This document shows, one piece after another, positions 1-25,998 of a stretch of 25,998 bases of DNA. The translations under genes and the position numbers were made by a program. The stretch is from Pirellulales bacterium (GTDB lineage: Bacteria; Planctomycetota; Planctomycetia; Pirellulales; Thermoguttaceae). The DNA lies in assembly GCA_030607895.1 (NCBI GenBank), contig JAUWJC010000001.1, forward strand, positions 1 to 25,998. Reading direction: 5' to 3'. Below the pieces are notes generated by a model. The model was not told where the DNA came from and did no database searches. It saw nothing but the letters and a program-made list of their open reading frames with translations. Numbering within the stretch: position 1 is the first letter of the stretch; each line of letters starts with the position of its first letter.

Positions 1-52
1 GAAGGCGGACGTTTGCGGCTTCGCAACTCTCAACTCTCAACTCTCAACTCTA
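1..52. repeat. Composite element: GAAGGCGG unit + TTGCGGCTTCGC core + (AACTCTC)n heptamer array abutting the trpS stop
   Basis: Core TTGCGGCTTCGCA at 13-25, followed by AACTCTC repeats up to the trpS stop (CTA at 50-52). The same core recurs at 3668, 17256, 17299(rc), 19310 and 21646(rc). Confidence 0.9.
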
Positions 53-1018
53 CCCCTTAACGCCGCAGACGCGTTGTGCGCGGAGGAGTACTTCGGCGGC
101 CTTTTTTCGGGCTTGGGCGGCGCCATCGCCGAGGATCTGGCGAATCCGCTCCGGCTGGGACTCCAACTCGCGCCGTCGCTGGCGGGCCTCGTCGAAGAAT
201 CTCACCGCCAGACCGGCCAACGCCTTCTTTACTTCGCCGTAGCCAAACCCGCCACGACGATACGTTGTGGCCATTTCCTCCCGCTGGGCATCGTCGGCAA
301 ACAGCCAATAGAGTTGGAAGAGGTGGTCGGTTTCCGGGTCCTTGGGTTGGTCCATCGGTCGGGAGTCGGTTTTGATCCGCATGATCTGCTTGCCGAGCAC
401 CTTGGGGTCTTCGAAGACATCCAGCGTGTTGTTGTAACTTTTCGACATCTTCTCGCCGTCGATGCCCGGCACTCGGGCCGAAGTGTCGATGATCTTCGCC
501 TTCGGCATCACGAAGGTCTCGCCAAAGTGATGGTTGAAGCTGGCCGCCAGGTCGCGGCATACCTCGATGTGCTGCCCTTGGTCTTCGCCGACCGGAACCG
601 TATCGGAGTCGTAGGCCAGGATGTCGGCCGCCATCAGCACGGGGTAGGTGAACAACCCCGCGTCGGCCGAGAGTCCACGCGCCTGCTTATCCTTGTAGGC
701 GTGGCACCGCTCGAGAAGCCCCATGGGAGTCCCGGTCATCAGCAGCCAACTCAGTTCGCTTACCTCGGGCACGTCCGACTGCACGAACAGCGTGGCCCGA
801 TCCGGATCGAGCCCCAACGCCACCAGGTCGATTGCCGCGTCCCACGTCCACTGCCATAACTCCTCGGGGTTGCGGACCGTGGTTAGCGCGTGCAAGTTGG
901 CGATGAAGTAGAAGGCGTCTTCCGCCTCGTCTTGCAGTTCGATGTACTGCCGGATCGCTCCAAAGTAATTCCCCCAATGGAACCGTCCCGTCGGTTGAAT
1001 GCCGGATAGTACTCGCAT
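50..1018 (-). CDS. trpS: Tryptophanyl-tRNA synthetase
   Basis: N-terminal [14 protein letters not shown] (HIGH-like), [21 protein letters not shown] and KMSKS motifs; 322 aa. Confidence 0.97.
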
Positions 1019-1060
1019 GGTCAGTGGTTATACTCTCGGTGGTCAATAATTGCGGTTTTG

Positions 1061-1137
1061 CTATCAGCTATCAGCAGTCAGCTATCAGCTTCCACCATCT
1101 GGAGATGTTTCCAACTCAAAGCTGACTGCTGAAAGCT
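1061..1137. repeat. Inverted pair of CTATCAG-type heptamer arrays
   Basis: AGCTATCAGCAGTCAGCT (1066-1083) pairs with AGCTGACTGCTGAAAGCT (1120-1137), 1 mismatch. Confidence 0.8.
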
Positions 1138-1220
1138 ATTCTATGGCACACAACTTGTTCTGTCCAACGTGCTCGAATGTGGTGAGCATGTTCACCATAC
1201 TGGGCCGCGGTGTCCGACGA

Positions 1221-1297
1221 GGGGCCAGGGACGAGGGACGAGGAAAAGGCTTAGTGGATCGTCTTCCGCTCGTCCCTCGCCCCCAATCCCTCGCCCC
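1221..1297. repeat. Inverted pair of GGGACGA-type heptamer arrays downstream of pyrD (possible terminator-like hairpin)
   Basis: GGGGCCAGGGACGAG (1221-1235) pairs with CTCGTCCCTCGCCCC (1269-1283), 1 mismatch. Confidence 0.75.
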
Positions 1298-1315
1298 TTT
1301 CGTGGACAGGACGGC

Positions 1316-2242
1316 TCAGCATGTCGTCTGGATCGTTCCGACCACATCGGCGACGCGGGCCGCGTCCAGTTCGGCCAGGGCGGCGGGCAGAGAATCGAGT
1401 ATTTCGATGGACACGGTGGGGTTGTAGAAGTTGGCCGTGCCGATCTGGACGGCCGTGGCGCCGGCCACCAGAAACTCCATCATGTCGTCGACCGAAGCAA
1501 TGCCGCCGATTCCCATCAACGGCACTCCCACCGCGCCGGCAACCTGGTACACCGCCCCGAGGGCAATCGGCTTGATGGCCGGGCCGCTTAGCCCACCCAA
1601 TACGTTTCCCAGTCGCGGGCGCCGCCGACGCCAATCGATCGACATCGCCAGGCAGGTATTGATTAGGGAAATCGCGTCGGCCCCACCGGCCTCCGCCGCC
1701 TTGGCAATAGCCACAATGCTGGTGACGTTTGGGGTCAGCTTTGCCAGTACGGGAAGCGAACATGCTTGGCGCACGCCCGCCACCAGCTTCTCGCACATTG
1801 CCGGATCGGTGCCGAAGTCGACCCCGCCGCTGACATTGGGGCAGGACATGTTCAACTCCAAGGCGGCCACGCCGGGCGTGCCGTCGAGCCGTGCCCCCAT
1901 GCGGATGAACTCGTCGCGGGTGCGGCCGGCAATGCTGACAATGATTGCGGTCGGCAACTCGGCCAGATAGGGCAATTGGTGTTCGACGAAAGCCTCGATG
2001 CCGGCGTTGTCCAGGCCGAGCGAGTTGAGCAGGCCGCTGGTGGGTTCGACGGTGCGGGGTGGCGGGTTGCCGGGACGTGGCTCTTGCGTGATGGTCTTGG
2101 GCAGGATTGCCCCGAGTCGCCCCAGATCGACCACAGCGGCCATTTCCCGGGCATATCCAAAAGTGCCCGAGGCTACGGCGATTGGATTGGCCAAATGCAG
2201 CCGGCCTAACTTCACGTCGAGTTGGACATCGGCAGAATTCAC
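1316..2242 (-). CDS. pyrD: Dihydroorotate dehydrogenase, family 1 (1B-type catalytic subunit)
   Basis: NPIAVASGTFG, PKTIT, LNSLGLDN, ELNMSCPN (catalytic Cys), AKLTPN, GGLSGPAIKP and GIGGI motifs; GTG start. Confidence 0.95.
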   Translation of the reverse strand: MNSADVQLDVKLGRLHLANPIAVASGTFGYAREMAAVVDLGRLGAILPKTITQEPRPGNPPPRTVEPTSGLLNSLGLDNAGIEAFVEHQLPYLAELPTAIIVSIAGRTRDEFIRMGARLDGTPGVAALELNMSCPNVSGGVDFGTDPAMCEKLVAGVRQACSLPVLAKLTPNVTSIVAIAKAAEAGGADAISLINTCLAMSIDWRRRRPRLGNVLGGLSGPAIKPIALGAVYQVAGAVGVPLMGIGGIASVDDMMEFLVAGATAVQIGTANFYNPTVSIEILDSLPAALAELDAARVADVVGTIQTTC

Positions 2243-2245
2243 AAT

Positions 2246-2464
2246 CTAGATTATACCACCGTGCGTCCGGTATGGCGTGCAATGATCCGGTTGATCGAGG
2301 AACCAGGTTCGCTCCCATTCGTCCAGCAGCAGCCGGAGATTCTCGGATGTGAAGATCAACTGCTGCGTGCGACGCACGGGATCGCCCGAATAGGCGGGAA
2401 TGATGCATCCGAGCGTGGTGCTCATTAGCAGGCCAAACGCGGCAGCCACAAGCAATCTGCGCAT
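2246..2464 (-). CDS. Small (72 aa) putative lipoprotein of unknown function
   Basis: True start lies inside the 279-aa ORF call: GGGAGGAG RBS 7 nt upstream of ATG 2464. MRRLLVAAAFGLLMSTTLG-C is a signal peptide with a lipobox-like Cys20. Confidence 0.8.
   Translation of the reverse strand: MRRLLVAAAFGLLMSTTLGCIIPAYSGDPVRRTQQLIFTSENLRLLLDEWERTWFLDQPDHCTPYRTHGGII
2250..2258 (-). promoter_or_regulatory. Extended -10 promoter (TGGTATAAT) for a probably leaderless pyrD transcript
   Basis: Minus strand reads TG-G-TATAAT-ctagatt-GTG: a perfect -10 box 7 nt before the pyrD start, with no Shine-Dalgarno. Confidence 0.6.
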
Positions 2465-2532
2465 GGCGTAACTCCTCCCTGAAACATGAGTTGTAGCGCT
2501 TCCGAGGTAAACATTCGTCCAACCCGTCAACA

Positions 2533-2680
2533 ACCTCGTGACGAAGCTCTGCTTCGTCACGCACGGCACGGAGGCTCTGCCTCCTGGATCAATCGTAAGT
2601 GCTTGCAACATGGTTGGTTGCGACTGAAGGAACCGGAACTTCCGAGCCTTACGTTCCCAAGCAGCGCTTGGGAACGAGGT
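2533..2680. repeat. Four-hairpin REP/MITE-like element
   Basis: Ends ACCTCGT...ACGAGGT. Hairpins CGTGACGAAGC-tct-GCTTCGTCACG (2537-2561), GGAGGC-tct-GCCTCC (2570-2584), a degenerate GGAACCGGAACTTCC, and CGTTCCCAAGC-agc-GCTTGGGAACG (2652-2676). Confidence 0.8.
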
Positions 2681-2822
2681 GGTAACTTGGGCCAACAACT
2701 CGAGCAGCCAACTCGCCAGATGTGATTTGTTTTGCGGGAAAGGTGGTTTCGAAGCCAGTTTCCAAACAGGCTGCGAGACACTGACGAGATTTGCTCCGAT
2801 GAGCCCGACCGACCACGGAATG

Positions 2823-3224
2823 TCAGGAACCCTGGGGACTGGAGCCGTAACCTGTTGAACTGCCAAGTGCTTGGGGAACTGGTGATGCCGCGCTATCGGC
2901 CCGGGAAGCCTCGACTTGGGCCGCCTGCTGGGCCGCCGCCCGACGCTCCAACTCGCGAACACGCTCTTCCATTTCCTTGCCGGGCTTGAAGGTGACGACG
3001 AATTTCTCCGGGACGAAGACCTTGTCGCCCGTGCGTGGGTTGCGAGCCTTGCGGGATGCACGCCGCTTGACCTCGAAGACCCCAAAGTTGCGAAGTTCGA
3101 TCCGACCGTCTTTCACCAACGTGTCGACAATGGCGTCGAACGTCTTCTGGACGATCTCCTTGGTCCGCAATTGGGTCAACCCAATCTGCTCTGAAATGGT
3201 CCTAACAATCTCTTTCTTGGTCAC
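2823..3224 (-). CDS. HU/IHF family DNA-binding protein with low-complexity C-terminal extension
   Basis: MTKKEIV..., [21 protein letters not shown] and FKPGKEM motifs; AAGGAG RBS upstream of the GTG start. Confidence 0.95.
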
Positions 3225-3299
3225 GACTCAACTCTCCTTGGAGAAGGGGTCGCCGTAGCCTCGGCAGCGGCTCGTGCGGACCTGCCCAATTATGCTCCA

Positions 3300-3328
3300 A
3301 GTGTAGGTGCCATAACGACTACAGTCAA
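3300..3328 (-). promoter_or_regulatory. Sigma70-type promoter for the HU/IHF gene
   Basis: TTGACT (3328-3323) - 17 nt - TACACT (3305-3300) on the minus strand. Confidence 0.7.
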
Positions 3329-3418
3329 GATCAATCGTGCTGGGGGGTGCCATCGGGCGGGATTTCAGACCGGTTGCGAACCCAAAACCCGGCGTGCCCA
3401 ACGGCGGGACGCTTCTCG

Positions 3419-3507
3419 GTAAGTGCTTATTGTCAAAGAACTTAGCCATCGACGGCCGTGCAAATCGGAGGCTCGTTCGCGTAAGTCCTTTTCTTGCAAG
3501 GACTAAC
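3419..3507. promoter_or_regulatory. Two 27-bp palindromic operator-like sites, GTAAGTnCTT-N7-AAGnACT(T/A)A(C/G)
   Basis: GTAAGTGCTT-attgtca-AAGAACTTAG (3419-3445) and GTAAGTCCTT-ttcttgc-AAGGACTAAC (3481-3507). Confidence 0.55.
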
Positions 3508-3509
3508 GG

Positions 3510-3550
3510 AAAAAAACCGCCCGACCTGCCCGCGGTGCCAGCCGCACTGA
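3510..3550 (-). terminator. Weak candidate intrinsic terminator after the RraA-family gene
   Basis: Minus strand shows GC-rich ACCGC...GCGGT followed by a 7-T run; the stem is short. Confidence 0.3.
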
Positions 3551-3613
3551 GCGCACAAACACCGCGCGAAGAGCCGTGGCTAAAAGCCTATATCGGTGGC
3601 CTGACCGGAAAAC

Positions 3614-4429
3614 TCAAGCCAGACCGTAGAATCCGTAGAATCGGAAAGGCGGAAGGGGGCATCCACACGCTTGCGGCTTCGCAACTCTCAACTCGCAACC
3701 CTCAACTCTCAACTGTACGCGCTGGCGGAGTTTGTTGACCACGGCGACGAACTCCTTGCGGTTTTCGCCGAGTTTCTCGGCCGTTTTGGGCTCGGGGCCG
3801 GCCACGTAGTCCAGCACTATTCTTTCAGCATCGACGAACTCGTCGCCAATGTCGGCCATTTCCGCGGCGATCTCCGGCGGGATGTTCGTCACGCCGTTGG
3901 CGTCGCCGTGCAGGAGATCCCCTTGGTGAACGACCAATCCGCCCACGCGAACCGGCAGGCCAATGTGCAGTATGTGGCAGTAGGCGTGCGAGCAGATGGT
4001 CGAGCCGGTGAAGACCGGGTACTCCAGTTCGTGGACCTGTTGCAGGTCGCGTCCGCCGCCGCTGGTTATCAGCCCGGTCGAGCCGAATGACTTGTAGACC
4101 GAGCACATTACCTCGCCAAAGGTGGCCCCGACCGGCGGATCGTCGAGATCCTCGAAGACCACCACGGCCGAGCCCGGCAGGTCCTCGAAGGTCTTCACCT
4201 GGTCCATCATGCTCCCGTAAGCATCGCCGCCGACCGGTGGGGCGCTCGAGCGGAAAGCGGCCGTGGCGGCAAAGCCCACCATTGGCGGCAGCTCCGGGAA
4301 ATTTGCCCGTACCCGGTGGTCCATGAATCCGCAAGTCCGCGGCCGGACATCGAACAGTTCGATGATGTTGCAGATCGTCGGGGTGTCGAATTGTGCCAGT
4401 TTTTCGAGGGATTGGGGTGTTATGGTCAT
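3614..4429 (-). CDS. RraA family protein (HMG/CHA-aldolase-like); C-terminus extended by read-through into a repeat
   Basis: FDTPTICN, MVGFAAT, FGEVM, GGGRD (conserved Arg-Asp) and GDLLHGDANGV motifs; AGGA RBS. The last ~33 codons are repeat-derived. Confidence 0.85.
   Translation of the reverse strand: MTITPQSLEKLAQFDTPTICNIIELFDVRPRTCGFMDHRVRANFPELPPMVGFAATAAFRSSAPPVGGDAYGSMMDQVKTFEDLPGSAVVVFEDLDDPPVGATFGEVMCSVYKSFGSTGLITSGGGRDLQQVHELEYPVFTGSTICSHAYCHILHIGLPVRVGGLVVHQGDLLHGDANGVTNIPPEIAAEMADIGDEFVDAERIVLDYVAGPEPKTAEKLGENRKEFVAVVNKLRQRVQLRVEGCELRVAKPQACGCPLPPFRFYGFYGLA
3643..3714. repeat. Composite element: GAAGGCG/GAAGGGG units + CGCTTGCGGCTTCGCA core + AACTCTC array
   Basis: Core at 3668-3683 and array AACTCTC AACTCGC AACCCTC AACTCTC. 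A 9-mer CCGTAGAAT x2 lies just upstream (3624-3641). Confidence 0.85.
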
Positions 4430-4457
4430 GGAGATTGTCCTGCCAGGATGTGAAGAA

Positions 4458-4542
4458 CTTGTAAAGGCACGACCAGTGGTCGCGGTTCACCAAATGAACT
4501 GACAACTCGAAGGACCGCGACCACTGGTCGCGGCTTTGCAAG
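4458..4542. repeat. Inverted-repeat doublet in the divergent RraA / E1 intergenic region
   Basis: CGACCAGTGGTCGCGGT (4470-4486) and ACCGCGACCACTGGTCG (4514-4530) are perfect reverse complements, and each arm is itself palindromic. Confidence 0.8.
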
Positions 4543-4684
4543 AGGTAACCCTCGGCTGCCCTATTGTAGCGGCTGTCGACAGGATAACCACCCCACACAA
4601 GAAATACACGGCGGTAGCAACATGGGGGCTATGGGCAATCCGGCTCGTCCTCGCTTTTTGCGGGAGATTCTTGCCGATTTGACC

Positions 4685-4713
4685 GTGACACCGCAATGGT
4701 AGATCGCTACAAT
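4685..4713 (+). promoter_or_regulatory. Candidate sigma70 promoter for the E1 / lipoyl-FabH unit
   Basis: GTGACA (4685-4690) - 17 nt - TACAAT (4708-4713). Confidence 0.55.
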
Positions 4714-4770
4714 CCCTGGCCATCGACCTTGCCCCTTCGTCACGATCTCGTCAGCGAAAAGGCACCATAA

Positions 4771-6903
4771 GTGGCACCTAATCTGGATACAGGCAGCCTG
4801 GCCGCGTCGCTGCCCGAGCTGCATCCGGCAATATGTCTTGCCGGCGCGACGTTGGCCCAATTGGGGGCCGTTGGCAGCGCGGCATTGAAGCCGCATCCAG
4901 CCTACCCGCTCTCGTCGCCGGCCGTCGTGCGTTTTCCCGGGCGGCTGGCCAAGCCGGAGTTCTACCCGGCCGCCTACACGCTGATGTACCTCTCTCGCCG
5001 GCTGGAAGCGCGGCTGTTGGAGTTGTACGAGAAAGGATACGTGAAAGGGACGGTCACCAGTAGCGCCGGCAACGAGGCGGCGGCGGTGGGGATGTCGATG
5101 CCATACAGGCCGGGCAAAGATATCGTGTCGCTATTGCACCGCGACTTCGCCGCCCATCTGCTTCTAGGCGCCACGCCCTATCAGATGGTCTGTCAGTACA
5201 TGGCCAACGCCGACAGCCCGACGCACGGGCGAGAAGGCAACGCGCATCACGGCGACGCCAACAACCGCCGACTCCCAATGATTAGCCACTTGGGTAAGAT
5301 GCTCAGCCTGGTGGTGGGAGGCACCTGGGCCGCCCGACGACACGGCGGGGAGGCGTTCGGGCTGTCCGTGATCGGCGACGGCGGCAGCAGCACGGGCGAG
5401 TTTCACGAATCGCTGAACCTCGCGTCGGTACACAAGGTGCCGGTGCTGTTTGTGGTGCAGAACAACCACTACTCGTTCTCGACACCTACTTCCGCTCAAT
5501 ACAACTGCCGGCGTCTTTCCGACCGGGCGCAAGGCTACGGCATATCGGGCCGGACCATCGACGGCACCGACGCCTGGGAGGTGTATACGGCCGTCTGCGA
5601 GGCGTTGGACGCCATGCGGGAGAATCCGTTGCCGACGATCCTGGAGTGCATGACCGTTCGCCTGCACGGTCACGCCGCCTACGACAAGGCCGAGTACATT
5701 ACCCAACAGCAAAGGGACCGCTGGCAGGTACGCGATCCGTTGCCCAGCACCCGCCGAAAGCTACAGGAGTTCTGCGGGCGGGGCGAGTCGGACACGGTGT
5801 CGCTGGAGGCGATGGTCGACGAGGAGGTTCAGTCGGCCCTGTCGAAGGCGTTTTTGGTTGCCCGGCCCAAGCCGCCGGTCAAGCGGTCGAGCGTGTTCGC
5901 AAGTTCTTCACCCGCCGCGGTCAAGCCGTACCAGGCCAAAAAGGTGAAGAACGGCACGGCGGTCAATCACGCGTTGGACTACATTCTGGAAAACAACCCC
6001 CGTGCTTTTCTGACCGGTCTGGACGTGGGCACGTACGGCTCGGCGTTCAAAACGTGCAAGGGGCTGATCGATCGGCATGGTGCGGATCGCGTGATCGACA
6101 TGCCCATTTGCGAGTCGGGGACCATGGGGTTCGCCTTGGGGGCGTCGCAGGTGGGCGCCGAGCCGATTGTCGAGTTCCAGTTCGCCGATTTCTCGACCGA
6201 GGCCGTCACGCAACTCGGACTGAACGCGGCCACATGGTACTTCCGCTCCGGTCGACCGGCTCCGCTTCTGGTGCGGCTGCCTTGCGGGGGTGGGCTGACG
6301 ATGGGGGCGTTTCACTCGGGCGAGTTCGAGGGGCTCTGGTCGCGGTTTACGGGCCTGAAGCTGCTCTATCCGGCCACGCCGCAGGAGACCTTCGAAGCGC
6401 TGGTGGCCGGCTATTACGATCGCAACCCCTGCCTGGTGTTCGAACACAAGCTGCTTTATTGGAGCACGAGCGGCGACATCGACTTCGACGGCGACCTGCA
6501 GAGTGTGTGGCGGGCGCGCCGCTACACCGAGGGAACCGACCTGACGCTGGTCGCCATGGGGGCCATGGTGCGCGAGGCGATTTCGGCGGCCGAGAGCTGC
6601 CCGTATTCCGTCGAGGTCTGGAACCCCTTTCTGCTGCAACCGTTGGACCTCTCGCCGATCGTGGAATCGGTAAGAAAGACGGGCCGGTTGATGGTGGTTC
6701 AGGAGTGTGGGGAAACGCAGGGGCTTGGCGACCGGATTATTTCGCTGGTGGTCCGGGCGGACCCGGCCATACTGCGTTGCCGACCCGAGTTGATTTCCGC
6801 TCCGGACGTACCGATCCCATTTGCACCGGAACTGGAATCGTATGGTCGTCCAAGCAACGAGAGTATCCTGGACCGCATCGAGAAGATGCTGAGGGAGAAG
6901 TAG
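4771..6903 (+). CDS. Fused E1 alpha+beta subunit of a TPP-dependent 2-oxoacid dehydrogenase (substrate uncertain; start could be further downstream)
   Basis: TPP motif GDGGSSTGEFHESLN...VVQNN and HGHAAYD in the alpha part. Beta part: DMPICESG, EFQFADF, FHS and PCLVFEHKLLY. Confidence 0.92.
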   Translation: MAPNLDTGSLAASLPELHPAICLAGATLAQLGAVGSAALKPHPAYPLSSPAVVRFPGRLAKPEFYPAAYTLMYLSRRLEARLLELYEKGYVKGTVTSSAGNEAAAVGMSMPYRPGKDIVSLLHRDFAAHLLLGATPYQMVCQYMANADSPTHGREGNAHHGDANNRRLPMISHLGKMLSLVVGGTWAARRHGGEAFGLSVIGDGGSSTGEFHESLNLASVHKVPVLFVVQNNHYSFSTPTSAQYNCRRLSDRAQGYGISGRTIDGTDAWEVYTAVCEALDAMRENPLPTILECMTVRLHGHAAYDKAEYITQQQRDRWQVRDPLPSTRRKLQEFCGRGESDTVSLEAMVDEEVQSALSKAFLVARPKPPVKRSSVFASSSPAAVKPYQAKKVKNGTAVNHALDYILENNPRAFLTGLDVGTYGSAFKTCKGLIDRHGADRVIDMPICESGTMGFALGASQVGAEPIVEFQFADFSTEAVTQLGLNAATWYFRSGRPAPLLVRLPCGGGLTMGAFHSGEFEGLWSRFTGLKLLYPATPQETFEALVAGYYDRNPCLVFEHKLLYWSTSGDIDFDGDLQSVWRARRYTEGTDLTLVAMGAMVREAISAAESCPYSVEVWNPFLLQPLDLSPIVESVRKTGRLMVVQECGETQGLGDRIISLVVRADPAILRCRPELISAPDVPIPFAPELESYGRPSNESILDRIEKMLREK

Positions 6904-8222
6904 TGGAGCAAAGTCCCTTCAAGTTGTCGCTGTATTTGCCCGCTCAAGGGGCCGCCGAGACCGAGGCGACCATCATCGAATGGTACGTGGCCGACTGCGA
7001 CCACTTCGACAAGGGGCAGGTGCTGGCGCAAATCGACAGCGCCAAGTCGGTATTCGATTTCGAGGCGCCTTGCGGGGGGACGTTGATTCGCCTGCTGCAT
7101 CTGGAGGGTGAAACGGTTTCGTTCCGTGAACCGGTGATGGAAATCGAAACTTGCGACAGCAGCATGAAGGACTGGATACCACCCGCCGCCGAAAACATCC
7201 AAGCAGATGCACAACCGGCCGAAATGCCCGGCGTCCGCACCACGCCGACAAACGATAACGGAGCGGTCCTGCTGGGTGTCGGCGGTTACCTTCCCGACCG
7301 GGTGGTCACCAACGCGGAACTGATTAAGGATTTCCCCGAGATCAGCGAGGAATACATCTTCCAAGTCACCGGCATCAGGCAGCGTCGCTGGGCCGCCGAG
7401 GACGAGAAGCCGTCGGACATGGCTTTTGCGGCCTCGCTGGAAGCAATACGCAAGTCGCGGATTGACACCAAGGACATCGACGCCATCATTCTGGCCACCA
7501 CCACACCCGACGTGGCCATGCCGTCCACCGCCTGCATCCTGCAAGATCGACTGAACCTGGGTGGTATTCCAGCCTTCGACCTGAACGCCGCGTGCTCCGG
7601 ATGGCTCTACGCGGTGGCCATGGCCCGGGGAATGATCCTCTCCGCAATGGCACACAACGTCTTGGCCGTCGGGGTCGACATGCAGTCGCGACTCTTGGAC
7701 CGATCCGATCGGAATACCTCGTTCATCTTCGGCGACGGTGCCGGGGCGGAGATTATGTCGGCGGGACACAAGGGCCATCGCATCCGGCAAACTGTCCTGG
7801 GTACCGACGGCAGGGGACTACACATGGCCCGACGCGAAGAGCCCGGATACCTCCTCGCCAACGGCAACGGAAAAGCCGATCCGGCAATTCGCATCGACGG
7901 GCCGGCCCTGTTCCGCTTTGCAACCGAGAGCTTCACCGCGCTGATTCGCCAGACCGTCGCCGGAACCGGGTGGACACTGGACGAAACGAACTGGGTAATC
8001 CCCCATCAAGCGAACTTGAGAATACTCAAGGCGGCGGCCAAACGGTCCGGTATCTCCTTCGACCGATTCTGCATGAACGTCGAGCGGGTCGGAAATACCT
8101 CCAGCGCAAGCATCCCCCTGGCTATCCTCGACGTGGAAGAGAATCTCAAGTCGGGCGACAAGATCGTGCTCTGTTCCGTGGGTGCGGGCGTGACCACCGC
8201 GGCAATTGCCGTCGAGTGGTGA
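6903..8222 (+). CDS. fabH: Lipoyl domain fused to beta-ketoacyl-ACP synthase III (FabH-like), 439 aa
   Basis: GTG start overlaps the E1 TAG (TAGTG) with a GAGGGAG RBS. N-terminal ~80 aa lipoyl fold EATIIEW...IDSAKSV...EAPCGG (K48), an Ala/Pro linker, then KAS III with C231 (AACSG), H368 (PHQAN) and N398 (GNTSSAS). Confidence 0.9.
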   Translation: MEQSPFKLSLYLPAQGAAETEATIIEWYVADCDHFDKGQVLAQIDSAKSVFDFEAPCGGTLIRLLHLEGETVSFREPVMEIETCDSSMKDWIPPAAENIQADAQPAEMPGVRTTPTNDNGAVLLGVGGYLPDRVVTNAELIKDFPEISEEYIFQVTGIRQRRWAAEDEKPSDMAFAASLEAIRKSRIDTKDIDAIILATTTPDVAMPSTACILQDRLNLGGIPAFDLNAACSGWLYAVAMARGMILSAMAHNVLAVGVDMQSRLLDRSDRNTSFIFGDGAGAEIMSAGHKGHRIRQTVLGTDGRGLHMARREEPGYLLANGNGKADPAIRIDGPALFRFATESFTALIRQTVAGTGWTLDETNWVIPHQANLRILKAAAKRSGISFDRFCMNVERVGNTSSASIPLAILDVEENLKSGDKIVLCSVGAGVTTAAIAVEW

Positions 8223-8354
8223 GCCGCATTTCTCACCAACCAGGGACGTACCGAAACAGTGTGCCACTGCTTCGCCAGAAGCAGTGCCGCGAAAACTCTC
8301 GGGAAAACACTGCTTCTAGCGAAGCAGTGGCATACCGTGGTGAGAAATGCGGCT
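8222..8354. mobile_element. 133-bp MITE/REP-doublet-like element with nested inverted repeats
   Basis: Outer 17-bp perfect IR AGCCGCATTTCTCACCA (8222-8238 / 8338-8354). Inner 28-bp IR (8259-8286 / 8308-8335, 2 mismatches); each arm contains a CACTGCTTC-N4-GAAGCAGTG hairpin. Confidence 0.7.
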
Positions 8355-8561
8355 TAGGCCCAGGCCCGGCCTGACCACTATTCCCGCCCCCGCTTTCGCG
8401 ACCCGCCCGTAGCGATTAAAGTAGATGGGTTCGTCGCGGGTCCGAGCCGCCTTGTCCTCAGGGCGGGTAATGCCCGTACGCTTCGTAACCCACAGTGAGG
8501 ACACTGCGGCTCGGATGGCCGGGAACCCGTTAATGGTTAGGCACCAAATAGGACAACGCAT

Positions 8562-9476
8562 ATGAGCTTTCGGATGACAGGGTTGGTGGCGGCGGTCTTT
8601 ACACCGATGCGAGCGGACGGTTCACTGAATCTCGACCGGGCGGGCCCGGTCGTGGACCACCTGGTTCGCGAAGGCGTAAGCGGCGTCTTTGTGTGCGGCA
8701 GCACGGGCGAGTGGGCGTCGCTCACGACGGACGAACGCATGAAGGCGGCCGAAGCGTTTGTCGAAGCAGGCAAGGGCCGGCTACCGGTGGTCGTGCACGT
8801 GGGCCACAACAGCCTGGCCGAAGCACACACGCTGGCAACCCATGCCGGGCAGATCGGAGCCGATGCCATCTCGGCCACCCCGCCCTCCTATTTCAAACCG
8901 GCATCCGTCGAGGTGCTCGCCGAATGCCTGGCCCACATCAGCGCCGGCGCGCCGGAACTTCCCTTTTACTACTACAACATTCCGGGAATTACCGGAGTCG
9001 AGTTGGATATGCTGGAGTTGCTCCAACTCGCCGCCGACAAACTCCCTGCCTTCGTGGGCATCAAGTATTCGGCGTCCACCGTCGACGAGCTCCAGTCGTT
9101 GCTCGATTTCGAGGACGGCCGGTTCGATATCCTCCACGGCCGCGATGAAATGCTTCTTAGCGGGCTGAGTACCGGTGCATTAGGAGCCATTGGCACTACA
9201 TACAACTTCGCCGCGCCGTTGTATTGCCGATTGATCGAAGCGTTCAACTCCGGCGACATGGTCCAGGCCCGGCGATGTCAGGCCCGTTCGGTCGACATGA
9301 TACGCGTCTGTCGCGAGTACGGCGGCCATACGGCCTTCAAGGCCGTAATGGGCCTGATCGGTCTCGACTGCGGCCCCAACCGGCTGCCACAGGTCTCGCT
9401 CGATCCGGACGAAACGGAAACTCTCAAAAGCGAACTGGAAGCCATCGGCTTCTTCCAGTGGGCACGGCCGCAGTGA
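8562..9476 (+). CDS. nanA: DHDPS/NAL-family aldolase, most like N-acetylneuraminate lyase
   Basis: GSTGE, YYNIPGITG (lacks the DHDPS Arg), GIKYS Schiff-base Lys, GRDEML and GAIGTTYN are NAL-type signatures; AGGA RBS. Confidence 0.7.
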   Translation: MSFRMTGLVAAVFTPMRADGSLNLDRAGPVVDHLVREGVSGVFVCGSTGEWASLTTDERMKAAEAFVEAGKGRLPVVVHVGHNSLAEAHTLATHAGQIGADAISATPPSYFKPASVEVLAECLAHISAGAPELPFYYYNIPGITGVELDMLELLQLAADKLPAFVGIKYSASTVDELQSLLDFEDGRFDILHGRDEMLLSGLSTGALGAIGTTYNFAAPLYCRLIEAFNSGDMVQARRCQARSVDMIRVCREYGGHTAFKAVMGLIGLDCGPNRLPQVSLDPDETETLKSELEAIGFFQWARPQ

Positions 9477-9517
9477 GAGCGCCCGCGGATTGGTGACCAC
9501 AAAGACCCGTTCTTGAG

Positions 9518-9934
9518 GGGCGCAGGAACGGGTTTGTAGTTTCGTGATTGTCCAGCCATCTGAAGAATAACTCTCGAGCAATTCGCCGGACTACGCCCGT
9601 TTACGGGCGTTTCCGCCGAAGGCGGTATTAGGCCCGTCCTTTAGGACGGGTTGCGGGTTGGGGAAGCCAGTGTTTTTGCCCTCTGTTTTCCTCCGGAGTC
9701 CCGGTTACGGGGCTTCTCGCTCCCGGCTTAAGCCACTACGGCGAGAAGGCCCGTAAACGGGCCTCGACAGTTGCCGTGATGGTGAGAACTCCCGAACTTC
9801 TCGCAACTCTCCAACCCGGCATGAATGCCGGGCCTAATACCACCTTCGGCGGGCCGGGCCGTAAACGGCCCTTGGCGATCTCGTCTTGATAAGGGTCGGT
9901 ATCCGCTACGGCGCGCAAACCCGCTCCTGCACCC
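9518..9934. mobile_element. MITE-like element with terminal inverted repeats, flanking direct repeat and an internal palindromic REP array
   Basis: 19-bp TIRs GGGCGCAGGAACGGGTTTG (9518-9536) / CAAACCCGCTCCTGCACCC (9916-9934), 2 mismatches. GTTCTTGAG is duplicated at 9509-9517 and 9935-9943. Internal 24-bp IR at 9613-9636 / 9829-9852. Confidence 0.65.
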
Positions 9935-9981
9935 GTTCTTGAGGCACTTGGTCTTTGAGCTTCTTGCGTAGCCGCCGCTCA

Positions 9982-10013
9982 CCTCGTTCCCAAGCGGGCG
10001 CTTGGGAACGAGG
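9982..10013. repeat. Solo REP-like hairpin (same family as 2652-2676), possible terminator of the second HU gene
   Basis: CCTCGTTCCCAAGCG-gg-CGCTTGGGAACGAGG, perfect 15-bp arms. Confidence 0.8.
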
Positions 10014-10034
10014 GGATTTCAACGGCGTCGGGGC

Positions 10035-10358
10035 CTAGGCCATGTCTTTGAGGTTCTTCAGCGGCCGCACTTTGATTTTGTTGTAGGCGGGGCGTGCCTT
10101 GACGTCCATGAGTTCACCCGGCTTGAAGGGGTTGGGGACGCCCGTCTTGGCAGGTCGTGCGGGGACCTTTTTCTTCGCGATTTTCAACAATCCGGGAATG
10201 GCGAACATGCCCGGCCCCCGATTGCCGAGATTCTTCTTGATCTCGGCTTGGAGCGCTTCAAGCACAGCGGTGACCTGCTTTTTCGTCAGGTCCGTGGCCG
10301 TGGCGATGTTTGTAAGGATCTCTGTCTTGGTCGGGGCTTTCTTGACTACTTTTGCCAT
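10035..10358 (-). CDS. HU family DNA-binding protein (divergent subtype), 107 aa
   Basis: True start is ATG 10358 with a GGAGGG RBS. TKTEIL...LTKKQV...FAIPGLLKI...NPFKPGE...KVRPLKNLKD fits the HU fold. Confidence 0.9.
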   Translation of the reverse strand: MAKVVKKAPTKTEILTNIATATDLTKKQVTAVLEALQAEIKKNLGNRGPGMFAIPGLLKIAKKKVPARPAKTGVPNPFKPGELMDVKARPAYNKIKVRPLKNLKDMA

Positions 10359-10451
10359 AATCCAATACCCTCCATGTGGGGTTTCTGAGAGGTCAACCAC
10401 GTGCGTCCGACAGGTGGAACGCCACGTTCGTTCGTCACACTGAACGGGATG

Positions 10452-10479
10452 ATTAGAGTCAGTTTGCCCGATAATGCAA
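10452..10479 (-). promoter_or_regulatory. Weak candidate promoter for the second HU gene
   Basis: TTGCAT - 16 nt - TCTAAT on the minus strand. Confidence 0.3.
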
Positions 10480-10881
10480 CCCGAAAAACGGCTCAAACGC
10501 CGAAAAAACCGGGAAAAAACGCCTTCCGAGCCGTTTTTTGCCCGTTTTTGCCCGTTTTGGCCCTGCTTTCGTGCCGAAGCCGCAGTTTTGCGACGGTGGA
10601 AAGCCCCTTTTACCGGATGCCCGTGATGGGTGCCAAAGGCTGTCCTCTGAACTGGCTCGCCGGTTGACATCCACACTCTCTTGTGGTATGGGGGACACCC
10701 ATCCGCGCCGGACTTTTCGCCAACGAGGCACCGCTTTCCCAATAGCAACAATCCGACAGAAAGCTGGCTTTTTGTCGGGTTTTTGCCTAAGATATTACAA
10801 TGTAGTGGTTTGCGCTGCGGCAGGGAACTTTCTTGGGTCAATAGACTACTAAGGGACCGCGAAAAAATAACTTGATCAATT

Positions 10882-10961
10882 GGGTGGCACGTCCCTGAGG
10901 AACGAAGGGCGTGTTGAGCCGGGTGCCCACGCCCTTCGCTGCGCTCAGGGACGTGCCACCC
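10882..10961. repeat. 80-bp long hairpin (REP-like)
   Basis: GGGTGGCACGTCCCTGAG (10882-10899) / CTCAGGGACGTGCCACCC (10944-10961) perfect 18-bp IR, plus inner CGAAGGGCGTG / CACGCCCTTCG. Confidence 0.8.
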
Positions 10962-11119
10962 TCGCTCAAACTTGTAAAGGTTATTTTTTCGCGGCCCCTA
11001 ATCATTGGTCTATGCAATAAGCACCCGAGGTCTACGCGAACCGGTGACCGGTTGGCGGCAACCTGTATCGGCCGATACGACGATTTGCCAGGCTGCCTGC
11101 CGTCTCTGGAAGGTTTTCA

Positions 11120-11128
11120 TGGTATGAT
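11120..11128 (+). promoter_or_regulatory. Candidate extended -10 promoter of the large envelope operon
   Basis: TG-G-TATGAT about 70 nt upstream of the GGAGGAGG RBS / ATG. Confidence 0.4.
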
Positions 11129-11199
11129 GGAGGTTGCGCTGCAAGGGGCAGCAAGCCGGCCGGAAACCGGCCAGTCCACGGAAGCGGAGGAGGCATATG

Positions 11200-14100
11200 A
11201 TGGCGCCGAGAAGGGAAAAAGGGACCAGGTTTAATTTGCCGGAACGGCCCGAAGGGTGCTTCGCACAAATTAAACCTGGTCCCTTTTTCCCCCTGGAAAT
11301 CGCGCTGGCGCTGTTGACAGCAGCGCTTTGGTCGACATGCGCGCACGGGCCAGTTGGGCCAATTGTGGCCAGCGGCCAGGTGCTCGGTCAAATGACGCCG
11401 GCTTCCGGCACTGCGAAGGCGGAAGACGAGTTCGTGGAGAACGTCTTCCTTCCTGCCGAGCGTACTGCCTTGAAACAACTCTCCAAAGCCCGAGAGTTGC
11501 TCCAAACCGGCCGCCATGCTGAAGCGGTGCGCTATTTGGGGGCGATTTTGGAGGGTCCGGAAGACTATTTTTTCCAACCGGACCGCAACGCGCCACTGCA
11601 CCGCAGCCTGAAGGCGGAGGCCCGGCAGTTGATCGGCCGGATGCCTCGCCGGGGCCTGGATTTGTACGAACTTCAGTCTGGCGCCCGGGCGCGACAGATG
11701 CTTGATGAGGCGGCTGCCGACGGCGACGCCATGCGTCTGGCCGAGATCTCCCGACGCTTCTTTCACACTCGGGCCGGCTACGAGGCAACATTCCTGTTGG
11801 GGCTCTATCATCTCGACCATGAACGTCCGCTGGCCGGGGCACTGACACTCGGCCGGCTGCAGGACGCATCTGGCACGGCCGAGTTGTTTGAACCGGCTCT
11901 GTCTTTGGCGATTGCCACTTGTTGGCTTCGCGCTGGCATGCCGGAAAGGGCCCAAGAGGTTCTTGCGGCCTTATCCGAGCGCAACCCAAACTCCACCGTG
12001 AGGATTGCAGGCAAAGATGTCCCTTTGCCCGGCAAGCAGGAGAAGCTCGTGGAGTGGCTCACTGGCGCGATCGGTCCACTGCACCAGGCCGCGCCCATCC
12101 AGCCGGACAGGTGGACAATGGTCCGGGGCAATGCTTCGCGAAACGCGTCCAGTTTGGGCGGTGCCCCGCTGATGAACATGCGGTGGCACGTTTCGTCCAC
12201 GGATCATCCGATGGTGGACGGGATACTCGTGTATCTCGATCGGATATTCAAGGAGCAAAGCGTCCCGGTCTTGCCCGGACTACATCCGTTGGCGGTTGAC
12301 GACGTTGTGCTGATGCGAACGGCGCGAAATCTGTTGGCCGTGGACTTTGCGACCGGCAAGCGGCTCTGGGAAGTGCCGACCGACGATTTGCCTGGAAAGC
12401 TACTGCTTTCCGGCCAGAAAGTCGCGAGCGGTTATTCGCAGTTGGCGATGGGGTTGAGCCAGCGGATATGGGAAGATGCCACCTACGGCACGATGACGAG
12501 CGACGGGCGGCTCGTTTTCAGCATCGAGGATTTGGGGCTCGGTCTGGCCGTGCGCAACTCGCGGCATATCATCATTAACGGCCGCCGCCAATTGAATCCC
12601 GACTGGCCGAAGCCGTACAACCGATTGGCGGCCCACGACATTCTGACGGGCAAGCTGGTTTGGCACGTGGGCGGATCGGTCGACGAGTTCGATCTGCCGG
12701 AAGCCGGGGCGTTTTTTCTCGGGCCCCCGCTGCCTTTGATGGGTCGGCTCTACGTCCTGGCCGAGGTCAAGGGCGAAATCCGCCTGCTGGCCCTGGACGG
12801 CCAATCTGGAAAAACATTCTGGTCGCAGCAATTGGCTGTCGCCCAGCGTGATATCCTCCACTCGCCGCTCAGGCGATGTGCCGGCGTGTCGCCGTCCTAT
12901 GCTGACGGGGTTCTGGTGTGTCCCACCGCCAACGGGGCGATTGTCGGCGTCGAGATGGCCACCCGGTCGCTGTTGTGGGGATATCGCTACGCCCGGAGCC
13001 CACAATTCCGCCACCGCCCACATGGATTCATGCGATTTGGAATCCTGCAGAATCCAAGCACGACGGGACGTTGGTCGGATGCCAATGCTATCCTGGTTGA
13101 CGGCCGGGTGCTGGTCAGTCCTATCGAATCGGACTATTTGCATTGCCTGGCCTTGATCGACGGCGAGCGCATCTGGCGGCACAAACGGGAAGACGATCTT
13201 TTCGTGGCCTGCGTGTGTCAGGGTAACGTGGTGCTGATCGGCCGCGAAAAGGGCCGCGCCCGGACGCTGGCCGACGGCACTCCGGCCGGGGACGGCCGTA
13301 CCGTCGAACTCCCGGAAGGCGCCGTGCCGAGCGGTCAAGGGTTTCTCGCCGGCAATAGTTACTACCTGCCGCTTAGTACCGCCGAGATCCTCGCTATCGA
13401 CCTGGCTACCGGCGCCCCGGTTGGAACGTCCAAGTCGCGCGACGGCAGCGTGCCGGGAAACCTCGTCTGTTACCGGGGGAACGTCATCTCGCAAGGCACC
13501 GGCGGTGTAGAGGCCTTCTACCAGTTGGATGCGCTTAAAAAACAAATCGAGCAGACACTCCGGCGGCAGCCCGACGACCCCGACGCACTGGCGCTCCATG
13601 GCGAGATATTGCTCGATTCGGGCAAGCTGGCGGAGGCGGTTGACACACTGCGCCGCTCCTACAAGCTGGCACAAGACCCCAAAACACGCGAACTGCTGCG
13701 CGAGGCGCTACTGGACGGCTTGCGGCAGGACTTCAAGGCCAGTCGCTCCAGCGCCGCCCAAATCGAGCAGCTCATCGACCGGCCAGACCAGCGGGCAGAA
13801 TACCTGCAATTGATGGCTGCCGGGTTGCAGGCCTCGGGCCAGTGGCAAGCGGCCTTGGAACACTACGTGAAACTGATCGAGTTGGATCAGGACCATCACC
13901 GCCTGGAGCGGGTTGACCGGTCGCGTTCGGTGCGTTGGGACCGTCGAATCCGAGGGGAGTTGACGGAGCTTCGCGAGGCCGCTCCGGCTGAAGTGAAGGC
14001 CGAGATCGACAGGATGGTCGAGGCGAGGCTTGCCGCGGCGGTCGAGGCCACGGGCCCCGAGCCCCTTGGGCGGTTCCTCGACTACTTCGCCGACCACCCG

Positions 14101-15978
14101 ATCGCTCGGCAGGCTCGAGAGCACCTGGTTCGCCGTCTGAAGCAAGCGGACCGCCTGTTGGAGGCGGAGTTCGTTCTTCGGGAGATGGAGCGCTCGGCGG
14201 AGCCGGAAGGTGTTGCGGCCGCGGTGGTCGAACTGGCCGCGCTGTTGCGAGAGGCCAGGCTTCCGAAAGACGCGGCCGTCTGCTACAAGCGACTCCGCGA
14301 CGAGTTGGCCGATGTGGTCTGTCCCGGCGGCAAGACCGGCCGGCAGCTTGTCGAGGCATTGCCGGACGACGATCCGGTTAAGAAATGGCTCGGGCCCGCC
14401 CCATCGTGGCCTGCCGGCCTGGTCGAAACCAAGAAGGTCAAAACCCGAACTCCCCGATCTTCGAGCCAAGGCAGCTTCGCGCTCGACTACCTGGGAAATC
14501 GAGCCCCGTTCTTCTCCGACAAGCGCGTCGAGTTCAATCAGAGCCGGCGAGTGGCCGTGGGACGCGACGGCTACGGGAACCGGCTGTGGGAAACGGCACT
14601 AGCCCAGCGGAACAACCGGCACGGCTTCCCATTTAATAGGGGTTGGTCCCGCGTGGCCGCACGCGGACACTTGTTGCTTCTGTCGATGGGGTACAAGGTT
14701 ATTGCAATCGACGCGCTTCGCGACGGCTCGCCCGAGCGGCTCTGGTCGCAAGACTTGATCGAACCGGTATTCACCGGGTCGAAGCCTCCACTGCCGCGCA
14801 TCGCGGCGATCAACAACATGCCGTTTGGCATGCCGGCTTTCCACATGATGCGGCGCTACGCCAACACGATAAGCTCGTTGGGGGCGGTTACCGACCGGTA
14901 CGCCTGTTACTGGAGATTTCGCAGTTGCGTGGCCGCCGATCCGTTGACCGGCGAAGTGCTTTGGATACGACGCGACGTTACGCCGGGTAGCGCTCTTCTG
15001 GGAGACGATCAATATGTTTTCGCGGCACCGCCGGACGGGACCGAGGCGATGGTCTTTCAGGCGGCCGACGGCAAGCTGCTGGGTAAGCGAAAGGTCCCTT
15101 CCCCGGAATATCGCAAGGCAATCCTCGGCCGAAACGTGTTGGTCTGGCGCCTGGAGGACAACCGGCAAGTGCTGGATTTCTTCGATCCCTGGCAACAGAA
15201 GTCGCTTTGGCCGCCACGCAAGTTCTCGCCCGAGGCGAAACTTTGGGTGGCCGGCGAGCAAGCCGTGGGGGTATTCGAGCCCGACGGGCATTTCGTACTC
15301 GTTGCGCTGTCCGACGGCCGCACGATTGTCGACGCCAAACTCGAGCCGGAAGATCCCTTGTCGGAGATATTCGTACTTGCGTTGGGCGATCAATATATTC
15401 TCGTCACTCACAGCCGGCCGGCGAACATGGGTGGGATCAGACAGCCGAATCCGGTACCGCGGGTGTTGTCCAGGCCGATCATTCGCGGCCGGGCGTACGC
15501 CTTCGACCGCCAAGGCAAGAAGCTCTGGCCGGAACCGGTCGCTATCGAAAACCAACAACTGCCGCTGACTCAACCGGAACAGTTACCCATCGTTACTTTC
15601 GCTTGCCAGACATATGATCCGAAGGTCCAAGGCTCCAAGCGGCATAGGGTATCGGTGCTGTGCATCGACAAGCGCAACGGTCGGGTAGCCTTCCGCGACG
15701 AAATGGAGAACTCGACCAGCGTGTTCGAGCTTACCGGCAACCCCCGGAAGAAGACCGTCACGTTGGCTCTTCAGCGATACACCATTAACATGACATTCAC
15801 CGACAAGCCGCCCGCGCCGGTGTCGGAAACGAACAAGTCCAAGGCCGCGTCATCACAAAAGGGAAAGCTACCCAAGGCCACCGGGGCCATATTGAAAGCA
15901 CTGAAAAAGGGAGTGCAAGGGATTGCCCCCTTGGAAGCGATCGAGGAGGCCATCGAGAATTTGGAGATCGGGAAGTGA
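11200..15978 (+). CDS. Large secreted TPR + PQQ/BamB-like beta-propeller repeat protein (~1590 aa)
   Basis: GGAGGAGG RBS (11186-11193) before ATG 11200; hydrophobic signal segment; repeated D..TGK.LW propeller motifs interspersed with helical TPR-like segments (ALALHGEILLDSGKLAEAVDTL). Confidence 0.88.
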   Translation: MAPRREKGTRFNLPERPEGCFAQIKPGPFFPLEIALALLTAALWSTCAHGPVGPIVASGQVLGQMTPASGTAKAEDEFVENVFLPAERTALKQLSKARELLQTGRHAEAVRYLGAILEGPEDYFFQPDRNAPLHRSLKAEARQLIGRMPRRGLDLYELQSGARARQMLDEAAADGDAMRLAEISRRFFHTRAGYEATFLLGLYHLDHERPLAGALTLGRLQDASGTAELFEPALSLAIATCWLRAGMPERAQEVLAALSERNPNSTVRIAGKDVPLPGKQEKLVEWLTGAIGPLHQAAPIQPDRWTMVRGNASRNASSLGGAPLMNMRWHVSSTDHPMVDGILVYLDRIFKEQSVPVLPGLHPLAVDDVVLMRTARNLLAVDFATGKRLWEVPTDDLPGKLLLSGQKVASGYSQLAMGLSQRIWEDATYGTMTSDGRLVFSIEDLGLGLAVRNSRHIIINGRRQLNPDWPKPYNRLAAHDILTGKLVWHVGGSVDEFDLPEAGAFFLGPPLPLMGRLYVLAEVKGEIRLLALDGQSGKTFWSQQLAVAQRDILHSPLRRCAGVSPSYADGVLVCPTANGAIVGVEMATRSLLWGYRYARSPQFRHRPHGFMRFGILQNPSTTGRWSDANAILVDGRVLVSPIESDYLHCLALIDGERIWRHKREDDLFVACVCQGNVVLIGREKGRARTLADGTPAGDGRTVELPEGAVPSGQGFLAGNSYYLPLSTAEILAIDLATGAPVGTSKSRDGSVPGNLVCYRGNVISQGTGGVEAFYQLDALKKQIEQTLRRQPDDPDALALHGEILLDSGKLAEAVDTLRRSYKLAQDPKTRELLREALLDGLRQDFKASRSSAAQIEQLIDRPDQRAEYLQLMAAGLQASGQWQAALEHYVKLIELDQDHHRLERVDRSRSVRWDRRIRGELTELREAAPAEVKAEIDRMVEARLAAAVEATGPEPLGRFLDYFADHPIARQAREHLVRRLKQADRLLEAEFVLREMERSAEPEGVAAAVVELAALLREARLPKDAAVCYKRLRDELADVVCPGGKTGRQLVEALPDDDPVKKWLGPAPSWPAGLVETKKVKTRTPRSSSQGSFALDYLGNRAPFFSDKRVEFNQSRRVAVGRDGYGNRLWETALAQRNNRHGFPFNRGWSRVAARGHLLLLSMGYKVIAIDALRDGSPERLWSQDLIEPVFTGSKPPLPRIAAINNMPFGMPAFHMMRRYANTISSLGAVTDRYACYWRFRSCVAADPLTGEVLWIRRDVTPGSALLGDDQYVFAAPPDGTEAMVFQAADGKLLGKRKVPSPEYRKAILGRNVLVWRLEDNRQVLDFFDPWQQKSLWPPRKFSPEAKLWVAGEQAVGVFEPDGHFVLVALSDGRTIVDAKLEPEDPLSEIFVLALGDQYILVTHSRPANMGGIRQPNPVPRVLSRPIIRGRAYAFDRQGKKLWPEPVAIENQQLPLTQPEQLPIVTFACQTYDPKVQGSKRHRVSVLCIDKRNGRVAFRDEMENSTSVFELTGNPRKKTVTLALQRYTINMTFTDKPPAPVSETNKSKAASSQKGKLPKATGAILKALKKGVQGIAPLEAIEEAIENLEIGK
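11215..11289. repeat. 75-bp palindromic element inserted in frame in coding sequence (copy 1)
   Basis: Perfect 25-bp IR 11214-11238 / 11266-11290 around a 27-nt core; encodes EKGTRFNLPERPEGCFAQIKPGPFF. Confidence 0.9.
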
Positions 15979-17246
15979 GACGCAACATGCCTAATAGCGC
16001 GGTTTTAGCTACTACCGCGAAGCGGTTAGACAACAAAGCCCGGGGTCGCGCAGCGCACCCCGGGTTACGATGCCATCCCATCTGGCCCAAACCCCGAAGG
16101 GGTTTTACAACGTCCCGTTTTCGGCGGATGGTTAGCAGGATTTGTAAAACCCCTTTGGGGTTTAGGCCATCTTCTGTGACTCTCGCCCCGGGGTGCGCTT
16201 TGTTGTTTAACACCTTCGGCGTAAGACATCTGCTAACGCTATTCGCCCTGCTGGCCGCGGCACTTTGCCTATGCGACGCTCGGGTATTTGCCGGGTCGAA
16301 CAATCCCGACGTCCAACGGGCGGTCGGCCGTGGATTGGAGTGGCGGACGAATCGGCAGTCGCGGTTGGGCCACTGGACGGCCAACGACGGGCGGTACCCA
16401 ACGGCAATGACCGGCATGGCGGGCATCGCCTTTCTCTCGGAAGGATCGACCACCAACCAGGGGAAGTACGCGCCGCAAATCCGCCGCGCCGTCGACTACC
16501 TTGCCGGTCGAAGCCGCTCGAACGGCTTGATCGGCGATCCGACGCGCGACGACCGTTACACTTACGGCCACGGGTTCGGAACGCTCTTCCTCTCGCAAGT
16601 GTTGGGTGAGGAAGAAGACATCGACCGCCGCGAACAGTTGGTCGACGTATTGACCCGCGCGGTGGTCTTCACCGGCCGCGCTCAAACCAAAGAAGGCGGT
16701 TGGGGATACGTCAGCGCGAAGGACGGCCACGGGTTCGACGAGGGCTCGACGACGATCACTCAGGTGCAAGCACTTCGCGGGTGCCGGAACGCCGGGATTC
16801 CCGTCCCCACGGAAATCGTCGACAAGGCGATCGGCTACATCCGCAAATGCACCCGGCCCGACGGCGGAGTCCAGTACAACATCCGCGGCGGCAACGGCCG
16901 GCCGGCAATAACCGCCGCGGCCATCGCCTGCCTGTTCAACGCCGGCGACTACGATAGCGAGTACGTACCCAAGCTGCTGGGGTACTGCAAAAAGAACCTG
17001 TCGAACATCTCCAGCCGCGGGTTCGGCCATTGGCACTACGCCCATTACTACTACTCCCAGGTCCGCTACCGCGAGGGCGGCAAGGAGTGGGAAGAGTATC
17101 GCGACAAACTACACGCCCGGCTCCTCTCGGAAGCAGGTCCCGACGGCTCCTGGAACCAGGGCTACATCGGACCGGTGTATACCACGGCCATCAACTTGAC
17201 CATATTGCAATTGGAAAACGGCACGTTGCCGATTTATCAACGCTAG
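15975..17246 (+). CDS. Secreted prenyltransferase/squalene-cyclase-repeat (alpha/alpha barrel) protein; N-terminus interrupted by a repeat
   Basis: GTG overlaps the upstream TGA (GTGA). QW-like repeats QSRLGHW, QTKEGGWGY, RPDGGVQY and GPDGSW; hydrophobic LLTLFALLAAALCL signal; no DxDD cyclase motif seen. Exact start uncertain. Confidence 0.8.
   Translation: MRRNMPNSAVLATTAKRLDNKARGRAAHPGLRCHPIWPKPRRGFTTSRFRRMVSRICKTPLGFRPSSVTLAPGCALLFNTFGVRHLLTLFALLAAALCLCDARVFAGSNNPDVQRAVGRGLEWRTNRQSRLGHWTANDGRYPTAMTGMAGIAFLSEGSTTNQGKYAPQIRRAVDYLAGRSRSNGLIGDPTRDDRYTYGHGFGTLFLSQVLGEEEDIDRREQLVDVLTRAVVFTGRAQTKEGGWGYVSAKDGHGFDEGSTTITQVQALRGCRNAGIPVPTEIVDKAIGYIRKCTRPDGGVQYNIRGGNGRPAITAAAIACLFNAGDYDSEYVPKLLGYCKKNLSNISSRGFGHWHYAHYYYSQVRYREGGKEWEEYRDKLHARLLSEAGPDGSWNQGYIGPVYTTAINLTILQLENGTLPIYQR
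16013..16223. repeat. ~210-bp multi-hairpin REP/MITE-like element within the 5' end of the CDS
   Basis: End hairpins TACCGCGAAGCGGTTA / TAACACCTTCGGCGTA; CCCGGGGTCGCGCAGCGCACCCCGGG; inner IR AAACCCCGAAGGGGTTTTACAA (16089-16110) / TTGTAAAACCCCTTTGGGGTTT (16142-16163). Confidence 0.8.
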
Positions 17247-17255
17247 GGGTTTAGG

Positions 17256-17315
17256 CCGCTTGCGGCTTCGCACCGCCACGCCATCAACACCAAAAGTGTG
17301 CGAAGCCGCAAGCGG
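17256..17315. repeat. Inverted doublet of the 17-bp core CCGCTTGCGGCTTCGCA
   Basis: 17256-17272 and 17299-17315 are perfect reverse complements with a 26-nt spacer. Confidence 0.9.
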
Positions 17316-17351
17316 TTCCTATCGCACACCTGACACCCTAAAGGAAACGCA

Positions 17352-18407
17352 ATGCCAGACGAAGGATTAACCGCCCAGGACGCCGCGGCCGTCGAAAAAC
17401 TCGGCGATGCCCGGCAGAAGATCATGGACCAGCTATCGCAAGTGATCGTCGGGCAAACGGCCGTAATCGACGAGTTGCTGATTTCGCTGTTTAGCCGGGG
17501 ACATTGCCTGTTGGAGGGTGTTCCCGGCCTGGCCAAAACATTGATGATCAGCACGCTCAGCCGTGCGTTGAACCTTTCTTTCAGCCGGATTCAGTTCACA
17601 CCCGACCTGATGCCGGCCGACATCACGGGCACGGAGATCATCGAGGAGAACCGGAGCACGGGGAGCCGGGAGTTCCGTTTCCTGGAAGGGCCGCTCTTTT
17701 CCAATATCATTCTGGCCGACGAAATCAACCGGACTCCACCCAAGACCCAGGCCGCCCTGCTGGAAGCCATGCAGGAACGTCAGGTCACGGTGGGCCGGGT
17801 GCGGCATGCGCTGGCCGATCCGTTCTTTGTGCTGGCCACTCAGAACCCCATCGAGCAGGAAGGCACCTATCCGCTGCCCGAGGCACAGCAGGACCGCTTC
17901 ATGTTCAAGGTCTTCGTCAAGTACCCCAACTTCGACGAGGAGTTCGAGGGCGCCCGACGCACGACCACCACCATCAGCGACTCGATCGAGCCGGTGCTGA
18001 AGGCCGAGGAGATTATCGAGCTTCAGCGGATCGTTCGCGAGGTGCCGGTTACCGATCACGTGATTCGATATGCTTTGTCGCTGGTTCGGCAGACACGGGT
18101 GGGCGAGCCGGGTGTTCCGGAGTTCGTCGCGGACCAGATTGCTTGGGGCGCCGGTCCCCGGGCGGTTCAGTTCCTGGTATTGGGGGCGAAGGCCCAGGCG
18201 CTTCTGGAAGGCCGCACCCACGTTACCTGCAACGACATCCAGGCCCTGGCAAAGCCCGTCTTGCGGCACCGGCTCGTGCTGAGCTTCACCGCCCAGAGCG
18301 AAGGGGTCGGCGCCGACGCCCTGGTCGAGCGGATTCTGGCGGTTACTCCCACCAAGGAAGCCGCACTGACCAACGATGCCCGATTCCAAAAGATTTTTGC
18401 ATCCTGA
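17352..18407 (+). CDS. moxR: MoxR family AAA+ ATPase
   Basis: Walker [24 protein letters not shown], Walker [23 protein letters not shown] and [22 protein letters not shown]. Confidence 0.96.
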
Positions 18408-19344
18408 CGTAATCAAGCGTATCTCGCGGCTGGAACTGCGCGCCCGCCACGTGGTCGAGGGATTTCTCTCGGGCATGCACCGCAGCCCGTACTTCGGCCA
18501 GTCGGTCGAGTTCCTCCAGCATCGCGAGTACGCCTGGGGCGACGACCTGCGCGACGTGGATTGGAAGGTCTGGGCCAAGCAGGATCGCTACTACGTTAAG
18601 CAGTACGAAGAGGACACCAACCTCCGCGCGACGCTGCTGGTCGACGTTTCCGGCAGCATGCGCTACGGCGCCGGCACGATGAATAAGTACGAGTACGGTT
18701 GCACCATCGCGGCCTGCCTGGCCTACCTGGTGCTGCGTCAGCACGACGCCGTCGGATGTATCGCCTTTGACGATGACGCGCGGATGACCGTCCCCCAACG
18801 CACCAAGCGCAACCATATCGATTCGATCGTCAAGGCCCTCGATATCAGCAAGCCACGGGAAAAGACCGACTTGTACCAGGTCCTCCGCAAGGCGGCCGAA
18901 AGCTATCCGCGGCGCGGCATGATGATTCTGGTTTCCGACCTCTTGGTCGAGCGCGACGGATTGTTTCGCGGACTGCGGCTATTGCGCAGCCGGGGTCACG
19001 ACATAATGGTACTGCACGTGATGGACGACGACGAGTTGGATTTCCCCTTCAGCGGCCCCACGCGGTTCGAGGGGCTGGAGTTGCCGCAACATCTAAGTTG
19101 CAATCCCCGCGCTCTGCGTGAGGGATACCTCGCCGCTTTGGGAAATTATCTCGAAGAAGTCCGACGCGGCTGCGTAAGCCACGGTGTCGACTACTCGCTA
19201 GTGCGGACCAGCCAGCCGTTGGACGCCGCACTGGCCGCATACCTGAGCAACCGTTTGGGAAGGCGGAAGGCGGAAGGGGGAAGGGGGAAGGGGGAAGGCG
19301 GAAAGCGTGCCGCTTGCGGCTTCGCACAAATCACTGACCACTAG
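18376..19344 (+). CDS. DUF58 domain protein (vWA-like MoxR partner); C-terminus runs into a repeat
   Basis: [36 protein letters not shown] and DVSGSM; overlaps the moxR 3' end. Confidence 0.92.
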
Positions 19345-19392
19345 CCACTGACCACTGGCCACTATCCACTATCCACTGCCCACTGGCCACTA
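19260..19392. repeat. Composite element: (AAGGCGG/AAGGGGG)n + CCGCTTGCGGCTTCGCA + (CCACTNN)n
   Basis: Purine heptamers at 19260-19302, core at 19310-19326, CCACTGA/CCACTAG/CCACTGG/CCACTAT units up to ~19392. Confidence 0.9.
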
Positions 19393-19397
19393 CCCAA

Positions 19398-21599
19398 ATG
19401 CCAACATTTGTCCACTCAGCCCTGCTCGGCGGAATGCTGATCGTCGGCGTGCCCGTGTTGATCCACCTGATCAACATGCTGCGCCACCGGCGCGTGGACT
19501 GGGCGGCCATGGAGTTCCTGCTCGAGAGCCAGAAGAAGAACCGCACCTGGATCATCTTCAAGCAGCTTCTGTTGTTGTTGATGCGGCTGGCGGCCGTCGC
19601 GACGATTGTGCTGGTGGTGGCACAACCCCTGTTGCGCAACCAATTGGGCGATCTGTTCGGCGCCAGCAAAACGCATCACATCCTGCTCTTGGACGACAGC
19701 TTCTCGATGTCGGACCGCTGGGCCGATACCAGTGCCTTTGACGAGGCCAAGAAGGTCATCGGGCGGATCGGCACCGAGGCCGCCCGGCAGGTTCAGCCGC
19801 AAACCGTCACCCTGTTGCGGTTCTCCCAGGCCGGCCGCACCGCACGCGGCACGCAACCCGACTTGCTGGAAGAACCGGTCGGCCCCAATTTCGTCGACCG
19901 GTTGCACGAGGCCCTCGGTCCGCTTGCCGCCTCCCAAATGCCCGCCGGCCCCAACCAGGCGCTGGAGGCGATCGGGCAATTGCTCGGCACATCCGACGAC
20001 GAGCACCGCATCGTCTACCTGATCTCCGATTTCCGCGCCCGGCAGTGGGAGGAACCGGCCGATCTCAAAACGCGGCTCCAGCACCTTGCCGACAGCGGGG
20101 CGAAGATTCACCTGGTCAACTGTGTCGAAGCGGCACGGCCCAACCTGGCAATTATGTCGCTTCGGCCGATGACGGGAACTCGGGCGGCTGGAGTCCCTCT
20201 GTTCATGGAAGTGAGCGTCAAGAACTTCGGCACCGCGCCGGTTAAGGAAGTGGCGGTCCTGCTCGAGGAGAACGGTCATCCCCGGCCGGCGGTGACAATT
20301 GCCGAGATACCGCCGGGCCGAACGGCCAGGCAGCGGTTCCAGGTAAATTTTCCCACGGCCGGCCAACACCGGATAACCGCCCGCCTGGAAAGCGACGCCG
20401 TGGCGGCCGACAACTTCCGCTACTCGGTTATCGACTTCCCCTTGGACGTGCCCGTCCTGCTGGTCGACGGCGGCGCGGAGGCCCTCGACGCGCGTTTCCT
20501 CAGCGCCGCTTTGGCGCCCGGCGGATCGGTTCGGACGGGCATCAACCCCCGGATCGAAACGCCCAGATACCTGAGTCTCAACCCGCCCGACGACTTCCAC
20601 GCCATTTACCTGGCGAACGTCGACCGGCTGGACGCCTCGGCGATCGAGGCGCTGGAGCAATACGTCAACGGCGGCGGCGGCGTGGCGGTATTCCTGGGGG
20701 AACAGTGTCGCGGCAAGTTCATCAACGAGCAATTGTATCGGGATGGGAAGGGTTTCTTCCCGTTGCCGTTGGCCGGGCGGCGGGAGTTGCTCCTCGACCG
20801 CCTCGAGCGGGCTCCCGACATGGAAGTGACCGGGCATCCGATCTTTCGCGTGTTTTCCGGCAAGCGCAACAGCTTTATCTCGATGGTGCTGGTCCAGCGT
20901 TACTTCGCCGCGGCGGAAGGCTGGAAGCCCGATCCCGACTCGACCACGCGCGTGATTGCCCGGCTCCGCAACGGGGCCCCGCTGGCGGTCGAGCGCAGCT
21001 TTGGCGAGGGTCGCGTGGTGGTTTTCCTGACGACGGCCGCCCCGCTCTGGAACAACTGGGCGCGGAACAACCCCAGCTTCGTGGTCGCCGTGCAGGAGTT
21101 GCAGGCGTACTTGTCCAAGCGGCCGTCTGCCGAGATTTTGCGCGCGGTAGGTTCACCGCTGGAATTGGAAATCGATCCGGCCCGCTACAAGCCGCAGGTC
21201 CGCTTCGCCACGCCCGAGCAGAACGCCGCCGCATCGGCCACCGTCGACGCGGTTCCCACGCCCGACGGCCCCCTGGCTGCCAGCTTTGCCGCGACCGACA
21301 CGAGCGGCATCTACGAAGCCCGGCTCACCGCGGCCGACGGAACGGCCGAAACCCGGTCTTTCGCCTTCAATGTTGAGGCCGACGAGGGCAACCTCAAGGC
21401 GATGGAAGGTCCGCGGTTGGCCGCACGGCTCGAAGGCGTTCCGTACGAGTACGAGCAGGCCGCCGTCTTCCAGTACGCCGCGCACGAGTTGGCCGGATAC
21501 AACCTCAGCGAGGCGCTGTTGTACTTCCTGATCCTACTCTTGATCGGCGAGCAAATCCTGGCATGGTCGGCCAGCTATCATCCACCCTCGCTTGGTTGA
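19398..21599 (+). CDS. BatA N-terminal double-TM domain + vWA domain membrane protein
   Basis: PVLIHLINMLRHRRVDWAAMEFL (BatA N-terminal signature), MIDAS DDSFS, C-terminal TM helix ending LLLIGEQILAW. Confidence 0.9.
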   Translation: MPTFVHSALLGGMLIVGVPVLIHLINMLRHRRVDWAAMEFLLESQKKNRTWIIFKQLLLLLMRLAAVATIVLVVAQPLLRNQLGDLFGASKTHHILLLDDSFSMSDRWADTSAFDEAKKVIGRIGTEAARQVQPQTVTLLRFSQAGRTARGTQPDLLEEPVGPNFVDRLHEALGPLAASQMPAGPNQALEAIGQLLGTSDDEHRIVYLISDFRARQWEEPADLKTRLQHLADSGAKIHLVNCVEAARPNLAIMSLRPMTGTRAAGVPLFMEVSVKNFGTAPVKEVAVLLEENGHPRPAVTIAEIPPGRTARQRFQVNFPTAGQHRITARLESDAVAADNFRYSVIDFPLDVPVLLVDGGAEALDARFLSAALAPGGSVRTGINPRIETPRYLSLNPPDDFHAIYLANVDRLDASAIEALEQYVNGGGGVAVFLGEQCRGKFINEQLYRDGKGFFPLPLAGRRELLLDRLERAPDMEVTGHPIFRVFSGKRNSFISMVLVQRYFAAAEGWKPDPDSTTRVIARLRNGAPLAVERSFGEGRVVVFLTTAAPLWNNWARNNPSFVVAVQELQAYLSKRPSAEILRAVGSPLELEIDPARYKPQVRFATPEQNAAASATVDAVPTPDGPLAASFAATDTSGIYEARLTAADGTAETRSFAFNVEADEGNLKAMEGPRLAARLEGVPYEYEQAAVFQYAAHELAGYNLSEALLYFLILLLIGEQILAWSASYHPPSLG

Positions 21600-21702
21600 G
21601 AGTTGAGAGTTGATAGTTGAGAGTTGAGAGTTGATAGTTGAGAGTTGCGAAGCCGCAAGCGGAAACCAAATCCTAAATCAGAAATCAGAAATCCTAAATC
21701 AG
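21595..21702. repeat. Composite element in reverse orientation: (AGTTGAG/AGTTGAT)n + TGCGAAGCCGCAAGCGG + (AAATCCT/AAATCAG)n
   Basis: The array begins at the BatA TGA stop, the core (rc) is at 21646-21662, and the second array ends at the next ATG. Confidence 0.9.
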
Positions 21703-24174
21703 ATGTTGCCCTTGTTTGCCGCCGAAGGTGTGACGCGGACTACGTTCGAATGGGGACGTATCCAGTCTAACGCCGATTGGATCCTGCCGGTCGGCGCGTG
21801 CCTGGCTATCATGATGTTTGTCCGCTGGATGTATCGCCGCGACGCGGTGGAACTGGGACCCGTGCTCGGATGGCTCCTGACCGCGCTGCGCACGGTGGCC
21901 TTCCTGGGACTGTTGATTCTCTACCTTCAGCCCCAGTGGCGGACGCAGCGCGAGGTGGTGCGCAACTCCCGGGTGGTGCTCCTGGTCGACATGAGCCTGA
22001 GCATGGGCCTGAGCGATGAGGTTGGCGGCACGTCGAGCCGTGCGCGGCAAATCGCCGCAACGTTGGAGAAGACCGACTTGCTGCCACAGCTTCGCAAGAC
22101 GCACGATGTAGTGGTGATGCGATTCGACGAGGACATCAAGCAGGTCATCTCGCTCGACAAGCTCGACCCCAAACCGGCCACGGACGCCGAGTCGGCCAAG
22201 CCGAAACAACTCCCCGCCAAGAAAACGCCCGGCAAGAAGATCGCTGCCGAGAAAATCGACTGGCACGACTCCTTGGCCCCGTCCGGCACGGAGACCCGGC
22301 TGGGCCAGGCACTTGGCCAATTGGGTCGCGACCAGCGCAGCGCGCCGATTTCGGGAATCGTGGTGTTTACCGACGGCGGTCAGAACGCCGGCATTGCCCC
22401 CAGGGCCGCCACGGCCGCCGCACGCGAGGCCAAAATGCCCATCTTCACCGTCGGAATCGGCTCCGACCGACGCCCGGTCAACGTGCGCGTAAGCGACTTG
22501 ATTGCCCCGGCGCGGGCTTATCCGGGCGATCAGTACACGGTAACGGGTTTCATTCAGGCCCAGGGGTTGGCCGGCCGGGTGATTACCGTCGAATTGCTCG
22601 CTCGCGATGCCGACTCCGGCCCGGCCGCTTCCCAATCCGGTACCGGAACGTTGGTCGAAAGCCAGGAAATCACTCTCGGAGCCGACGGAGAAGTGCTGCC
22701 GGTGAAGTTCGAGTTGACTCCCGACGAGACCGGCCGACGCACGCTCTGCCTGCGAGTCCAGGCGCCGCGGGCCGACCGCAACCCGAACGACAACCACCGC
22801 GAGGCCGACGTCGAAATCGTCGATCGCAAGAACCGCGTGTTGTTGTTTGCCGGCGGGCCGATGCGCGAATACCGCTTCCTGCGAACCCAACTCCATCGCG
22901 ACAAGTCGGTCACGGTCGACGTCCTGCTGCAAACCGGCCAGCCCGGCATCTCGCAGGAAGCCAACGAGATACTCGACGATTTTCCCATCACCCGGGAGGA
23001 AATGTACGAGTACGATTGCGTCGTGGCCTTCGACCCCGACTGGCAGGCGCTCAGTACGGCTCAAATCGATCTTCTGGAAAGCTGGGTGGCCGAGCAAGGC
23101 GGCGGGTTGATAGTGATCGCCGGACCGATTTTCACCGGCAAGCCGATCAACGGCTGGGTGCAAGACGAGCAGATGGCGAAGATCAGGGCACTTTATCCGG
23201 TTGAATTCCACCATCGGTTCTCGATGTTTGAAGGCGCGAGCTACGTGGTTCGGGAACCCTGGCCGCTGGACTTTACGCGCGAAGGGATGGATGCCGAGTT
23301 CCTCTGGCTGGCCGACACGGCCACAAGCAGCCAGCAGGCGTGGGCCGGCTTTGCCGGCGTGTACAGTCACTTCCCGGTCCCTGGCCCCCAGCCGGCCGCC
23401 ACGGTGTTGGCCCGATTCTCCGATCCGAGAACGGGCCAAGACGACACGCTGCCGATCTTCCTTGCCGGACAGTTCTATGGTTCCGGCAGGGTCTTCTACC
23501 TGGGTAGCGGCGAAATGTGGCGGCTCCGCCAGGTCGCCGACACTTACTTCGAGAAGTTTTACACCAAGCTCATACGCCACGTCTCGCAGGGCCGGCTCCT
23601 GCGAGGTTCTAGCCGCGGCGTGCTGCTTGTCGCTCGCGATCGATACCTACTGGGCAGCACCGTCGAGGTCCGCGCGCGGTTGACCAACGCGCGGCTCGAA
23701 CCGCTCGACGCACCTAGCGTGGCCCTCGAGGTCGTGCGGCCGGCCGGCAAGGTCGAGACCGTTACCTTGCGGCCCGACCCCACCCGGGCAGGAACCTTCG
23801 CCGGACGCTTCACCGCCCTGGCCGAAGGCGCCTATCGACTGGAACTGCCCGTGCCCGAAAGCGACGACGAAAGGCTCACACGCCGAATTCAAGTCAAGAT
23901 GCCCGACCTGGAACGCGAGAATCCCCAACGCAATGACGCGCTTCTGAGCGAAATCGCCCGAAACACCCACGGGAAGTACTACGTGGGTGTCAAGGCGGCC
24001 TTGGCCGGGAAGCCCCCGCTGGTGACCCAGTTGAAGGACCGGACCCGAACCCGAATCCTCCCCGCCGCACCCAACCCCCTCTGGGAAGAAACCTGGATGC
24101 GCTGGATGATGTATACATTGTGCAGCCTGTTGTGTCTCGAATGGTTGATCAGACGATTGGTAAAATTGGCGTAG
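21703..24174 (+). CDS. Membrane-anchored vWA domain protein with class I GATase-like C-terminal region
   Basis: Two N-terminal TM helices, MIDAS DMSLS, VFTDGGQN, GGGLIVIAGP, GSGRVFYLGSGEMWRLR and a C-terminal LCLEWLIRR anchor. Start placed at ATG 21703 (the ORF-track start lies in the repeat). Confidence 0.88.
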   Translation: MLPLFAAEGVTRTTFEWGRIQSNADWILPVGACLAIMMFVRWMYRRDAVELGPVLGWLLTALRTVAFLGLLILYLQPQWRTQREVVRNSRVVLLVDMSLSMGLSDEVGGTSSRARQIAATLEKTDLLPQLRKTHDVVVMRFDEDIKQVISLDKLDPKPATDAESAKPKQLPAKKTPGKKIAAEKIDWHDSLAPSGTETRLGQALGQLGRDQRSAPISGIVVFTDGGQNAGIAPRAATAAAREAKMPIFTVGIGSDRRPVNVRVSDLIAPARAYPGDQYTVTGFIQAQGLAGRVITVELLARDADSGPAASQSGTGTLVESQEITLGADGEVLPVKFELTPDETGRRTLCLRVQAPRADRNPNDNHREADVEIVDRKNRVLLFAGGPMREYRFLRTQLHRDKSVTVDVLLQTGQPGISQEANEILDDFPITREEMYEYDCVVAFDPDWQALSTAQIDLLESWVAEQGGGLIVIAGPIFTGKPINGWVQDEQMAKIRALYPVEFHHRFSMFEGASYVVREPWPLDFTREGMDAEFLWLADTATSSQQAWAGFAGVYSHFPVPGPQPAATVLARFSDPRTGQDDTLPIFLAGQFYGSGRVFYLGSGEMWRLRQVADTYFEKFYTKLIRHVSQGRLLRGSSRGVLLVARDRYLLGSTVEVRARLTNARLEPLDAPSVALEVVRPAGKVETVTLRPDPTRAGTFAGRFTALAEGAYRLELPVPESDDERLTRRIQVKMPDLERENPQRNDALLSEIARNTHGKYYVGVKAALAGKPPLVTQLKDRTRTRILPAAPNPLWEETWMRWMMYTLCSLLCLEWLIRRLVKLA

Positions 24175-24198
24175 GGTGGGTCGAGGTACGAGACCCAC
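24171..24198 (+). repeat. GTAG-type REP-like hairpin overlapping the stop codon
   Basis: GTAG (its TAG is the stop at 24172-24174) followed by GTGGGTC-N9-GACCCAC. Confidence 0.65.
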
Positions 24199-24249
24199 GC
24201 TCGAAAAACCAACACGCGATGCCTGCTACGTGTCTCATGTGACAGCCCG

Positions 24250-25998
24250 ATGGCAACGACCGACATCCAACAAGAAGAACCGAGACTGGCGCCGGAAATC
24301 CAGGCCATGCTCCGCGCGCTGCGCCGCCGGGTGAGACAGTACGTCTGGGTCGAGGGGCTTACCACGGCCATCGCTTCCCTTGGCGTGGCGTTCTGGGGTA
24401 GCCTGGCCATCGATTGGTTCTTCGAGCCGCCGCCCGTCGTTCGAGGTTTCATCTTGGGACTGGTCGGATTGGCACTCGCCGGCGTGCTCGTCAAGCTGAT
24501 AGGCCGTCGAGCGTTCGTTCGCATGACCGACAGCAACATGGCCATGTTGCTCGAACGCCGCTTCCCTCGGCTTGACGACAGCCTGCTTACGGCAGTCGAT
24601 CTGATCGGCCGCGGCACGGATCACGAGGACTACGACCCGCTGATGCTGGTTCGCACCTGCCGTCAGGCCGCCGCCAATATTGTCGGGCTTCGGTTGGGTA
24701 AGGTGTTCAACCCGGTCCCGCTCCAGCACGGTATCACGGCCGCCGTGCTGATGACTGCCTCGGTGCTCCTATTCGCCGTAACGTTGCCCGACGCATTCGG
24801 CACGTGGACCCGGCGGAGCCTCGCGCTTTCGGAAGAGCTTTGGCCGCGTCGCACGCGATTGGTGGTCGAAGGGTTCGAGGACGGCACCGCCAAGGTCGCG
24901 CGAGGCGCCGACCTCGACCTGGTCGCCAAAGCCGACACGAACATGCCCCTGGTGCCTAAGGTGGTTCACGTCCGCTATCGGACCGAGGGCGGGGCGCGCG
25001 TCCGCGAGGCGATGAATCGGGAAGGCACGGCCGAGCGGGGCAAGGACGGATTCCAGGAGTACTCGTACACCTTCCGCGGCGTGCTGGTGCCGATCCGCTT
25101 CGACGTTGTCGGCGGCGACGACCGCGTGCGCGACCTCAGGATCGACGTGGTCGAGAGCCCAACGATAGTGCAGATGGTGCTGGACTTCGAGTTCCCCAAG
25201 TACATGGGCCGCGCACCGCGCACCGTGCCCGTTACCGGGGTCATGCAGATCCCGCTGGGAACCAACGTAACGATCCGTGCGAAGGCCAACAAGGAGTTGG
25301 TCCGGGTGCAGGTTGATTCGGCCCTGGAAGACGGAGCCAAAAAAGGGACCAGGTTTAATTTGTGCGAAGCACCCTCCGGGCCGTTCCGGCAAATTAAACC
25401 TGGTCCCTTTTTCGGCCCCGGCTCCGATCGCCACGACTTCCGGTACGCACTGGGGAGTCTTCGCAAAGACAAGACGCTGCTGTTCACGCTGTTCGATGCC
25501 GACGGAATCAGAAGTCGCGAGCCGGTCAGGCTGGCTCTGGCCACGGTGGCCGACGAGCCGCCCGAGTTGGCGGTCCAGCTTGCCGGCATCGGCAGCGCCG
25601 TCACGGCCCATGCCCGGCTGCCCGTCGAGGGCCGCGTTACCGACGACTACGGCATCGCCCGAGTTTGGTTCGAACACGTGGTCGATCAAAAGAAGCCCGG
25701 AACCCGGCTTGTCCAATCGCCCGACGGCAATCCCACCGACGTTAAGTTGGACGACGCCCTGGAGGTTCGCGATTTGAAGCTCACGCCGGGCCAGAAGCTG
25801 CTACTCTCGGTCAAGTCAGCCGACCGGTTCGATTTAGCCAAGCAGCCGAACATTGGCAGCAGTCAACGGTGGCTGTTGGACGTCGTCACGCCCGAGCAAC
25901 TTCGCACCATGCTCCAATCGCGCGAGTTGGTGCTTCGCCAGCGATTCGAGATGATCATCCACGAAGTGACCGACACGGGCGACTCGCTCCTGCGAATC
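24250..25998 (+). CDS. Large membrane protein, DUF4175-like (partial, runs off the window)
   Basis: Frame is open from ATG 24250 to the window end (translated by hand, not in the ORF track). N-terminal TM helices, LERRFPRLDDSLLTAV, Ig-like segments and a DDYG motif. Confidence 0.8.
   Translation, partial: MATTDIQQEEPRLAPEIQAMLRALRRRVRQYVWVEGLTTAIASLGVAFWGSLAIDWFFEPPPVVRGFILGLVGLALAGVLVKLIGRRAFVRMTDSNMAMLLERRFPRLDDSLLTAVDLIGRGTDHEDYDPLMLVRTCRQAAANIVGLRLGKVFNPVPLQHGITAAVLMTASVLLFAVTLPDAFGTWTRRSLALSEELWPRRTRLVVEGFEDGTAKVARGADLDLVAKADTNMPLVPKVVHVRYRTEGGARVREAMNREGTAERGKDGFQEYSYTFRGVLVPIRFDVVGGDDRVRDLRIDVVESPTIVQMVLDFEFPKYMGRAPRTVPVTGVMQIPLGTNVTIRAKANKELVRVQVDSALEDGAKKGTRFNLCEAPSGPFRQIKPGPFFGPGSDRHDFRYALGSLRKDKTLLFTLFDADGIRSREPVRLALATVADEPPELAVQLAGIGSAVTAHARLPVEGRVTDDYGIARVWFEHVVDQKKPGTRLVQSPDGNPTDVKLDDALEVRDLKLTPGQKLLLSVKSADRFDLAKQPNIGSSQRWLLDVVTPEQLRTMLQSRELVLRQRFEMIIHEVTDTGDSLLRI
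25339..25413. repeat. 75-bp palindromic element inserted in frame in coding sequence (copy 2, opposite orientation)
   Basis: 23-bp IR 25340-25362 / 25390-25412. The core is the reverse complement of the copy 1 core with 1 mismatch; encodes KKGTRFNLCEAPSGPFRQIKPGPFF. Confidence 0.9.

Follow-up and report, generated by a model that had tools for sequence, protein, structure and literature searches.

The window analysed in this study, a 25,998-nt stretch of DNA from a Pirellulales bacterium, carries in tandem on its forward strand a gene for a fused E1 alpha-beta protein and a gene for a protein in which a lipoyl domain is joined by a linker to a FabH (KAS III) domain (Table 1). The two reading frames overlap by a single base, a G common to the TAG stop codon of the E1 gene (6901-6903) and the GTG start codon of the lipoyl-FabH gene (6903-6905), and an AGGGAG sequence lies 5-6 nt upstream of this start. 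The overlap and the AGGGAG sequence, on which the initial annotation of this DNA had based a translational coupling of the two genes, were both confirmed. The promoter candidate is located 58 nt 5' of the E1 start. At the other end, a compound hairpin begins at the stop codon of the lipoyl-FabH gene, with arms at 8222-8238/8338-8354 and 8256-8286/8308-8338. Folding of the segment 8220-8360 gave -89.5 kcal/mol (z = -12.7), a stability reached by none of 200 shuffled sequences. This structure, probably a terminator or stabiliser, or else a palindromic repeat element, closes the two-gene unit.

Table 1. Features of the locus (positions are those of the window)
Feature	Position	Strand	Basis
Sigma-70-like promoter candidate, GTGACA-17-TACAAT	4685..4713	+	10/12 consensus matches only; function not shown
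Fused E1 alpha-beta gene, 710 aa	4771..6903	+	Pfam E1_dh + Transket_pyr + Transketolase_C
Shine-Dalgarno-like GAGGGAG ahead of lipoyl-FabH gene	6891..6897	+	direct sequence reading
Lipoyl-linker-FabH fusion gene, 439 aa	6903..8222	+	
Lipoyl domain, residues 6-83	6918..7151	+	Pfam PF00364
Pro/Ala-rich flexible linker, residues 95-117	7185..7253	+	pLDDT < 50 over 95-117 (AF2 model)
FabH (KAS III) domain, residues 120-439	7260..8219	+	NCBIfam, PDB match, Foldseek
Compound hairpin, ~135 nt	8220..8354	+	

Domains and catalytic residues of the two proteins

The E1 protein matches E1_dh at residues 72-360, Transket_pyr at 391-563 and Transketolase_C at 582-699, in each case well above the gathering score (PF00676, 179 vs 22 bits; PF02779, 92 vs 27; PF02780, 71.4 vs 25.9). 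The domain set of a heterotetramer-type 2-oxoacid dehydrogenase E1 is complete, with the alpha part encoded at approximately nt 4984-5850 and the beta part at approximately nt 5941-6867. A GDG...NN motif for ThDP spans residues 202-232 (GDG at 202-204, NN at 231-232), in agreement with the earlier description of a fused E1 with an intact TPP motif. The protein has alpha-His301, beta-Glu448 and beta-His515, all of which are kept across the three architectural types (A, B and C) described below; the ThDP-activating beta-Glu, as well as the alpha-His and the beta-His of lipoate reductive acylation, are intact. beta-His515 aligns with H128 beta of Geobacillus stearothermophilus, whose role is taken from PMC2663715. 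The protein scores below every NCBIfam equivalog cut-off for PDH or BCKDH (TIGR03181, 188 vs 411; TIGR03182, 188 vs 394; NF006667, 181 vs 321), and its similarity to PDB and NCBIfam entries is ambiguous, the beta part being nearest to the PDH type and the alpha part to the BCKDH type. Because all scores are under the cut-offs and similarity is split in this way, the E1 cannot be assigned to one substrate.

In the second protein, Pfam recognizes Biotin_lipoyl, ACP_syn_III and ACP_syn_III_C. The Biotin_lipoyl match covers residues 12-81 (E = 6.9e-10; 39.1 bits vs a gathering score of 22.1) and includes K48, which lies within the sequence DSAKS and is encoded by an AAG codon at 7044-7046; the N-terminal lipoyl domain with Lys48 had been correctly identified. 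The AF2 model folds this region into a lipoyl-type beta-sandwich whose hairpin, flanked by strands 40-46 and 50-54, carries K48 at its tip. No family member has lost K48 (121/121), and the lipoyl Lys is invariant in 46/46 proteins sampled from all three architectures. The DSAKS sequence departs from the canonical E(T/S)DKA, which counts against the module proposed below; it resembles the motif of H-protein. The corresponding motif in type C proteins is EADKA or EATKS. A biotinyl domain was considered and rejected: the motif is not the MKM of biotin domains, and the NCBIfam matches are to lipoyl regions of E2. Judging from sequence and model, the domain is of the lipoyl branch and not biotinyl; attachment of lipoate to K48 is unshown.

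In the same model the lipoyl domain is joined by a disordered linker to a part that adopts the FabH fold with confidence. The sequence of the linker varies across the family and its flanks are conserved. The FabH domain passes the NCBIfam cut-offs NF006829 (322 bits; cut-off 249) and TIGR00747 (294.1; cut-off 292.1). Its best PDB match by sequence is the Thermus FabH 1ub7 and the top Foldseek match is the FabH of Staphylococcus aureus, with a TM score of 0.93. The Cys-His-Asn triad previously noted is in place (C231, H368 and N398, with codons at 7593-7595, 8004-8006 and 8094-8096, respectively) and is invariant in 121/121 family members. By subfamily cut-offs, thiolase-type fold and triad, this domain qualifies as a FabH/KAS III. 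Relative to the E. coli enzyme, its pocket residues show the changes F87M, L142Q and F304V.

Family distribution and genomic context

A search for the Biotin_lipoyl + ACP_syn_III combination across genomes, one of the checks suggested at the outset, uncovered a large conserved family. More than 120 full-length homologues of the lipoyl-FabH protein exist, and the architecture is the same in 121/121 family members. An orthologous fused E1 gene lies immediately upstream in all of the 13 related loci retrieved. In the window's planctomycete family, the two genes occur in 39 of the 60 genera sampled, 38 of which have them side by side on one contig; in the remaining carrier (G458) they lie on separate contigs of a 530-contig assembly. 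The absence from the other 21 genera counts against the module. No E2 core was found beside, or fused to, Biotin_lipoyl + ACP_syn_III family members, whose partner is always an E1 alpha-beta, and the anticipated adjacency to a fused E1 without E2 is thus borne out (13/13 loci; 38/39 carrier genera). A one-off fusion or an assembly chimera, either of which would have undermined the proposal, is ruled out by the shared architecture (121/121) and the E1 adjacency (13/13).

Three types of arrangement were defined in this analysis. Type A, found in the window, consists of two genes, the second encoding lipoyl-FabH. Type B (six Spirochaetota loci and one Opitutaceae protein) combines a fused E1 with a lipoyl-PSBD-FabH protein; the PSBD was recognized by PF02817 in relatives P0132 and P0138, and no match to PF02817 was obtained with the window protein. 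How E1 and E3 would be recruited in type A, without a PSBD, is unexplained and is a further point against the module. In type C, represented by 29 loci from Gloeobacterales, Pirellulales, Verrucomicrobiota, Kiritimatiellales and others, a single ORF encodes E1a-E1b-lipoyl-FabH as a chain of 1100-1195 residues. An example is WP_218080544.1 from the cultured cyanobacterium Anthocerotibacter panamensis. Identity to the window proteins is 43-50% (E1) and 38-44% (FabH) in type B and about 24-31% (E1) and 28-36% (FabH) in type C; similarity of the two parts declines in step across types. In a tree of FabH domains, type C is monophyletic (support 98), types A and B group together (88), and all three types group together (85). 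The domain order in type B, an intermediate form that keeps the E2-type subunit-binding domain, is that of an E2 with KAS III substituted for the catalytic core, and the single-chain type C proteins, taken as Rosetta-stone evidence, support a functional coupling of E1, lipoyl domain and FabH.

When the flanking ORFs from 45 loci were clustered all against all, nothing emerged beyond the module, alternate-frame artefacts and lineage-local synteny. Neighbours likewise differ in the gene tables of three loci, two of which are near-identical. A conserved third gene was rejected, no flanking gene being common to the 45 loci. These data bear on the possibility that the E1-lipoyl-KAS III relay proposed below serves a specialised lipid or a secondary metabolite and not bulk fatty acids, or that its E1 uses an acetoin- or ketose-type donor in the manner of acetoin dehydrogenase or QncN/QncL. 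The scores of E1 under all PDH/BCKDH cut-offs, the accessory and patchy occurrence of the module and the three pocket changes in FabH would fit such a role; however, PKS, NRPS and tailoring genes are not conserved beside the module in the 45 loci, where flanks vary by genome, and the FabH domain is nearest to housekeeping FabHs in sequence and fold. We consider this possibility unlikely.

A domain search of the window returned no E2 catalytic domain and no E3, as the initial annotation had stated, and the whole assembly, which is 74% complete, gave no match to PF00198. Absence of E2 from carriers is not a general rule. It holds only for the present assembly and for three module carriers of 93-95% completeness (G712, G717 and G728), in which PF00198 was not matched, and was dropped because many carriers have an aceE-E2-lpd operon; altogether, 41 of the 60 sampled family genomes encode an E2 catalytic domain somewhere. 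In related genomes the canonical E2s are encoded in aceE-E2-lpd operons of their own or next to a separate E1 alpha gene that belongs to them, and in G440 and G644 the module E1 is the sole PF00676 protein. The refuting case of a canonical E2 that is the real partner of this E1 was not borne out.

The E3 that the initial proposal required in trans is present elsewhere in the genome as a dihydrolipoyl dehydrogenase, Lpd (TIGR01350, 453 bits vs a cut-off of 408.8), together with a LipB-LipA fusion, GcvH and other LplA/LipB-type genes. Phyletic tracking of the module by LipA, GcvH and Lpd, tried as a test of lipoylation, was non-discriminating: these proteins occur in 52, 57 and 54 of the 60 family genomes, respectively, with or without the module, and since they are near-universal their presence is permissive and not diagnostic. 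As a point against the proposal, this genome and all five further carriers that were inspected also encode canonical stand-alone FabHs, and fatty-acid initiation does not depend on the module.

CoA contacts and the proposed reaction path

In FabH, Thr28, Trp32 and Arg151 hold the adenine of CoA and Arg36 forms a hydrogen bond with the pantetheine arm (PMC4606726). The corresponding residues in the window protein are Ile, Tyr, Arg and Val (for Thr28, Trp32, Arg151 and Arg36), so that the domain does not fit the acyl-CoA primer site defined by these four contacts. Tyr replaces Trp32 in 121/121 family members and Val replaces Arg36 in 120/121, while stand-alone FabHs retain the four contacts in 38-43 of 45 cases (Trp32 in 43, Arg36 in 42). 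Types A and B have in common Tyr for Trp32, Val for Arg36 and Ile for Thr28; type C has Asp or Ala for Trp32, Phe, Pro, Leu or Gln for Arg151, and Trp or Met for Thr28. The contacts are lost only in part in each type, which counts against the proposal: Arg151 persists in type A and Arg36 in type C. All 46 lipoyl-linked proteins of types A-C retain Cys112, His244, Asn274 and Arg249 (E. coli numbering) without exception. Arg249 was reportedly identified as an ACP-docking residue by Zhang et al. in 2001.

One could argue that the E1 is served by a canonical E2 encoded elsewhere, and that the lipoyl-FabH protein uses acyl-CoA, its N-terminal domain serving only for docking or regulation, or carrying biotin. 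The E2 domains in 41/60 genomes and the Arg151 of type A can be cited in favor. We nevertheless regard this as very improbable in view of the separate partners of the related E2s, the three carriers without an E2 match, the two genomes with no other PF00676 protein, the single-chain fusions in several phyla, the invariant Lys in a lipoyl-like motif and the replaced adenine clamp.

The gene pair meets the definition of an E1-lipoyl-KAS III module: E1 is adjacent, the lipoyl Lys and the triad are invariant, and the CoA adenine contacts have been replaced. The explanation that we favor, with a probability of roughly 60% as a whole, is that the gene pair is a self-contained bicistronic module, built like a 2-oxoacid dehydrogenase but with KAS III (FabH) where the E2 acyltransferase core would be. 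All reaction steps are inferred. E1 would decarboxylate a 2-oxoacid on ThDP (pyruvate, 2-oxobutyrate and a branched-chain 2-oxoacid are candidates, the identity being unassigned) and reductively acylate lipoyl-Lys48 in the FabH fusion. The resulting S-acyl-dihydrolipoyl arm, on a disordered linker of roughly 25-35 residues, would occupy the FabH primer tunnel instead of the pantetheine arm of acyl-CoA and acylate Cys231. Condensation with malonyl-ACP would give a 3-ketoacyl-ACP for type II fatty-acid synthesis, and the dihydrolipoyl dehydrogenase encoded elsewhere in the genome would reoxidise the dihydrolipoyl group in trans. Fatty-acid chains would probably be started from a 2-oxoacid without an acyl-CoA step, for which there is no biochemical evidence.

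Alternatively, the FabH domain could act as a transacylase, passing the lipoyl-borne acyl group through Cys231 to holo-ACP or CoA and leaving condensation to another ketosynthase; in that case it would amount to an E2 of another structure, with acyl-ACP or acyl-CoA as its product. FabH enzymes have intrinsic acyl-CoA:ACP transacylase activity, the coexisting stand-alone FabHs could perform the condensation, and the type B domain order mimics E2. However, His244 and Asn274, which serve malonyl decarboxylation and condensation and not transacylation, do not vary among the lipoyl-linked proteins (46/46), and the NCBIfam FabH cut-offs are exceeded; in KAS III-like pure acyltransferases the triad is usually altered. 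We regard a transacylase as unlikely.

The initial proposal of an E2 catalytic domain replaced by KAS III finds computational support in the conserved family, the E2-like order of type B, the single-chain type C and the replaced adenine-clamp residues; each of the computational checks suggested with it turned out in its favor. Architecture, conservation, obligatory E1 adjacency or fusion, the catalytic residues of all three parts and the presence of E3 and lipoylation genes in trans are observed here; lipoylation of K48 and acyl transfer to Cys231 are inferred, and the replacement is unshown biochemically.

Comparison with known systems

Full-text literature searches returned no description of a lipoyl-FabH or E1-lipoyl-FabH architecture, and the conserved module is apparently unstudied. 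On balance, we incline to view it as an undescribed class of multienzyme, a 2-oxoacid dehydrogenase with a ketosynthase as its acceptor core, in which the acyl-dihydrolipoyl arm directly acylates the KAS III Cys with no acyl-CoA intermediate. This class would have spread, as two genes or as a single chain, among Planctomycetota, Verrucomicrobiota, Kiritimatiellota, Spirochaetota and basal cyanobacteria. To our knowledge, the acyl group of textbook 2-oxoacid dehydrogenases always goes to CoA through E2, and FabH is by definition an acyl-CoA-dependent initiator. If correct, the proposal would provide a new link from central carbon and amino-acid catabolism to lipid synthesis and a new acceptor chemistry for lipoyl domains, and could explain a choice of fatty-acid primer independent of the acyl-CoA pool in some bacteria. 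In engineering, the module could be used as a compact pair of parts that converts 2-oxoacids into branched- or odd-chain fatty acids. These ideas are directly testable, the family being large and A. panamensis, one of its carriers, being in culture.

Like the E2 of PDH or BCKDH, the lipoyl-FabH protein begins with a lipoyl domain bearing its Lys on a hairpin, followed by a Pro/Ala-rich linker and, in type B, a PSBD, which the window type lacks. Its C-terminal domain, however, is a thiolase-fold KAS III and not a CAT-like 24- or 60-mer core; known FabHs are dimeric. It resembles type II FabHs (1ub7 of T. thermophilus, 3il7/1zow of S. aureus, 1hn9 of E. coli) in cut-offs, TM score, triad and Arg249 equivalent, and differs from them by the 119-residue N-terminal lipoyl domain and linker and by the Tyr, Val and Met at Trp32, Arg36 and Phe87. 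Single chains of the WP_218080544.1 type match the module in their three functional parts, in the order of these and in the invariant residues, and their FabH belongs to a related clade; they are one polypeptide, however, only about 24-36% identical, that has lost Arg151 and Trp32 and kept Arg36. WP_218080544.1 is annotated only as 'beta-ketoacyl-ACP synthase 3', and no characterisation of single-chain E1-lipoyl-FabH proteins was found in the literature.

In quinocarcin and naphthyridinomycin biosynthesis, an E1-like ThDP enzyme of the QncN/QncL/QncM (NapB/NapD) system is said to load a lipoyl domain, as reportedly described by Peng et al. in PNAS in 2012. There too, the acyl unit goes to a carrier-protein pathway and not to CoA; however, an E2-type acyltransferase is kept, the donor is a ketose, an NRPS is fed and no ketosynthase is known to be fused to it. 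In Bacillus, Staphylococcus and Listeria, the branched-chain 2-oxoacid dehydrogenase (Bkd E1 alpha/beta, E2 and E3) feeds FabH. With the proposed module it shares an E1 alpha/beta that depends on ThDP, a swinging lipoyl arm that E3 reoxidises, and the use of FabH to start fatty-acid chains from the resulting acyl group. In the Bkd system, CoA receives the acyl group from E2, and the FabH that uses this acyl-CoA is a protein apart, whereas the module is without an E2 core, has the lipoyl domain fused to FabH and E1 alpha and beta in one chain, and has its CoA adenine contacts replaced.

Organization of the unit

The fused E1 gene and the lipoyl-FabH gene overlap by one base, the TAG stop codon of the former sharing its last residue with the GTG start of the latter; an AGGGAG sequence lies 5-6 nt 5' of this start. 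The 710-residue ORF is read as E1 alpha and E1 beta in a single chain because of its three Pfam domains. In the lipoyl-FabH protein, K48 within DSAKS and the FabH triad C231/H368/N398 are exactly as described in the initial annotation. G+C content of the window is about 61%. The genes flanking the pair encode TrpRS, an RraA-like protein, DHDPS and an HU-like protein, none of which is part of the module, and other neighbours (MoxR, DUF58, BatA and a giant PQQ/TPR protein) look planctomycete-like. Since the flanking genes are foreign to the module, and a promoter-like site and a very stable hairpin lie on its 5' and 3' sides, respectively, the pair looks like a self-contained bicistronic unit, for which there is no transcript evidence. 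The outer arms of the hairpin (17 nt) are 100% complementary and the inner arms (31 nt) 90%; it is similar to palindromic repeat elements listed in the initial annotation elsewhere in the window.

Orthologues of the E1 mostly align from about residue 47-52, and a few (from genomes G728, G723, G713 and G719) from residue 1-3. As so few align there, the reality of this N-terminal extension, or the choice of start codon, is uncertain.

Table. Coordinates of the features discussed (window positions, unless a locus, L, or a genome and contig, G and C, are named)
Feature	Position	Strand	Description
Promoter-like site	4685-4713		Upstream of the E1 gene
Fused E1 alpha-beta gene	4771-6903	+	710 residues; Pfam E1_dh 72-360, Transket_pyr 391-563, Transketolase_C 582-699
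E1 N-terminal extension	4771-4915		Residues 1-48
E1 stop codon	6901-6903	+	TAG
Lipoyl-FabH gene	6903-8222	+	439 residues; GTG start at 6903; Pfam Biotin_lipoyl 12-81, ACP_syn_III, ACP_syn_III_C
Post-lipoyl segment	7149-7187		Residues 83-95; T-x-D-x-x-M-K/R-D-W-I-P-P-A
Compound hairpin	8220-8354		~135 nt; begins at the lipoyl-FabH stop codon
Folded region	8220-8360		-89.5 kcal/mol, z = -12.7
LipB-LipA fusion	L115:1071-2960	-	Single 629-aa ORF on contig C202
Small ORF	L115:742-999	-	85 aa; after the LipB-LipA ORF
Split E1 match	L022:6723-6910		Planctomycetota MAG
Paralogous fused E1	G704:C730:1497-4339		Beside a canonical E2 catalytic domain
Paralogous fused E1	G727:C200:1052-4304		Beside a canonical E2 catalytic domain

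Distribution and architectures

Searching a collection of 5.8 billion proteins identified more than 120 full-length relatives of the lipoyl-FabH protein that are 67-99% identical to it and contain its three Pfam domains. The concern that the joining of Biotin_lipoyl to ACP_syn_III might be a one-off can thus be dismissed. Named relatives originate from MAGs of Thermoguttaceae, Pirellulales or Planctomycetes and bear only the label 'beta-ketoacyl-ACP synthase 3'. This two-gene form (type A) is, in whole-genome searches, essentially confined to the family of the window: of 400 genomes drawn from the phylum, no other has a full-length lipoyl-FabH, and in a 300-genome sample of the order the N-terminal 132 residues gave strong matches only within the family (18 of 32 genomes). 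With one genome sampled per genus, the gene occurs in 39 of the family's 60 genera. These surveys are samples, and many of the genomes are incomplete MAGs.

Linkage to E1 is obligatory. The initial annotation had proposed adjacency to a fused E1 as a test, and such a gene lies directly upstream in 13/13 species-representative loci with a full-length lipoyl-FabH homologue; likewise, an E1 orthologue (58-86% identical) adjoins lipoyl-FabH on the same contig in 38 of the 39 carrier genera. In genome G458 the two genes sit on separate contigs, the E1 ends at a contig end in G628, and no E1 was found in G724. Beyond the module, neighbourhoods differ between the three carriers whose genes were tabulated (two of which are nearly the same), and clustering of flanking ORFs from 45 loci revealed no conserved third gene. 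At one locus, the E1 match upstream of the same lipoyl-FabH is split, the alpha part running to residue 368 and the beta part starting from 387, about 190 nt apart; this E1 may be unfused or interrupted.

When 1.84 billion cluster representatives were searched exhaustively with HMMER and Pfam scans were added, two further architectures emerged. Type B, found at six Spirochaetota loci and in one Opitutaceae protein, has a fused E1 (43-50% identical to that of the window) followed by lipoyl, E3_binding (PSBD) and FabH domains, arranged as in an E2 except that KAS III occupies the position of the catalytic core. In type C, a single chain of 1100-1195 residues comprises E1_dh, Transket_pyr, Transketolase_C, Biotin_lipoyl and FabH. 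It is an uninterrupted ORF in 29 species-representative loci, its hosts being Gloeobacterales cyanobacteria, Pirellulales/Pirellulaceae, 'Candidatus Anammoximicrobium', Verrucomicrobiota, Kiritimatiellales/Pontiella and one Burkholderiales MAG; the cluster representative, WP_218080544.1, is from the cultured Anthocerotibacter panamensis. Maximum-likelihood analysis of 94 FabH domains recovered those of type C as monophyletic (SH-aLRT 98), clustered those of types A and B (SH-aLRT 88), and placed all lipoyl-linked FabHs together with a few 'stand-alone' entries that are probably truncated (SH-aLRT 85). E1 and FabH drop in identity in parallel from one type to another, which is what joint inheritance of the pair would produce.

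Two other arrangements were encountered. Proteins P0241, P0258 and P0272 (552-703 aa) carry one or two AfsA-type hotdog domains N-terminal to FabH and have no relation to the lipoyl module. In two genomes (G704 and G727), a paralogous second E1 alpha-beta fusion with about 30% identity to the window's adjoins a canonical E2 catalytic domain; hence the alpha-beta fusion alone is not specific to the FabH module.

Lipoyl domain and active sites

K48 is invariant in 121 type A proteins, inside a nearly invariant DSAKSVFDFEAPC block, and the linker (about residues 97-120) varies freely among them. Across the three types, the lipoyl lysine is present in 46/46 proteins, none of which has the biotin MKM motif; type C motifs are canonical (EADKA, EATKS). 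In an AlphaFold2 model (mean pLDDT 82.9), residues 6-83 form a beta-sandwich in which the hairpin joining strands 40-46 and 50-54 carries K48, residues 95-117 come out as disordered, and the FabH domain is confident, its best structural match being S. aureus FabH (TM 0.93). The segment immediately following the lipoyl domain is nearly invariant in the 121 proteins and is modelled as a short helix. It could be a docking motif substituting for the missing PSBD.

Cys112, His244, Asn274 and Arg249 (E. coli FabH numbering here and below) are invariant in all lipoyl-linked forms; Arg249 is reported to be the ACP-docking residue (Zhang et al. 2001). The CoA contacts are partially lost. In ordinary FabH, Trp32 and Arg151 sandwich the CoA adenine, which is hydrogen-bonded to Thr28, and Arg36 hydrogen-bonds the pantetheine arm (PMC4606726). 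Among 45 stand-alone FabHs, Trp32 is kept in 43, Arg151 in 41, Thr28 in 38 and Arg36 in 42; a stand-alone paralogue in the window's own genome retains Trp32, Arg36 and Phe87. Types A and B have Tyr at 32, Val at 36 and Ile at 28, whereas in type C position 32 is Asp/Ala, position 151 Phe/Pro/Leu/Gln and position 28 Trp/Met. From these patterns, the adenine clamp has been dismantled differently in two lineages, with the catalytic residues and Arg249 kept. Judged from sequence alone, such replacement would be expected if acyl-CoA were no longer the primer donor.

The E1 catalytic residues are also intact: the ThDP motif, beta-Glu448, alpha-His301 and beta-His515 are conserved in all three types. 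H128 beta, the residue to which beta-His515 corresponds, has been proposed to donate the proton when the acyl group passes to lipoate (PMC2663715). None of the scores of the window's E1 reaches the PDH or BCKDH equivalog cut-offs; its alpha part is nearest to BCKDH-type structures and its beta part to PDH-type ones, and the substrate cannot be assigned.

Partners in trans and the proposed relay

The initial annotation noted that a canonical E2, as the real partner of this E1, would refute its proposal. The E2 catalytic domain does occur in 41 of 60 genera sampled from the family. In the carriers inspected, it lies either in an aceE-E2-lpd operon (G644, G581) or beside its own separate E1 alpha gene (G571, G581), and three module-bearing genomes that are 93-95% complete (G712, G717, G728) yielded no E2 domain. 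G440 and G644 have no PF00676 E1 besides the module's. For these reasons a hidden canonical E2 partner is unlikely. The window's own assembly, a 74%-complete MAG in 655 contigs, gave no match to PF00198 (the E2 catalytic domain) or aceE, and the sole PF00676 E1 found in it is that of the window; either the PDH operon is unassembled, or it is absent from the lineage, as may be the case in G712, G717 and G728.

Helper enzymes are available in this assembly: a dihydrolipoyl dehydrogenase on contig C500 (TIGR01350 score 453 bits, cut-off 408.8), a fusion of a LipB-type octanoyltransferase domain to the lipoyl synthase LipA, two more LplA/LipB-type genes, and GcvH. LipA, GcvH and Lpd being nearly universal in the family, module present or not, their presence is merely permissive. 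The small ORF after LipB-LipA has a weak Biotin_lipoyl match and matched no NCBIfam model.

Altogether, the best-supported reading is the relay originally proposed, from E1 through lipoyl-K48 to Cys231 and condensation, for which no biochemical evidence exists. E1 would decarboxylate a 2-oxoacid, as yet unassigned, and reductively acylate lipoyl-K48; the tethered arm would carry the acyl group to Cys231 via the tunnel normally occupied by the pantetheine arm of CoA; FabH would condense it with malonyl-ACP, and Lpd would reoxidise the arm. Lipoylation and direct thioester exchange are only inferred; so are the assumptions that FabH condenses instead of merely transferring the acyl group, and that the product joins bulk fatty-acid synthesis. 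Three stand-alone FabH-type genes are found alongside the module in the window's genome, and stand-alone FabHs also in five other carriers examined. As the module is, moreover, patchily distributed in the family, it more probably serves as an accessory initiator for one particular primer than as the only starter.

In full-text searches of the literature, an E1-lipoyl-FabH architecture was nowhere described, and public annotations read merely 'beta-ketoacyl-ACP synthase 3' or '2-oxoisovalerate dehydrogenase E1 component'. The closest known counterpart in function is Bkd (E1/E2/E3) together with FabH in bacteria with branched-chain fatty acids. In the module, the features expected of an E1, of a lipoyl domain and of KAS III catalysis are present, but the E2 core and PSBD that define the canonical E1-E2-E3 complex are lacking, as is the acyl-CoA-site feature of canonical FabH. 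Its parts and chemistry are familiar, whereas the proposed acceptor for the lipoyl arm is unfamiliar.

Follow-up and report, generated by a model that had tools for sequence, protein, structure and literature searches.

Two copies of a palindromic element in one window

The window, by which we mean the whole 25,998-nucleotide stretch of planctomycete DNA that was analysed, contains two genuine genes that each carry a copy of one 75-bp element, stop-free and in phase, in opposite orientations. The features of interest are as follows.

11200..15978, forward strand: host gene 1, about 1590 aa, a PQQ/BamB-like beta-propeller with TPR repeats, whose N-terminal signal peptide is split by copy 1
11213..11291, no strand assigned: copy 1 as a full palindrome, GG/CC termini included
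11215..11289, forward strand: copy 1, 75-bp core (24-nt arm, 27-nt centre, 24-nt complementary arm)
24250..25998, forward strand: host gene 2, a DUF4175-like all-beta protein that continues past the window edge
25336..25416, no strand assigned: copy 2 in full, 81 bp (27 codons), ending in GCC/GGC as is typical for the majority subfamily
25339..25413, reverse strand: 75-bp core of copy 2, whose centre is the GGA variant; it falls in frame within a linker of the protein from host gene 2

Host gene 1 is preceded by a Shine-Dalgarno sequence (GGAGGAGG, at 11186-11193) and has ATG codons at 11197 and 11200; numbered from the latter, copy 1 takes up codons 6-30. Host gene 2 is the final gene of a MoxR-DUF58-BatA-vWA cluster. 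That a single element occurs here twice, as the preliminary description had claimed, was borne out by a repeat search of the window, in which 11215-11288 paired with 25340-25413 (74 nt, 99% complementary); with both read in the same orientation, two mismatches remain, a G/A polymorphism within the centre and the outermost base. Each has perfectly complementary arms of 24-26 bp around an asymmetric 27-nt centre, which in copy 1 consists of three 9-nt mini-palindromes (CCGGAACGG CCCGAAGGG TGCTTCGCA). Within the ORFs 11134-15978 and 24250-25998 both cores lie in phase 0 and contribute 25 codons, encoding EKGTRFNLPERPEGCFAQIKPGPFF in copy 1 and KKGTRFNLCEAPSGPFRQIKPGPFF in copy 2, and the ends of these peptides barely depend on orientation because the arms are self-complementary; on these points, too, the original account was accurate. 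Its extent of 75 bp holds for the core, but the true element runs 2-3 bp further, ending in GG/CC in copy 1 and in GCC/GGC in copy 2. Copy 1 belongs to a minority subfamily, apparently the older one, in which the GG/CC flank type is linked to a GAA variant of the centre. The GCC/GGC flanks were considered as a possible target motif and rejected, since flank type goes with the variant inside the element and GG/CC termini are found in relatives.

Copy 1 indeed interrupts a signal peptide, where it separates the charged n-region from the hydrophobic core; orthologues run from M..RPR straight into the h-region. The placement of copy 2 in a linker was likewise correct: the orthologues vary there, with unrelated and shorter sequence, and in an AlphaFold2 model of the host (mean pLDDT 83) the insert, at about 40, is the sole disordered loop. 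The 25 residues are absent from orthologues in at least 11 other genera; orthologues lack the segment both at the two window sites and in the case of an oxidoreductase encoded on another contig (C179). The alignments show gaps of 23-25 residues whose boundaries are not base-exact, the orthologues coming from other genera at 45-70% identity and the insertion points falling in variable loops, and neither transposition events nor excision products nor clean empty sites were observed. An ancestral protein motif was rejected because identical DNA is also found at intergenic sites and in four peptide versions. A strain of about 95% identity, from a separate study, has the element at both window sites. 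No 75-nt skip appeared among the joints listed for Logan contigs, none of which spans an insertion site because the contigs break within the repeat.

Genome-wide distribution of the element

The genome searched is a fragmented draft Planctomycetota MAG (4.2 Mb, 74% complete), in which genes were called with a home-made codon-usage caller at 77% coding density. It contains about 317 full copies with both arms, in orientations of 163:156 and mostly 96-100% identical, and the 20-nt arm occurs 674 times, so the recurrence of the window palindrome is far beyond chance. At about one copy per 13 kb, density alone predicts two in a 26-kb window; the presence of both copies in one operon therefore carries no meaning, and the link to an "envelope operon" that had been suggested is incidental to a genome-wide family.

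As DNA, the element's hairpin has a folding energy of -30 to -35 kcal/mol (z of about -8 to -9), and its perfect 26-bp RNA stem one of -50 to -54 kcal/mol. An Rfam search with the element gave only sub-threshold, generic matches to miRNA hairpins, and it thus belongs to no known RNA family. We observed no target-site duplication, in that, over boundary offsets of 0 to 6, direct repeats did not rise above chance, except for the GC at the element's own ends, which is trivially palindromic.

Copies inside genes are restricted in frame and length

Of the 317 copies, 121 (38%) fall wholly within called ORFs, as opposed to 73% of random intervals, a twofold depletion in genes, and 100 of these 121 are at least 40 codons from either ORF end. 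When coding signal was required on both flanks, 73 copies were in frame, four were frameshifted and one was in the stop phase, in which the element presents two TAA codons. Phase use in this strict set was 51 : 22 : 1 (p = 7e-12 against the one third expected in the stop phase), and the second reading frame (KKGPGLIC...KLNLVPF) is commoner genome-wide than that of the window copies. Length matters as well: 110 of 260 copies of 75 bp are genic versus 6 of 48 copies of 76 bp (p = 7e-5), and five of those six are only 14-137 nt from the ORF start. The hosts are long, recognisable genes, including a UvrD/AddA-type helicase, FtsK, a GltD/NfnB-like oxidoreductase, a Met-zincin, SSF and N6_Mtase; they are unrelated to one another and carry the element in both orientations and two frames, which gives four different peptides. 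Arms are perfect in 77 of 93 genic copies, a decay no greater than that of intergenic copies. Judging from sequence, the phase restriction and the near-exclusion of 76-bp variants from genes imply that the genic copies are translated. The inserted peptides would probably be neutral to their hosts, although a perfect 26-bp RNA stem in a coding region could impair expression, and some hosts may be crippled.

A Y1 transposase gene framed by the arms of the element

The arms of the element also occur at a transposase locus:

G000:C208:434-1263: unit of a Y1 (HUH) tyrosine transposase of RAYT/TIRYT type, a single gene

The ORF (C208:486-1190) matches PF01797 with 46 bits and has the HWH and YVERNP motifs; its best and only NCBIfam match is the REP-associated tyrosine transposase NF047646, at 66.5 bits and thus below the cut-off of 80, and its sole PDB match is E. 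coli TnpA-REP (4ER8). In the C-terminal extension of about 100 aa Pfam gave only a sub-threshold AT-hook (E = 0.06) and recognised no HTH. Inverted arms at positions 435 and 1251 of the contig flank the gene and are identical to those of the element over 20 nt; a 78%-identical orthologue on metagenome contigs retains the same arms, while the nearest paralogue is 59% identical. About ten paralogous Y1 genes, in this genome and in relatives, are each placed precisely, at equal distance, between inverted repeats of their own, of the AAAAGGGG(A/T)C type, and only the arm described here has been amplified, to its 674 occurrences. A second locus (C546) has a 114-bp deletion derivative of the transposase unit, and no other long element with these ends was found in the genome.

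We therefore consider it likely that we are dealing with a non-autonomous "TIR doublet", similar to a REPIN, which a TIRYT moves in trans, and that its genic survivors are translated as extra residues. Two inverted terminal repeats of about 24 nt enclose the conserved 27-nt centre, and the Y1 enzyme, whose gene has the same terminal repeat, would mobilise such doublets in trans without duplicating the target, the substrate probably being single-stranded DNA in hairpin form. Insertion would occur both within and between genes, with selection then purging the harmful cases. The survivors would be those that keep the frame (75 or 81 bp, not 76 bp), avoid the phase with two TAA codons and occupy sites where an insert does little harm, for example linkers, surface loops and the n-regions of signal peptides. 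At such sites they would be transcribed and translated into 25-27 additional residues that are largely disordered, with much Gly and Pro.

The conserved centre and related elements

Related elements across Planctomycetota combine a near-invariant centre of 27-29 nt with co-varying arms. The centre recurs without a single change in Pirellulales, Thermoguttaceae, Gemmataceae, Planctomycetaceae and one Phycisphaerae MAG, with 10 copies in the cultured Stieleria sedimenti, while the inner 5-6 nt of the arms change in step with the local transposase. Covariation was seen at 23 of 28 arm pairs and is strictly Watson-Crick; G-T pairs are almost absent, which argues against selection at the RNA level. 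We did not accept this covariation as proof of a selected hairpin, because two terminal inverted repeats bound by one protein co-vary anyway.

No 27-nt centre adjoining a transposase gene was found; the one match at a transposase locus (L070) is separated from the gene by about 1.2 kb. The idea that the centre is a remnant of the transposase unit was rejected, as it is part of the unit at no transposase locus, and since none was found beside a transposase gene it is not explained by simple descent from that unit. We would suggest, as a tentative possibility and not as an expectation, that the centre marks an undescribed phylum-wide class of Y1-mobilised elements and is itself a functional module. 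It may, for example, be a junction or hairpin acted on by the transposase, or a site for a host factor. Were there such a class, then with a quarter to a third of copies in frame it would continually supply the unusually large proteins of Planctomycetota with new loops, and on a major scale.

Alternative explanations

The copies could instead have been retained for a benefit to the host, whether through hairpins in RNA or DNA, acting as attenuators, mRNA stabilisers or sites for RNase III or gyrase, or through peptides that serve as useful modules. The near-invariance of the centre across Planctomycetota families while the arms change, the preservation of genic arms, the very stable stems and the sharing of both window insertions with the 95%-identical strain would all fit such retention. 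However, we consider it unlikely, since unrelated proteins receive four different peptides from both orientations and two frames, the copies are twofold depleted in genes relative to random, orthologues do well without the insert, and no Rfam family is matched; moreover, high identity among copies is equally expected from a recent burst.

If the element were a classical MITE that depends on a DDE-type insertion sequence with the same terminal inverted repeats, the Y1 gene would be a mere passenger or target between two copies. The element does have terminal inverted repeats, its Watson-Crick-only covariation fits a single protein that binds both ends as double-stranded DNA, and in a genome that is 74% complete the insertion sequence could be missing. 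Nevertheless this origin appears very improbable, given that no boundary tested has a target-site duplication, that the Y1 unit is the sole long element found with these ends, that some ten paralogous Y1 genes are precisely framed by their own inverted repeats of the same type, that the arms are kept in the 78%-identical orthologue, and that the layout agrees with the published TIRtron/TIRYT architecture (PMC3733652).

The notion that the elements are never translated, being removed from DNA or transcript beforehand or lying in dead genes or genes that start downstream (copy 1 then being a 5' leader), can almost be dismissed: copy 1 is just five codons past the start, many N-terminal "intragenic" REPs are really extragenic according to Di Nocera et al. 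(PMC3733652) and ribosomes translate a 26-bp RNA stem poorly, but splicing or dead genes give no reason for the scarcity of stop-phase and 76-bp copies in ORFs, about 100 copies lie deep in long ORFs with coding signal on both sides, and, for copy 1, the Shine-Dalgarno sequence upstream of the element is strong and is followed by an ATG, the sole in-frame start past it is a TTG at 11314 in the middle of the hydrophobic core, orthologues begin M..RPR like host gene 1, and 15 of the 24 listed strain differences downstream are at third codon positions.

Significance

With a doublet mobilised in trans by the Y1 enzyme as the preferred reading, one genome amounts to a natural selection experiment, in which frame-preserving and frame-breaking lengths, three phases and both orientations have been tried and the survivors show what the proteome tolerates. 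Roughly estimated, between a fifth and a third of the hits that preserve the frame have persisted, every one of them in a linker, a loop or the n-region of a signal peptide. Coding insertions like those of Rickettsia palindromic elements (RPEs) are thereby tied to an identifiable type of transposase, a link that is missing for Rickettsia, and "group 1" RAYTs/TIRYTs, thought to be poor amplifiers of repeats, can build up a repeat family exceeding 300 copies. In practical terms, the inserts inflate planctomycete MAGs and fragment them, because contigs break inside the inserts, and they mislead the prediction of start codons and signal peptides. They also create spurious "homology" between unrelated proteins, with about 70 such matches in homology searches. 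The cultured carrier Stieleria sedimenti makes proteomic and biochemical work feasible.

Comparison with known systems

Like PATEs derived from IS200/IS605 and like DDE-type MITEs, the element is a short non-autonomous derivative with only the ends required by a transposase. PATEs, however, have differing left and right subterminal hairpins and no terminal inverted repeats, and DDE MITEs make target-site duplications, of which the element has none.

REPIN-RAYT systems were reportedly described by Nunvar in 2010 and by Bertels & Rainey in 2011. They share with the present family inverted doublets of a short repeat that form one long hairpin, hundreds of near-identical copies, a cognate Y1 transposase gene that is single-copy and has the repeat on its flanks, and no target-site duplication. 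In contrast, the arm here (AAAAAGGGACCAGGTTTAATTTG) lacks a GT[AG]G foot and has an internal palindrome of only 3 bp, and so is not a small GTAG-tagged hairpin; the centre is the most conserved part, whereas REPINs have a variable spacer and a conserved REP; 38% of copies (121/317) are inside ORFs, whereas REPINs are described as extragenic; and the transposase fails the curated REP-associated model (66.5 versus 80 bits).

As for RPEs (Ogata et al. 2000), which according to a later account (PMC10969869) are about 150 bp long and have no known transposase, the likeness drawn in the preliminary description stands as a behavioural analogy; here a Y1 gene of RAYT/TIRYT type is tied to the element. 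RPEs and the intragenic REP dimers of Opitutus terrae are also palindromic repeats that lie in frame, whichever way round, in a wide range of unrelated genes, adding 20-30 residues at fold-tolerant sites that include N-terminal positions. The element behaves like RPEs, which differ in reported size and occur in another host phylum, but the likeness is one of behaviour and does not imply common ancestry, and the O. terrae repeats are GTAG-type REPs (PMC3733652, Additional file 3), unlike ours. Here, moreover, one homogeneous 75/81-bp family yields at least 100 in-frame insertions, with a built-in control in the 76-bp variant that is kept out of genes.

The closest parallels are the TIRtrons and the TIR repeats associated with TIRYTs (Di Nocera et al. 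2013, PMC3733652), which correspond to TnpA_Y1 subclass 2.1 of Quentin et al. 2018 (10.1101/279083) and to RAYT group 1 of Bertels et al. 2017 (10.1101/119735); the planctomycete R. baltica was named as rich in TIRYT-type genes (PMC3733652). Common to both are a Y1/HUH gene bracketed by terminal inverted repeats instead of REP hairpins, repeat copies dispersed as inverted dimers, and several paralogous genes with a repeat of their own. The elements of relatives and the paralogous repeats read GGGGACAG or GGGGTCAG, fitting or nearly fitting the published TIR motif GGGG[AT][CG]A[CG], from which the amplified arm of this genome, GGGACCAG, departs. Differences are the 674 arms as against about 12 occurrences of flanking 16-mers in group 1 (10.1101/119735), dimers that enclose a phylum-wide, near-invariant centre of 27-29 nt lying outside the transposase unit, and the one third of copies that are in frame in genes; in addition, subclass 2.1 has a C-terminal HTH (Bac_DnaA_C / HTH_23 / HTH_28), whereas in the extension of the present enzyme a Pfam HTH was not detected. 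As in-frame REP dimers and TIRYT repeats were both already described in 2013 (PMC3733652), the element family is a further case of a known phenomenon, notable mainly for its scale.

The element and its copies in the genome

The preliminary description had taken two stretches of the window for a single 75-bp element in opposite orientations, and a repeat search of the window confirmed this, the two being 99% complementary over 74 nt. They and their host genes are:

11215-11289 (+), copy 1 of the element
25339-25413 (-), copy 2 of the element
11200-15978 (+), host gene 1, containing copy 1
24250-25998 (+), host gene 2, DUF4175-like, containing copy 2

Both copies consist of perfectly complementary arms of 24-26 bp enclosing an asymmetric 27-nt centre; folded as single-stranded hairpins they reach -30 to -35 kcal/mol (DNA) or -50 to -54 kcal/mol (RNA), with z from -8 to -9, and an Rfam search with the element returned no matching family. 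On either strand two of its three reading frames are open and the third holds two TAA codons. Each copy sits in phase 0 of a long ORF and contributes 25 residues, (E/K)KGTRFNL...QIKPGPFF, which bears out the claim of stop-free, in-frame inserts of 25 codons with nearly the same peptide ends in either orientation.

A genome-wide search, tabulated by phase, orientation and coding location as had been proposed, was made in the draft genome (G000; 4.21 Mb in 655 contigs, 74% complete, 60% G+C), of which the window is contig C286. A census by arm search gave about 317 full copies, balanced in orientation (163:156) and for the most part 96-100% identical to the query. With one copy every 13 kb, a 26-kb window is expected to hold two, so that the operon common to both hosts, which had been pointed out, is incidental.

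Table. Element copies by length of the centre (arm search of the draft genome)
Centre; element; copies
27 nt; 75 bp; 260
28 nt; 76 bp; 48
21 nt; 69 bp; 6

The consensus runs 2-5 bp past the 75-bp core: 171 of 308 copies are flanked by GCC...GGC, and a minority, copy 1 included, by GG...CC or GA...TC. Since the minority type is confined to copies whose centre is the GAA variant (6/45, versus 0/143 for the GGA variant) and elements of other genera have GG/CC termini, the flanking bases belong to the element, whose majority form is 81 bp, or 27 codons. No target-site duplication was found at element boundaries in this genome.

Copies inside genes

For coding status we used a codon-usage score trained on the genome's own long ORFs, with a strict test requiring same-frame coding signal on both flanks. 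Among 279 assessable copies 73 passed this test, which is conservative in that it calls only 51% of random positions genic; four were apparently frameshifted and one lay in the stop phase (1/74, p = 7e-12). The 73 comprise 51 in the frame KKGPGLIC...KLNLVPF and 22 in the frame EKGTRFNL...QIKPGPFF (p = 9e-4), each open frame holding copies of both orientations. By a simple greedy gene caller (77% coding density), 121 of the 317 copies are wholly inside ORFs, 100 of these at least 40 codons from either end, and random 75-bp intervals fall inside ORFs in 73% of cases. Length matters as well: 110/260 of the 75-bp copies are genic, versus 6/48 of the 76-bp copies (p = 7e-5), and five of these six sit 14-137 nt from the called start and are therefore probably upstream of the true one. 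Genic copies match the others in arm integrity (perfect arms in 77 of 93). Had the element been eliminated ahead of translation, or were the hosts dead genes, there would be no bias of phase or of length; from these genomic patterns we infer that genic copies are translated.

A single 76-bp copy (contig C12, 827-902) lies deep in an ORF; there the reading enters as the KKGPGLIC frame and exits as ...CFAQIKPGPFF, the extra base being absorbed within the element.

Host genes and insertion sites

Host ORFs range from 275 to 1590 codons; among them are a UvrD/AddA-type helicase-nuclease, FtsK, a GltD/NfnB-like flavoprotein, a Met-zincin, a sodium:solute symporter and an N6 DNA methylase. Fifteen hosts have Pfam matches, and in 12 of them the insert falls outside the matched domains.

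Host gene 1 encodes a protein of some 1590 aa that combines a PQQ-propeller with TPR repeats. A Shine-Dalgarno sequence, GGAGGAGG, precedes the ATG at 11197/11200, and at the N-terminus the 25 inserted residues separate MAPRR from PLEIALALLTAALWSTCAHG. In other genera the orthologues run from M..(S)RPR.. directly into the hydrophobic segment, in agreement with the earlier view that copy 1 splits a signal peptide. The sole in-frame start 3' of the copy is a TTG at 11314, within the hydrophobic core. Third codon positions account for 15 of the 24 differences (our count) listed 3' of copy 1 against a ~95%-identical strain, which is consistent with purifying selection on host gene 1.

Copy 2 had been placed in a linker; in 11 orthologues (45-64% identical) the space between the conserved VQVDS and FRY motifs is taken by a shorter linker of unrelated sequence. 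An AlphaFold2 model built with those orthologues has a mean pLDDT of 83 and shows an all-beta fold plus a C-terminal helix. Only the insert, which lies between strands 150-157 and 196-203, drops below pLDDT 50. Two orthologues of a further host, an oxidoreductase on contig C179, lack the segment (65-66% identical over the aligned segment), and solved homologues are gapped there, between a DAVFLAxG strand and an xDALxFL helix. The proposed ortholog alignment thus finds the segment missing at all three sites, with boundaries approximate at base level because the available orthologues are all from other genera.

Searches of the genome with the two host proteins of the window each returned about 70 spurious "homologues", all from translated element, which makes it a practical trap for annotation and clustering.

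A transposase gene between element arms

One pair of "solo" arms, inverted and lying about 800 bp apart, flanks an intact ORF of 235 aa (contig C208, 486-1190), and these arms are identical to those of the element over 20 nt. The encoded protein matches PF01797 (Y1_Tnp, 46 bits); the sole NCBIfam match is the REP-associated tyrosine transposase model (66.5 bits, below the cut-off of 80) and the sole PDB match E. coli TnpA-REP (4ER8), with HWH and YVERNP aligning to the catalytic motifs. Its relatives are labelled Planctomycetia or Planctomycetota; a 78%-identical orthologue on metagenome contigs retains identical arms, and homologues in five relatives are bracketed by repeats of their own. The genome holds about 10 paralogous Y1 genes (31-59% identical), six of which (C208 and, as loci L067-L071, those on C183, C227, C292, C599 and C431) each lie between inverted repeats of their own, 19-25 nt long. 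Amplification is confined to the C208 arm, which occurs 674 times, versus 5-28 for the other Y1 repeats. A 114-bp unit without the gene (C546, 1172-1286; L065) has 28 nt in common with one end of the C208 unit and 26 nt with the other, and resembles a mobilised derivative with an internal deletion. We infer that the C208 enzyme mobilised the element.

Distribution and age

By BLAST, at 80-88% identity, the element occurs in 14 of 24 further genera from the family and in 2 of 16 further families from the order, with a few to about 50 copies each. Relatives keep the outer arm and the centre, and the inner 5-6-nt arm cassette changes along with its complement. In an alignment of 41 sequences 23 of 28 arm pairs have changed on both sides and 94.5% of cells are Watson-Crick pairs. 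G-T pairs are almost absent. The pattern fits two ends that share one binding protein, or a palindrome at the DNA level, better than selection on an RNA structure. Of 65 such foreign copies, 19 are likewise in frame within coding sequence by the conservative coding test.

The exact 29-mer of the centre is found in at least 99 contigs, labelled, among the matches listed, Pirellulales, Pirellulaceae, Thermoguttaceae, Gemmataceae, Planctomycetaceae and Phycisphaerae; the cultured Stieleria sedimenti carries 10 copies. The centre is part of none of the transposase units examined. The exact 29-nt centre is also present on a 2.9-kb contig (CAZRES010000229.1) of a MAG labelled Desulfobacteraceae, reflecting either a binning error or transfer beyond Planctomycetota.

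Near-identical DNA occurs in cold-seep, marine-sediment and brine metagenomes. In the ~95%-identical strain, from another study, contigs begin or break off within the arms at both window sites (11267 and 25359); both insertions are therefore older than the split from that strain. No element-bridging contig was found among metagenome contigs, and no 75-nt skip among the joints listed. In a brine metagenome (run X4) a related-strain contig starts at about 11290, just past the element, which could be a presence/absence or end-sequence polymorphism; in run X3 the start is about 23 nt inside the arm.

Other repeats in the window

9-51, 3667-3723, 17256-17298, 19286-19402, 21595-21662, repeat family with core GCTTGCGGCTTCGCA
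9597-9868, 57-nt inverted repeat pair, 81% complementary, 158 nt apart, in the gap after a DHDPS-family gene
15975-16223, second non-autonomous element, in the N-terminal coding portion of the following gene (squalene-hopene-cyclase-like protein)

In the first family the core is fixed, with arrays of 7-nt units on either side; allowing one mismatch, it has 461 occurrences genome-wide and is commoner than the 75-bp element. A classical IS200-type tnpA (contig C288, 3515-3859) has flanks, left and right, that match the hairpins of the element at 15975-16223 (ACCGCGAAGCGGTT..., GCCC.GGGTCGCGCAGCGCACCC.GGG and AACCCCGAAGGGGTTTTACAA), so that this element looks like a PATE-type deletion derivative.

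Comparison with known systems

The element is a TIRYT/RAYT-linked hairpin repeat. The likeness to Rickettsia palindromic elements drawn in the preliminary description holds as an analogy; in-frame palindromic elements in Rickettsia were described by Ogata et al. (2000), according to the summary in PMC10969869. In Opitutus terrae about 70 intragenic REPs and REP dimers encode 7-50 residues, with the caution that N-terminal cases may be extragenic (Di Nocera et al., PMC3733652), and REPINs are otherwise treated as extragenic (PMC8049555). Our literature search found no paper describing the planctomycete family. Its interest lies in scale, a single family supplying about 100 or more in-frame insertions, and also in the clean internal controls for selection and the constant centre.

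TIRtrons consist of TIRYT genes and TIRs with GGGG[AT][CG]A[CG] (Di Nocera et al. 2013, PMC3733652), and the architecture of the C208 unit, a Y1 gene between inverted repeats, matches theirs. They have been equated with TnpA_Y1 subclass 2.1 and with what Bertels et al. call RAYT group 1 (Quentin et al., 10.1101/279083). In that group the flanking 16-mers have only about 12 occurrences genome-wide (Bertels et al., 10.1101/119735), against which the population in the present genome is unusually large.
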